Assembly: GCA_038883775.1 (NCBI GenBank)
Contig: JAVZLM010000007.1
Location: 90,589-154,588, forward strand
DNA from: Candidatus Bathyarchaeia archaeon
GTDB lineage: Archaea; Thermoproteota; Bathyarchaeia; Bathyarchaeales; Bathycorpusculaceae
DNA: 64,000 nt
Direction of reading: 5' to 3'
The notes under the pieces are model-generated. The model worked only from the letters and a program-made list of their open reading frames with translations, searched no databases and was not told the origin of the DNA. Position numbers and translations under genes: made by a program. Shown here piece after piece: positions 1 to 64,000 of this stretch (position 1 is the stretch's first letter; every line of letters starts with the position of its first letter).

Positions 1-864
1 CTGGACATTCTCAGCAGTCCTCTATAAGGAAGCATTGTTAAAAACCAAGCCTATATCAGCGAACATTGTAAGACTTGTATGCATAAGTGCAATTCTGATT
101 ATTTATTTAATGGTTATTGGTAAAATTTCTATTTTAACAACTTTACCGCTTAACGCTGTTTCTGGCATGTCTAAGCGGAATAATTGGTTTAGGCTTCGGC
201 GACACATTATATATGTATAGCCTAAAACTTATAGGCGTGGCAAAAGCCGTTCCAATAACGTGTATCTATCCACTCTTCAACCTTTTATGGAGCATTTTCC
301 TTTTTAGAGGAGTCTATCACCCCCGCCAATAGTTTTTGGAGCACTCATAATCGTTTTTGGAATAGCACTTTTAAGCGGCGAAGAGAAGAGTGAAAACTCA
401 CAGAAAGTGCGTAAAGAAAACTTGGTTAAGGGAGTGATTTCCGCTTTAATTACAGCTTTAATGTGGTCCTTGAGCATAACATTAATAGACGTGGCGGTAA
501 CGCTTCCAGAAACGAGCAGTTTAGACAACGCCTTGGCAATTAACACCATTAGAACAATGGTAATTGCAGTTTTACTATTGGCTACTTCACCAATCATTGA
601 TAGAAAATTTGGCCTCTTAAAAATGCAAAGAAAACATTAGCCATGCTCATTTCAGGTGGTATCATAGCCCTCGGTTTAGGATGGTTCTTCCTTACATACA
701 GCTTCATACACGCTCGAGAAGCCCGTGTGGTCCCAATATCTTCCACCACTCCATTATTTTCAACATTGTCTGCAACAATTCTTCTCCATGAAACGGCAAC
801 GCCAAAGAACATTGTTGGAGCCATAATAGCTGTCGCAGGAATATTTCATCTTCTGAAAAGGTGA
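1..864 (+). pseudogene. EamA/DMT family transporter, 5'-truncated and frameshifted (possibly assembly errors)
   Basis: Joining frames gives a two-repeat DMT protein (LACLSGIIGLGFGDTLYMYSLKLIGVAKAVPITCIYPLF...; GGIIALGLGWFFLTYSFIHAREARVVPISSTTPLFS). Frameshifts fall at homopolymer runs near 160, 303, 322 and 635. Confidence 0.75.
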
Positions 865-932
865 AAAACGGTATAGTTTTATACTTCACATTGTTTAAAA
901 GGAAAACTTGGCGGACTGGAAGGTCGTAGGGC

Positions 933-1700
933 ATGGCTGTATCTCCAAGCGTTAGAGAAGTTCTTGCAAGGAGAATCGCAGGAGAAATAATCCTATCAAA
1001 CAAGCCAGGCGCCACCATGCGAAAATGGCGGGAACTTTTTGCTGTGTCGCAAACTAGTCTTTCAGATAAGATGGTTATAGCGCCTTCAGTTATTAGCGAT
1101 TACGAGAGCGGGAGGCGTGAGAGCCCAGGCACAAAGTTTGTTAGAAGGTTTGTTTGGGCATTATTGAAGATTGACGAAGAACGGGGAAGCCGTTTCATCC
1201 GTGAGTTTGCAAAGCTGACAAGTTCGCCGAGTGTTGCTATACTGGACCTTAGGGAATTTCCCATACCAGTTCGCATTGAATACTTGTGCAAAGCCATAAA
1301 AGGCGAGATAGTCGCATGTGCAAGCACATTTGTTAAAGAGGTTTATGGTTACACTGTTATTGACGAGAAGAGGGCTATTGAAACTCTTTCGGGCTTGGAG
1401 TACTCGCAACTTTTTGGTGCAACAACAGAGCGGGCACTTGTTTTTACAAATATTGGAAATGAGAATTCGCCCATGCTTATTGTGCGTTTGAACAATTTGA
1501 AGCCGCGGGTTGTGGTTTTCCAAGGCGCCAAACCAGACGAACATTCAATTAGACTAGCGGAGTATGACCGCATTCCACTCATATATTCTAGTTTGCCAAC
1601 CGTTGAGCAATTGATTAAATCCTTAAGAAAGCTTTATCGGATTGCGCTTCGCAGAAAACTTGGCAAACCAGTTCGGCCGCCCCCAAAAATAAGTGCATAA
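933..1700 (+). CDS. Archaeal XRE/Cro-type HTH transcriptional regulator (COG1709-like)
   Basis: RIAGEIILS..PGATMRKWRELF...SVISDYESGRRESPG HTH motif, with a C-terminal domain containing GATTERALVFT. Confidence 0.85.
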   Translation: MAVSPSVREVLARRIAGEIILSNKPGATMRKWRELFAVSQTSLSDKMVIAPSVISDYESGRRESPGTKFVRRFVWALLKIDEERGSRFIREFAKLTSSPSVAILDLREFPIPVRIEYLCKAIKGEIVACASTFVKEVYGYTVIDEKRAIETLSGLEYSQLFGATTERALVFTNIGNENSPMLIVRLNNLKPRVVVFQGAKPDEHSIRLAEYDRIPLIYSSLPTVEQLIKSLRKLYRIALRRKLGKPVRPPPKISA

Positions 1701-1716
1701 TGAGCGCGCATTGTTC

Positions 1717-2628
1717 ATGATTAAGGTTGGCTGTTGCGGCTTTCCCACGTCAATGAAAAAGTATTATGAAAACTTTAACCTTGTAGAGTTGAACAGCACA
1801 TTTTATCAATATCCACGCATGGAAACCGTTGAAGGCTGGCGAAAGAAAGCACCAGAAACTTTCGAGTTCACAGTAAAAGCTCATCAAGACATAAGCCACA
1901 AAGAAAAAATGAAACCCACCGACGCATGTCTTCAAGCTTTCGAAAAAATGAAAAAAATCTGTAAAACTCTAAATTCAAAGATACTGCTGGTTCAGACACC
2001 CGGTTCCTTCAGACCAGAAAAGCTTGATGATGCAGAAAAATTTTTCAAAGAAGCAAATCGCGAAGGCTTGGTTTTAGTTTGGGAGACTCGTGGACCAGCT
2101 TGGGAAACTCCAGAAACATACGAGAGACTTAGGAGGGTTTTAGAGGGGGTTAATGTTTCGCATGTGACTGATCCGTTTAGGGTTATGCCAGCTTATGTTA
2201 GTAAAATAGCTTATTTTAGGCTTCACGGGTTGGGCGAACAAATGTATTATTACCAGTATAGTAATGCAGAGTTGCAAAGGCTGAAGGAATCCATTACACC
2301 ATACGAGAAGAAGAGAAAAGAGGTTTATGTTTTATTCAACAATCTTTCCATGTTTGAAGATGCAATACGCTTCAGAAAATATTTGGCTGAGGGAAAGTTT
2401 CCAAAAGTTACAAGTTTCACTGGTTTACAAGCATTAAGAGAAGTTTTAGCAAGGACACGTTATCCCATTTCAAAAAGCATGTTGATTAAGAAAGTGGGAT
2501 GGAGGCTTGTGGAATTTGATGAGGGAAAACAGGAAAGGCTTGAAGCTTTTTTGGTTGATTTGCCTTCTAAGACATACAAAAATGTGGAAGAGCTTCTTAA
2601 TGAAATAAAAGCCGTCAAGAAGATTTGA
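1717..2628 (+). CDS. DUF72 (YecE-like TIM barrel) protein with a C-terminal DUF2795-like helical extension
   Basis: IKVGCCGF, VELNSTFY, FTVKA, YFRLHG and VYVLFNN motifs, plus ~65 extra aa (RYPISKSML...LPSKTYKNVEELL). ATG at 1717 preferred over GTG at 1693. Confidence 0.85.
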   Translation: MIKVGCCGFPTSMKKYYENFNLVELNSTFYQYPRMETVEGWRKKAPETFEFTVKAHQDISHKEKMKPTDACLQAFEKMKKICKTLNSKILLVQTPGSFRPEKLDDAEKFFKEANREGLVLVWETRGPAWETPETYERLRRVLEGVNVSHVTDPFRVMPAYVSKIAYFRLHGLGEQMYYYQYSNAELQRLKESITPYEKKRKEVYVLFNNLSMFEDAIRFRKYLAEGKFPKVTSFTGLQALREVLARTRYPISKSMLIKKVGWRLVEFDEGKQERLEAFLVDLPSKTYKNVEELLNEIKAVKKI

Positions 2629-3244
2629 TTAACTCCCTTTTTTCGAGTTCACTCTTCAATTTTTGGAAATCGTTAGTTAGTTCTTTTTTGTATTTGGCGC
2701 TGTAAAGGGCTGCAGCTGGATGAAAAGTTGGAAAAATTGTTAGACGCATGTTTAAAAGTGATGCTTCGTAGGTTTTTCCATGTGCTTGTGTGATGCTGCT
2801 TAGGAACAAGCTAGCCTTTGAGAAGATATATGCAGTGGAATGATTCCCAAGAGTAACAATAAATTCGGGTTGAATCGCCAAAATCTGCCTATCCAAATAA
2901 GGTGTGCATGTTTGAATTTCTTTTGGCGTTGGTTCACGGTTTCTTGGCGGTCTACATTTTAGGATGTTGGCTATGAAAACATCCCCTCTCGAAAAGTCTA
3001 AATTGGCTAATAATGTGTCAAGAAATTTTCCAGCAGCACCTACGAAGGGTCTTCCTTGAACGTCTTCCCAATAACCAGGCGCCTCACCAATAAACATTAT
3101 TTTTGCATTCGGGTTGCCTTCGCCTGGAACAGCATTTTTACGAGTTTTATGTAAATTGCATTTTTTACAATCCAAGATTTCCATTGCTATTATTTCTAGC
3201 TGGTCTTTTTTGGTTAACATGATGTTGCTGACCTCCTTTTTCAT
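2615..3244 (-). CDS. udg: Family 4 uracil-DNA glycosylase (4Fe-4S)
   Basis: CKKC, GEAPG, KCRPPRNREP and FHPAAALY motifs. Confidence 0.95.
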   Translation of the reverse strand: MKKEVSNIMLTKKDQLEIIAMEILDCKKCNLHKTRKNAVPGEGNPNAKIMFIGEAPGYWEDVQGRPFVGAAGKFLDTLLANLDFSRGDVFIANILKCRPPRNREPTPKEIQTCTPYLDRQILAIQPEFIVTLGNHSTAYIFSKASLFLSSITQAHGKTYEASLLNMRLTIFPTFHPAAALYSAKYKKELTNDFQKLKSELEKRELIKSS

Positions 3245-3381
3245 ATGTCTTATGGATCATGTGAATTTAAATTTGGTCGCGGTTGTAGCAACTAAGAACC
3301 CTAACAGGATAATCGTCAAAAATCTAGGTAGGAAGGTTTAGAAAATACTAAATTGGAACTTCACCACCAACAAGATTAACA

Positions 3382-3430
3382 TGAAAAAACCTAGAGGGTA
3401 GGGTCCGTATTGGTTGTTTTTAAATCCAAA
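3382..3430 (-). repeat. Dispersed intergenic repeat, copy 1
   Basis: The minus strand reads TTTGGATTTAAAAACAACCAATACGGACCCTACCCTCTAGGTTTTTTCA, nearly identical to 22405..22451 on the plus strand. Confidence 0.85.
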
Positions 3431-3441
3431 AGTATGTTGTT

Positions 3442-4401
3442 TCAGCGCAGTTGTCTATTTAATGCCTCTTTAAGTGCTGGCAATATTTGGTATAAGTCGC
3501 CTACAACGCCATAGTCTGCAACCTCAAATATGGGCGCATTCTCATCCTTGTTAATAGCCACTATCACCTTTGCGTCTCGGATTCCGGCTACGTGCTGTAT
3601 TACGCCAGAAATTCCGCATGCGATGTAAAGTTTCGGTTTAACTTTATGCCCTGACAATCCAACCCACTCTGTAAACCATTTTCTATCTTCGGCCAAAGGT
3701 CTCGTGTTGCCCACTTGCCCGTTGAGGATTTTTGCCAATTCTTCCAGCAAGGCTGTGTCTTCTTTCTTTTCTAATCCCCTTCCGCAACTGACTATTACGT
3801 CAGCATCCTCAATTCTTACAGCAGAAATTCCGAGAGGTTTAGTTTCGATGATTTCTGTTTTTGGCGCTTCAATTTTTGCTTCGAAATTTATTATTTGCCC
3901 GCTGCGGTCTTTTGGTTGAGGCTTTTCAAAGGTTCTTTGAGGTATTGTTGCTATTTGCGGTTTCGTTTTGTAGGTTAATTTTGCAGTGGCGTTTCCGCCG
4001 TAGGTTATTCTTTCGCATACAAGTCTTCCCTGTTCGTCAACACCTAGCCTATTGCAGTCTGGGATGCATCCAGTTTGGAGACGGGTTGCGAGTCTGGCTG
4101 CCAACGGTTTTCCATTTCTTGTGGAGCCAATTAACACTACTTCTGGTTTGTAGTTTACCACTAAACTATAAAGAATGCTGAGGTATGGTTCTGTTTGAAA
4201 ATGGGTTAAGGTTTGATTTTCCACTACGAAAACTTTGTCCGCCCCATAGTTTATTAGCGCCTTTGCCTTTTCTTGAACACCATATCCGATCACAACAGCC
4301 GCCAATTCCTTTTGCAATTTATCCGCTATTTCTCTCCCTTTCCCGAGCATCTCCAGAGTCAAATCGTGCTTTTCAGAATAAACCAGAATCATGCCCTTCA
4401 C
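3442..4401 (-). CDS. etfA: Electron transfer flavoprotein subunit alpha
   Basis: VSCGRG, VGLSGHKVKPKLYIACGISGVIQHVAGI and AINKDENAPIF motifs. Confidence 0.95.
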   Translation of the reverse strand: MKGMILVYSEKHDLTLEMLGKGREIADKLQKELAAVVIGYGVQEKAKALINYGADKVFVVENQTLTHFQTEPYLSILYSLVVNYKPEVVLIGSTRNGKPLAARLATRLQTGCIPDCNRLGVDEQGRLVCERITYGGNATAKLTYKTKPQIATIPQRTFEKPQPKDRSGQIINFEAKIEAPKTEIIETKPLGISAVRIEDADVIVSCGRGLEKKEDTALLEELAKILNGQVGNTRPLAEDRKWFTEWVGLSGHKVKPKLYIACGISGVIQHVAGIRDAKVIVAINKDENAPIFEVADYGVVGDLYQILPALKEALNRQLR

Positions 4402-5192
4402 CTTCCAACAACGCCTTCCTCAACCAACGCCTTAACCAGTTTTTCAGCAATTTCTTGTGGCGTTTCACCCGTTATCTTTATTTTTTTGCGTTCTGTTTTT
4501 GGAGCCAAAACTTCCATTACTTCAATCTTTGCATCCAAATTCTCTTTTTGAAGGTTTAAGTCTGCAGCTGTCCATGTTATTATTTCTTTTTTAGAAGCTT
4601 TCATAATCATCATTAGCGAGGGAATTCTGGGCTGATTTATCTCTCTTGTAACCGAAACTAAAGCGGGCGTTTTCACTTTCACAGTTTCAACTGCTTCTTC
4701 AAGGGCTCTTTCTGCAATAATCACATCATTTTCAACGGAAATTTTTCTAACAGAACTCACATGCGCCAATCCCAAAAGCTCCGCCAATCTTGAACTGACA
4801 AGTCCAGAAAAACTGTCAAGGGAAGTTTCGCCGCAAAGAATCAAGTCAAAGGCTCCAATTTTTTTGATGGCTCCTGCTAGAATATACGCTGTGCCCAAAG
4901 TGTCAACTTCTTTAAAAAGGGGGTCCATAACCATGTAAGCCTTGTCTGCTCCCATGGCTAGGGCTTCCCGCAAAACAGTTTTTGCATCTTCCGCTGTGAC
5001 TGTTACCGTTATTATTTCGATGTTGCCAATTTTCTCCTTAATCCTAATGGCTTCTTCTAAGGCGTTCTTGTCAAAATCGCTTATTTTTTTGGCTGCACCA
5101 GCCGTTATCAGCTGTCTTGTTGCTGGATCCACTTTTAATTGTGAAACGTCAATTGCTTGTTTTAGGCAAACAATTATTCTATTCAACAACAC
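4398..5192 (-). CDS. etfB: Electron transfer flavoprotein subunit beta
   Basis: IIVCLKQ, DKNALEEAIRIKE, ALAMGADKA and INQPRIPSL motifs; overlaps etfA. Confidence 0.95.
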   Translation of the reverse strand: MLLNRIIVCLKQAIDVSQLKVDPATRQLITAGAAKKISDFDKNALEEAIRIKEKIGNIEIITVTVTAEDAKTVLREALAMGADKAYMVMDPLFKEVDTLGTAYILAGAIKKIGAFDLILCGETSLDSFSGLVSSRLAELLGLAHVSSVRKISVENDVIIAERALEEAVETVKVKTPALVSVTREINQPRIPSLMMIMKASKKEIITWTAADLNLQKENLDAKIEVMEVLAPKTERKKIKITGETPQEIAEKLVKALVEEGVVGR

Positions 5193-5341
5193 TCACTTCT
5201 GACAGAGGTTATTAGGAAACCTACAATTTCTAGCGCTTGTAAAAAACTTTTGCGCTCTAATTTTATCCTTTTAAAGGTAAATTTCGGCTGAACCGCGGAT
5301 ATGTATAAAAACTTATTAGTATATGTTTTTTATGGTCTTTT

Positions 5342-6457
5342 ATGGAAGAAGCAAACATAGTCATTATAGGAGCTGGCATAGTTGGCTTAGCTGTGGCTGC
5401 AAAAATTTCTGAAAAAAATGAAGGAGTCTATATTTTAGAGAAAAACGCAAAGTTTGGACAAGAAACAAGCACTCACAACAGTGGCGTAATCCACTCTGGA
5501 ATTCATTATCCGCCTGGTTCTCTTAAAGCCAAGTTATGCGTTAAGGGCAATTTGATGATTTACGAAATCTGCGAGAAATACAAGATTCCCTGTAAGCGCT
5601 TAGGAAAGTTAACTGTAGCCATTGAAGAGGAAGAAATGGAGGAGTTAGAAAAACTGAGGCGTTGGGGAGAAACCAACGGAGTGGAAGGTTTAAAGATTTT
5701 AGAAAGGGAAGATGTTAAGCGGTTAGAACCAAATGTTGAGGTGGAAAAGGCGCTTTATACGCCTTCCACAGGCATTGTGGAACCTGACGAGTTTATGAAC
5801 TATTTTTATGCAAAAGCCTCTCAAAATGGGGCTGTTTTGGCTACAAAAACAGAGGTGACAGGCTTAAGGAAGATGGATGACTATTACGAGGTGAGCGGAA
5901 TAAGTTTGGGCGAAAAATTCACCATCAAAGCCAAAAGTGTGATAAACTGTGCTGGGCTTTATTCGGACAAAATCGCCAAACTTATTGGGTTGGACGTGGA
6001 AAAACTTGGTTATAAATTGCATTATTGTAAAGGCGATTACTTTAGGCTTATTGGTAAACCTCCAGTAAAAATGCTCGTTTATCCGGTTCCAAAAGGACCA
6101 GGATTGGGAATTCACTTAACTCCAGATTTAGCTGGGGTGGTGAAGCTTGGACCAAACGCCTATTACGTGGACAATATCAGTTACGAAGTAAGTTCTAGCG
6201 AAGAGGAGTTTCGGGAAGATGTGAAGAGGTTTTTGCCATGCATCGCTAACTATCAATTAACATCAGATTTTGCTGGGGTAAGACCAAAACTTCAAGGCCC
6301 AGGGGAAGGATTTAGAGATTTCGTTATAAGGCATGAGGATGATAAGGGTTTGTTTGGTTTTATAAATTTGATAGGCATCGAGTCGCCGGGTTTAACGGCA
6401 GCTCCAGCCATTGGCGAGTTTGTTTCCGAAATATATGAGAACAAAGTTAAAAAGTGA
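5342..6457 (+). CDS. FAD-dependent oxidoreductase, L-2-hydroxyglutarate oxidase/dehydrogenase (LhgO-like) family
   Basis: GAGIVG, ETSTHNSGVIHSGIHYPPGSLKAKLC, GLGIHLT and GIESPGLTAAPAI motifs. Confidence 0.85.
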   Translation: MEEANIVIIGAGIVGLAVAAKISEKNEGVYILEKNAKFGQETSTHNSGVIHSGIHYPPGSLKAKLCVKGNLMIYEICEKYKIPCKRLGKLTVAIEEEEMEELEKLRRWGETNGVEGLKILEREDVKRLEPNVEVEKALYTPSTGIVEPDEFMNYFYAKASQNGAVLATKTEVTGLRKMDDYYEVSGISLGEKFTIKAKSVINCAGLYSDKIAKLIGLDVEKLGYKLHYCKGDYFRLIGKPPVKMLVYPVPKGPGLGIHLTPDLAGVVKLGPNAYYVDNISYEVSSSEEEFREDVKRFLPCIANYQLTSDFAGVRPKLQGPGEGFRDFVIRHEDDKGLFGFINLIGIESPGLTAAPAIGEFVSEIYENKVKK

Positions 6458-6549
6458 AAAAATTTTCAGAAAAAGGGTTTAAGCGTGAAACACCTGAATA
6501 GAGTTTTATTTAATGCCAACAACAAAAGGGAACAGAGGCTGCGTGGAAA

Positions 6550-7674
6550 ATGGCTTCCAAAACAGTTTTCTGGCAAGGAAACGAGGCTTGTGTTGAAGCA
6601 GCAATAATTGCTGGCTGCCATTTTTTCGCTGGATATCCCATATCCCCTGCGAACGAAATCTCTGAGTATATGGCAGAGCGTCTGCCAAAAGTTGGTGGCA
6701 TTTTCATGCAGATGGAAGATGAAATAGCTTCCATAGGCGCTGTTATGGGGGCTAGTTGGTGTGGAGCGAAGGCTATGACCGCTACCTCTGGACCAGGCTT
6801 CAGCTTGATGCAAGAAACAATTGGATGGGGGTTTATGACGGAGACGCCTTGCGTTGTTGTTGATGTGCAGAGGGTTGGACCTGGCACTGGACAAGCCACT
6901 AAGGCTGCTCAGGGCGATGTAATGCAGGCTCGTTGGGGGACGCATGGCGACTATTCTGCTATTGCGCTTTCTCCCAATTCTGTTCAAGAACTGTTTGAGC
7001 TCACAATTAGAGCTTTTAACTTGGCTGAAAAGTATCGCACCCCTGTTGTCATTTTAACTGATGAAATAATAGCTCACGTTAGAGAGCAAGTTGCAATCCC
7101 GCCATTAGAAAAAATTGAAATAATAAATAGAAAAAAGCCCAAGGCTGAAGACAAAATGTTTTTTGGTTTAGAGAACGTGGCGCCCATGCCATCAGTTGGC
7201 GAGGGTTTTAATGTTGCTGTTACCGCTTCAACCCACGATGAATATGGAGTCCGTTTTACAGCAGACCCAAAAGTGCATAGGCGAATGTTAGAAGCCATCA
7301 ACAACAAGATAAACAAAAACGTGGATGACATAGTGGAAGTTGAAACTTACAACGTTAACAACTGCCAAGTTGGCATAGTCTCTTTTGGATGTGCATCCCG
7401 AGCAGTTTACGAAGCCGTAGAGGCTGCAGAAACTAAGGGAATAAAAACTGGTTATGTTCGTCTAAAAACCATTTGGCCCTTCCCAGAAAAACAAATCGAA
7501 CGGTTAGCAGAATCTGCTGAGAAAATAATTGTTCCTGAGATGAATCTTGGGCAGATATTTTATGAGGTTAAAAGAGTTGCATGTTCTAGAAAAGTTGTTC
7601 CTTTGAATAAAATTGGCGGGGGAGAAATGATTACGCCTGAGGAGATTTTGGCTGAAATTTTAAGGGGGCGATGA
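6550..7674 (+). CDS. korA: 2-oxoacid:ferredoxin oxidoreductase alpha subunit (KorA-type)
   Basis: GYPISP, QMEDEIAS, TATSGPGFSLMQE and VQRVGP motifs. Confidence 0.9.
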   Translation: MASKTVFWQGNEACVEAAIIAGCHFFAGYPISPANEISEYMAERLPKVGGIFMQMEDEIASIGAVMGASWCGAKAMTATSGPGFSLMQETIGWGFMTETPCVVVDVQRVGPGTGQATKAAQGDVMQARWGTHGDYSAIALSPNSVQELFELTIRAFNLAEKYRTPVVILTDEIIAHVREQVAIPPLEKIEIINRKKPKAEDKMFFGLENVAPMPSVGEGFNVAVTASTHDEYGVRFTADPKVHRRMLEAINNKINKNVDDIVEVETYNVNNCQVGIVSFGCASRAVYEAVEAAETKGIKTGYVRLKTIWPFPEKQIERLAESAEKIIVPEMNLGQIFYEVKRVACSRKVVPLNKIGGGEMITPEEILAEILRGR

Positions 7675-7678
7675 ATGG

Positions 7679-8512
7679 ATGGGTGAAGCCTTTTCAAGTC
7701 GTAATTATATGAGAGATTTAAGATTGCCCTTCTGTCCTGGATGTGGCTTGTTTGCTTTAAGTGACACCTTTTTGAGGGCTGTTCACGAATTGGGTTATAA
7801 AGATTTGAGTAATTTCATTTTTACAAGCGGTATAGGCTGCACTTCTTGGATTCCATCACCATATTTTAAGGCTGATTCTATCCACACGCTTCATGGAAGA
7901 AGCATACCCCCAGCAACAAGCATAAAACTCCTAAAACCAAACTTTCACGTTGTCGTCTTCGGAGGAGACGGCGACATAGTCGGCATAGGCTTAAGCCACT
8001 TCATCCACGCAGCAAGGCGAAACACGGATATTCTTGTGATAATGGGGAACAACATGGTTTATGGCATGACGGGAGGTCAAGTGGCACCCACAACTCCTTA
8101 TAAAGCCTACACAACCACAACGCCCTATGGAAGCTTTGAGCATCCCTTAGACGCTGCAAAACTTGCAGTGGCGGCAGGCGCAGCCTACGTAGCCAGATGG
8201 ACAACCGCCCACCTAAATGAATTGAAAGAATCCATCAAGAAAGCAATACGGTTGCAAGGTTTTCGTTTCATTGAAGTTGTAACCCAATGCCCAACAGCCT
8301 ACGGCAGAAGAATGGGCTTTAAAAATGTTGGAGAGATGCTGAAGTGGTTTAGGGAAAACTCCATTCCCTTCAAGCAGACGGAAGGAATGCGAGAAGAAGA
8401 TTTGGAGGGTAAAATTGTTGTTGGAGAGTTTGTGGAAAGGAGGCGTCCGACGCTTGTGGAGAATGTTTACGCTTTGTTAAAGGAGGCGCAGAAAGGTGGC
8501 AAAAAGGATTGA
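7679..8512 (+). CDS. korB: 2-oxoacid:ferredoxin oxidoreductase beta subunit (TPP-binding)
   Basis: FCPGCG, SGIGC, GGDGD and NNMVYGMTGGQ motifs. Confidence 0.9.
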   Translation: MGEAFSSRNYMRDLRLPFCPGCGLFALSDTFLRAVHELGYKDLSNFIFTSGIGCTSWIPSPYFKADSIHTLHGRSIPPATSIKLLKPNFHVVVFGGDGDIVGIGLSHFIHAARRNTDILVIMGNNMVYGMTGGQVAPTTPYKAYTTTTPYGSFEHPLDAAKLAVAAGAAYVARWTTAHLNELKESIKKAIRLQGFRFIEVVTQCPTAYGRRMGFKNVGEMLKWFRENSIPFKQTEGMREEDLEGKIVVGEFVERRRPTLVENVYALLKEAQKGGKKD

Positions 8513-9029
8513 AATAATAATAGGTGGAAGTGGCGGTCAAGGTGTTGTTTTAGCCGGACAAGTGTTGGGTAAGGCTGTTGCTTATGAAGGCAAAAAAGTT
8601 TTGCAAACACAAAGTTATGGAGCCGAAGCAAGGGGAAGCCTAGCGAGAAGCGAAGTGATAATTTCAGATGAAAAAATAGGTTTTCCAGCTGTTAGAAAAT
8701 GCGACATACTAGTTGCTATGAACCAGGAATCCTTAGATGCATATTTGTGTTGTCTCAAGGATGATGGGCTGCTAATAGTTGATAGCACAAATGTGCAGGA
8801 AATCCATGAAGCAAAGGCGAAGGTCTACAGAATTCCCATAACAGAAACTTGCAAGAAAATGTTTGGGGAAGCGACATATGCAAACATGATGATGCTTGGA
8901 GCCTTAACTAAAATAACAAGGCTTGTTAATGGCAAAACTATGGAAAAGGTCATTGAGGAAACTGTGCCCGCAAAAACTTTAGACCCTAACCTGAAAGCCT
9001 TCCAGAAAGGTCAAGAGCTAATATCATAA
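8496..9029 (+). CDS. korC: 2-oxoacid:ferredoxin oxidoreductase gamma subunit
   Basis: GSGGQG, QSYGAEARG and ANMMMLGA motifs. Confidence 0.9.
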   Translation: MAKRIEIIIGGSGGQGVVLAGQVLGKAVAYEGKKVLQTQSYGAEARGSLARSEVIISDEKIGFPAVRKCDILVAMNQESLDAYLCCLKDDGLLIVDSTNVQEIHEAKAKVYRIPITETCKKMFGEATYANMMMLGALTKITRLVNGKTMEKVIEETVPAKTLDPNLKAFQKGQELIS

Positions 9030-9036
9030 TGGTGTC

Positions 9037-10149
9037 TTGTTTATGGATTATGAAATTAAATGTAGCAGTTGTGGGCAATCTTCAACCAACCCTTTAGATT
9101 TTAAGTGTCCAAAATGCAGTCATCCTTTAGAACTGCAAACTTTTATCGACTTTAAAGCTGAAAAAATTATAGGTAAGGACTATACGCTTTGGCGGTATGC
9201 AAAATTTTTCCCATACGTAAAAGAGGATATCATATCGTTGGGAGAGGGCTGGACCCCCCTTGTCAAGTTTTCCGAAAATGTCTATTTTAAACTTGAAAAC
9301 TTGAATCCAACTGGTTCGTTTAAGGATAGAGGTTCAACAGTGCTTTTCTCCGCAATACATAGACTTGTAAAGGCTGCTGGTGGATACATAAGTGAAGATT
9401 CTTCTGGCAATGCTGGGGCATCCATGGCTGCTTATGCTGCCAGAGCTGGTTTGAAAGCGAAGATTTATGTTCCAGAAAACGTTTCTGGACCAAAGTTTAA
9501 TCAAATCCAATTTTATGGTGCAGAAGTTGTCAAAGTTTCTGGAAGTCGCTGCAAGGTTGCTGAAGAAGCGCAAAAAGCTGAGAAGGGGAAATTTTATGTG
9601 GGGCATATTTTGCATCCATTGTTTAGGGATGGGATAAGAAGTCTTGCTTATGAGATAGCTGAACAGTTTGGTTGGAGTGTTCCAAAGCGCATTTATTTCC
9701 CGGTTTCGGCTGGCACCTTGCTTTTGGGCGTGATTGATGGGCTTAAGCACCTTATCAATTCAAACATAATCGAAGGTATGCCTAAAATTGTGGCTTGCCA
9801 AACACAACAAGTTTCACCCCTCTACCACAAATTCAAAAATTTAGACTATACTCCTCCTGAAAAAATAACTTCCATAGCTGATGCATTAGTCAGTGTTAAC
9901 CCTCCGCTTTTGAGGCTTATGGCTAAAAAGTTAAGGGAAGCTGATGGCGATGCGGTTATGGTTGACGAAAACGAGATTTATAGGGCTTTTATGGAGCTTG
10001 CTGGGAAAGGTTTTTTTGTGGAGCCAAGCTCAGCTGTGGCTTATGCAGCCTACCAAAAACAACTACTGGAAGACGCGAAGGCACGAAAAGAGAAAACATT
10101 AATAATCCTCACGGGAAGCGGATTGAAAACATCCTTAAAGCCAAGCTAA
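9037..10149 (+). CDS. Threonine synthase-like fold-type II PLP enzyme
   Basis: N-terminal Zn ribbon, SLGEGWTP, NPTGSFKDRG, DSSGNAG and EPSSA motifs. Confidence 0.85.
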   Translation: MFMDYEIKCSSCGQSSTNPLDFKCPKCSHPLELQTFIDFKAEKIIGKDYTLWRYAKFFPYVKEDIISLGEGWTPLVKFSENVYFKLENLNPTGSFKDRGSTVLFSAIHRLVKAAGGYISEDSSGNAGASMAAYAARAGLKAKIYVPENVSGPKFNQIQFYGAEVVKVSGSRCKVAEEAQKAEKGKFYVGHILHPLFRDGIRSLAYEIAEQFGWSVPKRIYFPVSAGTLLLGVIDGLKHLINSNIIEGMPKIVACQTQQVSPLYHKFKNLDYTPPEKITSIADALVSVNPPLLRLMAKKLREADGDAVMVDENEIYRAFMELAGKGFFVEPSSAVAYAAYQKQLLEDAKARKEKTLIILTGSGLKTSLKPS

Positions 10150-10266
10150 AATATTAGCCTTTTATGAAAAGATATTTGTCGAAAATGTGGTAGTGATTCT
10201 CAAATATGCTTTTTAGAAATTTTCCCTTCTTGATAGAATGGTTAAAAAAGAAATGGAAGATGAGTT

Positions 10267-10938
10267 TTAGCTTCTTTTGTGCTTTGTGAAGATTACGGCT
10301 GTTGCCACTATGGCTATTGCCACTATCAATGAGACGCTGATGGAAAGCATCTCAATTGGTAAGCTTGGTATTGGTAGCGGGTTTGAAGATGATGCTTGCC
10401 AAATGTTTGTGCTTGTTGCTTTAAAAGTGGCTGATGTTGAGCCTTGGGTTAAGGTTACTTCTACGATTATTCCAGTCTCCTTGTCCCAGCAGTAGCTGAA
10501 CTGCATATCTCCTTGCGTTAAGCTTGCGTAGACAACGGTTCTGCTTGCTCCCGCATAGGTTCCGGTTTTTTCACCAGCAATGGTTACGCTGCCTCCTTCC
10601 ACCGCTTGAATAACATCTTCGGTCCTTGAGTTTGCTGGTATAAGCGCTTGGAAAGTGAGGTTTCCAGCGCCGCTGGCAACATCCCACGTCATGGTTTCAG
10701 TTTGTTCTGCGCCATTGCTGAAGTGTGTTGTCACGCGTAACGTTGCAGTTGTTCCCGCTGCTGATAGGCATTCCACTTTAACCCATTGAATAAAGTCGCT
10801 TGGCAAATTGCTACCTGAAACGTAGTCACATTTTATCCAGTCGCCTGCTTTAACGCCCAACTGCGCAGTAGCGTAAACTGAACCTACGCTGAACAGAAAA
10901 AGCATTGCAATTGTTCCCACAGCGGCTGTTTTCCTCAT
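10267..10938 (-). CDS. Exported, membrane-anchored hypothetical protein
   Basis: Signal peptide, GVKAGDWIK(C/Y) start typical of Bathyarchaeia/Asgard exported proteins, WDKETGII motif, C-terminal TM helix plus KHKRS. Confidence 0.7.
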   Translation of the reverse strand: MRKTAAVGTIAMLFLFSVGSVYATAQLGVKAGDWIKCDYVSGSNLPSDFIQWVKVECLSAAGTTATLRVTTHFSNGAEQTETMTWDVASGAGNLTFQALIPANSRTEDVIQAVEGGSVTIAGEKTGTYAGASRTVVYASLTQGDMQFSYCWDKETGIIVEVTLTQGSTSATFKATSTNIWQASSSNPLPIPSLPIEMLSISVSLIVAIAIVATAVIFTKHKRS

Positions 10939-10951
10939 AATGTTGCCTCCA

Positions 10952-12769
10952 TTATCCTCGTCTAACGATTATAACCGCTATCACAGATGCAACTACTACG
11001 ATGGCAACTGACAGTATTAGCCACCAGTAGCCCAATATGCCCGTCAAATCCACGCCGCCGATGCCACTGCCACCGCCGCCTTGCAGATGCGCTGTCAACT
11101 CGTGGAAGCTGTGATGGTATTCCACATAAATCTGAGCATAGCTGCCCATTTGGTTTGTTTGGAATTCTATGGGCTGGTTGTCCAATGTAACGCTAACTGC
11201 GGAAAGAGAAGTTATCATTTCCATTGGTATTGTTATGTTGGCTATGCCTGTCGTTCCATCCGGACCGCCAACAGAAATGCTCAAAGCCATACTTGTGGAA
11301 TTAAACACCACGCCGAGTACGGAGGAGTTTGTTGAAACATACATTGTCTTATTTGACCATTGAAGCTGCATTCGAATCCATCCTTCTGGCAGAACGGAAA
11401 TAAAAGCGTTTAATCCAGTTGCTGCAGCCTCAAGACCATCATTGTAGCCATCACCATCCGTATCCCGTCTTGTGGGATCTGTTCGGAAAACTTTGATTTC
11501 AACGCCGTCGCTCAGTCCATCCCCATCAGTATCTGGATTTAATAGATTCAACGGATAGGTTCCAGAACCAGTCCGGTTTATGTTAAACTCGTACTCTTCC
11601 AAGTTGGACAAGCCATCATTGTCATAGTCTTTGTAGAGGTCTGTAGGGTCCAGCGGATTGAAGTATCCACAGAAAATTTCTTCACGGTCAGATAGGCCGT
11701 CTCCGTCGCTGTCCGGGTTGGAGGATATTGGAAGACTTAAATCTATAAGGTATGGGACACCCCAGGCTATCGGTTTAATGAAGGCGGCTATAGAGTCGTT
11801 GAGGGGCGACCATGTCCAACATTTGGCTCCATAAAAAATTGTTCTTTTGTTGCTTCCATCAACATTTACAGCTGTGATGTTACTACTATCCCACCAAATA
11901 TTATACGGATTATACTCACTTCTTTCTCCGTAATTAACTTCCGTGTATGTTAGCATTGTTCCATTTGGTGCCCAATTTAAATGCATTGCAATGTTGTTTT
12001 CTGAGATATCAGCAATCTTGGTTAGGTCAGTTCCATCGGAGTTAATGATCCAAACGCCAGTGTATGTTGTGAAGGCTATCTTGTCGTTTAATGGAGAAAA
12101 CCTAACGCTAAACATTTGGTTATCTGACCCCTCAAGTTCCAGAACCAGTGATCTCTCACTTGTTTCTAAGTTGACCTTCCAGATTCGACTAACATAAGTG
12201 TAGGGATATGAAGAATAGTTCTTTGCAAATTCCGTGTAAAGCAGTGTTGTGCCATTGCTTGACAAGTCAAAGAATGTGGGGACACATGAGGAGCTGCTAT
12301 TAACGTAGGTTATGAAAGTTGGATTAGAACCACCCAAGCTTATCGAATATATTGCGGAAGAAGGAGCAAATACATAGCTAGTGTTGACATAGAATATTTT
12401 TGAGTCGACTGGTGAAATAATAAAACTATCAAACACGCCTTGACCGCTATAACCCCGCGGATTCCAGGACTCACTAATCGGTGACCAAGTGCTTGCGTTA
12501 ATCACTACAAAACGGTCAGAACCAGCTATTAATAGCAGTTCTCCAGAGGGTGACCATACGATGCTTGTAGCGTCAATGCCTCCAGAACTCCACATGATAT
12601 GCCCATCTTGCGTTTGCCATACTTGAGGCGCAGGCCAATAAATAATCCTCGGATTGGCATTTTCGGTAGATTCGATTGCGTTCGAAAGAGGAACACTGCA
12701 AAGTCCAAGCATGATTAAAACGAAAATGATGGTTATTACGGCGATAGATGAAAGCCTAGTTTTCGACAT
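10952..12769 (-). CDS. Cell-surface protein: TolB/PD40-like beta-propeller, Ca-binding DxDGDG repeats and C-terminal membrane anchor
   Basis: Signal peptide, repeated W/FSP-x-G blades, four DxDxDG repeats, Gly linker, TM helix plus RRG. Confidence 0.8.
   Translation of the reverse strand: MSKTRLSSIAVITIIFVLIMLGLCSVPLSNAIESTENANPRIIYWPAPQVWQTQDGHIMWSSGGIDATSIVWSPSGELLLIAGSDRFVVINASTWSPISESWNPRGYSGQGVFDSFIISPVDSKIFYVNTSYVFAPSSAIYSISLGGSNPTFITYVNSSSSCVPTFFDLSSNGTTLLYTEFAKNYSSYPYTYVSRIWKVNLETSERSLVLELEGSDNQMFSVRFSPLNDKIAFTTYTGVWIINSDGTDLTKIADISENNIAMHLNWAPNGTMLTYTEVNYGERSEYNPYNIWWDSSNITAVNVDGSNKRTIFYGAKCWTWSPLNDSIAAFIKPIAWGVPYLIDLSLPISSNPDSDGDGLSDREEIFCGYFNPLDPTDLYKDYDNDGLSNLEEYEFNINRTGSGTYPLNLLNPDTDGDGLSDGVEIKVFRTDPTRRDTDGDGYNDGLEAAATGLNAFISVLPEGWIRMQLQWSNKTMYVSTNSSVLGVVFNSTSMALSISVGGPDGTTGIANITIPMEMITSLSAVSVTLDNQPIEFQTNQMGSYAQIYVEYHHSFHELTAHLQGGGGSGIGGVDLTGILGYWWLILSVAIVVVASVIAVIIVRRG
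11430..11713 (-). repeat. Four protein-level Ca-binding (TSP3-like) repeats
   Basis: DSDGDGLSDREE, DYDNDGLSNLEE, DTDGDGLSDGVE, DTDGDGYNDGLE. Confidence 0.85.
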
Positions 12770-13025
12770 TTAATTTTCCTCCATGATTTTTTAGTGTTTA
12801 TTACGAAAGCATACTCTAAAAACTTATGCATAAAAATTTCATAGAATAAATCCTAAAAATTCATCATAATTCCAACTAAACTTTAAACTGTATTCTAAAC
12901 ATTAAAAGCCGAAATCTAGCACAAAATTACAGCAACCAAACTTGTTGGCTTACATAGCCTATTAACTCCGAGGAGTTCGATGAAGCGATTTTATTCCAGA
13001 AATGTGCTCAATTAAGCGTAATTAA

Positions 13026-13040
13026 GGAAAAATTTATATT
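13026..13040 (+). promoter_or_regulatory. Putative BRE/TATA promoter of thermosome-rpoK
   Basis: GGAAAAA-TTTATATT about 45 nt upstream of the TTG start, with a GGAGG SD at ~13070. Confidence 0.5.
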
Positions 13041-13083
13041 GTAATGCTGTTTTTCATTGAGACGCATTAGGGAGGTTGTTTGC

Positions 13084-14733
13084 TTGTCAACACAAGCTGG
13101 AGGAGTTCCAGTTTTAATATTAAAAGAAGGCTCAAGCCGAAGCCGCGGAAGAGAAGCCCAACACGCCAACATAATGGCTGCAAGAATTGTAGCCGAAACC
13201 GTGAAAAGTTCTTTAGGTCCGAAAGGCATGGATAAGATGCTTGTGGACAGCTTCGGCGATACAACCATCACAAGTGATGGACGCACAATTTTGGATGAAA
13301 TGGACATTCAACATCCAGCCGCTAAAATGATGGTGGAAGTTGCAAAAACTCAAGACAACGAAGCCGGCGACGGCACAACAACAGCCGTAATATTAGCCGG
13401 CGAATTACTCAACAAAGCCGAAGAACTTATTGGAAAAAATGTTCACCCAACCATAATAATAGATGGATACAAAAAAGCCAGCGAAAAGGCATTAGAAGTC
13501 TTAGAAAAGATAGCAATGCCAACTGGGTCAAACCGTGAAGAATACTTGAAAAAGGTGGCTATGACTTCCATGGCAAGCAAGTTAGTAGCCGAACACAGAG
13601 AATACTTGGCTGAGCTTGCAGTTAAGGCGGTCCTAGAAGTTGCAGAAAAAGAAAATGGAAAATACAAAGTGGACATTGACGACATTAAAGTTGAAAAGAA
13701 ACCAGGCGAATCCCTAAGAGACACCAAACTCATTCAGGGCATAGTTTTAGACAAAGAAGTTGTCCACTCTGGCATGCCAAAACGGGTGGAAAAAGCCAAA
13801 ATAGCCTTACTGGATACCGCATTGGAAATTGAGAAGACAGAGTTTGACGCGAAAATAAACATTGAAAGCCCAGAGCAAATGGACGCCTTCCTCAAACAAG
13901 AGGAAGAAATGCTAAAGCAAATGGTTGAAAAGATAGAGGCAGTAGGCGCAAACGTTGTCTTATGTCAAAAAGGCATCGATGACATGGCACAGCACTTCTT
14001 AGCCAGAAAAGGAATTCTTGCAGTTCGCAGAATCAAAAAGTCAGACATGGAAAAACTTTCAAAAGCCACTGGTGGAAAAATAATAACCAACATAGACGAC
14101 ATGAGCCCCTCTGACCTGGGCTATGCAAGCCTCGTTGAGGAACGCAAGATAGGCGACGACAAAATGACTTTCGTCGAAGGATGCAAACATCCAAGAGCGG
14201 TTACGATTTTGATAAGGGGTGGAACAGAACGCATAGTAGACGAAGCTGAACGCTCACTGCATGACGCATTATGCGTGGTTCGAGACGTGGTTGAAGAACC
14301 AAAAATCTTGGCTGGGGGCGGAGCACCAGAGCTTGAAATTTCACGGGCTCTTAAAAAATACGCTGAAACCCTTCCAGGCAGAGAGCAGCTTGCAGTTAAA
14401 AGCTTCGCAGAAGCCCTCGAAGTAGTTCCAGTAACACTAACAGAAAACGCTGGCTTAGACCCAATAGACATACTGTCGGAACTGCGAGCACGCCACGAAA
14501 AGGGTGAAACATGGGCTGGAATAGAAGTAAACTCTGGAAAAGTCCAAGACATGAGCGAAGCCGGAGTCTTCGAGCCTTTGGCTGTTAAAAAACAAATCGT
14601 TAAATCTGCTGGAGAAGCCGCCTCAATGATACTTAAGATTGATGATGTGATTGCTGCTGGAAAAATGAAAGCTCCTCCAACACCTCCGGGTGGCCCCTCT
14701 GGGGCTGGGTATCCGGGCGCTGGGGAGTATTAG
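13084..14733 (+). CDS. ths: Thermosome (group II chaperonin) subunit
   Basis: [16 protein letters not shown] and GGGAPE motifs; TTG at 13084 follows a GGAGG SD. Confidence 0.97.
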
Positions 14734-14736
14734 GAT

Positions 14737-14997
14737 ACGTCTAAAAAAGAGAAGAAAATTTTGATAGGTCCTCCGAAGCTTACCCGTTTCGAAAAGGCTA
14801 GGATAGTGGGAGCTAGGGCTTTACAAATATCCATGGGGGCTCCGATACTTGTGGAGATTTCTGAAGGGTTTTCCAGTCCCATAGACATAGCCCTAAAAGA
14901 GCTTGAAGCTGGAATTTTGCCGATGACTATTAGGCGAACATTGCCAGACGGCACATACCAAGATATTCCGCTTAAATGGTTGCTAGAGGAAACATAA
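14737..14997 (+). CDS. rpoK: DNA-directed RNA polymerase subunit K (Rpo6)
   Basis: [22 protein letters not shown] motif. The ORF caller starts at TTG 14761; an in-frame ACG at 14737 gives (M)[12 protein letters not shown]. Confidence 0.93.
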
Positions 14998-15813
14998 TTA
15001 GAATGGTGGAGGAGGCGGAGGAGGAACCTTCAAGCTTTCTTCTCTTGCTCGCATGGAATAATAGTAGAATGCTGATGCGATTGGAATGATTGGGGCAATT
15101 ACTGAGCTAACAATGATGCAAGCTAATGTACCGTATATTCCAAGCGGAGCCAAAATCAGATTTGCTACAAAAGCTAAAGCCCCAGTTATCAGTCCAAGTA
15201 TTAATGCTAGGGCAAACGTTTTAAGCCATCTATTACTTACAAGCTCTCTACTTCTAGACAAGCTTTCAAAAGCACCCTTCTGTTCCACTATAATAACTGG
15301 AATTACAAGATAGAACATTATGTATATTATTATGCCTGGGATTATAAAAAGCAGCATACCCAAAATTGTTAGGATTCCAACTATCAGCGATGCAACTAAA
15401 AGGGAAGGAAGCTTTGAAACAGCGAAATTGAAGGAGTCGCTCAAACTTGCCTTCCCTTTTTCAATAATGTCAGAAGCAGATTTAATCAAAACTCCAGAGA
15501 CAACATTACCTATCAACCATGAAATTATGGCGATAAGAAAGGCTAAAGCCATAAGCGTCAAGAACATGTTCAAAAACCTAGGCAAAACAGTTTCTGGAGG
15601 ACCAGTAAAATCTATTTTTGTGATTTCTTCTGTGTAAGTGAGTATTGGAAGGTCCAGCAGAGCTGAGATGATACTAAATATCAGGTACGGTATGAAGAAG
15701 ATACCAAAGTTGTTAAGGTATAAACTAAATGTTAAGGAAATGTTTTCTTCAATGGTCAATTCACGTGTAGGCTTTGATGATGTGAACATCTGATTCTTAT
15801 TTATATTGTTCAA
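14998..15813 (-). CDS. Multi-pass membrane protein with poly-proline C-terminal tail
   Basis: About 5-6 TM helices, IIPGII and ESLSRSRELV motifs, ends in VPPPPPPPF. Confidence 0.75.
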   Translation of the reverse strand: MNNINKNQMFTSSKPTRELTIEENISLTFSLYLNNFGIFFIPYLIFSIISALLDLPILTYTEEITKIDFTGPPETVLPRFLNMFLTLMALAFLIAIISWLIGNVVSGVLIKSASDIIEKGKASLSDSFNFAVSKLPSLLVASLIVGILTILGMLLFIIPGIIIYIMFYLVIPVIIVEQKGAFESLSRSRELVSNRWLKTFALALILGLITGALAFVANLILAPLGIYGTLACIIVSSVIAPIIPIASAFYYYSMRAREESLKVPPPPPPPF

Positions 15814-15839
15814 TGGTTTTAATAAATTTGTGTTTTAAT

Positions 15840-16328
15840 TTATGTTCGCTTTTCTAAGACCTCTAGATTTTCCTTTGCTGTTTCAAGGGTTTTTCTTATT
15901 TTTGTCCAGTGGGCTCCTTGCCAGTAAATTTTTCCGCATTTTGGGCATTCCCAAAACTCGTTGTAGTATGTGAATGTGCTTTTTTCCACTTTGTCTGCTG
16001 CTTTTTCTTTTGGTATTGGTTTCACTTTTGCGTTGCATTTTGGGCATCTTGATGTTGCCATGTCTATGTCTAATTGGATTTTGAATCTTTTTGCAAGTTG
16101 CGCCAGTCTTTCGGCTTCGTTTGTTCCTTCAAGATAGAAGGCGTTTACCCCTTTTGCTGTGGCTTGTTGATAAAGCTCCAAATCTCGTGTGAGAAGGATT
16201 CTCCGTTCCTTTTTTGCTATGGTGATTAGCTGGTTGTCGTCAAGTTTGCTTGAATATTTCACATTGTGCCCTAACATGCGAAGCCAACGGGTAAGTTTTC
16301 CAAGCATACCATCTGTGATGAACTTCAA
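15840..16328 (-). CDS. Mut7-C RNase (PIN-like) domain protein with Zn ribbon
   Basis: FITDGMLGKLTRWLRMLG, LLTRD, RCPKCN and CPKCGKIYWQGAHW motifs; TTG at 16328 is the likely start. Confidence 0.9.
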   Translation of the reverse strand: MKFITDGMLGKLTRWLRMLGHNVKYSSKLDDNQLITIAKKERRILLTRDLELYQQATAKGVNAFYLEGTNEAERLAQLAKRFKIQLDIDMATSRCPKCNAKVKPIPKEKAADKVEKSTFTYYNEFWECPKCGKIYWQGAHWTKIRKTLETAKENLEVLEKRT

Positions 16329-16330
16329 AT

Positions 16331-17701
16331 TTATTCTCTCCGAATTATTTCTCCACATCCAGCCTCAGCGACTATTTCGCCTTCATCCATGACCAAATGA
16401 CCTTTAACAAAGGTTTTTACTGGTTTTCCTTTAACCTTGTATCCCTCGAAGGGAGAGAATTTCGCTTTTGAATGGAATTTTGATGCGTCTATTTTGCCTT
16501 TTCTTTTTAAATCAATAACTGTCAAGTCTGCAAAATTTCCTTTTTCTATGGCACCCCTGCCCTTAAGTTTAAAGATTTCGGCTGGTTTTTCTGCCATTAA
16601 CTTGACAACATCCGCTATTGACAATCTTCCATGGTTAACTTCCGTGAGTAAAAGCGGCAATGTTGTTTCTAAACCTGGTATTCCAACCTTAACATTCCAA
16701 ACATTTTCAGCCTTTTTCTCTGCCAAAGTATGCGGAGCATGGTCTGAAGCTAAAATGTCGATCCAACCACTTTTAACGCCATGCCAAAGAGCTAAAGCGC
16801 TCTTTCTGTTTCGGACTGGCGGCAAAGTCAATGTTAAAGTGCCAATTTTCCTCAAGTCTTTAACCGATAAAAACATGTGATGAGGTGTGGCTTCGCAGCT
16901 TATTGGTAATCCTAAACTTTTTCCTTTCATTATTGTTTCCAGTCCCTTTTTTGTGCTTACGTGGCAAAAATGTATGGGGACACGGGTTTGTTTGACGATT
17001 TTTAGCAAACGTTTTACGACTTTCCATTCTGCATTTTCCGAATGCGCTTTCAAAAATGCTTCAATGTCATTGCGATTAAGCCGTTTATAGTTTTCTTCAG
17101 CTCTTTTTATCGTTTCTTTATCTTCTGCGTGAACAGCCACCAAAGTTTTCAATTTGGCAATAGTCTCAAATGCTTCCAACAAGGTTTTATCATCGTCTAT
17201 ATTTAATCCGCCCACTTGTTCCATCATGAAAAGCTTGAAGGCGACAGCCCCTGCCTTAACAATTGCTTGAATCTCATTCATTCTCTTTGGAAATTCAGAG
17301 TAAAAGCCAACATTAACCAAAATCTTTTTTTCAGCAATTTCCATGCGCCTTCTTAAAGTTTCAGTGCTCATGGTTACTGGGTCGTTGTTTGGCATGTCTA
17401 AAACTGTTGTTATCCCCCCCGCTGCAGCAGCCGCTGTTCCACTGTAAAAGTCTTCTTTGTAGGCTTTTCCCTCATCCCTCAAATGCGTGTGAATATCTAT
17501 TAAACCAGGCAAAATTAGGAGATTTTTTGAATCCATTTTTTCTTCTGCTTTTGGCATGTTTGCTTCTTTGCCTATACTGTAGATTTTGCCGTTTTCTATG
17601 GCGATGCTACACTCTACTAATTTTTTGTTTACGTAGGCTTTCGCGTTGCTTAAAACTAAGTCAACGGTCAAAGCGGACGCTCTCTCTTTTATTTCAAACA
17701 T
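16331..17701 (-). CDS. pyrC: Dihydroorotase (amidohydrolase superfamily)
   Basis: PGLIDIHTHLRD, GGITTVLDMPN, EATPHH and SDHAPH motifs. Confidence 0.88.
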   Translation of the reverse strand: MFEIKERASALTVDLVLSNAKAYVNKKLVECSIAIENGKIYSIGKEANMPKAEEKMDSKNLLILPGLIDIHTHLRDEGKAYKEDFYSGTAAAAAGGITTVLDMPNNDPVTMSTETLRRRMEIAEKKILVNVGFYSEFPKRMNEIQAIVKAGAVAFKLFMMEQVGGLNIDDDKTLLEAFETIAKLKTLVAVHAEDKETIKRAEENYKRLNRNDIEAFLKAHSENAEWKVVKRLLKIVKQTRVPIHFCHVSTKKGLETIMKGKSLGLPISCEATPHHMFLSVKDLRKIGTLTLTLPPVRNRKSALALWHGVKSGWIDILASDHAPHTLAEKKAENVWNVKVGIPGLETTLPLLLTEVNHGRLSIADVVKLMAEKPAEIFKLKGRGAIEKGNFADLTVIDLKRKGKIDASKFHSKAKFSPFEGYKVKGKPVKTFVKGHLVMDEGEIVAEAGCGEIIRRE

Positions 17702-17705
17702 GAAA

Positions 17706-18614
17706 TTATTCTATTATTTTAAAGAAATCTCTTTCCGTTAAGATCCCTACAAGTTTCTCATTTTCAACAACTGGTATAGCGCCCACGTTCTTTTCTCGCA
17801 TAATTTTTGCTGCCTTGCCAATGTCTGCATTTGGTTCGATTGTTGCAACTTCTTTCGTTGCTATTTCTATGGCGAGCGTGTTTAGAACTTGGATTATGTT
17901 TCCCGATTGTAAGTATGTGAAAACTTTTCCTGAACCGAAAAATCTTATGATGTCCATGGCTGTTATTATGCCCATTATCTTGCCGTCAGACACTATGGGC
18001 AGTCTTCTAAATCCTTGAGTTGCCATTGTTTTTTCAGCCTCAAAAATTGTTGTTTTTAGCATGGCGGTAACAACTTTTTCTGACATCAACTCGGCAACTT
18101 TTACGCCGCTCATTCTGTCGGCAAACATGTTGGCTATGTCCCTTTCAGTGATTATTGCTCTAACGCGGTTTTCTTCGTCAACCACTGGTAAACCGCCAAG
18201 ATTTTTCTCCCTCATCAGTTTTACTGCTTCACTTATTTTTGAAGAAGTTTTAACGGAAACAACATTTTTTGTCATTATGAGTCTCACCGGCTCGTTTATG
18301 GCTTTGAAAAAGTTTCCGCCATGTTTCTGCTGAATTATTTCAAATTTTTTCCCACCACCAAGATAGTCGATTAGGTCTGTGGCTGTTATGATTCCTTCAA
18401 GGGCTTTTGTTCCTGGGTTGGCTATGGGTATTCGGCGAAAACCTTCCTTTGCCATGATTCGGATTGCATCGTAAATTGGTGTGGTGGGCGCCATGGTTAC
18501 AACAGGGCTTTTTGCGATGTGCATTATTTCGCTTTCACGTTTTTTCGAAGGATGAACCCTCAAAGAGAGGGGCCCTCTCTCCTTTAATGTCCTTCTAAAG
18601 GTTTCTCTGCTCAA
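17706..18614 (-). CDS. CBS domain protein (4 CBS)
   Basis: Repeated FRRIPI/LPVV...GIIT..D CBS motifs. Confidence 0.92.
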   Translation of the reverse strand: MSRETFRRTLKERGPLSLRVHPSKKRESEIMHIAKSPVVTMAPTTPIYDAIRIMAKEGFRRIPIANPGTKALEGIITATDLIDYLGGGKKFEIIQQKHGGNFFKAINEPVRLIMTKNVVSVKTSSKISEAVKLMREKNLGGLPVVDEENRVRAIITERDIANMFADRMSGVKVAELMSEKVVTAMLKTTIFEAEKTMATQGFRRLPIVSDGKIMGIITAMDIIRFFGSGKVFTYLQSGNIIQVLNTLAIEIATKEVATIEPNADIGKAAKIMREKNVGAIPVVENEKLVGILTERDFFKIIE

Positions 18615-18626
18615 AATATCATCCTC

Positions 18627-19412
18627 TCATTTAACAACTAACCTAACAACATCCTCTCTGTCAACTATGCCAATCAATTTACCCTGCTTATTTATTACGG
18701 GAACCCTTCCAATATCTTTTGAAACCATGATTTTTGCAACTCTAATCATTTTTATGTGTGGTTCTACGGCTATAACTTGAGTATTCATGACTGAAGAAAT
18801 TTTGGAAGACCCTCGAAAGCGTCCCTTCTTTGACTCAAATGTAGGTAATAACGCTCCACTTTGGATGAGGTCTTTTTGTGTGACAATTCCCACTAACTTA
18901 TCATTTTTTGTGACGGGCAATCCTCCAAGGGATTTGGTTTGCATCAAGCGCCAAATGTTGTCCAACTCATCTTCTGGAGAACAAGCCAAAACATTTTTTG
19001 ACATTACTTCTTCAACAGTTCTAGCAAGTTTTTCTGGGCTCGTCTTAATTATGGCTTCGATGAAGTTTTCTAAGCCAAAAACTCCCATGTAATTTCTGTC
19101 TTGAATAGTGTTTATGACTGGTGTATTCCATTCGTCCAGTCGAATCATTTCTTTAACAGCGGAAACGGCATCATCTTCTATTGTTGCTGTGTGTTTTGGG
19201 TTTCTCATTATTCCTTTAACTCTTATTGGAGAGACGGCGGAGGAAATTGTCATGACGTCGCTGCGGGAAACTATGCCAATAAGCTTTTTAGTTTTGTCTA
19301 TTACTGGGAGAATTCTTAGGGCAAAATCGCGGATTATTGCTCTGGCTTTGGTGGCAAGTTCATCTTCATAAATGAATGGGTGCTTTTCATTCATGATTTC
19401 TTTAACACGCAA
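18627..19412 (-). CDS. CBS domain protein (4 CBS)
   Basis: LPVID...GIVSRSD, LPVTK..LVGIVTQKD and VPVIN..GIVDRED motifs. Confidence 0.92.
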   Translation of the reverse strand: MRVKEIMNEKHPFIYEDELATKARAIIRDFALRILPVIDKTKKLIGIVSRSDVMTISSAVSPIRVKGIMRNPKHTATIEDDAVSAVKEMIRLDEWNTPVINTIQDRNYMGVFGLENFIEAIIKTSPEKLARTVEEVMSKNVLACSPEDELDNIWRLMQTKSLGGLPVTKNDKLVGIVTQKDLIQSGALLPTFESKKGRFRGSSKISSVMNTQVIAVEPHIKMIRVAKIMVSKDIGRVPVINKQGKLIGIVDREDVVRLVVK

Positions 19413-19421
19413 AAATCGCCC

Positions 19422-20018
19422 TCACCCTTCCTCTTCTTCTAACTCCACTCTACACTCTTCACAGACAAATTCTCCATTAACCTCTTTTAAATCTTCAGAC
19501 CATCCGCCACAGCGGTCACAATAACCAGCAAGTGGAGTAGATTCTTCAGCGCTTTCTTGAGCCCTGTTTTCGCCTTCTATAAGTGCCCGCTCTTGGATAG
19601 TTTCCACAAGTTCGGGCATAACTGCCAAAATGTCTTTGCTTGAAACCAACCCAATAAGCTGCCCCTTATAAACGACTCCTAACCTTCTTATGTTTAAACG
19701 GCTCATTCTTCTTGCTGCCTCATTAATTGTTTCATGAGGCTCTATGGTGATTAAGGGCGAGGTCATAACCTCTTTTGTTTGGATAGAGTCTGGCTTAACA
19801 TTTTTAGCTAAAACTCTGGCAACCAAATCTCTTTCAGTTATTATCCCTAACGGTTTTCCTTCCTTGTTCGTCACTATTATACAGCCCAATCCATGCTTTT
19901 CCATCAATTCTGCAGCCTTGTTAACAGGCGCGTCTTCTTCTATGGTTATAACTGGACTGCTCATGACATCTCTTACCAGCATCCTCGACCTTAATCCAAT
20001 TTCAGCCATTCTTTTCAA
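19422..20018 (-). CDS. CBS pair protein with C-terminal Zn ribbon
   Basis: VRDVMSSPVIT and GIITERD motifs; GYCDRC...VCEEC. Confidence 0.92.
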   Translation of the reverse strand: MKRMAEIGLRSRMLVRDVMSSPVITIEEDAPVNKAAELMEKHGLGCIIVTNKEGKPLGIITERDLVARVLAKNVKPDSIQTKEVMTSPLITIEPHETINEAARRMSRLNIRRLGVVYKGQLIGLVSSKDILAVMPELVETIQERALIEGENRAQESAEESTPLAGYCDRCGGWSEDLKEVNGEFVCEECRVELEEEEG

Positions 20019-20161
20019 CCACTGGGAAACCTTGCCCTTTTTAGTTTAAGCTTCACTCAACTCAAAATAAACAACATGCTTTTAAAACTTGCCGTGTCAC
20101 ATGAAAAACTAATTAAGATGTTTTACTAAAAGGTTCAGTCTAAAATAAGGAGGAATAATAA

Positions 20162-21052
20162 ACGTTAAAAATAAATGTTGAAAAATTGGTGAAATTATCT
20201 GTTGTAGGCGAAGTTACAAGTCCAGTTTATGGAAGAGACATCTATAGAGTTTCTGCCCAAGGAATTCCCATGGTTTTGCCAGGCGTCGGCGGAATCACAT
20301 ACAACGTGCGCGTAGGCGACCCAGCTTGCGGATGGGAGGCAGACCATGTTGAACCAGGCGTAAGCTTAGAAAATAAAGAAAACGACCCCCGTTATGGACA
20401 AGGTGCAAACATTGCTTTTAATGTACTTTCATGTGTTGGAAACGAAGCAGTTGTGGTTGGAGGCGAAGCTAAGGGCGCAAAAGGAGTCGTAACTGGAAAG
20501 CATGGCGGAATAGAGCATGTCCTCGTGGATTTTCAGCCTGAAACCCTTGAAAAACTCATGTTAGGCGACAAAGTTCTCGTTAAAGCTTTCGGCGTAGGCT
20601 TAAAACTTTTAGACTTTCCAGAAGTGAAGGTTATGAATATGGACCCACGTTTTCTCGAAGCTTTAGACCCCAAACCCAACGGCGACAAATTGGAGGTCCC
20701 TGTTACGCACGTGATTCCGGCGGCTATAATGGGTTCAGGTTTAGGAGCAAACCAAACATATTCTGGGGATTATGACATTCAACTCTTCGATGAAGAAACT
20801 CGGAAGGAGTATGGACTTGACGACTTGAGACTTGGAGATTTGGTGGCAATCCTTGATGCAGACCACTCTTATGGGCGAATATACAAGAAAGGTGCTGTTT
20901 CAGTTGGCATTGTTGTCCACACAAACTGCGTCACCTCTGGCCATGGACCTGGAGTTACAACTCTCTTCACGTCTTCAACTGGAAAGATTATTCCAAAAAT
21001 TGATGCAAAGGCTAACATTGCTTCGATTTTAAAGTTGAGGACAGATATATAA
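20162..21052 (+). CDS. DUF4438 family protein
   Basis: LPGVGGITYNVRVGD, ADHVEPGVS, GKHGGIEHV and GHGPGVT motifs. The caller starts at TTG 20186; an in-frame ACG at 20162 follows an AAGGAGG SD. Confidence 0.8.
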   Translation, partial: TLKINVEKLVKLSVVGEVTSPVYGRDIYRVSAQGIPMVLPGVGGITYNVRVGDPACGWEADHVEPGVSLENKENDPRYGQGANIAFNVLSCVGNEAVVVGGEAKGAKGVVTGKHGGIEHVLVDFQPETLEKLMLGDKVLVKAFGVGLKLLDFPEVKVMNMDPRFLEALDPKPNGDKLEVPVTHVIPAAIMGSGLGANQTYSGDYDIQLFDEETRKEYGLDDLRLGDLVAILDADHSYGRIYKKGAVSVGIVVHTNCVTSGHGPGVTTLFTSSTGKIIPKIDAKANIASILKLRTDI

Positions 21053-21096
21053 GGTGGCTTCGCCTTATTGTTGTTGGCATTTGAGGAGTAGAGAAT

Positions 21097-21390
21097 TTGC
21101 CTTATAAAAGAAAAAGTCGCGGACGTTCGAAAGGCGGCAAAGGTCTTAGTGGTGCTGTTCAATGTGCCATGTGTGGACAGCTTGTTCCCAGAGACAAAGC
21201 CAAAAAGGTTACTCGAAGGCTTTCTTTTGTTGACCCAGCCCTAGCAAAGGAGCTCCGCCAAAAGGGCACCTATATTGCTGCTCCCTTGGAAACAAAATAT
21301 TATTGTATCTCATGCGCTGTGCATCGTGGTATTGTGAAGGTTAGGGCTCGGGAGGAAAGGCGCAGCCGTTTACGCCCCAGAAAATTTTAA
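21097..21390 (+). CDS. rps26e: 30S ribosomal protein S26e
   Basis: KRKSRGR, CAMCG..VPRDKA and YCISCAVH motifs. Confidence 0.95.
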   Translation: MPYKRKSRGRSKGGKGLSGAVQCAMCGQLVPRDKAKKVTRRLSFVDPALAKELRQKGTYIAAPLETKYYCISCAVHRGIVKVRAREERRSRLRPRKF

Positions 21391-21984
21391 TTTTTTATAA
21401 ACATGCAAACTTCTCTGCAATACCGTTAGATTCGAGAGGATTGCAAGTAAAATTATGCCAGCATTCATTATCTCTTGTGTTTGTGACTGCCAAAGGAAGG
21501 CTATCAGGGTTGTAATGGCCAATATTATTATGCGTTCAGCCCTTTCAGCCAGTCCTACCGACTCCATCTTTATTTCAGCTGCCTCCGCCCTTGCACGAGT
21601 ATAACTTACCAATAAAGAGCCTATTAGGGCTATCAAACCCCAGAGGGAGGCACATAATCCACCCAAAATTATTCCCATATAAACTATGGCGTCGGCATAC
21701 CTATCCAATAAAGAGTCTAAAAAGCCGCCAAAAGGCGTTGTTTTTTGGTATGTTCTGGCTATTATGCCATCTAATGCATCGCAAAAGCCTGAAAGCAAAA
21801 GGAGGACTGTGGCGAGGAAGAGGTAAAGCGTGTTTGTTTGCCATTGCATATATGCCATTGCTGAGAGGAAGGCTAAGATTATGCCAACGAGGCTGATCAT
21901 GTTAGGCGTTAAGCCTATCTTATGTGCTGCTTCTGCCTCAGCAAGAAGCATTTTTTGAAATTTTTCTTTGAGTTTCGTAAGCAT
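21370..21984 (-). CDS. CDP-alcohol phosphatidyltransferase (archaetidylinositol phosphate synthase-like)
   Basis: DALDGIIAR...GGFLDSLLDRYAD signature; VSYTRARAEA and ERAER motifs. Confidence 0.92.
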   Translation of the reverse strand: MLTKLKEKFQKMLLAEAEAAHKIGLTPNMISLVGIILAFLSAMAYMQWQTNTLYLFLATVLLLLSGFCDALDGIIARTYQKTTPFGGFLDSLLDRYADAIVYMGIILGGLCASLWGLIALIGSLLVSYTRARAEAAEIKMESVGLAERAERIIILAITTLIAFLWQSQTQEIMNAGIILLAILSNLTVLQRSLHVYKKLKFSGA

Positions 21985-22067
21985 ATGAACATCGCCGTTT
22001 ATTTTAGGGAGCGATTGTTATTTAAGCATGTGAAGATAAATTTGTTTAACAAAAGAGGTGTTTCGTT

Positions 22068-22361
22068 ATGATAAATGTGACATCCTTAAAGGTTAACGAC
22101 AGAGCATGTTTGGGTTTGCGTGTTGAACTTCCAGATTCGCCGCCGCTTTTAGTTATCATAGCAGATAGGGGGTTTGTCATGTGCGGGTTTTTGAACATGG
22201 ATGTTGCTGAACGTTTGGGCGTGGCTGCTGCTATGGTTAGTGGCGTTAAAACCTTTGACGACGTTTTGAATACAAGTGTTAAAGCTGTGACAAGTAAAGC
22301 TGAAATGTTTGGCGTTAAAGTTGGAATGAAAGGCGCAGAAGCTTTAAAACTTATGCTTTAA
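22068..22361 (+). CDS. DUF1805/YunC family protein
   Basis: GFVMCGFLN, AAMVSGVKTFDDVL and GVKVGMKGAEAL motifs. Confidence 0.88.
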   Translation: MINVTSLKVNDRACLGLRVELPDSPPLLVIIADRGFVMCGFLNMDVAERLGVAAAMVSGVKTFDDVLNTSVKAVTSKAEMFGVKVGMKGAEALKLML

Positions 22362-22404
22362 AATGTTTCAAAGCAAACTGACGCTTTAGTGTTTTCTATG
22401 TTCG

Positions 22405-22451
22405 TTTGGCTTTAAAATCAACCAATACGAACCCTACCCTCTAGTTTTTCA
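22405..22451 (+). repeat. Dispersed intergenic repeat, copy 2
   Basis: TTTGGCTTTAAAATCAACCAATACGAACCCTACCCTCTAGTTTTTCA; matches the reverse complement of 3382..3430. Confidence 0.85.
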
Positions 22452-22494
22452 CTAAAATAGATTAAATAAATGGGTTGTTATTTTGTAATAGTTT

Positions 22495-22990
22495 ATGATA
22501 TCCAAAGATGAAGCTTTGAGGCTTATTGAGGGTAGGAGCAAGTATTCTCATGCTTTGATAGTTTCTTGTATGATGAAATAGTTGGCAAAGGAGAGGTGAA
22601 TGTTGGTTGGGCTATTGCATGATTTGGATTATGACATGGTTAGAAATGACATGAGGATGCATGGTGTTGTTGCTGCTTAATGTTGAAAGGAAAGCTACAA
22701 AAGAATGCGTTTACGCCATTAAGGTTCATGATTACAGAAGCGGAATTAAACCAAAAAGCAAGCTTGACAAGGCATTGATAGCAACAGATTCGCTGGCAAG
22801 TCTAATGGAGAAAATGGGAATAGAAGTTGAAAAATTAAGTGTGGAAAAGCTGCGAGCAGAGTTAGAAAATGTTTCCGCAACTAGCCCATGGTACAAAAGT
22901 AATGTGTTAAAATGTGAAGAATTTGGGCTGAGAATAGATGATTTCTTACGGTTATGCTTAAACTCTATAAAGAAAGGAAAAGATGGATAA
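22495..22990 (+). pseudogene. HD-domain hydrolase (COG2316-like) pseudogene
   Basis: MISKDEALRLI..HAL..K*LAKER*MLVGLLHDLDY..HGVVAA*, then a frameshift to AIKVH...ALIATD. Stops at 22579 (TAG), 22597 (TGA) and 22678 (TAA). Confidence 0.85.
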
Positions 22991-22996
22991 TGCGGA

Positions 22997-24214
22997 TTAT
23001 TTGTAGGGTATGTATTCTTTGCCCAAAAGTTCTCTGGCTATGACTATTCTTTGAATGTTTGTGGCACCTTCTGCTCCGACGCAGTAGGACATTATTCCGC
23101 GTAATCCCATTTCCAATGGGCATTCTTTGGTATAGCCGTAAGCGCCAAGCCAAATCATAGCGTGCTTGAAAACGTCAAATGCGAAATGTGGAGCCATCAG
23201 TTTGCATGCAGCTATCATTTTGCTAACTTCTAAGGGTGAGAATTTGCCTTCTTTGTACTTTTTGTCGTTCATCCACGCGGTTCGATAAACGAGTGAACGC
23301 AGAGCCTCAAGTTGCGCCCAGTCATCCGCCAATTCAAACTGTATTCCCTCAAACTTGCCGATGGGTCTGCCGAAAGCCCTCCGCTCCTTAATATAATCCA
23401 TACCAATTTCAAGCGCTCTTTTTGCAGCTCCAACACAAACTGCAGCTATCAGTATTCGTGCATTGTCAAAGCCTTCCATAGTTAAATAGAAGCCCTTATC
23501 CACCTCGCCAATGCGGTAAGAGTCGGGTATCCTAACATTTTTCATCATAAAACCGCCCGTGGAAATCGCCATACGCCCCATATCATCAAAGCGTTTGTTA
23601 ATTTCAACTCCAAGCGCATTTATTGGCAAGTAAAAACCAGTCATTCCACGGTGGGGCGCTTCTGGTGGCGCAGGCGAAGTTCTAGCGATGACGAAGTAGC
23701 CTCCGCCGAGTTTTTTGGCTTCTTCGGTTCCGCTGATATACATTTTCTCTCCATTCAAAACCCAATCGTTTCCTTCTTTACGGGCTGTGGATTTGAAGGC
23801 GGCAACATCGGAGCCTCCGCCAGACTCTGTGGAGGCAATACCGATGAAGGCTTCACCTTTTATTGCTGGACGGATAACTGCTTCACGAACTTCTTCTGTA
23901 CAGTATCTGTCAACAACAAAACCCCAGGAGGATTCCACAAGCCAAAAAACTGGAATTGCAATGCTGATATCAGCATAACCCAACTCTTCTCCAGCAATGC
24001 ATGCAGTAACCCAGTCAGCGCCAGTCCCACCATGCTCTTGCGGTGCAGTCATAACAAGCAAGCCCAAATCAGCCATCTGTTTTATTATTTCCTTTGGAAT
24101 CTCGCCGTTTTTGTCAAATTCTCGGATTTTTTCTAGTGGTAAACTCTTTTGGCACCATTCTTTTAGGGCGTTGCGAAAGAGTTCTTGTTCTTCTGTGAAA
24201 GCGAAATCTACCAT
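22997..24214 (-). CDS. Acyl-CoA dehydrogenase
   Basis: STESGGGSD, LNGEKMYIS, RRAFGRPIGKFEGIQF, GAYGY and EGATNIQRIVI motifs. Confidence 0.95.
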   Translation of the reverse strand: MVDFAFTEEQELFRNALKEWCQKSLPLEKIREFDKNGEIPKEIIKQMADLGLLVMTAPQEHGGTGADWVTACIAGEELGYADISIAIPVFWLVESSWGFVVDRYCTEEVREAVIRPAIKGEAFIGIASTESGGGSDVAAFKSTARKEGNDWVLNGEKMYISGTEEAKKLGGGYFVIARTSPAPPEAPHRGMTGFYLPINALGVEINKRFDDMGRMAISTGGFMMKNVRIPDSYRIGEVDKGFYLTMEGFDNARILIAAVCVGAAKRALEIGMDYIKERRAFGRPIGKFEGIQFELADDWAQLEALRSLVYRTAWMNDKKYKEGKFSPLEVSKMIAACKLMAPHFAFDVFKHAMIWLGAYGYTKECPLEMGLRGIMSYCVGAEGATNIQRIVIARELLGKEYIPYK

Positions 24215-24298
24215 AAACTTTCACCTTGAAGCCTAACTACTAAAGTGGAATATAAAAGAGTTGTTCAGCTTTTCAGCAAAATTTTTGTTAAGAATTGG

Positions 24299-24559
24299 TT
24301 AACGCGTACCTATATACCAAGTGCACCGTTTCTTTCTTTCTTTACACCCAAGTTTTAAAATGGCTTTTCCATAACAGTTTTCAGTGTACCAGCCAAAAAG
24401 TGGGCATGAAACCCATATTGAACCATCCGCATATTCGATTACTTTGATGTTGTGCACCATGTGATTATTGCATTTAAATGGTCTAACCCCTACTATGTGG
24501 AATTTTTCGTTGGTTTTCTGAAGGTTTAGCGTTTCTAGTTGTCCCACTTCTACCACCAA
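24299..24559 (-). CDS. Small Cys/His-rich hypothetical protein
   Basis: ORF fills the intergenic space on the same strand as its neighbours and has 5 Cys; start uncertain. Confidence 0.5.
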   Translation of the reverse strand: MVVEVGQLETLNLQKTNEKFHIVGVRPFKCNNHMVHNIKVIEYADGSIWVSCPLFGWYTENCYGKAILKLGCKERKKRCTWYIGTR

Positions 24560-24603
24560 AAGTATTTAGATTGTTTTGAGTGATATATTCCATTTGCATA
24601 TAT

Positions 24604-24622
24604 AGTATTTACCAAAAATACT
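24604..24622. promoter_or_regulatory. Perfect 7-5-7 inverted repeat, possible operator
   Basis: AGTATTT-ACCAA-AAATACT, with an extra half-site AGTATTT at 24561. Confidence 0.4.
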
Positions 24623-24657
24623 TTAGCGCATAAATAATTTACAATTCGCTTAAAAAA

Positions 24658-25533
24658 CTACCTTAGAACCAGCGGCAAAAGTTTTTCAACAGGACTTTGG
24701 TTCAAATGCAAACCAAGCTTCTCCACCCCAATGTTTAGGGCTAAGCCTAGCAACTGCGTATAATATATTACGGGCAAGCCAAGTTTTGTCCCAACAACAG
24801 TTTGGGCATCCTTCTGTTTAGCGTCAAACATCAAACCACAATCTGGACAAGAAACAACCAAACCATTCACAGCCAAATTCTGTAAAGCCTTAATTTTTGC
24901 GCCAGCCAAAGAAAGGGCAGAGTCTGGATGACTATGCATTAAGGCGGCACCACAACAGTCCAATTTTTCAGCATAATCCACGGTTTCTACTCCCAAAATG
25001 CGCACAAGCTCATCCAACTTCCTAGGGTTTTCCGAATAATCAACTCTACCCAAGTCGGTGTAACGGATAATTTGGCAACCAACATGTGTGGCAAATTTTA
25101 AACCATTAAGGGGCTTCTGTACCGTCACTTTGATATTGTCTAAGCCAAGAAAATCATGTAGAAAGTCGATTAAATGCCAAATTTTGATATAAGGATTAAG
25201 TTGTAAACCTTCCTCATGCAATAAATCAATAATTTTATTGCCGATTTTTTCATTTTTGCTTATGGCAGCCTTTGCTTCAGAAATTGCGAAGTGGCAACGG
25301 TTACATGGAACAAGCAGATTTTCTAAGCCAGTTTTGTTTGTTAAGGCTAAAATTCTCGCTGCCAAATAATTTGCCGCTGAATCGTTCACGCTTTTAACAG
25401 GGTCTCCACAGCAGTTGGTTTCAGGCAAATCCACAAGTTCAACATTTAGCCTTGGGAAAACTTCTCTCATTGACATTTCATAAGCGTATTGGCTTGTTAA
25501 TATTCGACAACCCCAGAAAACTGCAACTTTCAT
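24658..25533 (-). CDS. hdrB: Heterodisulfide reductase subunit B
   Basis: Two CCG domains: FWGC..CCG..PCNRC and HVGC..CCG..SCPDC. Confidence 0.95.
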   Translation of the reverse strand: MKVAVFWGCRILTSQYAYEMSMREVFPRLNVELVDLPETNCCGDPVKSVNDSAANYLAARILALTNKTGLENLLVPCNRCHFAISEAKAAISKNEKIGNKIIDLLHEEGLQLNPYIKIWHLIDFLHDFLGLDNIKVTVQKPLNGLKFATHVGCQIIRYTDLGRVDYSENPRKLDELVRILGVETVDYAEKLDCCGAALMHSHPDSALSLAGAKIKALQNLAVNGLVVSCPDCGLMFDAKQKDAQTVVGTKLGLPVIYYTQLLGLALNIGVEKLGLHLNQSPVEKLLPLVLR

Positions 25534-25534
25534 T

Positions 25535-26044
25535 CTATTTTTCCTCCAGCATTTTCATAAAAGCAGATTGAAAACTTTCTTTGGGTTGAGTAATCTTTGG
25601 CATTTTTAGGCTTTCACGGTCGAAGGTCTCCATCTTTTTCGTCACAACTTTTTGAACAGTTTCCGCTAAACCAGTTTCAAGAATTTGCGAAACAGCTTTC
25701 AAATATCCTTCTGGTACTTTGACTTCTCTTTCAACTGCAAGATTTCGCAAAGCAACAATCACATGATAGGGAGAAGCTTTTTGGGGGCATCGTTCAACAC
25801 ATTTTAGGCATGTAACACAAGTCCAAATTATATCCGAAGAAGCCAACTCATCAACAAAACCCAAGTTAACAAGTTTCATAATCTCATGAGGTTTTAACTC
25901 CAAAAGTTTTAGGGCTGTGCATCCGCTTGTGCACTTCATACACTGAAAACAATTAACAAGCTCTCCTTTGCCAAGTTTTGACGAGATTTTTTCACGAGCT
26001 TCTGCATTTGATTTAGCCATAGACATTAAATCGGTTAAACCCAA
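25535..26044 (-). CDS. hdrC: Heterodisulfide reductase subunit C
   Basis: CFQCMKCTSGC and WTCVTCLKCVERCP. The likely start is TTG 26044 after GGAGGTGG (caller extends to 26080). Confidence 0.93.
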   Translation of the reverse strand: MGLTDLMSMAKSNAEAREKISSKLGKGELVNCFQCMKCTSGCTALKLLELKPHEIMKLVNLGFVDELASSDIIWTCVTCLKCVERCPQKASPYHVIVALRNLAVEREVKVPEGYLKAVSQILETGLAETVQKVVTKKMETFDRESLKMPKITQPKESFQSAFMKMLEEK

Positions 26045-26046
26045 AT

Positions 26047-29000
26047 TTAGCCACCTCCAAAGGCTTCTGTTTCTAAACATGCAGCCTTAATTTGCGCAAG
26101 AAACTGCTCATCTGTGTAATGGCGCATTTTAATAGCCTTGGTTGGACAAGCAGAAACGCATAAACCACAGCCTTGACACATGGCTTCTACAACCTCAGCC
26201 CTGATCCTTCCGGCACCATCTGAGCTTTCGGTTTTTAATTCTATGGCGACAAATGGGCATATTGCCTCACAAAGGCGACAACCACTACACAAGTCTTCGT
26301 CTACAACTGCTTTCAATGGTTCAAGCTCGATTTCCCCACTTGCCAAAAGGTCTATGGCTTTTGCTGCTGCCCCACTTGCTTGAGCCACAGTATCCGGAAT
26401 ATCTTTTGGACCTTGGCATGTGCCAGCAATGAAAATTCCAGTTATTGCACTTTCCAGAGGGCGCAGTTTTGGATGAGCTTCTAATAGGAAGCCGTCGGCG
26501 CTTCTTGAAACATGGAATATGCTACTTATTTTTCCCAAGTCGCTGTTTGGAACGAGACCACTGGCAAGCACAACAAGATCTGAACGCAGTTCGAAGAGTT
26601 TGTTTGTTCCCTTATCATAAACGTCAAAGTAAAGCGAACCATCAGATGCGCAGCGAATTTCGGAAGGTAAACCAGCAACGAAGTTTATGCCCATTTCTCT
26701 TGCTCGCCCATAAAACTCGTCATAACCCTTGCCAAAAGCTCGCATGTCATTAAAACAAACATAAATGTCCACTTCCTTGCCGAGTTTTTCTCGAGTGAGT
26801 ATTGCTTGTTTTAATGTTGCCATACAGCCGATACGACAACAGTATTCGTGAAACCTAGAGTCCCTCGAACCCACGCATTGGATAAACGCGACGGTTTTTG
26901 GCGTTTTACCGTTTTGGGGGCAAAGGATTTTTCCGTTAGTTGGTCCAGAAGCATTGCATAGTCTTTCAAATTGGAGGTTTGTGATTATGTTTTTTGATTT
27001 CCCAAAGCTGTATTCTTGGATTTTTGAGGCATCAAAAAGTTCGCTTCCAGTAGCAATTATTATCGCACCAACCTTAACGTTTATCCTTTGAGGCTTTTGT
27101 TTGTGGTTTAGCGCCTTTGCTTCGCATACTTTTTCGCATTCTAAACATTCAGAGCAACCACCACAAGCAAGACAACGCTTAGCTTCTTCAATAGCCATTT
27201 CTTCACTAAAGCCCAACTCAACCTCGTCAAAACTTCTAATTCTCTCTTCAATAGGCAGAAGAGGCATAACTTGCCTTTTCCTCTTTTCTATGCCTACTTT
27301 CGGCGATATTTTAACTGGAGGCAGCCCTTTCTCTTCAACAGCTTTCAAGTCTTCGCCGCGCAAGTATTTGTGGATAGAAATTGCTGCCCTTTTTCCTGCT
27401 GCTACTGCTTCAATAACTGTGGCTGGACCTAAAACTGCGTCTCCGCCAGCAAATACGTAGGGGATATTTGTTTGAAGAGTTTGGGGATCAACCTCTATCG
27501 TGCCATGATTTAGCTTCAACCCATTTGGCAGAGAAGCCATATCCAAAGCTTGACCTATGGTTGTGATGACCGTATCCGCTGGGATTATGTGTTCTGAACC
27601 TTGAATGGGAACTGGTTTTCTCCTTCCCGTCTCATCTGGTTCTGTGAGCATCATTTCAAAACACTCAACAGCGACAACTTTGCCATTTTCGCCGATAATT
27701 CTTTTAGGTGCTTTGAGAAAGAGAAATTCGACACCTTCCTTCTCTGCCTGCTCAACTTCTGGTTGAAATGCTGGCATCTCTTCGCGTGATCTTCTATATA
27801 GAACGTAAACTTTTTTGGCTCCTAACCGCAACGCAACTCTAGAAACGTCAATGGCGACGTTTCCCCCGCCTACCACTACGACACGCTCTCCAACCTCAAC
27901 CTTTTTTCCCAAATTCACATTTTTTAGGAATTCAACACCTTGAAAAACGCCTTGAAATTCTTCCCCTTCAATGCCTAATGTTAAGCTTTTTTGCATGCCA
28001 ACAGCTAAGAAAACTGCCTTATACCACATTTTCTTCAAATCTTCAAAACTTAAATCTTTACCAATAGTTACATTGGTACGGATTTGAACACCTAAACTTT
28101 CCAAATATTCAATTTCTTTTGCCAAAATCTTTTTTGGAAGCCTATATTCAGGTATGCCTATTCTTAACATGCCGCCTGGTTCTGGCAAGGCCTCAAAAAC
28201 TGTTACTGAATAACCCATTTTTACTAGCTCATAGGCTGCAGTTAACCCCGCTGGACCAGAGCCTATCACTGCAATTTTTTCCTCATATTGCGGTTGGATT
28301 GGAGTTGGTTTTTCTTGAGGTTGTTTCATCATGTAATCTGCAACGAAACGTTTTAGGGCGCAGATTGCAATTGGTTCCTCAACATCGCTCCTCTCACAGT
28401 CATTCTCGCATGGGTGAAAACAAACTCTTCCCAACACAGCAGGGAATGGTATAGCTTTTCTAATCAACTCATAAGCTTCTTTAAATTTTCCCTTTGCTAT
28501 GAGGGCAACGTAGCCTTGAGCGTTTACGTCAGCTGGACAAGCGGCTCTGCATCGGGCTGTGCCCTTTTTATCTATCGTGTAAACGTTTGGAACTGCTTGG
28601 GGATAAGGTCTGTAAATTGCTTTTCTTTCGGCAAGCTTCAATTCAAACTCGTTCGGTAATGCGATTGGACATACTTTTTCACATTCGCCACAACCTGTAC
28701 ATTTAGCTTCATCCACATATCTCGGGTTTTTTACGATAGAGACCTCGTAGTTACCAACAAAACCTGATACGTTTTCCACTTCCGCACAAGTTATCAATTG
28801 TATATTTGGATGCCTTGCCACTTCGGTCATTTTTGGCGTTAATATGCATGCACTACAATCAAGGGTTGGAAATGTCTTGTCAAGTAAAGCCATTTTTCCA
28901 CCTATGCTTGGAGACCTCTCCACCAAAAAGACCTTCAAGCCCGCATTGGCTAAATCTAGTGCCGCTTGAATTCCCGCTATTCCACCGCCCAAAACTAGAA

Positions 29001-29430
29001 CACTTTTTTCAGCACGCACTTTACTTCTTTGCAGTGGCTCTAAGAGTCTTGCACGGGCTACGCCTATTCTTATAAGGTCTTTTGCTTTCTCTGTGGCTTT
29101 TTGTGGTTCTTCGCTGTGAACCCATGAGACATGCTCTCTTAGATTGACAATTTCAAGCAAGTATGGGTTTAAGCTTGCTTCAGCAACTGTTTTGCGGAAG
29201 GTTTCTTCATGCATTCTTGGCGAGCATGTGGCGATAACTATTCTGTCAAGGTTATGCGCTTTTATGTCTTCTTTAATCATGCGCTGTCCAGTTTCGGAAC
29301 ACATGTAAACATAGTGCTTAGCCACTACAACATCTGGCAATTTCTCAGCGTATTCAGCTACCTTATCTACATCAACAACTCCTGCAATGTTTAAGCCGCA
29401 GTGGCAAACGTAAACGCCTATCCTAGGCAT
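26047..29430 (-). CDS. hdrA: HdrA with inserted GltD-like NAD(P)H-binding flavoprotein module (HdrL-like)
   Basis: RIGVYVCHCG, GGGIAG, FPTLDCSAC, FIQCVGSRD, CCRIGC, EAHPKLRP and GPKDIP; insert has CRAACP, GRVCFHPCE, GSGPAG, GGGNVA, YRR and FAGGD. Confidence 0.93.
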   Translation of the reverse strand: MPRIGVYVCHCGLNIAGVVDVDKVAEYAEKLPDVVVAKHYVYMCSETGQRMIKEDIKAHNLDRIVIATCSPRMHEETFRKTVAEASLNPYLLEIVNLREHVSWVHSEEPQKATEKAKDLIRIGVARARLLEPLQRSKVRAEKSVLVLGGGIAGIQAALDLANAGLKVFLVERSPSIGGKMALLDKTFPTLDCSACILTPKMTEVARHPNIQLITCAEVENVSGFVGNYEVSIVKNPRYVDEAKCTGCGECEKVCPIALPNEFELKLAERKAIYRPYPQAVPNVYTIDKKGTARCRAACPADVNAQGYVALIAKGKFKEAYELIRKAIPFPAVLGRVCFHPCENDCERSDVEEPIAICALKRFVADYMMKQPQEKPTPIQPQYEEKIAVIGSGPAGLTAAYELVKMGYSVTVFEALPEPGGMLRIGIPEYRLPKKILAKEIEYLESLGVQIRTNVTIGKDLSFEDLKKMWYKAVFLAVGMQKSLTLGIEGEEFQGVFQGVEFLKNVNLGKKVEVGERVVVVGGGNVAIDVSRVALRLGAKKVYVLYRRSREEMPAFQPEVEQAEKEGVEFLFLKAPKRIIGENGKVVAVECFEMMLTEPDETGRRKPVPIQGSEHIIPADTVITTIGQALDMASLPNGLKLNHGTIEVDPQTLQTNIPYVFAGGDAVLGPATVIEAVAAGKRAAISIHKYLRGEDLKAVEEKGLPPVKISPKVGIEKRKRQVMPLLPIEERIRSFDEVELGFSEEMAIEEAKRCLACGGCSECLECEKVCEAKALNHKQKPQRINVKVGAIIIATGSELFDASKIQEYSFGKSKNIITNLQFERLCNASGPTNGKILCPQNGKTPKTVAFIQCVGSRDSRFHEYCCRIGCMATLKQAILTREKLGKEVDIYVCFNDMRAFGKGYDEFYGRAREMGINFVAGLPSEIRCASDGSLYFDVYDKGTNKLFELRSDLVVLASGLVPNSDLGKISSIFHVSRSADGFLLEAHPKLRPLESAITGIFIAGTCQGPKDIPDTVAQASGAAAKAIDLLASGEIELEPLKAVVDEDLCSGCRLCEAICPFVAIELKTESSDGAGRIRAEVVEAMCQGCGLCVSACPTKAIKMRHYTDEQFLAQIKAACLETEAFGGG

Positions 29431-29518
29431 CTACAAACCTCTCAAGAGTAATCTACTCCATTAGACCCCTTTATTATTCATAACGGTTAAAAACAGCAAT
29501 CTACAACATAAAACTATT

Positions 29519-30022
29519 TTAGTAAACTGAAACCTTAGCTACACCTTTTATTTTCAAAAATTCTGGGATTAATTCGCCTGGAATTTTTTTCTCAGCAATC
29601 AAAGTCAATTTTGGTTCAGGCGACAATTCTGGGTCATCTACTATTGCTTGTCTTATGCTTAAACCAGCTTTTGCAAGAAGTGAGGCGGAGCTTGCGAGTA
29701 TGCCTGGAATTCGTGCATCCACAGGCGTTATTTCAACAACTCCCAAGTCTAAATGTTTGGCAATTTCTTTTAAAGAGTGCCCTGCTGACCTTAATCCTTC
29801 GAAGATTTGTTTTAGTTCATGGTTTGTGTGGATAGCATTTAGTGTCTCATTTACGGTTCTTCTGTCTACTCTGGCGACTCTTGCTATGCGCACTGGAGGA
29901 ATTTCGATTTCATTAAGGTAGATTTTTCCGTTTCTTACGCTTAGTCCATTTTCTACAAGAACTCTGGCTACTTTTAGTCTTTCTGGATAGCCTTCTAAAC
30001 ATTTTACGATTTTGCTCCACAT
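29519..30022 (-). CDS. trpY: TrpY-family tryptophan-responsive regulator (HTH plus ACT, COG2150)
   Basis: MW..I...EGYP.R..VAR, VDRRTV, DARIPGILA, SIRQA..DDPEL, ending VSVY; divergent from trpB2. Confidence 0.88.
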   Translation of the reverse strand: MWSKIVKCLEGYPERLKVARVLVENGLSVRNGKIYLNEIEIPPVRIARVARVDRRTVNETLNAIHTNHELKQIFEGLRSAGHSLKEIAKHLDLGVVEITPVDARIPGILASSASLLAKAGLSIRQAIVDDPELSPEPKLTLIAEKKIPGELIPEFLKIKGVAKVSVY

Positions 30023-30038
30023 ATTGCGGATTCCTTCA

Positions 30039-30120
30039 TGTACTGTTTTGTGCAGTAAAGTATAAATATGTTCGTGTTGTCTTTAGTATAATACTATACG
30101 TAAATGAACAAAAAAATACA
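30039..30120. promoter_or_regulatory. Two arrays of TRP-box-like hexamers (TGTACA consensus, 4-bp spacers)
   Basis: TGTACT-gttt-TGTGCA-gtaa-AGTATA-aata-TGTTCG (30039-30074) and AGTATA-atac-TATACG-taaa-TGAACA-aaaa-AATACA (30085-30120). Confidence 0.7.
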
Positions 30121-30135
30121 TGAGGGAACATCTAT

Positions 30136-31491
30136 ATGCAACAAAAAATCAACGAAAGCTTCACAATACTTACCCCAGAAGAAATACCGAAAGAATGGTA
30201 TAATATACAAGCAGACCTTCCAGAGCCCTTACCGCCACCATTAGACCCCACAACCCTAAAACCAATAAGCCCCCAACTTCTGGAAAGAATATTCGCAAAG
30301 GAGCTCATAAAACAAGAAGTTTCCACAGAACGTTACATAAAAATTCCAGAAGAAGTTTTGGATGCTTATCTAAGGCTTCCACGCCCAACACCGCTTTACA
30401 GAGCCAAAAGATTAGAAAAGTATCTGAAAACGCCCGCCCAAATATACTTCAAATGTGAAAACTTCAGCCCCACAGGAAGCCACAAAACTAACACAGCCAT
30501 TGCCCAAGCCTACTACAACAAAGAACAAGGAATAAAAAGATTAGTGACGGAAACAGGAGCAGGACAGTGGGGAACAGCCCTAGCCTTTTCATGCACAATT
30601 TTCGGATTAAAATGCCGAATCTACATGGTTAGGGCAAGCTATTATCAAAAACCTGGCAGAAGAATCATAGCGCAAATTTATGGCGCAGAAATGTTTCCAT
30701 CACCAAGCGAACAAACAAACTTTGGCAGAAAACTGCTCAAGGAAAACCCGGAAAACCCTGGAACTTTGGGGATAGCCATAACAGAAGCCATCGAAGACAC
30801 GTTAACAAACGAAGACACTCGCTATTCTTTGGGTTCCGTTCTGAACCACGTGCTTATGCATCAGACAATAGTGGGCTTAGAAGCAAAAAAACAGTTTGAA
30901 CTTATAGACGCTTATCCAGATGTGGTTTGTGGTTGCATAGGTGGAGGTTCCAACTATGCGGGTTTCGCATTTCCCTTCATGATGGACAAACTCAAAGGCA
31001 AGACAGACACGGAGTTTGTTGCTTGTGAATCAAAGGCTGTTCCCCACACGACCAGAGGCGTTTACACTTATGATTATGGAGATACTGGCAAAATGACGCC
31101 GCTTCTGAAAATGTTAACAATTGGACACGGCTATGCTTGTCCACCCATCCATGCGGGCGGTTTGCGATACCACGGGATGGCGCCCTTGATATCTTACCTA
31201 ATACATGAGGGTTATATGCGCTCTGTGGCCTATGCTCAAAACGAAGTTTTCGAAGCTGCCAAAATCTTAGCCCAAACAGAAGGATTAATAATAGCTCCTG
31301 AGACTGCTCACAGTCTAAAATTCGTAATTGATGAGGCATTAAGATGTAAGAAAACTGACGAGAAAAAAGTAATTGCAATGAATTATAGCGGACATGGCTT
31401 GCTTGATCTAACAGCTTATGAACAGTTTCTCGGTGGCAAACTGATAGATTACGAGCCAGAAAAAATCGAAGTTCCAATTTTCAGCCATTAA
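30136..31491 (+). CDS. trpB2: Tryptophan synthase beta chain, TrpB2 type
   Basis: IPKEWYNI, RPTPLYRA, SPTGSHKTN, TETGAGQWG, GSLG-like PGTLGIAITEA, GGGSN and HAGGLRYHG motifs; no adjacent trpA. Confidence 0.95.
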   Translation: MQQKINESFTILTPEEIPKEWYNIQADLPEPLPPPLDPTTLKPISPQLLERIFAKELIKQEVSTERYIKIPEEVLDAYLRLPRPTPLYRAKRLEKYLKTPAQIYFKCENFSPTGSHKTNTAIAQAYYNKEQGIKRLVTETGAGQWGTALAFSCTIFGLKCRIYMVRASYYQKPGRRIIAQIYGAEMFPSPSEQTNFGRKLLKENPENPGTLGIAITEAIEDTLTNEDTRYSLGSVLNHVLMHQTIVGLEAKKQFELIDAYPDVVCGCIGGGSNYAGFAFPFMMDKLKGKTDTEFVACESKAVPHTTRGVYTYDYGDTGKMTPLLKMLTIGHGYACPPIHAGGLRYHGMAPLISYLIHEGYMRSVAYAQNEVFEAAKILAQTEGLIIAPETAHSLKFVIDEALRCKKTDEKKVIAMNYSGHGLLDLTAYEQFLGGKLIDYEPEKIEVPIFSH

Positions 31492-31501
31492 GGTAAAGAA
31501 A

Positions 31502-32125
31502 ATGACGGAAAAACAGGATTTCAAAATCGTTTTTCTTCCAATAGACTCTTTAAAACCCCATGAAAAAGGCTCCCCGCTATATTTGGAACTTTTGAAACAA
31601 GAGATTCTCAGAGATGGTTTGTTAAAGTATCCAATAATTGCTGATGAAAAAACCCATGTCATATTGGATGGAATGCACCGATGGCTTGCCCTAAAAAGTC
31701 TTGGTTATTCGTTAATACCAGTCCTACTTGTCGATGCCTTTCAAAACCCAAAAATTCGCGTTGGAAGGAGGAGGATTCACCGTTACATATGCGCTTCTGA
31801 TGAAGAAATAAGCGTTGAGAAAGTCATCACAGCGGGACTTAGTGGACGCCTTATGAACCCCCGCTCCACAAGACATTTTTTCAGCTTCTCAAAATTTCAA
31901 GAAATAAATTGCCCCCTTAGCAAATTGAGAAAACGTGCTCCACAAGATGTTTCCGAATATCTTGCGAAAATGACGAGAGAAGAGTGCAATTTAGCCATTA
32001 AGGAATGGTTAGAGGAAATATCTGAAGAATTAGAGTTTCTGACGAAAAGAAGGAAAGAAGTAGAAAAGGAAATGGAGGAATTCTTAAACAGAATAAAAGG
32101 TTTAAACAACCTTCTGATACATTAA
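31502..32125 (+). CDS. ParB/sulfiredoxin-fold protein, SerK/SbnI-like kinase core plus C-terminal coiled coil
   Basis: LKPHE, ILDGMHRW and PRSTRH motifs; starts 10 nt after trpB2. Confidence 0.75.
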   Translation: MTEKQDFKIVFLPIDSLKPHEKGSPLYLELLKQEILRDGLLKYPIIADEKTHVILDGMHRWLALKSLGYSLIPVLLVDAFQNPKIRVGRRRIHRYICASDEEISVEKVITAGLSGRLMNPRSTRHFFSFSKFQEINCPLSKLRKRAPQDVSEYLAKMTREECNLAIKEWLEEISEELEFLTKRRKEVEKEMEEFLNRIKGLNNLLIH

Positions 32126-32209
32126 CCCTTAGTTTTCATTCACAATTCAAATTGTTTAAGACAATAAGTTATTTAGCACTGAACAACATAATAGCTTAAA
32201 GGTCAAATT

Positions 32210-33313
32210 ATGATTTCAATTAATGCCCCACAAATTGGAAAAGAGGAAATCGATGCTGCTATCAAAGTTTTAAAAAGTGGGATTTTAACCCACGGACTTG
32301 GCGCTGGTCCGATGGTGAAACAGTTTGAAAAGGCTTACGCAAAGTTTGTAAGAGCAAAGGAAGCGGTAGCCGTAAACTCTGGAACCGCAGCTCTACATTT
32401 GGCACTGATGGCGGCGGGTATAAAACCAAGCGATGAGGTTATTCTCCCAAGCTTCACTTTCGTAGCCACAGCCGAAACCATAGTCACGGTTGGAGCCAAA
32501 CCAGTCTTTACGGACATAAACCCGGAAACATACAATATCTCTCCAGAAAAAATTGAAGAAGCCATAACAAAAAAGACTAAGGCTATAGTACCCGTGGACC
32601 TTTATGGTTTATCGGCAGATATGAAACCCATAAAAGAAATTGCCGAAAAATATGGATTAAAAATAATTGAGGACGCTGCCCAAGCCCATGGCGCACATTA
32701 CATGGGACAAAACCCTGGAACTTATGCTGATGTCGCATGTTGGAGCTTTTACGCAAGCAAGAACATGACAACTGGCGAGGGGGGAATGATAACAACCAAC
32801 GATGAGAAAATAGCAGAAAAAATTCGCCTTATGAGAAGTCACGGTGAAATGGAGAAGTATACATCCATAATGTTGGGATATAACTATCGCATGCCAGAAA
32901 TTGAAGCAGCTATAGGCTATGTTCAGCTTGAAAAATTACCAAGATTTTTGGCGAAAAGAAGGGAAAACGTTGAAAGACTTGCAAGTAAACTGAAAAGCGC
33001 AAAAGAGTTAGCATTGCCGAAAGAACCGTTGGGGTATAAGCATAGTTGGTATCTCTTTACGGTCAGATTGAAAAAAGCAAGAAGGGAAGAAAGGGATAAA
33101 ATTGTTGAAGAACTAAAAAAGAAGGGAATAGGCGCAGAAGTTTACTATCCAAATCCAATACACTTAATGCCATTCTACAAAAAATTTGGAAAACGCAAAC
33201 TTCCAGAAACAGAAAAAGCTGCAGAACAAGTTTTCTCCTTACCAGTCCATCCAGGCGTCACGGCGGAGCAAATAGAGTTTATAGGCGAAACAGTTTTACA
33301 TTTAATAGGATAG
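32210..33313 (+). CDS. DegT/DnrJ/EryC1/StrS sugar aminotransferase
   Basis: NSGTAAL, IEDAAQAHG, SFYASKNMTTGEGG and GYNYRM motifs. Confidence 0.95.
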   Translation: MISINAPQIGKEEIDAAIKVLKSGILTHGLGAGPMVKQFEKAYAKFVRAKEAVAVNSGTAALHLALMAAGIKPSDEVILPSFTFVATAETIVTVGAKPVFTDINPETYNISPEKIEEAITKKTKAIVPVDLYGLSADMKPIKEIAEKYGLKIIEDAAQAHGAHYMGQNPGTYADVACWSFYASKNMTTGEGGMITTNDEKIAEKIRLMRSHGEMEKYTSIMLGYNYRMPEIEAAIGYVQLEKLPRFLAKRRENVERLASKLKSAKELALPKEPLGYKHSWYLFTVRLKKARREERDKIVEELKKKGIGAEVYYPNPIHLMPFYKKFGKRKLPETEKAAEQVFSLPVHPGVTAEQIEFIGETVLHLIG

Positions 33314-33382
33314 GTTTTACATGTTAAGGTTTATATGGAATGATTTAGGTAGTATAGAACCCTCTTGTTAGGGTTCTAATGG

Positions 33383-34726
33383 GTGATTAGTGCCATGAAA
33401 AAAGTTAAAGTTATAATAATGGGAGCGGCGGGTAGAGACTTCCATAATTTTAATGTCTACTTCCGAAACAACGACGCTTACGAAGTTGTTGCCTTCACAG
33501 CCACGCAGATTCCAGGAATAGAGGGCAGAACATATCCCTCGGAGCTTGCCGGCCCACACTATCCTAAAGGAATACCAATTTATCCAGAAGAAAAACTGCC
33601 TGAATTAATAAAGGATTATGATGTTGACGAAGTGGTTTTTGCGTACAGCGATGTTTCCCATGAATACGTCATGCACAAAGCTTCTATAGCATTGTCAAGC
33701 GGAGCAGATTTCCGGTTAATGGGACCAAAGACAACAATGTTGAAGGCAAAAATTCCAGTGGTTTCTGTGGGTGCTGTCAGAACTGGTTCTGGAAAAAGTC
33801 AAACATCAAGACAAGTTGCAAAAATCTTAAAAAACAAGGGCTTAAGGGTTGTCGCCATCAGACACCCAATGCCCTACGGAGACTTAACAAAGCAGATTTG
33901 CCAAAGATTTGCTTCCTACGAAGACTTGGACAAACATCAGTGCACCATCGAAGAAAGAGAGGAATATGAACCCCACATTGACAATGGCATAATTGTTTAC
34001 GCGGGCGTTGACTACGAAAAGATTCTACATGAAGCTGAAAAGGAAGCGGACATCATCGTTTGGGATGGAGGCAACAATGACCTACCATTCTATAAACCAG
34101 ACTTACACATAGTCGTTGCAGATCCCCATAGGGCAGGACACGAACTAACCTATCATCCCGGAGAGGCTAATTTGCGAATGGCAAACGTCGTAATAATAAA
34201 TAAGGTGGACACAGCACAACCAGAAAACGTGAAAAAAGTCAAAGAAAACATAAAAAATGTTAATTCTACCGCTCTAATATTGGAGGCAGCCTCGCCATTA
34301 ACAGCCGACAATCCCGAACTAATCAAGGGAAAACGTGCCCTAGTAATTGAGGATGGCCCAACACTAACGCATGGAAACATGCCTTATGGAGCCGCAACAA
34401 TAATGGCGCAAAAGTCCGGAGCAAGCGAAATTGTTGACCCTAGACCTTATGCGGTGGGTTCAATAAAGAAAACTTATAGAACTTACACTCATTTAGGAAA
34501 AATCCTTCCAGCGCTGGGTTATGGAGAGAAACAAATAGCTGAACTTAAAGAAACTATTGACAGAACACCTTGCGATGTCGTGGTTATAGGAACACCAATA
34601 GACCTAAGAAGAGTCGTGACGTTAAGCAAGCCCACAGTAAGAGTCAAATATGAACTCCAAGTTTTAGGCTCTGTAACTCTTGAGCAAATATTGGAAGAAT
34701 TCCTCAAAAAAGGTGGAAAATGGTGA
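33383..34726 (+). CDS. COG2403 P-loop protein, ArcE (arginine synthetase)-like; often annotated as cyclic 2,3-diphosphoglycerate synthase/GTPase
   Basis: GAAGRDFHNFN, AFTATQIP, RTGSGKS, RHPMPYG, IEEREEYE, WDGGNND and EDGPTLTHG motifs; alternative ATG at 33395. Confidence 0.8.
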   Translation: MISAMKKVKVIIMGAAGRDFHNFNVYFRNNDAYEVVAFTATQIPGIEGRTYPSELAGPHYPKGIPIYPEEKLPELIKDYDVDEVVFAYSDVSHEYVMHKASIALSSGADFRLMGPKTTMLKAKIPVVSVGAVRTGSGKSQTSRQVAKILKNKGLRVVAIRHPMPYGDLTKQICQRFASYEDLDKHQCTIEEREEYEPHIDNGIIVYAGVDYEKILHEAEKEADIIVWDGGNNDLPFYKPDLHIVVADPHRAGHELTYHPGEANLRMANVVIINKVDTAQPENVKKVKENIKNVNSTALILEAASPLTADNPELIKGKRALVIEDGPTLTHGNMPYGAATIMAQKSGASEIVDPRPYAVGSIKKTYRTYTHLGKILPALGYGEKQIAELKETIDRTPCDVVVIGTPIDLRRVVTLSKPTVRVKYELQVLGSVTLEQILEEFLKKGGKW

Positions 34727-35106
34727 GCAGCGAAGAGCAAGAAATTTCACGTGTAAAAATAAAGTTCATAATTGAAGGATTAGGAGAAGCAGAAGGAGAG
34801 CTTGTACGCTTTTTAGCGCCAAGAACCATAGACATGCTTGTTAGAAAGCTCCCAATAGAGGGCAGAACAGCCCTATGGAAAGAAGAAGTCTACTTTGAAA
34901 CACCAATAAAAATGGGAGAAGAAAAAGCAAAAAGCACCGTAGAAAAGGGAACAATAGCCTTTTGGCCAATGGGAAGCGCCCTCTGCATATTTTACGGAGA
35001 ATCACAGCCCTATAGTCCAGTTAATGTTTTGGGAAAAATCACTAAAAATCTTGAATTATTTAAGCAAGTGAAGAGCGGAACAAAAATCAGAGTAGAATCT
35101 GCTTAA
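34720..35106 (+). CDS. Cyclophilin-like fold protein (DUF369/COG2164)
   Basis: WKEEVYF, GTIAFWPMGSALCIFYG and SPVNVLG motifs. Confidence 0.85.
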   Translation: MVSSEEQEISRVKIKFIIEGLGEAEGELVRFLAPRTIDMLVRKLPIEGRTALWKEEVYFETPIKMGEEKAKSTVEKGTIAFWPMGSALCIFYGESQPYSPVNVLGKITKNLELFKQVKSGTKIRVESA

Positions 35107-35588
35107 TAAACTAGGAAACTTTCACTCCAAATTTTTAGAAGCTTCTCACATTCATTCCTAACATCTTTCTTTCGACTTTTCTCTCTCAATCTTTTAAGAA
35201 ATTTTATGCGCACCTCAACTGAACGTTTCTCAGCCATGCCACCATAGTAAAGTTTGCCTTCCAAATACTCTTGCATGTGGTGTGCCTTTTGCACAAATAA
35301 ACTTGCAGCGTCAACAGGATTTTCTACAGCATATTTATTCGCCCATATAGAGGCTTCTGATTCCCGAAGTTGTGTTAAACCACTAATTTCAACAATACAG
35401 CGAATATACGTTCTTAAAAAGTCGTAGTAACCAGCTGTTTTAATAAGTTTAAGGGCTTGGCGCACTTTTTCCTTAAAAACGGCATCTCCCTTAATTTTTA
35501 AACGATGCTTATAGCCCTTATCGACAAATTCTTTTGCCTTCTTAACCTCTTCATGAGTGTATATTCTTTCTGGAAAAGTTTCCATCAA
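35103..35588 (-). CDS. Hypothetical protein
   Basis: 161 aa ORF with normal composition, co-oriented downstream of rps25e. Confidence 0.7.
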   Translation of the reverse strand: MMETFPERIYTHEEVKKAKEFVDKGYKHRLKIKGDAVFKEKVRQALKLIKTAGYYDFLRTYIRCIVEISGLTQLRESEASIWANKYAVENPVDAASLFVQKAHHMQEYLEGKLYYGGMAEKRSVEVRIKFLKRLREKSRKKDVRNECEKLLKIWSESFLVY

Positions 35589-35646
35589 ATCCCAAACTCC
35601 AATCAGATAATGACGAATTAAAGTAGAAAAGAAATAAACAAAAAGT

Positions 35647-35982
35647 TCAGCTTATTGGTTTGTATATTTTGATGTTATGACTACCAGAGACAAGTTGAAT
35701 TATTCCTTCATCCTCCAACTGTTCTAATAGGTCCTTTGCAGCGCTTATTCGCAAATTGAAGCGGGAAGCAACAGCATAAGGCGTTAAGACATTCATTTTC
35801 TTCAATTCGCCAACAATCTTTTCGCTTCTCGGATCTGGAGGAACTATTCCAGAAGGCTTCTTTTCTTTGGACGCAGCTTCTTTTTCCTTTTTCTTTTTCT
35901 CTTCAGCATCCTTCCTAAGCTGCATTCGCTCCATTTGTTTTAAGCTAAGCTTCTTCTTACCACCCATACCCATCAGCCTCAT
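35647..35982 (-). CDS. rps25e: 30S ribosomal protein S25e
   Basis: MGGKKK basic N-terminus and LTPYAVASRFNLRISAAKDLL winged helix; true start is probably a downstream ATG. Confidence 0.9.
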   Translation of the reverse strand: MRLMGMGGKKKLSLKQMERMQLRKDAEEKKKKEKEAASKEKKPSGIVPPDPRSEKIVGELKKMNVLTPYAVASRFNLRISAAKDLLEQLEDEGIIQLVSGSHNIKIYKPIS

Positions 35983-36022
35983 TAACTGAAAGCATCTTCG
36001 CAGTTCTTTAGGTTTTCTACGC

Positions 36023-37513
36023 TTAGGCGTACTGGGTTATTTCAACCTTATGCTTATTTTGCCACTCTTTAATTGGCATTCCAAGTTTCTTCTCGATTTC
36101 TGGACGGTGAATGGAATTCATTGTGCAGAAGGGGATTATGCGCCCATCTGGAATTGCGTAGTGGATTACGCAGCGTTGGACTCTTTCTAAGTCAAAGTTG
36201 TAGGGGTCCATGAAGTGCATTGCAGAAAGCAGTATGGATTTTCTTTGCAAATTCCCCAAAGCTACGTAACTTCCTTCCTTTAACACGCCCCAAACATGTT
36301 TTCTTAGAAAACTAAATTTGATATGGCGTAAAGCTCCAACCAAGCGCAGTTTCGCCTTATTCTTGCTTCCTTTTGAAGCATCCTCGTAAACTTTCTGCAT
36401 TGTTTTAATAAAGTTATCCACGTTTCCATAATGGGTTATAGGAACAATTTCGCCATTTTCAACAAATATGTATGTTGCCATACCACAGTGGGGATGCGCA
36501 GTGAACTCCACATATCTTTTATCTTTTAATGCTCCAACAGCCTTGGAAACTGGCACAACTGTTGGCACTGGATAGAAATCCGACATTTTTATCTTACCAT
36601 TTGTTTGCTCTTCCACCAACCGCATAAAGTCTGGAATTGTTATTCGCATTTTCTCCCTTTCTGTCTGGGGAAGCCTTCCACAGAGGGAAACGGGCTGAAC
36701 ATTTATACAACGCACCACATCGAAATTTTGAACCGCAAAACGTATGATGTCGCCAAGTTGACTATCGTTTACGCCCTTGATTAATGTGACAACTAACACT
36801 ACGCTGTCAATTCCTGCCTTGCGACAATTTTCAATAGCCTTCGTTTTAATATCCAACAAGTCTATTCCGCGAATAAACCTGTAAACGTCAGATGTTAATC
36901 CGTCAAACTGCAAATAGACCGTGCTCATTCCAGCCTCTTTCAAGCCTCTGCAATAATCAACGCTTTGCGCAAGTCGAAGCCCATTCGTATTAACTTCCAC
37001 ATGGCGAAAACCAAGCTCCTTAGCCGTTCGAATAAGTTCGAAGAGGTCATTGCGAACGGTGGGTTCACCACCAGAAAACTGGAGAGCCGTAGCAGGAACA
37101 GGGTCATTTCTGCGCAGGTTTTCTAGCATCCCTCGAATTTCTTCTTTTGATGGTTCGTAAACGTATCCTGCAGCTGCAGCGTTAGCAAAACAAACTGGAC
37201 ATTTGAGGTTACATCGGTTTGTCACGTCGATTATCGCTAAGGCTGTGTGAGATTTGTGTTGAGGGCATATGCCACAGTCGTAGGGACAGTTGTGGACGGT
37301 TTTTGTTCTTGGATTGTTTAAGCCTTCGCCGTCGTATCTGAACTTTTCAACACGCAGATATTGCTCGTAATCAGACCAGTAAACTTCCTGGAAAAAGCCG
37401 TGCTGTGAGCATTCCTTTTTTATGTAAACTTTGCCGTCTTCTTCGAATATTGTAGCCTTCAACACTTTTAGGCATTCGGGGCATAAACTCTCTGTTTCTT
37501 TAATGACTTTCAT
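36023..37513 (-). CDS. tes: Radical SAM tetraether lipid synthase (Tes/MJ0619 family)
   Basis: SLCPEC..ECSQHG, CPYDCGICPQH, CNLKCPVC, HPHCG and RCVIHY..PDGRIIPFC motifs. Confidence 0.88.
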   Translation of the reverse strand: MKVIKETESLCPECLKVLKATIFEEDGKVYIKKECSQHGFFQEVYWSDYEQYLRVEKFRYDGEGLNNPRTKTVHNCPYDCGICPQHKSHTALAIIDVTNRCNLKCPVCFANAAAAGYVYEPSKEEIRGMLENLRRNDPVPATALQFSGGEPTVRNDLFELIRTAKELGFRHVEVNTNGLRLAQSVDYCRGLKEAGMSTVYLQFDGLTSDVYRFIRGIDLLDIKTKAIENCRKAGIDSVVLVVTLIKGVNDSQLGDIIRFAVQNFDVVRCINVQPVSLCGRLPQTEREKMRITIPDFMRLVEEQTNGKIKMSDFYPVPTVVPVSKAVGALKDKRYVEFTAHPHCGMATYIFVENGEIVPITHYGNVDNFIKTMQKVYEDASKGSKNKAKLRLVGALRHIKFSFLRKHVWGVLKEGSYVALGNLQRKSILLSAMHFMDPYNFDLERVQRCVIHYAIPDGRIIPFCTMNSIHRPEIEKKLGMPIKEWQNKHKVEITQYA

Positions 37514-37591
37514 GCGTGTTCACCAAGCTTTTAAGCAGTGTTTTGAAGATTTTGAGGAAGGATATAATAAGGTTTCCAAACTTTTCATAAG

Positions 37592-38365
37592 GTGATTGAG
37601 GGGTTTAGGTTGCCCATAACGGGAGAAAGTAAACAGGTTTTGCGAGAAATTGGATTAAATACTTACGAAGTTGACGCTTACCTTGCTCTATTAGAAGGTG
37701 GGCAGATGACAGCCATGGAAATAAGCATGAAAGCTAAAGTGCCCTACTCAAAAATCTATGAAGCTTTAAACTCTCTTAAAGAAAAGGGATGGATTAAAAG
37801 CGTAGAAAGCCGCCCAAACAAATACTATCCATTACCACCTCTCCAAGCATTAACAGCCACAAAAATTAGGCTAGAAGACAAATACAAAAATTGGGAACAA
37901 AAAATCGCAAGCGAATTGCAACCTTTGTATGAGAAAAGAGAACTTGTGGAACATCCAAATATACTCATCCTTCATGGCGAACAAGCAGTTATCGCCAAGC
38001 TTGAAGAAACCATAAGAAAAGCGGCAAAAGAAATAATGATAGCCGCACCAAAATTCGCAAAAAATACACTTGCATCAACAACTATTTCAATAGAGGCTTT
38101 ACAGAAAACTCGCTTAAACATCAAACTTATTGTGGTGGGAAAATCAGAAGAATGGAAGAACATTGAAAAGTTAAAGGGTATAGCCGAATTGCGGGTTAGG
38201 GATCAAATGTTTGGCGGCGGAATAATTGTGGATGGAAAAGAGGCTATGTTATTTTTAGGCGAGGAAAAACCAAGCTTAGTTATATGGAGCAACCATGTTG
38301 GTTTGGTGCAATTCGCAAGAGATTATTTCCAATTTCTCTGGGAATCTTCACAGAAAATCCATTAG
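37592..38365 (+). CDS. TrmB family transcriptional regulator
   Basis: GLNTYEVDAYLALL, VPYSKIYEALNSL.EKG and IIVDGKEAM motifs. Confidence 0.9.
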   Translation: MIEGFRLPITGESKQVLREIGLNTYEVDAYLALLEGGQMTAMEISMKAKVPYSKIYEALNSLKEKGWIKSVESRPNKYYPLPPLQALTATKIRLEDKYKNWEQKIASELQPLYEKRELVEHPNILILHGEQAVIAKLEETIRKAAKEIMIAAPKFAKNTLASTTISIEALQKTRLNIKLIVVGKSEEWKNIEKLKGIAELRVRDQMFGGGIIVDGKEAMLFLGEEKPSLVIWSNHVGLVQFARDYFQFLWESSQKIH

Positions 38366-38413
38366 AAAATAATTCAAAGTTTGAAAAAGAAAGGAGAAAC
38401 TTATAATAGAAGC

Positions 38414-38635
38414 TTATCTGCCCATAACCTTTTTTGCAGCAATTTCAATGTCTTCTGCCTTTATAGTTTTTCTTCCCGCATGCATAGCAAAATCTAAGGC
38501 TTCTTTGGCGATTTTCACGCCGATTTCTTCCAGCGCTTTAGCAAGTTCTTTGGCGGCTGCTTCGCTAACTCTGTCAGCTCCAGCCTTTTTGCATATTCTG
38601 TGCATTGGAGCCACAGCCAACTCTAAATCAGCCAT
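38414..38635 (-). CDS. Archaeal histone (HMf-like)
   Basis: [19 protein letters not shown]...[12 protein letters not shown]; ATG at 38635. Confidence 0.95.
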
Positions 38636-38793
38636 AAACACTCCTCCGTAGCCTCTTTTTCTATTAAAATCGATATTTAACGTTTATTGTTCTTTATTTT
38701 TCCAAACAAAGCAGTATGGAAGATTCTTTTATATAGAAAAAGAAATTTTAAAAGCAAAATTTAAACACTTTAAAGAAGCTGCAGGTTTCCCAA

Positions 38794-39573
38794 ATGAAGT
38801 TTGTTGACTCTCACATCCACCTTTCAGACGAGGAATATTCAGAACACATTGAAGATATCATAGTTGATGCTAAAAACTCAAATGTTGTTGCTTTGGTTTC
38901 CAACTCAATGGATTTAGAAACAAGCATTAGAAGCCTCAAGCTGGCTGAAAAATATCAAGGAATAGTATATGCAGCCTTGGGCATCCATCCATGGAATGTA
39001 AAGGATTTAACGGATGATGAACTTCAAAAAACTGTAAATTTGATTTGCGAACAAAGAAACAAAAAATGGTTAATTGCCATAGGAGAGATAGGTTTAGATT
39101 ACAAATACTCAAAAATATGGCATAAACAAGTTAAGGTTTTTAATGAAATGCTACGGTTAGCTGAAAAACTTGAGTTGCCAGTCATAATTCACTCCCGTGG
39201 CACGACATCACAAATTGTTGAGATGCTCCCGTCTTTCAAAATTAAGAAAGTTTTGCTCCATTGGTTCAGCAACCCCATAAGCTTACTAACAAAAATTGTG
39301 GAAAATGGGTATTACATCACTGAAGGCCCGCCCGCAGCTTACTCTAATGGCATACGCGAGGTAGTTAGAAAAATACCATTAACTAATTTGTTAACGGAAA
39401 CTGATGGGCCATTGCGCTATTTTAAGCAGCCTTTCAATGGACGAATAACAACGCCCGCCTTTATTCCAGCAGTGGTTAAGGCAATAGCGGAAATTAAAAA
39501 TTTAGAGGTAGAAAAAGTAGCTGAGCAGATACTGAAGAATTTTGAAAAATTTTTTGAAATAAAATTGAATTAA
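38794..39573 (+). CDS. tatD: TatD family nuclease
   Basis: DSHIHL, GIHPW, IGEIGLDY, IIHSR and LTETDGP motifs. Confidence 0.93.
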   Translation: MKFVDSHIHLSDEEYSEHIEDIIVDAKNSNVVALVSNSMDLETSIRSLKLAEKYQGIVYAALGIHPWNVKDLTDDELQKTVNLICEQRNKKWLIAIGEIGLDYKYSKIWHKQVKVFNEMLRLAEKLELPVIIHSRGTTSQIVEMLPSFKIKKVLLHWFSNPISLLTKIVENGYYITEGPPAAYSNGIREVVRKIPLTNLLTETDGPLRYFKQPFNGRITTPAFIPAVVKAIAEIKNLEVEKVAEQILKNFEKFFEIKLN

Positions 39574-39680
39574 AAAAGTTTGTTGAGAAAGGTTAAATTA
39601 TCCTTTTCTTTTATGAAGGGGTTACTTTAAAGCATATGTGCGTCGAGGATGGAACAGTTGTGCTTGGGGGAAACTGAAAA

Positions 39681-39902
39681 TTGGGAAATGTGCGAACAGA
39701 ACAGATTAAACGAGTAGCCAAAGAACTTATTCGACGCTTTCCCGACAAGTTCTCTAACAATTTTGAAAACAACAAACGCATGGTTGACATGCTAATAAGA
39801 GGAGCAACAACGAAGGTGAGAAATCAAATAGCAGGATACATAACTCATGCTTTCGCTGGAACCCAACCATCTTCATCAAACGAGACTCAAGAAGAAGCGT
39901 AA
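39681..39902 (+). CDS. rps17e: 30S ribosomal protein S17e
   Basis: MGNVRTEQIKR, FENNK and VRNQIAGYIT motifs. Confidence 0.96.
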   Translation: MGNVRTEQIKRVAKELIRRFPDKFSNNFENNKRMVDMLIRGATTKVRNQIAGYITHAFAGTQPSSSNETQEEA

Positions 39903-39950
39903 CCTTATAAAACACTTTTAATCCTTTTTAAGAAGCATAAAGAGAAGCGG

Positions 39951-40331
39951 ATGCAAATGATGGACGAATACAGAAGAGGATGGGCGCATCGATATTTACG
40001 AGAGGCAAAAGCAGAGCTGGAAGCCGCAAGGAAATTACCATACATGGCTCCAACTTTGGTGATAGAAGCAGTCAGAAAGGCTCGAAACGCCATTTATTAC
40101 AGCCTAGGAGAACCGGCATTCGTAGAAATTGTCATAAGAGAAGCTGCGGAAAAGACACATGCAATAAATGACCCAGTATTGAGATTTTTGGTGCAGATTG
40201 AAGAAATGGCTCAGCAACTTGTCCAAATAGGAGAAGTTAATGGAGAAATGGCTATGAAAAAGGCGGATAATTTAGTTCAATTAGCTTCGGATATAGTTGA
40301 AACGCTAACTGGAGAAAAAATAGAGGATTAA
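39951..40331 (+). CDS. Helical hypothetical protein (HEPN-like bundle?)
   Basis: All-helical, RYLREAKAELEAA; co-oriented with rps17e. Confidence 0.6.
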   Translation: MQMMDEYRRGWAHRYLREAKAELEAARKLPYMAPTLVIEAVRKARNAIYYSLGEPAFVEIVIREAAEKTHAINDPVLRFLVQIEEMAQQLVQIGEVNGEMAMKKADNLVQLASDIVETLTGEKIED

Positions 40332-40335
40332 AGAA

Positions 40336-41508
40336 TTATCGTTTTTCGAGAGCCTTGGATATACGGTCTAAAGCCTTTTTAATATTTTCAATAGAGTTGG
40401 CAAAGGACAAACGCAGATAGCCCTCACCATACTTTCCAAAGGATGTGCCTGGTAAAACAGCCACACCAGCTTCATTAAGTAGGTAGTCTCCAAGCTTGCG
40501 GCAGTCCATTCCTGTCCCTTTTATGTTTGGAAATACATAGAAGGCGCCGTGGGGTTTTTTGCACGTTATCCCCTTAATTTTGTTTAGACCAGAAACTATG
40601 ACTTCTCTTCTTTTTCTAAATTCAGCAACCATTTTTTCCACTTCATTTTGCGGACCCTTTAAGGCTTCGATGCCAGCCATTTGGATGAAAGTGCAAGTGC
40701 AAGAGTTGGAGTTGGTCATGAGTTGAGCGATTTTTTGGGCTAAGTCTTTTCGCATTACGCCATAGCCAAGCCTCCAACCTGTCATGGCATATGTTTTCGA
40801 GAAGCCATCCAGAATTATTGTTTTCTCCTTCATTCCCGGAAGCGAAGCGATGCTTTCATGTTCGCCCTCGTAGATTATTCTGCTATAAATTTCGTCTGAA
40901 AGCACGATGACATCGTCCCTATTTGAGATGCAATCGGCTATAACTTTCAAATCTTCTTTGGTTAAAACCCCACCCGTTGGATTTTCTGGAGAGTTTAAGA
41001 TAATCATTTTTGTTTTCTTTGTTATTTTCTTTTTTACATACTCGTGATCCATCCTAAAGTCATTTTCTTCCAAAAGCGGTATGGGTACTGGTTTGGCTCC
41101 AACAAAATTTATGACCGACTCGTAGATTGGAAAGCCTGGATTTGGATAAAGAACTTCTTCGCCAGAGTTTACGCATGCAAGTATGGCAAAAAACATTATT
41201 GGTTTAGCGCCTGGTGTTACCACAACCTCTTCATGTTCAACTTTTATTTTTCTCGTTTTAGAAATGTATTCGGCGATGGCTTCTCTTAACTCTGGGATTC
41301 CGGCTGATGGGACATAATGGGTGTAACCTGCATAGAGGGCTTTTACAGCAGCCTCTTTAATGTTCTTTGGCGTGTCAAAATCTGGCTCACCTATTTCCAA
41401 ATGCACAACATCTTTCCCTTGCCTTTCCAGCGCTTTTGCCTTTGCAAGCACCTCAAAGGCTGTCTCTGTTCCTAAGGTTTCCATTCTCTTAGCAAAGATA
41501 GAACCCAC
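40336..41508 (-). CDS. Class I/II PLP aminotransferase (AspC-like)
   Basis: IGEPDF, NSPENPTG, SDEIY and GFSKTYAMTGWRLG motifs. Confidence 0.95.
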   Translation of the reverse strand: MGSIFAKRMETLGTETAFEVLAKAKALERQGKDVVHLEIGEPDFDTPKNIKEAAVKALYAGYTHYVPSAGIPELREAIAEYISKTRKIKVEHEEVVVTPGAKPIMFFAILACVNSGEEVLYPNPGFPIYESVINFVGAKPVPIPLLEENDFRMDHEYVKKKITKKTKMIILNSPENPTGGVLTKEDLKVIADCISNRDDVIVLSDEIYSRIIYEGEHESIASLPGMKEKTIILDGFSKTYAMTGWRLGYGVMRKDLAQKIAQLMTNSNSCTCTFIQMAGIEALKGPQNEVEKMVAEFRKRREVIVSGLNKIKGITCKKPHGAFYVFPNIKGTGMDCRKLGDYLLNEAGVAVLPGTSFGKYGEGYLRLSFANSIENIKKALDRISKALEKR

Positions 41509-41592
41509 TTAAATCACCCATCGGAAAGGGAAAAGAAAGGTTAAAAACAAGGGGTATTTAACCATTGCAGTGAAATTGTTTGTAAATTTATG

Positions 41593-42594
41593 TTAAAATT
41601 GTTTTTGTAATGGTCTAATTTTCATTACTTCTGGATTGACAAGGTTTGGCGGTTTTTCGCCTTTAAAGAAGGCTACCAAATTTTCTGCAACCATCTCAGC
41701 CATCCTAGAGCGAGTTTCATAGCTTGCACTGGATATGTGAGGAGCAACAACCACATTGTCAAGTTTTAACAAAGGATTATCCACGGGTGTTGGTTCTTGT
41801 TCGAAAACGTCAAGGGCTGCGCCGGCAATTCTGCCTTCTTTCAGCGCTTTATACAATGCCTTTTCGTCCACGACTGGTCCACGAGAATTGTTTATTAAGT
41901 AAGCGGTTTTCTTCATAAGTTTAAGTTTCTCTTCGTTTATCAGGTGGTATGTCTCCTTCATTAGTGGAACATGGATGCTAACAAAGTCTGATTCCTTTAA
42001 AAGTGTATCCATGTCAACCGGTTTTGCGCCTAACTTTTCCATTTCTGGTCTTGGCACAACATCATAGAAGAGAATTTTCATATTGAAGCCTGTGGCTCTT
42101 TTTGCTACTGCAAAGCCGATTCTTCCAACGCCAATAATGCCTAATGTGGCGCCGTGAACGTCTCTGCCCTGCATCATCATGGGATGCCAACCAACCTTCC
42201 ATTGCCCACTGCGAACATACTTGTCTGCTTCAACAACCCTTCTAGCAACAGCCAACAACAATGCCCAAGCGAAATCCGCTGTTGTATCCGTTAGAACTTC
42301 TGGAGTGTTTGTTACGTATATGCCTCTTTTTGTGGCTTCTGGAATATCTATATTGTCAAAGCCTACAGCCATCTGTGCAACAATCTTTAGCTTTGGTGCA
42401 GCATCAAAAACTTCAGCATCTATTTTATCAGACAAAAGTGTGGCAAGAGCATCAACGTTTCTAGCCTTCTCTATAATCACTTTTTTGGGCGGTGGAGCAT
42501 ATTCTGGCCAAACTTCAGCGTCAAAATGTTCCTTAATTATTTTTAAGCCCCTTTCTGGAAGTTCGCGAGTAACATAAACTTTTGGTTTTGGCAT
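41593..42594 (-). CDS. gyaR: Glyoxylate/hydroxypyruvate reductase (D-2-hydroxyacid dehydrogenase)
   Basis: [35 protein letters not shown] and PHISSAS motifs. Confidence 0.9.
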
Positions 42595-42691
42595 ATGGGG
42601 TTCACCGAGCAAAGATTTGTGGAATTCTTTATTAATATTAGCTTATTACAATTACGCAGTTAACCATAAAAATTCATGTTAGGGTAAACAA

Positions 42692-44068
42692 ATGATAAAA
42701 ATAAAGAATAAAGAAAAACTCGTAGAGAATGGCGAGACCCAACTTAACAAGAAAGCTAGAGAGTTAGCTCTAAAAAGCCTTGAATCCGCATTGAACGCTG
42801 CTGACCCAAAACAGATAATAAAATCAAAGGTTTTATTGAAAAACTCAACTCTCCACGTTGATAAATATGTTTTTGATTTGAAAAAGTTCGAGAATGTTTA
42901 TGTGGTGGGCGGTGGCAAAGCAAGCGGTTCCATGGCAGAAGCCTTAGAGCAAGTTTTAGGCCACTTAATAAAGAGGGGATTTGTTAACGTTCCCTATGGA
43001 AGCAAACACAAAACAAGCGTTATAGAGCTTCATGAAGCAAGCCACCCCATCCCGGATGAGTCAGGTGCGAAAGGAACTCGACAGATGCTTGAAATAGCAG
43101 AAAAAGCAGAAAAAGACGATTTAATCATTTGCTTAATTTCTGGTGGAGGCTCAAGCCTCATGCCCCTGCCCCGCGGCGGAATAACCATCACCGATAAAAT
43201 GGAAATAACAGATGCTTTGTTAAAATGTGGCGCAACAATAAACGAGATTAACACTGTCCGAAAACACATATCAGATTTTAAGGGAGGCTGGTTGACAAAG
43301 AAAGCTTATCCAGCCACAATCCTAAACCTTATTCTTTCAGATGTGGTCGGCGACCCACTAGATTTTATTGCTTCAGGCCCAACAGTTCCAGATTCTACAA
43401 CCTTCAGCGATGCCATAAAAGTTTTGAAAAAATATGGGTTGTGGGAAAGGGCTCCAGCATCAATTCGAAAGGTTCTGTTAGAAGGAGAGAGAGGCAAAAT
43501 TCCAGAAACGCCAAAAGTCAACGATGAAACGTTCAAGAAAGTCTTCAATGTGGTTATTGGAAATAATAGGCTTGCCAGCCAAACAGCCCAAAACAGCCTA
43601 AAATCAGAAGGATTAAACACGCTTTTGCTAACAGCAACCTTAGAGGGAGAAGCCAGACACGTTGGAACCATGCTCGCCTCAATAGCCCGCGAAGTTTCCG
43701 TTTCCGGAAATCCCATTCCAAAACCAGCTGGCATAATTGCTGGAGGAGAAACAACAGTAACCATAACAGGAAAAGGTAAAGGAGGAAGAAACCAAGAAAT
43801 AGCATTAGCAGCAGCAATAAAAATGAAGGACATGGATGGAGCGGTTCTGGCATCAATAAGCACTGATGGCATTGACGGCCCAACAGATGCTGCTGGAGCA
43901 ATTGCCGATGGAAAAACATTAGGTAGAGCAGCAGAGAAAGGGTTAACTCCAGAAGAGTTTCTCGCCGAAAATAACTCTTACAATTTCTTCTTAAAACTTG
44001 GAGACCTTATTTTTACGGGTCCAACTGGTACGAATGTAAATGACATTTCAGTAATTGTAGTGTTATAA
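42692..44068 (+). CDS. Glycerate 2-kinase (MOFRL family)
   Basis: GGGKAS, ASHPIPD, ISGGGSSL, SDVVGD, GGETTV, GGRNQE and TGTNVND motifs. Confidence 0.93.
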   Translation: MIKIKNKEKLVENGETQLNKKARELALKSLESALNAADPKQIIKSKVLLKNSTLHVDKYVFDLKKFENVYVVGGGKASGSMAEALEQVLGHLIKRGFVNVPYGSKHKTSVIELHEASHPIPDESGAKGTRQMLEIAEKAEKDDLIICLISGGGSSLMPLPRGGITITDKMEITDALLKCGATINEINTVRKHISDFKGGWLTKKAYPATILNLILSDVVGDPLDFIASGPTVPDSTTFSDAIKVLKKYGLWERAPASIRKVLLEGERGKIPETPKVNDETFKKVFNVVIGNNRLASQTAQNSLKSEGLNTLLLTATLEGEARHVGTMLASIAREVSVSGNPIPKPAGIIAGGETTVTITGKGKGGRNQEIALAAAIKMKDMDGAVLASISTDGIDGPTDAAGAIADGKTLGRAAEKGLTPEEFLAENNSYNFFLKLGDLIFTGPTGTNVNDISVIVVL

Positions 44069-44082
44069 GATAGGGGACAGTT

Positions 44083-44367
44083 ATGGTTGTAAATGTGAAT
44101 TTTATTGGTGCTTTCCGCACCCTATCGGGGAGAAACAAAATCGCCATCACAATTAAGGATACAATGCCGTTAAAGGAAGTTGTAAAGAAAACTGTTGAAA
44201 AGGTTCCAGCCCTTAAGCGGGCGCTTATTGACCCGGAGCTTGAAGATCCAAGACCTAATGCGTTAATACTTGTGAATGGAAAGGAAATTAGCGTTTTGAA
44301 TGGTTTGGAAACTTTGGTTAAGGATGGAGATGAAATTGTTCTTGTTCCAGTTATTCATGGAGGATAA
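44083..44367 (+). CDS. MoaD/ThiS/SAMP ubiquitin-like protein
   Basis: ILVNG, DGDEIVLVPVIHGG with a C-terminal GG. Confidence 0.92.
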   Translation: MVVNVNFIGAFRTLSGRNKIAITIKDTMPLKEVVKKTVEKVPALKRALIDPELEDPRPNALILVNGKEISVLNGLETLVKDGDEIVLVPVIHGG

Positions 44368-44372
44368 AGTGA

Positions 44373-45143
44373 TTGAAGCTTTATGCCGTCAAAACAAAGG
44401 TTATCTGTGTTGGCGACAATTTGGTTGATGTTATTCTTGATGCCTTGAAGGAACAAGGTTTAGAGCTTGAAGACAAAGACATAATAGCTTTAACCTCGAA
44501 AGTTGTTGCCTATGCAGAAAATCGCCTAATAAAACTGAGCGAAATTGAACCTTCAGAAAAAGCAGAAGAGTTGGCAAAACGTTTTTCGCTGCAACCAGCT
44601 TTCGCAGAACTAATTTTAAAAGAAGCGGACAGAATTTACGGAGGAGTCGCGAAGGCTGTTTTAACGCTTAAAAATGGAATTTTAACAGCAAACGCGGGAA
44701 TAGACAATAAAAATGCTCCTATGGATTATGCAATTCTATGGTCGTGCAACCCTCAAAAATGGGCAGGATACATAAGAGAGGAAATTAAAAGTAGGACTGG
44801 TAGGCGAGTGGGTGTTTTAATTGTTGATAGTGGTTTAGTGCCGCTTAGAAAGGGCACTGTGGGTTTGGCTTTGGCGGTGGCTGGTTTCAAACCAATAAAA
44901 GATAGAAGAGGAGAAAAGGACATTTATGGAAAACCAATAACCATCACACAACATGCTGTTGCTGACGATTTGGCTTCTGCAGCACATTTTCTAATGGGAG
45001 AAGCAGCAGAGAAAACTCCTTTGGTGATTATTAGGGGTGCCAATGTGGATTTTGATAATGGCGTTTACGATTCTGCAGATATGGCTATGCCCCAAAAAGA
45101 GTGCATTTTCATGGGCACTTTTCTTGCCGAACGGAAGAATTAG
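44373..45143 (+). CDS. cofE: Coenzyme F420-0:L-glutamate ligase family
   Basis: TSKVVAYAE, ANAGIDNKN, IVDS..PLRKG, ADDLASAA..MGEA.E motifs. Confidence 0.88.
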   Translation: MKLYAVKTKVICVGDNLVDVILDALKEQGLELEDKDIIALTSKVVAYAENRLIKLSEIEPSEKAEELAKRFSLQPAFAELILKEADRIYGGVAKAVLTLKNGILTANAGIDNKNAPMDYAILWSCNPQKWAGYIREEIKSRTGRRVGVLIVDSGLVPLRKGTVGLALAVAGFKPIKDRRGEKDIYGKPITITQHAVADDLASAAHFLMGEAAEKTPLVIIRGANVDFDNGVYDSADMAMPQKECIFMGTFLAERKN

Positions 45144-45861
45144 GAAGGAGCGTTAAAATTGCAGACCTTAGAATGTTATGCAGGGTTGTTCCAATAAGCG
45201 TTCCCATCAATGCGATAAGCACTCGTTCAACAGGATAAATGAAAGTTAAAAATTGCCACGTAGCCCTCCAAACATTCAAATCTGCCATAAAAATAGGCCA
45301 AGCAAGAACTTCGAAAACCAGGGAACCGGCAATTTGACCAGCCAAAGTTGATGTTAGAGAGGTTACGAAAAAAGCTTGAAAGAGTTTAGAAACGCTCTTT
45401 GAGTTAAAATTTTTGATGGCTTTGGATTGTAATGGCGAAATGAGGAGGAAAAAACCAACTATTTGAAACCACATTAAGGATGGATAAAGCCAAAAGGGAC
45501 CAACCAAAGGGTAAAAACCGAAAAGAAACAGTAACGAAAAGTAAGTAAAAGCGCAAAGACTTCGCTTTTGAAGATAAAGCATACCAGAACAAAAAGTTGT
45601 AACCACACCAGAAACTAAACTTGGCGGAGAAAAAGTGCCAGCAAAAAAGACGATGATTCCACCTAAAATTGTGGATAACACTCCCATGTATGGTCCAAGG
45701 ATTATGCCAATCACCGGAGCCATTATTGCAGCTACCGTTATGGTTTTGCCCGGCAAACCAATTATTGGAGAAATGGGTATGAAACCAAAAACTGTGTAAA
45801 GGGCTGTGAAACAAACGATTAAAGACGTGTTTTTTGTTGAAAGTTTTTTATTAATTACCAT
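45109..45861 (-). CDS. ECF transporter S-component-like membrane protein
   Basis: About 6-7 TM helices, APVIGIILGPYMG and YPVER motifs. Confidence 0.65.
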   Translation of the reverse strand: MVINKKLSTKNTSLIVCFTALYTVFGFIPISPIIGLPGKTITVAAIMAPVIGIILGPYMGVLSTILGGIIVFFAGTFSPPSLVSGVVTTFCSGMLYLQKRSLCAFTYFSLLFLFGFYPLVGPFWLYPSLMWFQIVGFFLLISPLQSKAIKNFNSKSVSKLFQAFFVTSLTSTLAGQIAGSLVFEVLAWPIFMADLNVWRATWQFLTFIYPVERVLIALMGTLIGTTLHNILRSAILTLLPNSSVRQEKCP

Positions 45862-45908
45862 TTTTAGGCTTCCTTGGCTTTGGAAAGGTAATTATTTTGT
45901 AACTGTTA

Positions 45909-46721
45909 ATGTTTATAAAGAAGGTTATGCCTCGCTCAATAATCACTTTGACAACGGATTTCGGTTTGAAAGACCCTTATGCGGCGGAAATGAAAGCTGT
46001 AATTTTAAGCATAAATCCAAATGCTGTGATTGTTGACGTAACTCATGAAATAGAAAAGTTTAATGTGAGAATGGGCGCCTATGTTTTGGCTTCAGCCTCG
46101 CAATATTTCCCTAAAGGCACAGTTCACGTTGCGGTAGTCGACCCAGGAGTAGGAACACCACGACGCCCTATACTCATACAGACAAAAGAGGCATTATACA
46201 TTGGACCAGACAATGGCTTATTGGCTTTAGCGGCAAAAAATCAAGGAATAAAGCACATTTATGAAATAAAAAACAAGAAATTTATGATGCCTAGAATCTC
46301 AAATACGTTTCATGGAAGAGACATTTTCGCTCCAGCCGCTGCTTATTTGTCGAAGGGGATGAAGCCGGCAGAGTTTGGACCGGAAACTGATGAAATGGTG
46401 ATTTCAAAATTTGCGAAAGTTGTTCGGCGGGGCAACGCATTTTTTGGTGAAGTTTTGTATGTGGACGACTTTGGAAATGTAATAACAAATTTTGGAGAGA
46501 AAGAACTTAAAGAATTAGGCATTAGGAATGCGGTAAATTTGGAAGTTAAAGGCGTTAATTTAAAGTTGAAACTTTGCAAGGCTTATGCAGAGGTTGAAGC
46601 ACAAAAGCCCTTAGCCATTATCGGAAGCCACAATTTTTTGGAAATTTCCATAAATCAAGGCAATGCTGCAAAAACTTTCAAAATACAGGTTGAGGATAGG
46701 GTTAAACTTTATCGCTCTTAG
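45909..46721 (+). CDS. SAM hydroxide adenosyltransferase / chlorinase-fluorinase family (DUF62)
   Basis: ITLTTDFG, VAVVDPGVGT, GPDNG, TFHGRDIFAP, DDFGN and LEISINQG motifs. Confidence 0.93.
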   Translation: MFIKKVMPRSIITLTTDFGLKDPYAAEMKAVILSINPNAVIVDVTHEIEKFNVRMGAYVLASASQYFPKGTVHVAVVDPGVGTPRRPILIQTKEALYIGPDNGLLALAAKNQGIKHIYEIKNKKFMMPRISNTFHGRDIFAPAAAYLSKGMKPAEFGPETDEMVISKFAKVVRRGNAFFGEVLYVDDFGNVITNFGEKELKELGIRNAVNLEVKGVNLKLKLCKAYAEVEAQKPLAIIGSHNFLEISINQGNAAKTFKIQVEDRVKLYRS

Positions 46722-47229
46722 TTAAATCCCGAAGTCTGTTGATGCCGTCTATCTCTTTTATGAAGGCGGCAACACTTTTTGGAACAAGTTTCTCCCAACT
46801 CTCATCTTTCAGCATTCTCGCTCTAATTTCAGTTGAAGAGTAAAGTTTTCTTTCATGAAAACGTATGGCTTTAACCTTATAATTAGCTTCGAGGAACAAG
46901 CGACGAGTTAAGGGTTCATTAGAATAAACTACATGGAATGGTGGAGTATAGCCTTCTACCGCGGCAACCCACATCATATGCAAGTGCACATCCGGAACCG
47001 GCACAATCCAAACCCTCGAATAGTCTATTTTTGCCTCTTCCAGCGCTTTACGAATCATAATGAGTCTTTCTCCAGCAGTGAATGGATTGTCGATACGATG
47101 GCTGTATTGAGCGCTACCAATAACAATAATCAACTCATCAACTTCCTTCAAAATGTCTTTTATTGCGCCAAGATGCCCCAAATGGAATGGTTGAAAACGT
47201 CCAACATAAAGTCCACGTTTAATCATCAA
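46702..47229 (-). CDS. nadM: Nicotinamide-nucleotide adenylyltransferase
   Basis: GRFQPFHLGH, GSAQ, NPFTAGER and SSTEIR motifs. Confidence 0.95.
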   Translation of the reverse strand: MMIKRGLYVGRFQPFHLGHLGAIKDILKEVDELIIVIGSAQYSHRIDNPFTAGERLIMIRKALEEAKIDYSRVWIVPVPDVHLHMMWVAAVEGYTPPFHVVYSNEPLTRRLFLEANYKVKAIRFHERKLYSSTEIRARMLKDESWEKLVPKSVAAFIKEIDGINRLRDLTKSDKV

Positions 47230-47328
47230 ATCCCTCGTTTCTTGGTGTATTCACCCCACATTTATCATTTACTGTAAAAGCAAAACATATATCCTCATAG
47301 CGAAGTTTAGGCTTAAACGGTATGGCCT

Positions 47329-48120
47329 ATGACAAAAAATGCCACATCAAAACTGTTAAACATATTTTTCAATAGGCGAAGCATAAGAAAATTTAGCTCC
47401 AAAAACGTTTCGGAAGAAACTGTGCAGAAAATTGTTGAGGCTGGTCAGCGGGCTCCAAGCGCATGTAATCTTCAAACCTACTCTATTATTTGGGTTAAAG
47501 ATGCAGAAATTAAAGGAAAGATTTTGGATGCTTGTTGGGCTTCAAAGCAAATGAGAAACGTGCCTGTGGTTTTTGTGATTTGCGCTGATCTCCGCAGATT
47601 ACACAGAACATTAGATTATTTGAAAGCAGATCATTGCCTCAAGCAAGAGGGCGGTTACGCCATCAAGTTGATGAGTATAATTGACGCTTCTCTTGTAGCG
47701 GAAAACATGACATTGGCAGCTGAATGCTTCGGTTTGGGTTCTGTTTATCTTGGTGGGGCGCTAGCAAACAAAGAGGTTATAAATATTTTGAAGTTGCCAG
47801 AAGGTGTTTTACCACTAACGCTTCTCTGCGTTGGCTATCCAGAAGAAGAACCACCAACAAGACCAAGATTGCCCCTCTCAATAATTCTCCAGATAAACTG
47901 TTATCGAGACCCTTCAGATGAAGAGATAAAAATGTTTTTAGAACACATGGATGATGCCCTTGCAAAAGAGGGATATTACCAAAAATATTCCAACCAAAAA
48001 CCAAATTATCGCTATTCAAACCACATACAAAGCAAAACAAACACACAATCCATGCGGAAAGCTGATGCTGAAATATTGCATGTCCTCGCGGCAACAGGCT
48101 TTTTTAAACTACACAGTTAA
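47329..48120 (+). CDS. Nitroreductase family (NfsA-like) flavoprotein
   Basis: RRSIRKF, APSACNLQ, LAAECFGLGSVYLG and GYP...RPRLP motifs. Confidence 0.9.
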   Translation: MTKNATSKLLNIFFNRRSIRKFSSKNVSEETVQKIVEAGQRAPSACNLQTYSIIWVKDAEIKGKILDACWASKQMRNVPVVFVICADLRRLHRTLDYLKADHCLKQEGGYAIKLMSIIDASLVAENMTLAAECFGLGSVYLGGALANKEVINILKLPEGVLPLTLLCVGYPEEEPPTRPRLPLSIILQINCYRDPSDEEIKMFLEHMDDALAKEGYYQKYSNQKPNYRYSNHIQSKTNTQSMRKADAEILHVLAATGFFKLHS

Positions 48121-48713
48121 TTTTTGTCTTCTTCAACCTTATTTAACACAAACTCAACCGGGAACAGAAGCAGTCTTCCACCTTTTAAGGGAATTTCTTT
48201 TTTAGAAGTGTAGCCTCGTATTTCTCGCTTTAAGATTTGGAGTTTAACGTTTAAGCCGCCTCCATAACCGCCTAAGGTAAAGTCTGAGCAGACAACCCTA
48301 TGACAAGGGACGAGGGGCGCAAAGGGATTCATAGCCATAACATTACCAACAGCCCTTGGGCTTCCACCCACTGCCTTTGCGATTGCTCCATAAGAGGTTA
48401 CATATCCTACTGGAATTAGGCGGGTGGCTTCAATAACCCGATTGGTATAGTTTGGCAGATGTTTTGTGGCTAAAGAAAAACTGGCTGAAACATTTTTCCC
48501 ATCATAAATATCCTTTAAAACAGCTACAACGTGTCCAGCAAAATTTGAGGGCTTTTCTAACTGTTGAAAGGGAACATTGAACGGAATACTCATCAAAAGA
48601 CTTTGCAGAGCCTTCTGTTGGCTGAAAGCAAATGCTGTGGCGAAAATCTCTTGATTTTCAAAGGCGACTCCAAACCAGACGCTTTCGATTTCTTTGACGT
48701 AAAGGTTTATCAT
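48117..48713 (-). CDS. ogt: Methylated-DNA--protein-cysteine methyltransferase
   Basis: IPVGYVTSYG, PRAVG and PCHRVV motifs. Confidence 0.93.
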   Translation of the reverse strand: MINLYVKEIESVWFGVAFENQEIFATAFAFSQQKALQSLLMSIPFNVPFQQLEKPSNFAGHVVAVLKDIYDGKNVSASFSLATKHLPNYTNRVIEATRLIPVGYVTSYGAIAKAVGGSPRAVGNVMAMNPFAPLVPCHRVVCSDFTLGGYGGGLNVKLQILKREIRGYTSKKEIPLKGGRLLLFPVEFVLNKVEEDKN

Positions 48714-48768
48714 TTTACTCCAGCCTTTAAAGTGTTATAGAAGCGTTAAGTATTTAGCTCTGTGGTGA

Positions 48769-49443
48769 TTGAGGATGGAAGACTATGTTGAAAAGAGAAT
48801 CACATATTTCAGATATTGTGGCGAAGTGAATACGGAAAAAGTTTTGCAAAACGCAAAATTGAGATGCGAAGAGACTGGAATAAACAAAGTAGTTATTGCC
48901 TCGGAAACTGGAAAAAGCGCCATAAAAGCGCTCACGGTGTTTAAAGAAACAAAAATCAAATTGATTGTTGTAACCCACTATCCAGCCACAACTTGGGGTC
49001 CAAGGGGTGACATACCCATAGGGTTAAAACGAAAAGAATATGCAGAAACGCTGAGGAAACTGGAAGAAAACGGAGTAAAAATAGTCCAAGGAACAAGACC
49101 CTTCGCACCTCCAACCCGCTCAATAAACTGGGAATATCCAACCCCAGAAGGCATAATCGACAAAACCCTGGAAATATTTGGATCGGGAACAAAAATAGCC
49201 ATAGAAGCCGCTGTCATGGCAACAGACGCAGGAGAAGTTAATGCAGGCGAAGAAGTCATTTCTTGTGCAGGCACCTATAAAGGTTTAGACACCGCCCTCG
49301 TCGTGAAAACTGCCTACAGCGGAGGCTTCTTCAAAGAGTTTGAGGTTAGGGAGATAATAGCCAAGCCCATTTGTCGTGTGAAGGAACTTCCTGAATATAA
49401 GTATGAGAATTGGAAAGGCAATTTAGACCAATATTATTTATGA
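48769..49443 (+). CDS. Pyruvate kinase C-terminal-like domain protein (COG1751)
   Basis: YF..GEVNT, VVIASETG, VVTH, GSGTKIAIE..MATDAG and EIIAKP motifs. Confidence 0.85.
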   Translation: MRMEDYVEKRITYFRYCGEVNTEKVLQNAKLRCEETGINKVVIASETGKSAIKALTVFKETKIKLIVVTHYPATTWGPRGDIPIGLKRKEYAETLRKLEENGVKIVQGTRPFAPPTRSINWEYPTPEGIIDKTLEIFGSGTKIAIEAAVMATDAGEVNAGEEVISCAGTYKGLDTALVVKTAYSGGFFKEFEVREIIAKPICRVKELPEYKYENWKGNLDQYYL

Positions 49444-49478
49444 GTAAAAGACAATATAAACAAATGGAGTAATCAAAT

Positions 49479-50753
49479 TTGGAGCTTTTTAGGGTTCTTC
49501 CGGTTTTAGTCTGTAGAAAGGGCCAAGTTGAAGAAAATTTCATGGAGAAAAAAATAAAGCAGCTAAGAGAAAATCTGAAAATCAACGCCCAAATCTTAAT
49601 GCATATTGTTATTAATGAAGAAAAGGATGTCCCCACTTTAAATGAGCATTTTGCAAAGGCAGATGTCATTCTTCTTTACAAGCCTCATCTCGGCTTGGGC
49701 GATTGTATAATAAAAGTTTCCGAGTATGGTCTTCCAACTATCCTTTTCAATGATGAGGGGATGGTGAACAATCCACTAGATGCTTTGGAATACATTTATC
49801 CCAAAGAAAAGGTTTGGGTTGCCATTGACTACCAAGACCTAAACGATATTTTAGGAGCTTTACAGACAAAGAAAATGATGGAAAAGACAAAGATACTGGT
49901 TTTAAACGCTGAATATCCCCATTGGCAAAGATTCCTATGTCGCGTTCATGGAGGCAGCGAAGCCATTAAAGAAAAGCTTGGCATAACGGTGGAATACGTG
50001 AACAGCGAAGAAGTTATAAGAAGATGGCAAAACATGGATGAAGAACGTGTTAAACCCTTAGTGGAGAAATGGGTAAGAGAGGCGGAAAGAGTCGTTGAGC
50101 CAGAAGAGAAAGACCTGATTAGTGTTGCAAAACTTTACTTGGTTATGGAGGGTTTGCTGAAAGAGAAAAATGCGCATGCGTTAACGATAGCTTACGGAGA
50201 CAATCCCCTTCCAGTTCCATGTTTTGCCTACACCAATTTAAGGGATGAGGGTTTTCCAGCAGCATGCGAGGCAGACATAATTTCGCTGCTGTCGATGGTA
50301 ATTCTCCATTATCTAGTAAACAAACCATGCTTTATGGGTAACACATTCGTCGATACTAAAGGCAACACGTTAATTCTAAGCCATTGTGTATGCCCTCGAA
50401 AAATGGAAGGATACAATGGAAGCGCAGCACCTTACAGGTTGAGGCGTTATCATAGAGAAAAGTTTACTGGAAGCCTAACGGTCTTTGTGAAAATGAAGAA
50501 GGGACAGGAGGTCACTATATGCCGTTTGAGTGGAGATTTGAAAAGCATGATAGTTGCAAGAGGAGTTATCGTGGATTGTGCGGATATGGATTCTGAAGAA
50601 TATTGCAGAGTAACCGTTAAAGTGAAAATTGCCAGTCCAAAAGAGTTTATCCGCAAAACCTCTGGAAATCATCATGTCATGGTTTATGGCGATTACAGAG
50701 AACAATTGAGAAGACTGAATGATGTTTTAGGCATAACAACAATAGAGGTGTAA
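49479..50753 (+). CDS. L-fucose/L-arabinose isomerase-like protein
   Basis: PCFA, ACEAD, LSHC, VTICRL, CR and GNHHVMVYGD motifs. Confidence 0.8.
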   Translation: MELFRVLPVLVCRKGQVEENFMEKKIKQLRENLKINAQILMHIVINEEKDVPTLNEHFAKADVILLYKPHLGLGDCIIKVSEYGLPTILFNDEGMVNNPLDALEYIYPKEKVWVAIDYQDLNDILGALQTKKMMEKTKILVLNAEYPHWQRFLCRVHGGSEAIKEKLGITVEYVNSEEVIRRWQNMDEERVKPLVEKWVREAERVVEPEEKDLISVAKLYLVMEGLLKEKNAHALTIAYGDNPLPVPCFAYTNLRDEGFPAACEADIISLLSMVILHYLVNKPCFMGNTFVDTKGNTLILSHCVCPRKMEGYNGSAAPYRLRRYHREKFTGSLTVFVKMKKGQEVTICRLSGDLKSMIVARGVIVDCADMDSEEYCRVTVKVKIASPKEFIRKTSGNHHVMVYGDYREQLRRLNDVLGITTIEV

Positions 50754-50812
50754 AAAGTTTCACGATTAAGTTTAATAAGTTGCTTGCATATATCACGGAA
50801 AAGGTGAGGTAT

Positions 50813-51430
50813 ATGGAAAACCAAGCTCAACGTGAGTATCTTTGGGTTCCAGGCGCCACAACCGTTGGCGTTGTTTGTTCAGACGGCGTTATATTAGCCT
50901 CTGAAAAACGTGTTTCTTACGGTTATTTGGTTGTTAGCAAAGGCGGCAAAAAGGTTTTCAAAATAACAGACCGCATAGGCGCAGCATGTGCAGGACTGGT
51001 TTCTGACATGCAAATTCTCGTTAGGGAAGTGGAAGCTTACGCCAACCTTTTCGGTTTAGACGTTAACAGATCAATCTCTGTAAGATCAACAGCCAAGCTC
51101 ATGTCAAATCTGCTTTTCGCCAGACGCTTAGCGCCACTAATAACTCAAACAATAGTGGGCGGAATAGACGAGGAAGGCGCATCCCTTTACGTGTTAGACG
51201 TTTTAGGCTCAGTAATACCAGACAAGTATGCAGTTGTGGGTTCTGGAACAGAAATCGCCATGGGAGTGCTGGAAGAGGGATACAAAGAAGGCATGACCGT
51301 AGAGGAAGCAAGAGAGTTGGTCATAAGGGCAATAAAATCAGCCATTAGCCGAGACATAATGAGCGGCGACGGCATAGATTTTCTCTACATAACAAAGGAT
51401 GGAACAAAGGAAGAATCAATAAAATTCTAA
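50813..51430 (+). CDS. psmB: Proteasome beta subunit (Thr1 replaced by Ala, probably non-catalytic)
   Basis: PGATTVG, ASEKR, AGLVSD, GSG and RDIMSGDG motifs; ATG at 50813 after GGTGAGG. Confidence 0.93.
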   Translation: MENQAQREYLWVPGATTVGVVCSDGVILASEKRVSYGYLVVSKGGKKVFKITDRIGAACAGLVSDMQILVREVEAYANLFGLDVNRSISVRSTAKLMSNLLFARRLAPLITQTIVGGIDEEGASLYVLDVLGSVIPDKYAVVGSGTEIAMGVLEEGYKEGMTVEEARELVIRAIKSAISRDIMSGDGIDFLYITKDGTKEESIKF

Positions 51431-51505
51431 AACAGCGCTTTCAAGAAAGCTTAAAACCTCCTAATTTATACACACAATATTCATCAAACAATCGAGGAAA
51501 ATGAA

Positions 51506-52132
51506 TTGCCATTTGAACTCAGCCTAAAAGAAGGAAAATTTTTAGTTGAGCTTGCACGCAAAGCCGTAGAAGAATACTTACAAAAAAGAAAACGTATCAA
51601 AATTCCAGAAAATACGCCAGAAAAACTTCTACAACCCTGCGGGGTTTTCGTCACAATAAACAACATAACAAATGGAGAGAAAGAGCTCAGAGGCTGCATT
51701 GGATACCCATACCCAACAAATCCGTTGGTTGAGGCGGTTATCGACTCCGCTATAAGCTCGGCAACCCAAGACCCAAGATTTTATCCGCTTTCTTTGGATG
51801 AATTGAATAAGGTTGTTTTTGAAGTAAGCGTATTAACGCCTCCTCAGCTAATCAAGGTTGAAAAGCCTAGGGATTATCCAACAAAAATTAAGGTTGGAGT
51901 GGACGGATTAATTGTTGAAAGAGGACCGTTTAAGGGACTGCTTTTGCCGCAAGTGCCAGTTGAATGGGAATGGGATGAAGAAGAATTTCTTTGCCAATGC
52001 TGCATTAAGGCTGGTTTACCGCCAGACAATTGGCTTCTGGAAGGCACAAAAATTTACAAGTTTCAAGCCATAATTTTTGAAGAAGAAAAACCGAGAGGTG
52101 AAGTTAGGCTCAAAGCCCTCGGCGGGAAATAA
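51506..52132 (+). CDS. AMMECR1 domain protein (TIGR00296)
   Basis: GVFVT, LRGCIG, DPRF, EVSVLT, GLLLPQV and KAGL motifs. Confidence 0.95.
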   Translation: MPFELSLKEGKFLVELARKAVEEYLQKRKRIKIPENTPEKLLQPCGVFVTINNITNGEKELRGCIGYPYPTNPLVEAVIDSAISSATQDPRFYPLSLDELNKVVFEVSVLTPPQLIKVEKPRDYPTKIKVGVDGLIVERGPFKGLLLPQVPVEWEWDEEEFLCQCCIKAGLPPDNWLLEGTKIYKFQAIIFEEEKPRGEVRLKALGGK

Positions 52133-52136
52133 TTTC

Positions 52137-53327
52137 ATGAAAATTTATTTCGCCCCCTGCGGAATCGGTTTAGGACATGTTGGAAGATGCGTCCCAATAG
52201 CAAAGAAACTATTAGAAAGAAAAAAGGCTAAAGTGGTTTTCTCCACATACCGCGAAGGTGCGCCCTATATAGAAAGGGAAGGATTACCTCTCATTAAAGC
52301 TCCTCCAATTGGTTTTCAAGTCAAACCCGACGGAACAGTGGATTTCAAACAGACAGCAGTTAACCCTGGACCTTTTTTGGCTTCCTTCACCCTTATGAAA
52401 CAGGTGAACGCTGAAGTTCAAGCCATTGAAAGTTTTAAGCCTGACATTGTTGTTTCGGATTCGCGCATCTCACCATTATTAGCCGCAAGAATTTTGGGAA
52501 TACCCAGAATATGCATTTTAAACCAGTTTCAACTAATAATTCCAAGAAAAAAAAGGTTTTTACGCTTGGCAAAGTTTGCAGATTTCATAACGCTAACACT
52601 TATTGGAAAAATTTGGACAAGTGGAAACATGGTGTTAATACCAGATTTTCCAAAACCATACACAATATGTGCTGGAAACCTAAACATTCCAAAATTTTAC
52701 AGAAAAAATGTGAGGCTTATAGGTCCCATATTGCCGGTGCATCCAAACCAGTTGGCAAGCGAAGGCGAACTGCGTAGAAAATTGAAGTTGCCAGTTGACA
52801 AGCCAATTATTTTTGCGCCAATAAGCGGACCAATAAGGGAAAGAGCCTTTTTGACTGGAATTTTAAGGAAAATATTTTTGGATTTTCCAAAAGATTATGA
52901 AATTGTTATGTCTCTGGGCTATCCAAACGCAGACAATGAACCCATACGTCATGGCAACTTAAAAATTTATAGGTGGATTCCAAACCGCTTTGAATACTTG
53001 AAAGCTTCTGATATAATCGTAAGTCGAGCTGGACATGGAACCATAACCCATTGCATGTGCTATGGAAAACCCATGATACTTATACCAACACCAAGCCACA
53101 CCGAACAGCTTAGCAACGCAAAACAAGCAGAAGAATTAGGCGTGGCAAAAACCCTTCAGCAAGAGGAATTAAATAAAGAAAAACTTCAAAAAAGCGTTGA
53201 ACAAATGCTAAACAGTAAAGTTCCAGAACGCCTCAAAGAAGTTCAGAAAGAAGTTCTAAATTATGATGGGTTAAGTAATGCTGTGGAAACAATAATCCAG
53301 ATTGCGGAGAACAAGCAAATATTTTAA
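52137..53327 (+). CDS. GT-B glycosyltransferase (family 28/MurG-like)
   Basis: GIGLGHVGR, PDIVVSD, SRAGHGT and HTEQ..NA motifs. Confidence 0.88.
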   Translation: MKIYFAPCGIGLGHVGRCVPIAKKLLERKKAKVVFSTYREGAPYIEREGLPLIKAPPIGFQVKPDGTVDFKQTAVNPGPFLASFTLMKQVNAEVQAIESFKPDIVVSDSRISPLLAARILGIPRICILNQFQLIIPRKKRFLRLAKFADFITLTLIGKIWTSGNMVLIPDFPKPYTICAGNLNIPKFYRKNVRLIGPILPVHPNQLASEGELRRKLKLPVDKPIIFAPISGPIRERAFLTGILRKIFLDFPKDYEIVMSLGYPNADNEPIRHGNLKIYRWIPNRFEYLKASDIIVSRAGHGTITHCMCYGKPMILIPTPSHTEQLSNAKQAEELGVAKTLQQEELNKEKLQKSVEQMLNSKVPERLKEVQKEVLNYDGLSNAVETIIQIAENKQIF

Positions 53328-53350
53328 GTCAAATACGCATAAGATGAAGT

Positions 53351-54223
53351 ATGTTTATACCGCGCAAAATTTTGGAAGAAAAACTCCGAAAAATGCTCGC
53401 TGAAGATGTTGGGCAAGGAGACATAACCACAACATTAATTGTTCCACCAGAAACAGAGGCAGAGGCAGAAGTAATTGCAAAAGAGACTGGAGTTGCTGCT
53501 GGAATTGAAGAGACAAAAATTCTTCTGGAAAGTTTAGGCGTTAAGGCTGAGGCTTTAATTGATGATGGAGAAAAAATAAGGGAGAAACAAGTTTTAATGA
53601 AAATTTCTGGAGACGCAAAAACCATACTTTCAACAGAACGCACGCTATTAAATATTCTTTCACGCATGAGCGGCATAGCAACAACCACAAGAAAACTGGT
53701 AGAAAAGCTTCAAAAAAATGGATTCAAAACCAAAGTTGCATGTACACGCAAGACAGCGCCTGGACTTCTATATTTTGATAAAAAGGCTGTTTTGTTGGGT
53801 GGTGGTGATCCCCATAGACTTCATTTGGATGATATGGTTTTGATAAAGGATAATCATATTAAAGTGGCTGGAAATGTTGAGAAGGCTGTGGAAAGAGCAA
53901 AAGAAAAAGTGTCTTTTAGCAAGAAAGTCGAAGTTGAAGTTACAAGCGTTAATGACGCATTAAAGGCTGCGAGGGCTGGGGCTGACATAATCATGCTGGA
54001 TAATTTTTCCCCAAAACAAATAACAGAGGCGATTAAACTTCTAAAAAGGGAAGGCTTTTTGGAAAAGGTTTTGTTGGAAGCCAGCGGCGGAATAACAGCA
54101 GAAAACATTATGGAATATGCGTCAACCGGGGTTGATATTGTGAGTTTGGGCGAAATAACAGACAGCCCAAAGTCATTGGACACAAGCTTAGAAATAGTAA
54201 GGGTTTATAAGAAAAGTAGATAA
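53351..54223 (+). CDS. nadC: Quinolinate phosphoribosyltransferase
   Basis: EDVGQGDITT, CTRKT, HRLHLDDMVLIKDNH, EVEV, MLDN and ASGGI motifs. Confidence 0.96.
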   Translation: MFIPRKILEEKLRKMLAEDVGQGDITTTLIVPPETEAEAEVIAKETGVAAGIEETKILLESLGVKAEALIDDGEKIREKQVLMKISGDAKTILSTERTLLNILSRMSGIATTTRKLVEKLQKNGFKTKVACTRKTAPGLLYFDKKAVLLGGGDPHRLHLDDMVLIKDNHIKVAGNVEKAVERAKEKVSFSKKVEVEVTSVNDALKAARAGADIIMLDNFSPKQITEAIKLLKREGFLEKVLLEASGGITAENIMEYASTGVDIVSLGEITDSPKSLDTSLEIVRVYKKSR

Positions 54224-54238
54224 AAACTATGCTACACG

Positions 54239-54805
54239 TTAAGAGACTGAATAAATCATTGCTGCTTCTATAATTGCAGCCACCAAAAGAATCACAGCAC
54301 AAACTGAAATAAACTTGCATGCGTTTATGAGTTCATGCTTGCCTCTACGCTGCCATAGGCGATAAGTTAACCAAATACTTTCAGCCATGGCGGTTGAATA
54401 AGCTATGAATTCAAGCCAAGCTATTGGTGTTAAAAATAAAGCGATTAGGCTTAGGGCTGGAGAAACTTCATTAGAAATGGCAATAGCCGCTATAACAGCT
54501 CCAGTATTGTAGAGTACGTAAGCTCCGAAAGCAACGCCGATTATGGGAACGAACATTAGCAAGGTAAACATGAAGTTGTTGCCAAAAATGTATTGCACCA
54601 AAGCATTATTTGCTATCAATGAATTTATGGTTTGGTTCATTTCATTACCTATCTCATCCGCCTCTTGTTTTTCAATAGGCGTCCACGTTCCAACAGTCGT
54701 CACAATTACAGCGAAAACAAAGACAATAGCAATTGTTATGATTCTTTTAACAAGGGGCGAAGCGGTTTTCCAAAATTCCAAACTCATGCAACAATCACCC
54801 TGCAT
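54239..54805 (-). CDS. Stage II sporulation protein M (DUF95) membrane protein
   Basis: IFGNN, YNTG, P.AWLE and AAIIE motifs with several TM helices. Confidence 0.8.
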   Translation of the reverse strand: MQGDCCMSLEFWKTASPLVKRIITIAIVFVFAVIVTTVGTWTPIEKQEADEIGNEMNQTINSLIANNALVQYIFGNNFMFTLLMFVPIIGVAFGAYVLYNTGAVIAAIAISNEVSPALSLIALFLTPIAWLEFIAYSTAMAESIWLTYRLWQRRGKHELINACKFISVCAVILLVAAIIEAAMIYSVS

Positions 54806-54806
54806 G

Positions 54807-55499
54807 CTAAGCTTTTGGTGTTATTTTTAGGATTCTGAAGCCTCTCGCAATTGGGTTTAGCATGTCCGTGATATTAACCTTTTCCAGAATCTCTTTTGTG
54901 TCTTCCGCATAACCTCTAACGTCGTGTTCTGCAAGCATGAGAGAGTTAAGGTAAACTCTATTTTCTGAAAGTGCGTATTGACATTGGGAGGGCAAGCCAA
55001 GAAGAACTGACCGATCCTCTTTAACGGCTTTTTCGCTTGCGTATAAAATTGCGTGGGCTCCAGCCGTTAGCTCTGCAATCCTCACTGGAATGCTTTCTTT
55101 TCCTATGGCTAAAACTTCAACTCCATATTTTTGTGTGATTTCGCCAGCAATTTTCCGTAGTTTAGGCAGAATCCCTATGAGATTACGTCTTGCTTTAGTT
55201 GAGATTTTCATATTTGAGAATTGAATAGGCGACAATTGTTCGAGAGGAATTGCTCCCAGAGACATGTCCAAATGCACCATATCAGCCTTCACTTTTCCCA
55301 GTAATTCCTTACAAAGTTCCGCCTCATGCACCACAACTTCATGTCCATCGGAGGCTTTTGCAAAAATTGGTTCAGCTAAGCACATGCTTGGTTCTTTATA
55401 AGGAGGATTAACTAGCACGGATGCGGCTGCCACAATAGATAGGGGCTCAAATTTGTCGTTTAATATGGCTGCAGAAGAATCCGCCGCGATAATTTTCAA
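54807..55499 (-). CDS. DUF4152-like protein
   Basis: MKIIAADSSAAIL, VHLD, AIGKESIPVRIAE and NPIARGF motifs. Confidence 0.75.
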   Translation of the reverse strand: MKIIAADSSAAILNDKFEPLSIVAAASVLVNPPYKEPSMCLAEPIFAKASDGHEVVVHEAELCKELLGKVKADMVHLDMSLGAIPLEQLSPIQFSNMKISTKARRNLIGILPKLRKIAGEITQKYGVEVLAIGKESIPVRIAELTAGAHAILYASEKAVKEDRSVLLGLPSQCQYALSENRVYLNSLMLAEHDVRGYAEDTKEILEKVNITDMLNPIARGFRILKITPKA

Positions 55500-55549
55500 T
55501 TATTTCACCTTGCATATTAAGAAGAGATTAGATAATTTATATTTGCCGT

Positions 55550-56164
55550 CTAATCTCCGCTTTTTAAACGTATTCCTAAAAGGAATATTTCAGAACTTTT
55601 AGCCCTACTCGCCTTAGGCTTCACTATTTTTACAATTTCAAAATGTTTCTTCATTTTTTGGATAAAATCATCCAGCAGATCTCCTTGAAAAACTTTCACA
55701 AAAAAATTTCCAGGAAACCTAAGAGTGCCTAAAGCAATTTTTAAAGAGTGCTGCGCCAAGTCTATTTGGCGGGCGTGGTCAATTTCCCAAATTCCAGAAA
55801 TGTTTGGCGAAGCATCTGAAATTACAGCGTCAGCTTTTCTCGGAAGCATTTGTAAAATCTGCTCTATGGTTTCTTGTTCAGTTATGTCGGCTATTATGGT
55901 TCGAACATTATTATGCGGAAAAGGCTCTACAGGTTTGACATCAACCCCTAAAACGAAACCTTTGCCTCCAACAATTTTTCTCGCAGCTTGAACCCAACCG
56001 CCCGGGGCAGCGCCTAAATCAACGACAACATCGCCACGTTTTATGAAACGGTATTTTTGGACTGCTTCGAAAAGTTTGTAGGCTGCTCTGGAGCGGTATT
56101 TTTCTTCTTTAGCCTTTTTATAATAATAGTCTCTCTTTCTTTCTTGCAACCAAGCTTTTGGCAA
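55550..56164 (-). CDS. rlmE: 23S rRNA 2'-O-methyltransferase RlmE/FtsJ
   Basis: YRSRAAYKL, DLGAAPGGW, SDASPN, KVFQG and ASRAKSSE motifs. Confidence 0.95.
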   Translation of the reverse strand: MPKAWLQERKRDYYYKKAKEEKYRSRAAYKLFEAVQKYRFIKRGDVVVDLGAAPGGWVQAARKIVGGKGFVLGVDVKPVEPFPHNNVRTIIADITEQETIEQILQMLPRKADAVISDASPNISGIWEIDHARQIDLAQHSLKIALGTLRFPGNFFVKVFQGDLLDDFIQKMKKHFEIVKIVKPKASRAKSSEIFLLGIRLKSGD

Positions 56165-56166
56165 AA

Positions 56167-56559
56167 CTAGCTGTCACCTAAAATGCCAGAGTCATTTTTA
56201 GCTGTAGATATAAGCCATTCCGTGAGTTTCTCGCAGCTTTGGGGCGAAATTGCGCTTGATGGGTCGCATCTGGTGCTGTCTGGACACTTTAAGCATGGAA
56301 CATCCGCTATGGAATCTATTGACGCTGGAACCCTTCTTGGATAAAGCCTATAAGTCCACCTTCCATCACGAAGTTCCCTTTCTCGGCGAATAAGCTTCTT
56401 GTCTTCGAGTTTTAGGGCTATCCTTGAGCCTTCTCTGCTGCTTGCTCCAAGTTTTCGCCACAATTCTGACTGGAGCACACCTTCAAAGCCCGTATTCATT
56501 ATGTATTGGAGGGCTTTCTGCTCTAAATCATTGCGTTTCGGCATTTTCACCAGTTCCAC
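56167..56559 (-). CDS. TFE-beta (RPC34/hRPC39-like): winged helix plus 4Fe-4S domain
   Basis: GVLQSELWRKLG.SSREGSRI winged helix; PCLKC-x5-C-x10-C..L.EW; probable ATG at 56544. Confidence 0.85.
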   Translation of the reverse strand: MELVKMPKRNDLEQKALQYIMNTGFEGVLQSELWRKLGASSREGSRIALKLEDKKLIRRERELRDGRWTYRLYPRRVPASIDSIADVPCLKCPDSTRCDPSSAISPQSCEKLTEWLISTAKNDSGILGDS

Positions 56560-56643
56560 ACATTAACACCATATAATATACGCAATTTTAAATAAAAAGA
56601 TGTATGTTCAAGTTTATAGAAAATTATAATGAAGGATAGGTAA

Positions 56644-57666
56644 ATGAAGAAAAAGAATGCTGGCGAACACTATTGCTTAGGAATAGAATCCACAGCAGAT
56701 GACTTCAGCGTTGGAATAGCAACATTTAATGGTGAAATTTTAGCCAACATCATAAGCGCTTACATCCCAGAAAAAGGCGGTATCCACCCAAGAGAAGCTG
56801 CAAGACACCATGCTGAAGTTGCAAGCCAAGTCCTTGAAGAAGCTTTCCGAAAATCTGGATTAAAACCACGGGAGTTATCAGTAATAGCATTCTCCCAAGG
56901 ACCAGGATTAGGTCCTTGCCTCCGCACAGGTGCAACCGTAGCCCGTGCATTAGCCTCATATCTAAACCTTCCCCTCGTGGGGGTTAACCATTGCATAGCG
57001 CATATTGAAATTGGAAAATTAACAAAGCATGTCAAGGACCCAGTTACGCTTTATGTTTCTGGCGGAAACACCATCGTTTCAGCCTTTGATTCTGGACGTT
57101 ACAGGGTTTTCGGCGAAACATTGGATATAGCTTTAGGAAACTGTTTAGACGCGTTCGCCATAGAAGCTGGACTTCGTCAAAGCCATGGCATGCCTTTCGG
57201 CGCCATGGTGGAAAAACTTGCAAGAAAAGGGAAAAAACTGATTCCTTTGCCATACACCGTTAAGGGTATGGACACTTCCTTTAGTGGCTTATTGACAGCA
57301 GCGGTTAACTTGCTCAAAAGAGGTGAGTATAGGCTTGAGGATTTATGTTATAGCCTTCAAGAAACAGCCTTTTCCATGGTTACGGAGGTTACTGAAAGAG
57401 CCTTAGCCCATACAGAGAAAAAAGAGGTTCTACTAACTGGTGGGGTGGCTGCCAACAAAAGATTACAGTCCATGGTTGAGGCTATAGCAGAAGAACACAA
57501 TGCAAAATTTTGTGTGGTGCCAAGCGAATTCGCCGTTGACAATGGAGCCATGATTGCATGGACTGGAGTGTTAGCCTACAAAAGTGGTTTAGTTACACCT
57601 ATTGAGAAAAGCTTTGTAAAGTTAAAGTGGCGTTTGGATGAAGTTGAGGTTTCATGGGTGAAATGA
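56644..57666 (+). CDS. kae1: KEOPS t6A synthase Kae1
   Basis: LGIESTA, GGIHPREAA, GPGLGPCL, VNHCIAHIE, SGGNT and DNGAMIA motifs. Confidence 0.97.
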   Translation: MKKKNAGEHYCLGIESTADDFSVGIATFNGEILANIISAYIPEKGGIHPREAARHHAEVASQVLEEAFRKSGLKPRELSVIAFSQGPGLGPCLRTGATVARALASYLNLPLVGVNHCIAHIEIGKLTKHVKDPVTLYVSGGNTIVSAFDSGRYRVFGETLDIALGNCLDAFAIEAGLRQSHGMPFGAMVEKLARKGKKLIPLPYTVKGMDTSFSGLLTAAVNLLKRGEYRLEDLCYSLQETAFSMVTEVTERALAHTEKKEVLLTGGVAANKRLQSMVEAIAEEHNAKFCVVPSEFAVDNGAMIAWTGVLAYKSGLVTPIEKSFVKLKWRLDEVEVSWVK

Positions 57667-58319
57667 AACCCGTATTAATTAAGAAGGGAGCAGAAGCCAG
57701 CCTTTACCTTGCAGATTGGCATGGCAAAAAGGCTGTATTGAAAAAGCGTTTGGCTAAAAAGTATCGCCCAAAATTTTTGGATGAACAGATTAGAGTTTAT
57801 AGGACAATCCACGAGCCGCAGTTGATGCATGAAGCAAAAATGGCCGGGGTGCCAACACCAACAATTTTCCTTGTCGACATAAAAAATGCTACTATAACAA
57901 TGGAGTTTATTGAAGGAAGGCAAGTTAAACAGTTGTTAGGCAAAGCTTCAAAAGAGAAAAGAGGAGAGTTGTGCCTAAAAATTGGTGAGTTAATAGGTAG
58001 GCTTCATGAGAATGGGATAATTCATGGCGATTTAACCACATCCAACATGATTTTGACGCGAGAAGGAAAAATTTTCTTTGTCGATTTTGGACTCGGCGAA
58101 AAGAGTAAAGAGTTGGAAGCTAGGGGGGTTGATTTGCATCTTATGAAAAGGGCTCTCCAAAGCACCCATTTTCGCTTTACTGAAGAATGTTTTAACGCCA
58201 TAATCCACGGATATACTAAAATTGTGGGATCTGAAACTGCAAAAAACATTTTAGAGAAGATAAAGGAGATAGAGCGAAGAGGGAGATACGTAGCCGAAAG
58301 AAAAAGGGAAACCACATGA
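57663..58319 (+). CDS. bud32: KEOPS kinase Bud32
   Basis: GAEA, HGDLTTSN, DFGL, VDLHL and RGRY motifs. Confidence 0.96.
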   Translation: MKPVLIKKGAEASLYLADWHGKKAVLKKRLAKKYRPKFLDEQIRVYRTIHEPQLMHEAKMAGVPTPTIFLVDIKNATITMEFIEGRQVKQLLGKASKEKRGELCLKIGELIGRLHENGIIHGDLTTSNMILTREGKIFFVDFGLGEKSKELEARGVDLHLMKRALQSTHFRFTEECFNAIIHGYTKIVGSETAKNILEKIKEIERRGRYVAERKRETT

Positions 58320-58903
58320 GTTTTAGGTTAGAAGGTAAATTCATATTCTTCGCCACAAACAACATCAACAAATTTAACGAAGCCCGCAAAGTATTAGCCG
58401 AATACAAAATTGCCATTGGCATGCTAAGGATTAAAACTTTTGAAATCCAAAGCGAAAGCCTAGAAGAAATCGCCAAAGCAAGCGCCATTGAGGCTTTCAA
58501 AAAATCCAATTTGCCAGTCATCACAGAAGATGCTGGATTATTCATAGAGGCATTAAATGGATTTCCAGGACCATACGCTGCTTACGTGTACAAGGCTATA
58601 GGAAATAAGGGGATTTTGAAGCTTATGGAAAATGTTAAGAACAGAAAGGCAAAGTTTCAGTCGGTTATAGCCTATTGCGCTTCAGAACGGGAATTGCCAT
58701 TGTGTTTTATTGGGGAGGTTGTTGGCGTAATAACCAGAGAAGAGCGTCGAGGAAATTCTGGTTTTGGCTTTGACCCCATTTTTGAACCATTAAGTGGTGG
58801 AGGAAAAACTTTTGCTGAGATGACGGTTGAGGAGAAAAATAGATATTCGCATAGGGCTGACGCTTTGAGAAAGTTTGCCGAATGGTATAAAGGAAAATGT
58901 TAA
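58316..58903 (+). CDS. Non-canonical purine NTP pyrophosphatase (Ham1/RdgB)
   Basis: FATNN..K, EDAGL, GFPGPY, GFGFDPIF and SHR motifs. Confidence 0.96.
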   Translation: MSFRLEGKFIFFATNNINKFNEARKVLAEYKIAIGMLRIKTFEIQSESLEEIAKASAIEAFKKSNLPVITEDAGLFIEALNGFPGPYAAYVYKAIGNKGILKLMENVKNRKAKFQSVIAYCASERELPLCFIGEVVGVITREERRGNSGFGFDPIFEPLSGGGKTFAEMTVEEKNRYSHRADALRKFAEWYKGKC

Positions 58904-58949
58904 TAAAACAAAATAAGAGTTTGACTTTAATTATAACATGGTGATTTAA

Positions 58950-59507
58950 ATGACCGAGAAATCTATGGGATCATCTGAAGGATTTCAATTAGCTATACCA
59001 AGAGAGATAGTCATAGCGCCCAATGAAAAGGTACTTATGGTTTTGGAAAGAACCTACATATCCTTCGTTACCATAGCGACTGTTGGGCTTCTCGTAATTG
59101 CAGGAGCACTATTAATTCTAAACTTTGCTATTCCCAAAGAAAACCAGTGGGTTATGTTTCCATTGGCTTTGTTTTTCTTCGTAATTCTTCCGCCTCTCCT
59201 TTATGGTTTGGGCTACATTTACGTTAAGGGACACCGCTACATAATCACGAATGAAAGGATTATAATGTTCAGAAAATTCATTGGTATTCTGCTGAGAACG
59301 GTTACTCATGATAAGATAACAGATCTAATCGTGAATCAGGGACCAATCGGTAGGATTTGCAATTATGGAAGAGTTTCTCCAATAACAGCTGGGATGGTAA
59401 TGCCCATGGGAGCCGCCATATTCTCCATTTCTGGCGTGCGAAACCCATACGAGGTTAGGGATAGTATAGCGAAGTTGGTGAAAGCTAAACAGCCAGAGGA
59501 GCAATAG
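58950..59507 (+). CDS. Membrane protein with bacterial-type PH domain
   Basis: Two TM helices, then YIITNERII...KITDLIVNQGPIGRICNYGRV. Confidence 0.8.
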   Translation: MTEKSMGSSEGFQLAIPREIVIAPNEKVLMVLERTYISFVTIATVGLLVIAGALLILNFAIPKENQWVMFPLALFFFVILPPLLYGLGYIYVKGHRYIITNERIIMFRKFIGILLRTVTHDKITDLIVNQGPIGRICNYGRVSPITAGMVMPMGAAIFSISGVRNPYEVRDSIAKLVKAKQPEEQ

Positions 59508-59512
59508 AAGTA

Positions 59513-60088
59513 ATGACTGTTGAGGAGACTGTTCCGCCTCAAGTTTCATTGCTTAAGGATGAGAAAATAATAATGAGGTTGCAGAGGCGTTATGCATCCA
59601 TTTTTACATCTATTTTATCCTTCATGGCAACCGCACTTTTAGTAAGCTTTGGATCAATCGTTAGAAATCTTGCCCAATACTCTCAACCTTTGGAAGCTTA
59701 CTTTTGGTTTTTCATTTACTCAATCATAATTGGATTTGCGATTTTCTTTGCATTGATGGCTTTGGTTGGATACTTTTACGTTCGAGGACACCTCTATATT
59801 CTAACTAACCGCCGTATCATACTTTTTAGAAAATTTATCACTATCTCGGTTAGGGAAATCGCCTACTCGGAAATCACAGATATCATCCTAAACCAAGGTC
59901 CAATCGCCAGAGTCCTTAATTATGGTTCCATAACGCCCTTAAGCCCTGGCGTCCGAGGATTTTATGCCGTTCCATATCCTTACATGAGGCGCTCTACCTA
60001 TTCAAGAGTGGAGCTTAAAGATGTTAGTCAACCTTCAAAGGTTATGAATGAGTTGTTTACTTTGGTTCGTTTTCATAGGTCAACCTAA
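59513..60088 (+). CDS. Membrane protein with bacterial-type PH domain (tandem paralog)
   Basis: Two TM helices, then YILTNRRII...EITDIILNQGPIARVLNYGSI. Confidence 0.8.
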   Translation: MTVEETVPPQVSLLKDEKIIMRLQRRYASIFTSILSFMATALLVSFGSIVRNLAQYSQPLEAYFWFFIYSIIIGFAIFFALMALVGYFYVRGHLYILTNRRIILFRKFITISVREIAYSEITDIILNQGPIARVLNYGSITPLSPGVRGFYAVPYPYMRRSTYSRVELKDVSQPSKVMNELFTLVRFHRST

Positions 60089-60155
60089 ACCTTGACATCG
60101 AAGGTTTTAAATATTCGTCTAACCTCGCTCATACCACGCTAAAAAGGGAATAAGG

Positions 60156-60596
60156 ATGCCAAAACAAGAAAAAGGAAAATCTCACCAAGTAAGACCAGTA
60201 AGCAAACGCCCTCCAAGCTGGTGCAAATACCAACCAGAAGAAGTGGAAGCATTAGTGATTAAACTGGCGAAGGAAGGAAATTCTCCAAGCCGGATAGGAA
60301 CAATCCTTAGAGACCAATACGCAATTCCCCTTGTAAAGCCAATAACAGGGAAAACAATAACAAAAATCCTTAAAGACGCGGGGCTTGCGCTAGTCATGCC
60401 AGAAGATTTGGCAAGCATGCTGAAAAAGGCTGAAAGCCTCGCAACACACTTGGAGAGGAACAAGAAGGATTTGCATAATAAAAGAGCGCTTCAAATTTTA
60501 GAAGCGAAAATTCACAAGCTCTCACGCTATTATAAGCGGGAAGGGGTTTTGCCGCCAAACTGGAAATATGAGCCAAAAATAGCCTCAATAACTTAG
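60156..60596 (+). CDS. rps15: 30S ribosomal protein S15 (uS15/S13e)
   Basis: IGTILRDQY, PEDL, KDLHNKRAL and LPPNWKY motifs. Confidence 0.96.
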   Translation: MPKQEKGKSHQVRPVSKRPPSWCKYQPEEVEALVIKLAKEGNSPSRIGTILRDQYAIPLVKPITGKTITKILKDAGLALVMPEDLASMLKKAESLATHLERNKKDLHNKRALQILEAKIHKLSRYYKREGVLPPNWKYEPKIASIT

Positions 60597-60663
60597 TTAG
60601 CTACTTCTCCGCCTTTGCATGAAGCGGTTTAAATCTTTAAATAATTTGGCTTCTTAGCCTAAA

Positions 60664-62121
60664 GTGATTGCCATGGCAGAAAAAGACTCCATAGCGGAGT
60701 TTTTGAAATCAGCAGCACAAGCAGCTAAAGCGATTCTAGAAACTGTAAAGGAAGACGGGTTCATACAGGTTTTTTCCCATTTAGATGCTGATGGTGTGGC
60801 TGCGGCTGGAATTATTGGAAAAGCCTTGTTTAGGCTTGACGCAAAGTTTCGAATTCGCATAACTCAATGGATTGATGAAAAAGTTTTTGCAGAAATCCAT
60901 TCAGAAAAACCCCAAATGATAATTTTATCAGACTTTGGAAGCGGCTACATTGATTTTTTGAATGATAAGCTTTCAGACTTTAAGATTATCGTTTTGGATC
61001 ACCACCAAATCGTAGGAGAAGAAAATCAAAACATTGTGCATGTGAATCCCCATTCTTATGGGATTGATGGAGCTCGCGACATTAGCGGTGCTGGTGTGGC
61101 TTATTTTGTCACCAAAGCAATCGATAAGGAAAACGTGGATTTGGCGCCAATAGCTATTGTTGGAGCCCTCGGAGATTTGCAGGATAAGTATGACCAACGA
61201 AAGCTTGGTGGAGTTAATGAAAAAATAGTTGAGGATGCCGTAAAGACTGGGCTTTTGACAGTTGAGAAGGATCTGATATTTTTTGGTAGGGAAACCCGTC
61301 CCATTCATAAGACACTGGCTTCTACAACAAACCCCTTTATTCCAGGCATAAGCGGCGAAGAAGACAAAAGTTTGGCTTTTTTGGCAAGTTTGGATATTAA
61401 ACCAAAATTTGGCGAAAAATGGCGGGCTTTAAGAGACCTTTCAGACGATGAAAAGAAACGATTGTGCTCAGCTTTGGCAGATTATTTACTTTCGAAGGGT
61501 TTACGCTATGAAGTTACGAACTTGATTGGGCATGTTTACACTTTAACCCGTGAAGAGCCTTGGACTCCGCTTAGAGATGCGAGGGAATTTGCTGTTCTGT
61601 TAAATGCTACTGGACGTATGGAAAAACCAAGCTTAGGCGTAGCTATATGCATGGGCGACCGAGGCTCTGCATTGGAAGAAGCAAACAAGGTTTTGGAGGA
61701 GTATAGGCGAACAATAAACAAGTATCTTGGATGGGTTATGGAGAAGGCTGAAAGGATGAGGGAAATGGAAAACATTTACGTTGTCCACGGCGAGAACTTC
61801 ATAAACGAAAAAATTGTGGGCGCCATCTCCTCTATACTCGCAACAAGCCTCCCAAACCCAGAAAAACCATTAATCGCATACGCAAACGTTGAAGAGGAAG
61901 GCTTGGCGAAATTTTCAGCAAGAACCATAGACATCATGACAAACAAGGGCATAAACCTAGGCGAAGTAATGCAAATAGCAGCAGAAAAATGCCTAGGAAA
62001 CGGAGGCGGACACAATATTGCTGCTGGAGCACAAGTTCCTATAGAAAATGTTGATACTTTCATTAAAGTTGTTAACGAACTTGTGGGAAAACAGTTGAGG
62101 GGTGAGAAAGTTAGAAGCTGA
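60664..62121 (+). CDS. DHH family phosphoesterase (archaeal RecJ/Cdc45-like)
   Basis: HLDADG, SDFG, LDHH, GALGD, NATGR and GGGH motifs. Confidence 0.92.
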   Translation: MIAMAEKDSIAEFLKSAAQAAKAILETVKEDGFIQVFSHLDADGVAAAGIIGKALFRLDAKFRIRITQWIDEKVFAEIHSEKPQMIILSDFGSGYIDFLNDKLSDFKIIVLDHHQIVGEENQNIVHVNPHSYGIDGARDISGAGVAYFVTKAIDKENVDLAPIAIVGALGDLQDKYDQRKLGGVNEKIVEDAVKTGLLTVEKDLIFFGRETRPIHKTLASTTNPFIPGISGEEDKSLAFLASLDIKPKFGEKWRALRDLSDDEKKRLCSALADYLLSKGLRYEVTNLIGHVYTLTREEPWTPLRDAREFAVLLNATGRMEKPSLGVAICMGDRGSALEEANKVLEEYRRTINKYLGWVMEKAERMREMENIYVVHGENFINEKIVGAISSILATSLPNPEKPLIAYANVEEEGLAKFSARTIDIMTNKGINLGEVMQIAAEKCLGNGGGHNIAAGAQVPIENVDTFIKVVNELVGKQLRGEKVRS

Positions 62122-62356
62122 AATAACGATTGAATATGAGGATGAGGAGACTGCCAAAGCCATAGCCAGAGCGGTTTCGCCGGACAATTTTAAAACGCCG
62201 ACCGGATTAGCCATCAAAACATTTCAAGAGAAAAATAGAGTTATCACGAGAATAGCGTGTAGGAGAAAGCTTCCGACATTCATAGCCACAATTGACGATT
62301 TGCTCTTTTGCACATCAACCGCGGAAAAGACGATTCAGATGACAAAGAAGCTTTAG
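62102..62356 (+). CDS. pcc1: KEOPS subunit Pcc1
   Basis: AVSPDN, ATIDDLL; conserved position after rps15-DHH. Confidence 0.8.
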   Translation: MRKLEAEITIEYEDEETAKAIARAVSPDNFKTPTGLAIKTFQEKNRVITRIACRRKLPTFIATIDDLLFCTSTAEKTIQMTKKL

Positions 62357-62504
62357 CCGTAGCAATTTCTCGGATAGTCAAATTTTGGCTGTTTTCCTTT
62401 GCTAAATTCGTAGCCCCCTCTCTATATTTTTGACAAAACTGTCATTCTTCAAGAAAGGTAAAAATATCGATTTAAGCTAAAGTTAGAAGGTTGCGTGTGA
62501 AAAG

Positions 62505-63794
62505 ATGTTGGACATTAAACTCATCCGTGAAAACCCAGAATTCGTAAAGAACAACTTAATGAAGAGGGGAGACCCAGAAAACATTAGAATGCTTGATGCC
62601 CTAATCGAGTATGATGGGAAATGGCGGCAGAGTTTAACTAAGCTAAATGAGTTGCGCCATGAAAGAAAGTTAATAACGACTGAAATTGCAGCTTTAAAAA
62701 AGAAGGGGAAAGATGCGGCAGAAGAAATTGCAAAAGGAAAAGCCATAGACGCAGAAATCACAATGTTGGAAAAACAAGTGTCTGAGTATGAAGAGAAGGT
62801 TCGCTATCATTTAATGCGCCTCCCAAACCTGTTACACGAGTCAGTTCCCTTCGGAAAAGATGAAAATGATAATGTTCCCATAAGGACTTGGGGGAAAATC
62901 CCAAAATTCAGCTTCCCCATTAAAGACCATATAGATTTGGGCTTAAGCCTTGACATAATGGATATCGAAAGAGCTGGAAAAATCGCTGGAGCCAGATTCT
63001 TCTACTTAAAAAATGACGGCGTATTGTTAGATATGGCTTTAATGAATTTCGCATTACAGGAAATGGTCAACAGGGGCTATAAGCCAATAGAACCGCCTTT
63101 TCTCATGCGAAGAAAACCCTACGAGGGTGTAGTAGCCCTAAGCGATTTTGAAGACGTCCTATACAAAATTGAAGACGAAGACCTTTACCTTATCGCCACT
63201 TCAGAGCATCCCATGGCAGCAATGTTTATGGATGAAGTTTTGCTGGCGGATGAGCTACCACTCAAACTTGTTGGAGTTAGCACAAACTTTAGGAAGGAGG
63301 CTGGAGCCCACGGCAAAGATACTCGTGGAATTTTTCGAACCCACCAATTTAACAAGATTGAACAGTTTGTTTTCTGCAAACCAGAAGACTCATGGAAAAT
63401 TCACGAGGAACTCGTAAAAAACGCTGAAGAACTCGTGCAAAAGCTTGGTTTACCATACCGCGTTGTAAACTGTTGCACCGGCGACATAGGAAAAGTGGCA
63501 GCAAAAAAATATGACATAGAGGCCTGGATGCCAGCACAAAACGCCTATCGCGAAATAATTTCATGCAGCAATTGCACCGATTACCAAGCGAGAAGGTTAA
63601 ACATAAAATACAGAGAGAGGGAGGGCGAATCGCCAAAGGGTTTTGTGCACACTTTAAACTCTACAGCCATAGCTACTGGAAGAACAATTGTTGCCATTCT
63701 TGAGAATTACCAGCAGGAAGACGGTTCAGTTATCGTCCCAGAAGTTCTAAGAAAATATATGGGAGGCATAGCAAAAATAGAGCCGAAACGGTAA
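62505..63794 (+). CDS. serS: Seryl-tRNA synthetase
   Basis: LIATSEHP, FRKEAG, HQFNKIEQ, SCSNCTDYQARR and HTLNST motifs. Confidence 0.97.
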   Translation: MLDIKLIRENPEFVKNNLMKRGDPENIRMLDALIEYDGKWRQSLTKLNELRHERKLITTEIAALKKKGKDAAEEIAKGKAIDAEITMLEKQVSEYEEKVRYHLMRLPNLLHESVPFGKDENDNVPIRTWGKIPKFSFPIKDHIDLGLSLDIMDIERAGKIAGARFFYLKNDGVLLDMALMNFALQEMVNRGYKPIEPPFLMRRKPYEGVVALSDFEDVLYKIEDEDLYLIATSEHPMAAMFMDEVLLADELPLKLVGVSTNFRKEAGAHGKDTRGIFRTHQFNKIEQFVFCKPEDSWKIHEELVKNAEELVQKLGLPYRVVNCCTGDIGKVAAKKYDIEAWMPAQNAYREIISCSNCTDYQARRLNIKYREREGESPKGFVHTLNSTAIATGRTIVAILENYQQEDGSVIVPEVLRKYMGGIAKIEPKR

Positions 63795-63844
63795 AACTTT
63801 TAATACTCAGATGCGAATTTTCAAGCTACATTTGGAGGATAACT

Positions 63845-64000
63845 GTGTCTTCAAAAACAAAACGTGTAAGAGATAAATGGCGAAGCAAATCCTGGTACAC
63901 AACAATTGCTCCACCATACTTTGGTAATGTGGAACTTGGAAGCGTGCCAGCAGACGAACCAGAAAAACTCATTGGGAGAGTTATTGATTCAACGCTTTAT
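63845..64000 (+). CDS. rps3ae: 30S ribosomal protein S3Ae (eS1), truncated by the window end
   Basis: GTG after GGAGG; MSSKTKRVRDKWRSKSWYTTIAPPYFG...LIGRVIDSTLY. Confidence 0.92.
   Translation, partial: MSSKTKRVRDKWRSKSWYTTIAPPYFGNVELGSVPADEPEKLIGRVIDSTLY

Follow-up and report, generated by a model that had tools for sequence, protein, structure and literature searches.

A putative minimal free-serine kinase encoded with stand-alone TrpB2 at a TrpY-linked locus in Bathyarchaeia

The stand-alone tryptophan synthase beta subunit TrpB2 occurs widely and has a high affinity for indole. Its preferred substrate in vitro is O-phosphoserine (OPS), and to our knowledge nobody has named the origin of this OPS or the reason why a cell would pay for it. 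A locus in a 64,000-nt stretch of Candidatus Bathyarchaeia archaeon (hereafter the window; assembly GCA_038883775.1, contig JAVZLM010000007.1, positions 90,589-154,588 of the forward strand) raises the question of whether a source of OPS could be encoded directly beside trpB2. A first-pass annotation of the sequence had described a trpB2 gene with a divergent trpY, no adjacent trpA, and a ParB/Srx-fold gene starting 10 nt past the trpB2 stop, and had proposed that this last gene, here called mini-SerK, encodes a dedicated serine kinase feeding TrpB2 under tryptophan control. All three open reading frames are present as claimed, and are arranged as follows (window coordinates).

29519..30022, minus strand: trpY, TrpY-family transcription regulator of 167 aa, divergent from trpB2 (open reading frame and NF053754 score)
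30023..30135, no strand: trpY-trpB2 control region, 113 nt (sequence)
30136..31491, plus strand: trpB2, stand-alone TrpB2-type tryptophan synthase beta of 451 aa (NF009057 and TIGR01415 scores)
31492..31501, plus strand: spacer of 10 nt from the trpB2 stop to the small-gene start (sequence)
31502..32125, plus strand: mini-SerK, 207-aa ParB/Srx-fold SerK/SbnI-like protein, putative free L-serine kinase (open reading frame)
31505..31939, plus strand: predicted catalytic core of mini-SerK, residues 2-146, a ParB/Srx domain with KPHE and DGMHRW followed by a short C-terminal PRSTRH element (VIA-align, phmmer)
31976..32119, plus strand: charged C-terminal helix of mini-SerK, residues 159-206, a probable coiled coil (DSSP of the AF2 model)

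The TrpB2 gene, its control region and its metabolic setting

The 451-aa protein is assigned to TrpB2 by scores of 692.7 bits against NF009057 (cut-off 366) and 679.7 bits against TIGR01415 (cut-off 518.85), and not to TrpB1, as it reaches only 154.8 bits against the trpB model TIGR00263, under the cut-off of 392.45. Its best solved relatives are the Sulfolobus TrpB2 chains 6hul_B, 4qys_B, and 6hte_B. Residues 341-347 read GGLRYHG, as in 4qys_B, where two TrpB1 sequences used for comparison read GLDYPG, and Arg344 stands at the position of the TrpB1 Asp. This arginine may bind the phosphate, and TrpB1 is not known to use OPS. TrpB2 enzymes are described as OPS-dependent (Busch 2014, as cited in PMC11917138). 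The locus enzyme may use OPS as well, Arg344 being an indirect sign of this.

The trpB2 stop codon TAA ends at 31491 and the mini-SerK ATG lies at 31502, a 10-nt spacing that implies one transcription unit, and the two genes are probably co-transcribed from the TrpY-controlled promoter. Among the sequencing runs listed for the locus, none is on record as RNA; two runs of one study are labelled metatranscriptomic yet flagged ‘probably DNA’ (word shares 0.09 and 0.06), and their contigs, at 90% likeness, are short fragments from related sequences. A contig of 209 nt covers 31360-31567 and thus the trpB2/mini-SerK junction, but is not counted as evidence because contiguity over both genes is no proof of a common transcript.

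The proposed tryptophan control is supported by both the regulator and its putative binding sites. The 167-aa protein scores 189.6 bits against the TrpY model NF053754 (cut-off 180) over 163/163 profile positions, and the spacer between trpY and trpB2 contains conserved and enriched TGTAC boxes; in work on Methanothermobacter, the full TGTACA is the TrpY box. In the control region of the window, a TGTAC box (30039-30043) and a TGTGCA box (30049-30054) precede an A/T-rich TATA-like element (30057-30068), with further degenerate boxes ahead of the trpB2 start, for one exact TGTAC box plus degenerate ones. The first half of this spacer is near-identical between the loci compared. Across 89 trpY-trpB2 spacers totaling 10,807 nt, TGTAC/GTACA occurs 223 times, or 2.06 per 100 nt vs. 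0.051 genome-wide (an enrichment of approximately 40-fold), and at least two boxes are found in 66/89 spacers vs. 0.7% of random 113-nt windows.

The absence of trpA beside trpB2 extends to the whole 1.69-Mb, 91%-complete assembly. Searches of this assembly (91.4% complete) recovered no trpA, trpB1, IGPS (trpC), trpD, or chorismate-binding (trpE) hit over cut-off, while three TrpB2 genes are encoded in the genome. With the de novo tryptophan pathway absent from the assembly, the salvage setting suggested at first pass stands. Within a sample of 151 genomes of the class, trpA scores over cut-off in 1/8 genomes with the long-form gene, the form found in the window, vs. 62/143 others. With genomes that are few and not independent of one another, this contrast is no more than a trend; in the sole long-form genome with trpA, the copy is divergent (139 bits) and adjoins a TrpB2 paralogue. 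The locus thus belongs to archaea of hot springs in which the usual route to tryptophan is missing. As for phosphoserine metabolism, genome searches yielded two SerA-like dehydrogenases that score 312 and 296 bits against a cut-off of 454, a best SerB score of 32 bits (under the 144 cut-off), and no SepRS over cut-off. OPS may come from other sources in this genome, given the two sub-cut-off SerA-like dehydrogenases.

Sequence and predicted structure of mini-SerK

Profile searches place mini-SerK at a distance from characterized serine kinases. It scores 47.4 bits against the SerK model NF053625 (E 1.3e-12; cut-off 380), over residues 8-82 only, and 32.9 bits against the SbnI model NF033589 (E 4e-8; cut-off 350), both far below the cut-offs. 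No Pfam family matches at E ≤ 0.01 and the PF02195 gathering score is not reached; a precomputed PF02195 hit is present on some close homologues. The motifs noted at first pass are nevertheless kept: the translation reads LKPHEK at residues 17-22, DGMHRW at 56-61, and PRSTRH at 120-125, and the KPHE Glu, DGxHR, and TRH are invariant over 29 aligned orthologues. In phmmer searches against PDB chains, residues 4-82 align with SerK 15-95, which places E21 on SerK E30 and DGMHRW on DGHHRW, and a second, weak stretch (106-131 on SerK 206-231) places PRSTRH on PKTTRH. According to PDB entry titles, E30 is the residue mutated in product-trapped SerK crystal entries.

The missing middle region of SerK was also read correctly, as the roughly 110 residues of SerK 96-205 correspond to just 23 residues (83-105) in mini-SerK. 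About 90 C-domain residues are thereby absent, and of the complete C-terminal domain of SerK (~145 residues) the terminal PxxTRH element alone is kept. Given this loss, the substrate pocket may differ from that of SerK. The acidic/basic coiled coil described earlier appears in the AF2 model (pLDDT 90.5) as one long terminal helix rich in Glu, Lys, and Arg (DSSP 159-206; block pLDDT 84-96), for which a coiled coil is probable. Six of its residues (W169, E172, E175, E176, F179, and L180) do not vary among the 29 orthologues. The helix aligns with the same region in proteins of a sister clade, where it lies ahead of fused nucleotidyltransferases.

Superposition of the predicted structure, a check proposed with the original claim, was conducted with VIA-align, in which model residues 2-143 or 3-146 match SerK 10-242 and SbnI 1-223 with 130-140 residues aligned. 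In this model comparison the overall likeness to SerK is clearly above that to generic ParB/Srx proteins, and the predicted fold is specifically SerK/SbnI-like. The best structural match is 1vk1, a Pyrococcus furiosus protein for which nuclease activity was once reported, as related by Makino et al. (PMC5120207). That mini-SerK is likewise a ParB-like nuclease is nonetheless very improbable, as later work identified that family as the serine kinase SerK (PMC5120207) and the gene contexts show nothing of DNA metabolism.

A non-catalytic role, in which mini-SerK would act as a nucleotide-binding switch or as a serine or tryptophan sensor modulating TrpB2 or trp expression, has more in its favor. 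SbnI is also a regulator, and its NCBIfam model is named ‘bifunctional transcriptional regulator/O-phospho-L-serine synthase’. ParB-fold proteins are CTP switches, and a 2025 survey describes a ParB-CTPase fold that binds various NTPs and one archaeal SerK-like protein that bound CTP and not ATP (PMC12704722). The conserved C-terminal helix resembles an interaction module, and one family has TrpRS and a TrpB1-TrpA pair next door in place of an OPS user. In family f38, the beta subunit encoded alongside is of the canonical TrpB1 type, with the Asp, which also tells against the supply of OPS to a neighbouring enzyme; TrpB2 is encoded elsewhere in 5/5 f38 genomes tested. Against a regulatory partner, the catalytic Glu and the KPHE, DGxHR, and TRH motifs are invariant, whereas these motifs have decayed in the N-domains of OPSS-like proteins; in addition, Pfam detects no HTH or other DNA-binding domain in mini-SerK, and TrpY already serves as the regulator. 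We therefore consider this reading improbable. A predicted complex of TrpB2 and mini-SerK scored 0.00, which is taken neither for nor against binding.

Linkage to trpB2 and the wider family

A survey of gene neighbourhoods for trpB2 with a ParB/Srx gene, the other computational check suggested at the outset, revealed a conserved linkage. In all 64 related Bathyarchaeia loci that extend far enough, the trpB2 gene is directly upstream of the long-form gene, and in all 56 with at least 2 kb upstream, trpY runs divergently from trpB2. (From 67 long-form loci, 3 with <900 nt upstream were left out of the TrpB2 count and 11 with <2000 nt out of the TrpY count; the comparison of flanking genes is based on matches covering at least 40% of a query.) The median distance from the trpB2 stop to the ATG is 10 nt over 65 related loci, where negative or large values reflect uncertain start codons. 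In five of the loci, the upstream TrpB2 is 55-59% identical to that of the window and the kinase-like gene 76-80%, so on sequence comparison the linkage appears to survive replacement of TrpB2. On the downstream side, a DegT gene lies within 300 nt in 41/60 related loci, a looser linkage than that of trpB2, and the flanking DegT, a 447-aa protein, and a cyclophilin-like protein are largely syntenic too.

The word dedicated was too strong for this gene. Among the 30 best loci in a Bathyarchaeia sample of 151 genomes, trpY adjoins TrpB2 in all 30 (29 divergent, 1 co-directional), but the long-form gene lies downstream of trpB2 in only 7, including that of the window, and is missing from the other 23. 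Five genera of the same family encode TrpB2 with no mini-SerK family member found. Ten open reading frames downstream of trpB2 in Bathyarchaeia loci lacking the gene include no diverged copy, and an overlapping set of ten gave no match to the family profile with filters off (best E 0.17). The products of this second set are membrane proteins, one small protein of HExxH type, and others. What is left of the proposal is a putative serine kinase that would feed TrpB2, in line with the fold, the invariant motifs, the linkage, the TGTAC boxes, and the salvage setting.

The mini-SerK family was matched in 263/401 Thermoproteota genomes sampled, and the 67 long-form loci belong without exception to a single archaeal class. 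In two other genera (genomes G148 and G330), a short-form member of 142-158 aa is encoded between trpY and trpB2. This member belongs to a different clade from the gene of the window (support 100/99), and a tree test rejects the grouping of the two TrpB2-linked kinds in one clade (p-AU 0.018), so linkage to trpB2 appears from these phylogenies to have arisen twice, with different family members. Among the 44 Thermoproteota short-form loci, 14 have a gene for a CysK/OPSS/CBS-like PLP enzyme as a fusion partner, as a direct neighbour, or less than 2 kb away, 9 adjoin trpB-trpA, 3 adjoin TrpRS, and about 16 have unrelated housekeeping neighbours only. The genome of the window encodes a 140-aa paralogue of its own that overlaps a CysK-like gene by 4 nt, and fused forms of kinase-like and CysK-type domains exist in the family. 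The association of a kinase-like gene with a beta-replacement enzyme of PALP fold, by adjacency or by fusion, is thus conserved across genomes.

These distributions bear on whether mini-SerK is a general serine kinase, making OPS for cysteine or channeling serine to 3-phosphoglycerate as Thermococcus SerK does, with the trpB2 synteny an inherited accident of one lineage. The restriction of the long form to one class, its largely syntenic flanks, and the short-form loci with housekeeping neighbours fit such an account. It is made quite improbable, however, by the second family member that the genome already has paired with the CysK-like gene, and by a trpB2 linkage that is stricter than that of other neighbours, survives TrpB2 replacement, and arose twice.

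The nearest sister clade of mini-SerK (support 98/95) is found in different company. Its cassettes contain an Asp/Glu-racemase-like gene in 40/75 loci, a cytidylyltransferase-like gene in 32, and LicD in 27, where cluster names rest on one representative each and 5/80 metagenome loci were dropped for want of an open reading frame containing the match. The products of these proteins are put to another use, and the substrate may differ as well; with such cassettes in the closest sister clade the substrate of SerK is not simply transferable to mini-SerK. The protein could accordingly be a kinase of ParB/Srx fold that acts on some other small compound with a hydroxyl group, such as D-serine, threonine, homoserine, or the precursor of a cofactor. 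Its product would then not be destined for TrpB2, and its adjacency would be due to shared regulation only. A kinase to CDP-alcohol to transfer logic would suit the sister-clade genes for cytidylyl/nucleotidyltransferases, LicD, and racemase-like proteins, fused or adjacent, and the serine-side part of the SerK C-domain is largely absent from mini-SerK. We judge this unlikely, since two unrelated family clades were recruited to trpB2, partners elsewhere use serine or OPS (CysK/OPSS-like enzymes, TrpB), the racemase-like neighbour itself suggests an amino-acid substrate, and the DegT linkage is looser than that to trpB2.

A pyridoxal kinase was also considered, as TrpB2, CysK, and DegT are all PLP users, and was ruled out: the genes found beside the family encode serine/OPS users of fold type II, TrpRS, or cassettes without PLP enzymes, and the fold-type-I DegT is the least stable neighbour.

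Proposed role and comparison with known systems

We regard it as moderately probable that the 207-aa protein is a minimal free-serine kinase feeding OPS to TrpB2, its serine kinase activity being inferred. Mini-SerK would phosphorylate free L-serine to O-phospho-L-serine with ATP or ADP as the donor, or with CTP in view of the archaeal SerK-like protein that bound CTP and not ATP, and TrpB2 would condense OPS with scavenged indole to tryptophan and phosphate. The phosphoryl group would be spent to turn the serine hydroxyl into a good leaving group, and this cost could pull tryptophan formation at very low indole, in an organism without trpE, D, C, A, and B1. A broader proposal, advanced tentatively and at somewhat under an even chance, is that the family is an archaeal in-house source of OPS for OPS-dependent PLP enzymes, and that a TrpY-controlled route from serine through OPS to tryptophan was wired twice in one Bathyarchaeia lineage as the organism’s only route to tryptophan.

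If this is true, a nucleotide-driven indole scavenger stands in for a whole trp operon, and a physiological partner of TrpB2 is defined where none was before. Free-serine kinases, so far a matter of staphylococci and a handful of hyperthermophile genera, would then include a large family of archaeal proteins with a pared-down architecture, and many ‘ParB N-terminal domain protein’ annotations would be corrected. The result would bear on the reconstruction of amino-acid auxotrophies in uncultured Bathyarchaeia. Should mini-SerK have some other activity, its linkage to trpB2, evolved twice, would still mark an unnamed function tied to tryptophan.

The regulatory layout has a counterpart in Methanothermobacter, where TrpY regulates trp genes and trpB2. 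In both, the regulator is divergent from its target and repeated TGTAC(A)-type boxes surround a TATA element, but here the target is trpB2 with a kinase-like gene and no trpEGCFBAD operon was found in this assembly. In OPS-dependent indole salvage, the TrpB2 of the locus is of the same enzyme type as those described, sharing the GGLRYHG motif with 4qys_B. It differs from published TrpB2 work in having a candidate kinase in the same operon: a literature search, with most subscription journals outside its scope, found no dedicated OPS source and no published link of TrpB2 or tryptophan synthase to a free-serine kinase.

Among serine kinases, SerBK (DUF1015) comprises remote bacterial SbnI-like proteins proposed from context and genetics to interconvert serine and OPS (PMC13759103). 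Mini-SerK is likewise a remote SerK/SbnI relative, but SerBK is a different family, tied to serA, serC, and serine synthesis or use with no tryptophan link. SbnI-SbnA of Staphylococcus aureus pairs a serine kinase with an OPS-using PLP enzyme in staphyloferrin B synthesis; SbnI is bacterial, has 254 aa and a C-terminal regulatory part, and its product leads to a siderophore precursor, not to tryptophan. SerK is an ADP-dependent free L-serine kinase (Thermococcus kodakarensis TK0378, PDB 5x0b and others; P. furiosus 1vk1) that makes OPS for cysteine synthesis, with clear homologues reported by Makino et al. only in Thermococcales and Desulfurococcales (PMC5120207). Relative to SerK, mini-SerK lacks about 90 C-domain residues and adds a terminal helix of about 50 residues, and its partner is TrpB2 where that of SerK is CysK or serine catabolism. 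By analogy, the pairing of TrpB2 with a kinase-like gene suggests an extension of the known SerK-CysK and SbnI-SbnA logic.

The trpY-trpB2 locus and its SerK-like gene

The window contains a divergent trpY-trpB2 pair followed on the trpB2 strand by a small gene, mini-SerK. The first-pass annotation had placed trpY divergent from trpB2 and a ParB/Srx-fold gene 10 nt past the trpB2 stop; open reading frames and NCBIfam scores agree, and this observation is correct in all details:

29519-30022, minus strand: trpY, 167 aa, TrpY family (NCBIfam, 189.6 bits against a cut-off of 180)
30136-31491, plus strand: trpB2, 451 aa, TrpB-like/TrpB2 (NF009057, 692.7 bits; TIGR01415, 679.7 bits)
31502-32125, plus strand: mini-SerK, 207 aa, ParB/Srx-fold SerK/SbnI-like open reading frame
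from 32210, after mini-SerK: DegT/DnrJ/EryC1-type aminotransferase gene

The TrpB2 scores far beneath the NCBIfam cut-off for canonical TrpB1. The spacer between the trpB2 stop (ending at 31491) and the mini-SerK ATG (31502) is 10 nt, and an A/T-rich gap of 84 nt precedes the DegT-type gene. The locus lies on contig C7, of which the window covers positions 90589-154588, in a 1.69-Mb assembly (completeness 91.4%, contamination 5.1%). Beyond trpY, a 1127-aa open reading frame (26047-29430, minus strand) appears to start like HdrA, would be unusually long for an HdrA and, judged from its translation, may carry a GltD/NfnB-type NAD(P)H-flavin module in its middle. Downstream (33383-35106, plus strand), a 447-aa protein has weak P-loop matches only (cobW, LpxK, MipZ) and no NCBIfam family; its gene is overlapped at the end by one for a cyclophilin-like protein (PF04126), and in the majority of related genomes both are syntenic with the trpB2 locus.

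No Pfam family matches the 207-aa protein. In NCBIfam it aligns with the N-terminal third of the SerK (E 1.3e-12) and SbnI (E 4e-8) models, in both cases far under the cut-off; it falls outside both equivalog models and lacks a defining part of the SerK C-domain, and is classed as SerK-like, not SerK. Named close homologues come from Bathyarchaeia ("Bathycorpusculaceae") and are labelled "ParB N-terminal domain-containing protein" or hypothetical. In a phmmer search of PDB sequences, E values were 5e-8 to 1.5e-6 for SbnI (5ujd, 6nr6, 5uje) and SerK (1vk1, 5x0b and others) and only about 0.5 for ParB-type chains. E21 of the LKPHEK motif aligns on SerK E30 and DGMHRW on DGHHRW, while a weak second stretch places PRSTRH (120-125) on SerK PKTTRH (220-225). 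Between these stretches, SerK residues 96-205 have 23 counterparts, so that the protein is shorter here by about 90 residues. The AF2 model, from a 14-row alignment (mean pLDDT 90.5), gave SerK or SbnI for all nine top Foldseek matches, with predicted residues 2-146 matched, and residues 159-206 are modelled as a single long charged helix. The first-pass description of a protein that has the SerK motifs but seems to lack the SerK middle is borne out by the phmmer alignment, and the predicted long helix lies where an acidic/basic coiled coil had been noted. Across 29 orthologues (mean column identity 75%), P19, H20, E21, K22, G23, S24, D56-W61, P120 and T123-F127 are invariant, which indicates selection on exactly the SerK-type motifs.

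Conserved linkage, regulation and metabolic setting

With each GTDB species represented by one genome, 67 long-form loci were recovered; their titles are all Bathyarchaeia except for one contig labelled bacterium. Where flanking DNA sufficed for gene-order counts, TrpB2 was encoded immediately upstream of the small gene in 64/64 loci, which upholds the proposed linkage, and trpY was divergent in 56/56; the median distance from the trpB2 stop to the following ATG is 10 nt. The DegT-type gene is less constant: 41 of 60 loci have it within 300 nt downstream, 9 at a greater distance, and 10 lack it. Five loci (L022, L028, L030, L041, L081) combine a small gene of 76-80% identity to the window's with an upstream TrpB2 of just 55-59% identity, which indicates that the pairing survived exchange or strong divergence of TrpB2.

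Of the 151 Bathyarchaeia genomes sampled, 113 have TrpB2. A trpY gene adjoins trpB2 in every one of the best 30 loci (29 divergent, 1 co-directional), and only 7 of these 30 (the window's own locus and L131-L136) have the small gene behind TrpB2; in the other 23 it is absent, and the genes found there are unrelated to the family. Therefore, the TrpY-TrpB2 module is the older unit, and the small gene, which is lineage-specific, was added to it and is not an obligatory partner. In five genera of the archaeal family to which the window's genome belongs (g3, g4, g7, g8, g9) TrpB2 is present and a mini-SerK relative was not found. In five loci of family f76 (L143, L146, L148, L150, L151), a conserved 120-150-aa open reading frame replaces the kinase-like gene and overlaps the trpB2 end; it carries a HEFYHH (HExxH-like) motif and has no Pfam family.

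The trpY-proximal half of the trpY-trpB2 spacer is strikingly conserved across loci: a pair of TGTAC-type boxes, separated by 5-6 nt, precedes a TATA-like element. Immediately ahead of trpB2 there are usually two or three further boxes. We take the box consensus to be that of the Methanothermobacter TrpY work. The 89 spacers (10,807 nt in all) contain 223 exact TGTAC/GTACA sites, compared with a genome-wide rate of 0.051 per 100 nt, and at least two boxes were found in 66/89 spacers against 0.7% of random windows; in the window's own spacer there is a single exact box (30039) besides degenerate boxes. These boxes and the TrpY-family score support the tryptophan control that had been proposed for the locus. 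Across the window's own genome (GC 0.41), TGTAC/GTACA is about fourfold rarer than base composition predicts, so that TrpY-type boxes stand out even more; a restriction system that targets GTAC may lie behind this.

Searches of the same genome for tryptophan biosynthesis genes, each with positive controls in 14/14 reference genomes, gave best matches of 21.6 bits for trpA (cut-off 102.35) and 18.5 bits for IGPS (cut-off 27), no match to the trpD model or to the chorismate-binding domain, and, for trpB1, the three TrpB2 paralogues at 154, 144 and 94 bits (cut-off 392.45). Given five unlinked misses, a de novo tryptophan pathway is unlikely; at 91% completeness this falls short of proving absence. 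The three TrpB2 paralogues are 451, 433 and 430 aa long. The 451-aa protein is that of the window, to which the other two are 51% and 47% identical, and it alone is accompanied by TrpY and the kinase-like gene. Its Arg344 lies in GGLRYHG, a segment shared with Sulfolobus TrpB2 (chain 4qys_B); TrpB1 carries Asp at this place. The Arg would be the residue holding the phosphate of O-phospho-L-serine (OPS). For the OPS dependence of TrpB2 enzymes, PMC11917138 cites Busch et al. 2014. In another genome with the long form (G288), contig C3 carries a divergent trpA-like gene (139 bits; L242:3608-5613) whose end overlaps the TrpB2 paralogue immediately downstream, a TrpB2a-TrpA-type pair apart from the TrpY-TrpB2-kinase locus.

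The wider family and a second recruitment

A family profile (E <= 1e-5) found members in 263 of 401 sampled Thermoproteota genomes (218/334 high-quality genomes; 119/162 genera), and a 50%-identity library yielded 1151 representatives at E <= 0.001. Most are short forms of 140-180 aa; others, of 280-300 aa with an N-domain match only, were called SerK-like on the strength of their length and of matches in two stretches.

Genes neighbouring the short form in 44 examined loci
CysK/CysM/OPSS/CBS-like PALP-fold gene: 14 (1 fused, 12 adjacent, 1 at 1.75 kb)
trpB-trpA: 9 (2 same strand, 7 convergent)
tryptophanyl-tRNA synthetase (TrpRS): 3
lysyl-tRNA synthetase: 2
unrelated or unidentified: 16

The window's genome encodes a second, 140-aa family member (KQHEE, DGQHRF, PPKTSKH; contig C6, about 98.6-100.0 kb; L009:1037-2382), which overlaps by 4 nt a gene for a 308-aa CysK/CysM-like protein (TIGR01136, 338 bits, slightly under the cut-off of 344); the pair looks like a module from serine via OPS to cysteine. 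In relatives the two are fused, as a 590-aa open reading frame (597-aa open frame) in L086 and as the 582-aa P0142 (ParB_N + PALP). Such pairings and fusions, which repeat the known logic of SerK to CysK and SbnI to SbnA, argue that serine or OPS is the business of the family. One clade of short forms, in family f38, is always beside tryptophan genes: TrpRS in L124, L125 and L128, and in L096, L101, L108, L109, L112, L114, L115, L119 and L121 the end of a canonical trp operon that encodes TrpB1 and TrpA. The trpB here encodes canonical TrpB1 (TIGR00263, 642.8 bits; Asp in GLDYPG), not an OPS-type enzyme, and an unlinked TrpB2 is found elsewhere in 5/5 f38 genomes tested; we would sooner call this a "tryptophan neighbourhood" than read it as proof of OPS supply.

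Two genomes from other genera of the window genome's own taxonomic family (G148, G330) encode a 142-158-aa short form between trpY and a trpB2 of the 59% type, on the trpB2 strand, with trpY divergent from it (L240:3808-6320, L241:3731-6309). This form has KGHEK, DGHHR and a PPKSTWH element and lacks the terminal helix. A maximum-likelihood tree was built from 85 members of the family (IQ-TREE, LG+G4, 177 columns). In it, the long-form TrpB2-linked proteins form a clade (support 100/99), and the G148/G330 proteins fall in a different 100/99 clade among short forms with unrelated neighbours. Constraining both kinds to one group costs 46.6 log-likelihood units (p-AU 0.018). Two family members thus independently came to flank trpB2 in this operon, one behind it and one ahead, which we regard as the strongest in silico argument for a functional link.

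The sister of the long-form clade (support 98/95) retains the terminal helix. Many of its proteins are fusions, either to a cytidylyl/nucleotidyltransferase domain that bears an HxGH motif or to a domain resembling asparagine synthase; a marine Planktomarina genome is the annotated source of one member. Neighbours were scanned with one representative per cluster in 75 usable of 80 metagenome loci (L160-L239; for example L195:3542-4939, L181:6503-7180 and L203:4035-4844). They include an Asp/Glu-racemase-like gene, at times with a methyltransferase (40/75), a cytidylyltransferase-like gene (32/75), a LicD-family gene (27/75), a Radical-SAM/B12 protein (10/75) and two clusters of CDP-alcohol phosphatidyltransferases (8 and 7 of 75); a Wzx-type flippase and CDP-alcohol transferases occur in some loci. 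The cassette looks like a LicA/LicC/LicD-type route that puts a phospho-alcohol on a glycan, and the racemase gives a hint of an amino acid as this alcohol, in which case the pathway may decorate glycan with a phospho-amino-acid. The sister clade cuts both ways: the fold serves other ends, yet serine as the ancestral substrate is compatible with it.

A candidate OPS supply for TrpB2

A minimal free-serine kinase supplying OPS to TrpB2 is the best available reading of mini-SerK, and we consider it somewhat probable. Of the rival readings, another substrate is unlikely, a regulatory role slightly more so, a general serine kinase beside trpB2 by accidental synteny a little less likely again, and a nuclease highly improbable. 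The first-pass proposal that the kinase feeds TrpB2 gains from the neighbourhood survey and the structure superposition; the enzyme activity itself we infer. In the literature searched, of limited coverage, we found no description of the kinase-TrpB2 coupling. The combination of a ParB/Srx serine kinase with an OPS-using PLP enzyme is of a known kind; new here are TrpB2 as the partner, the minimal architecture and a family far wider than described.
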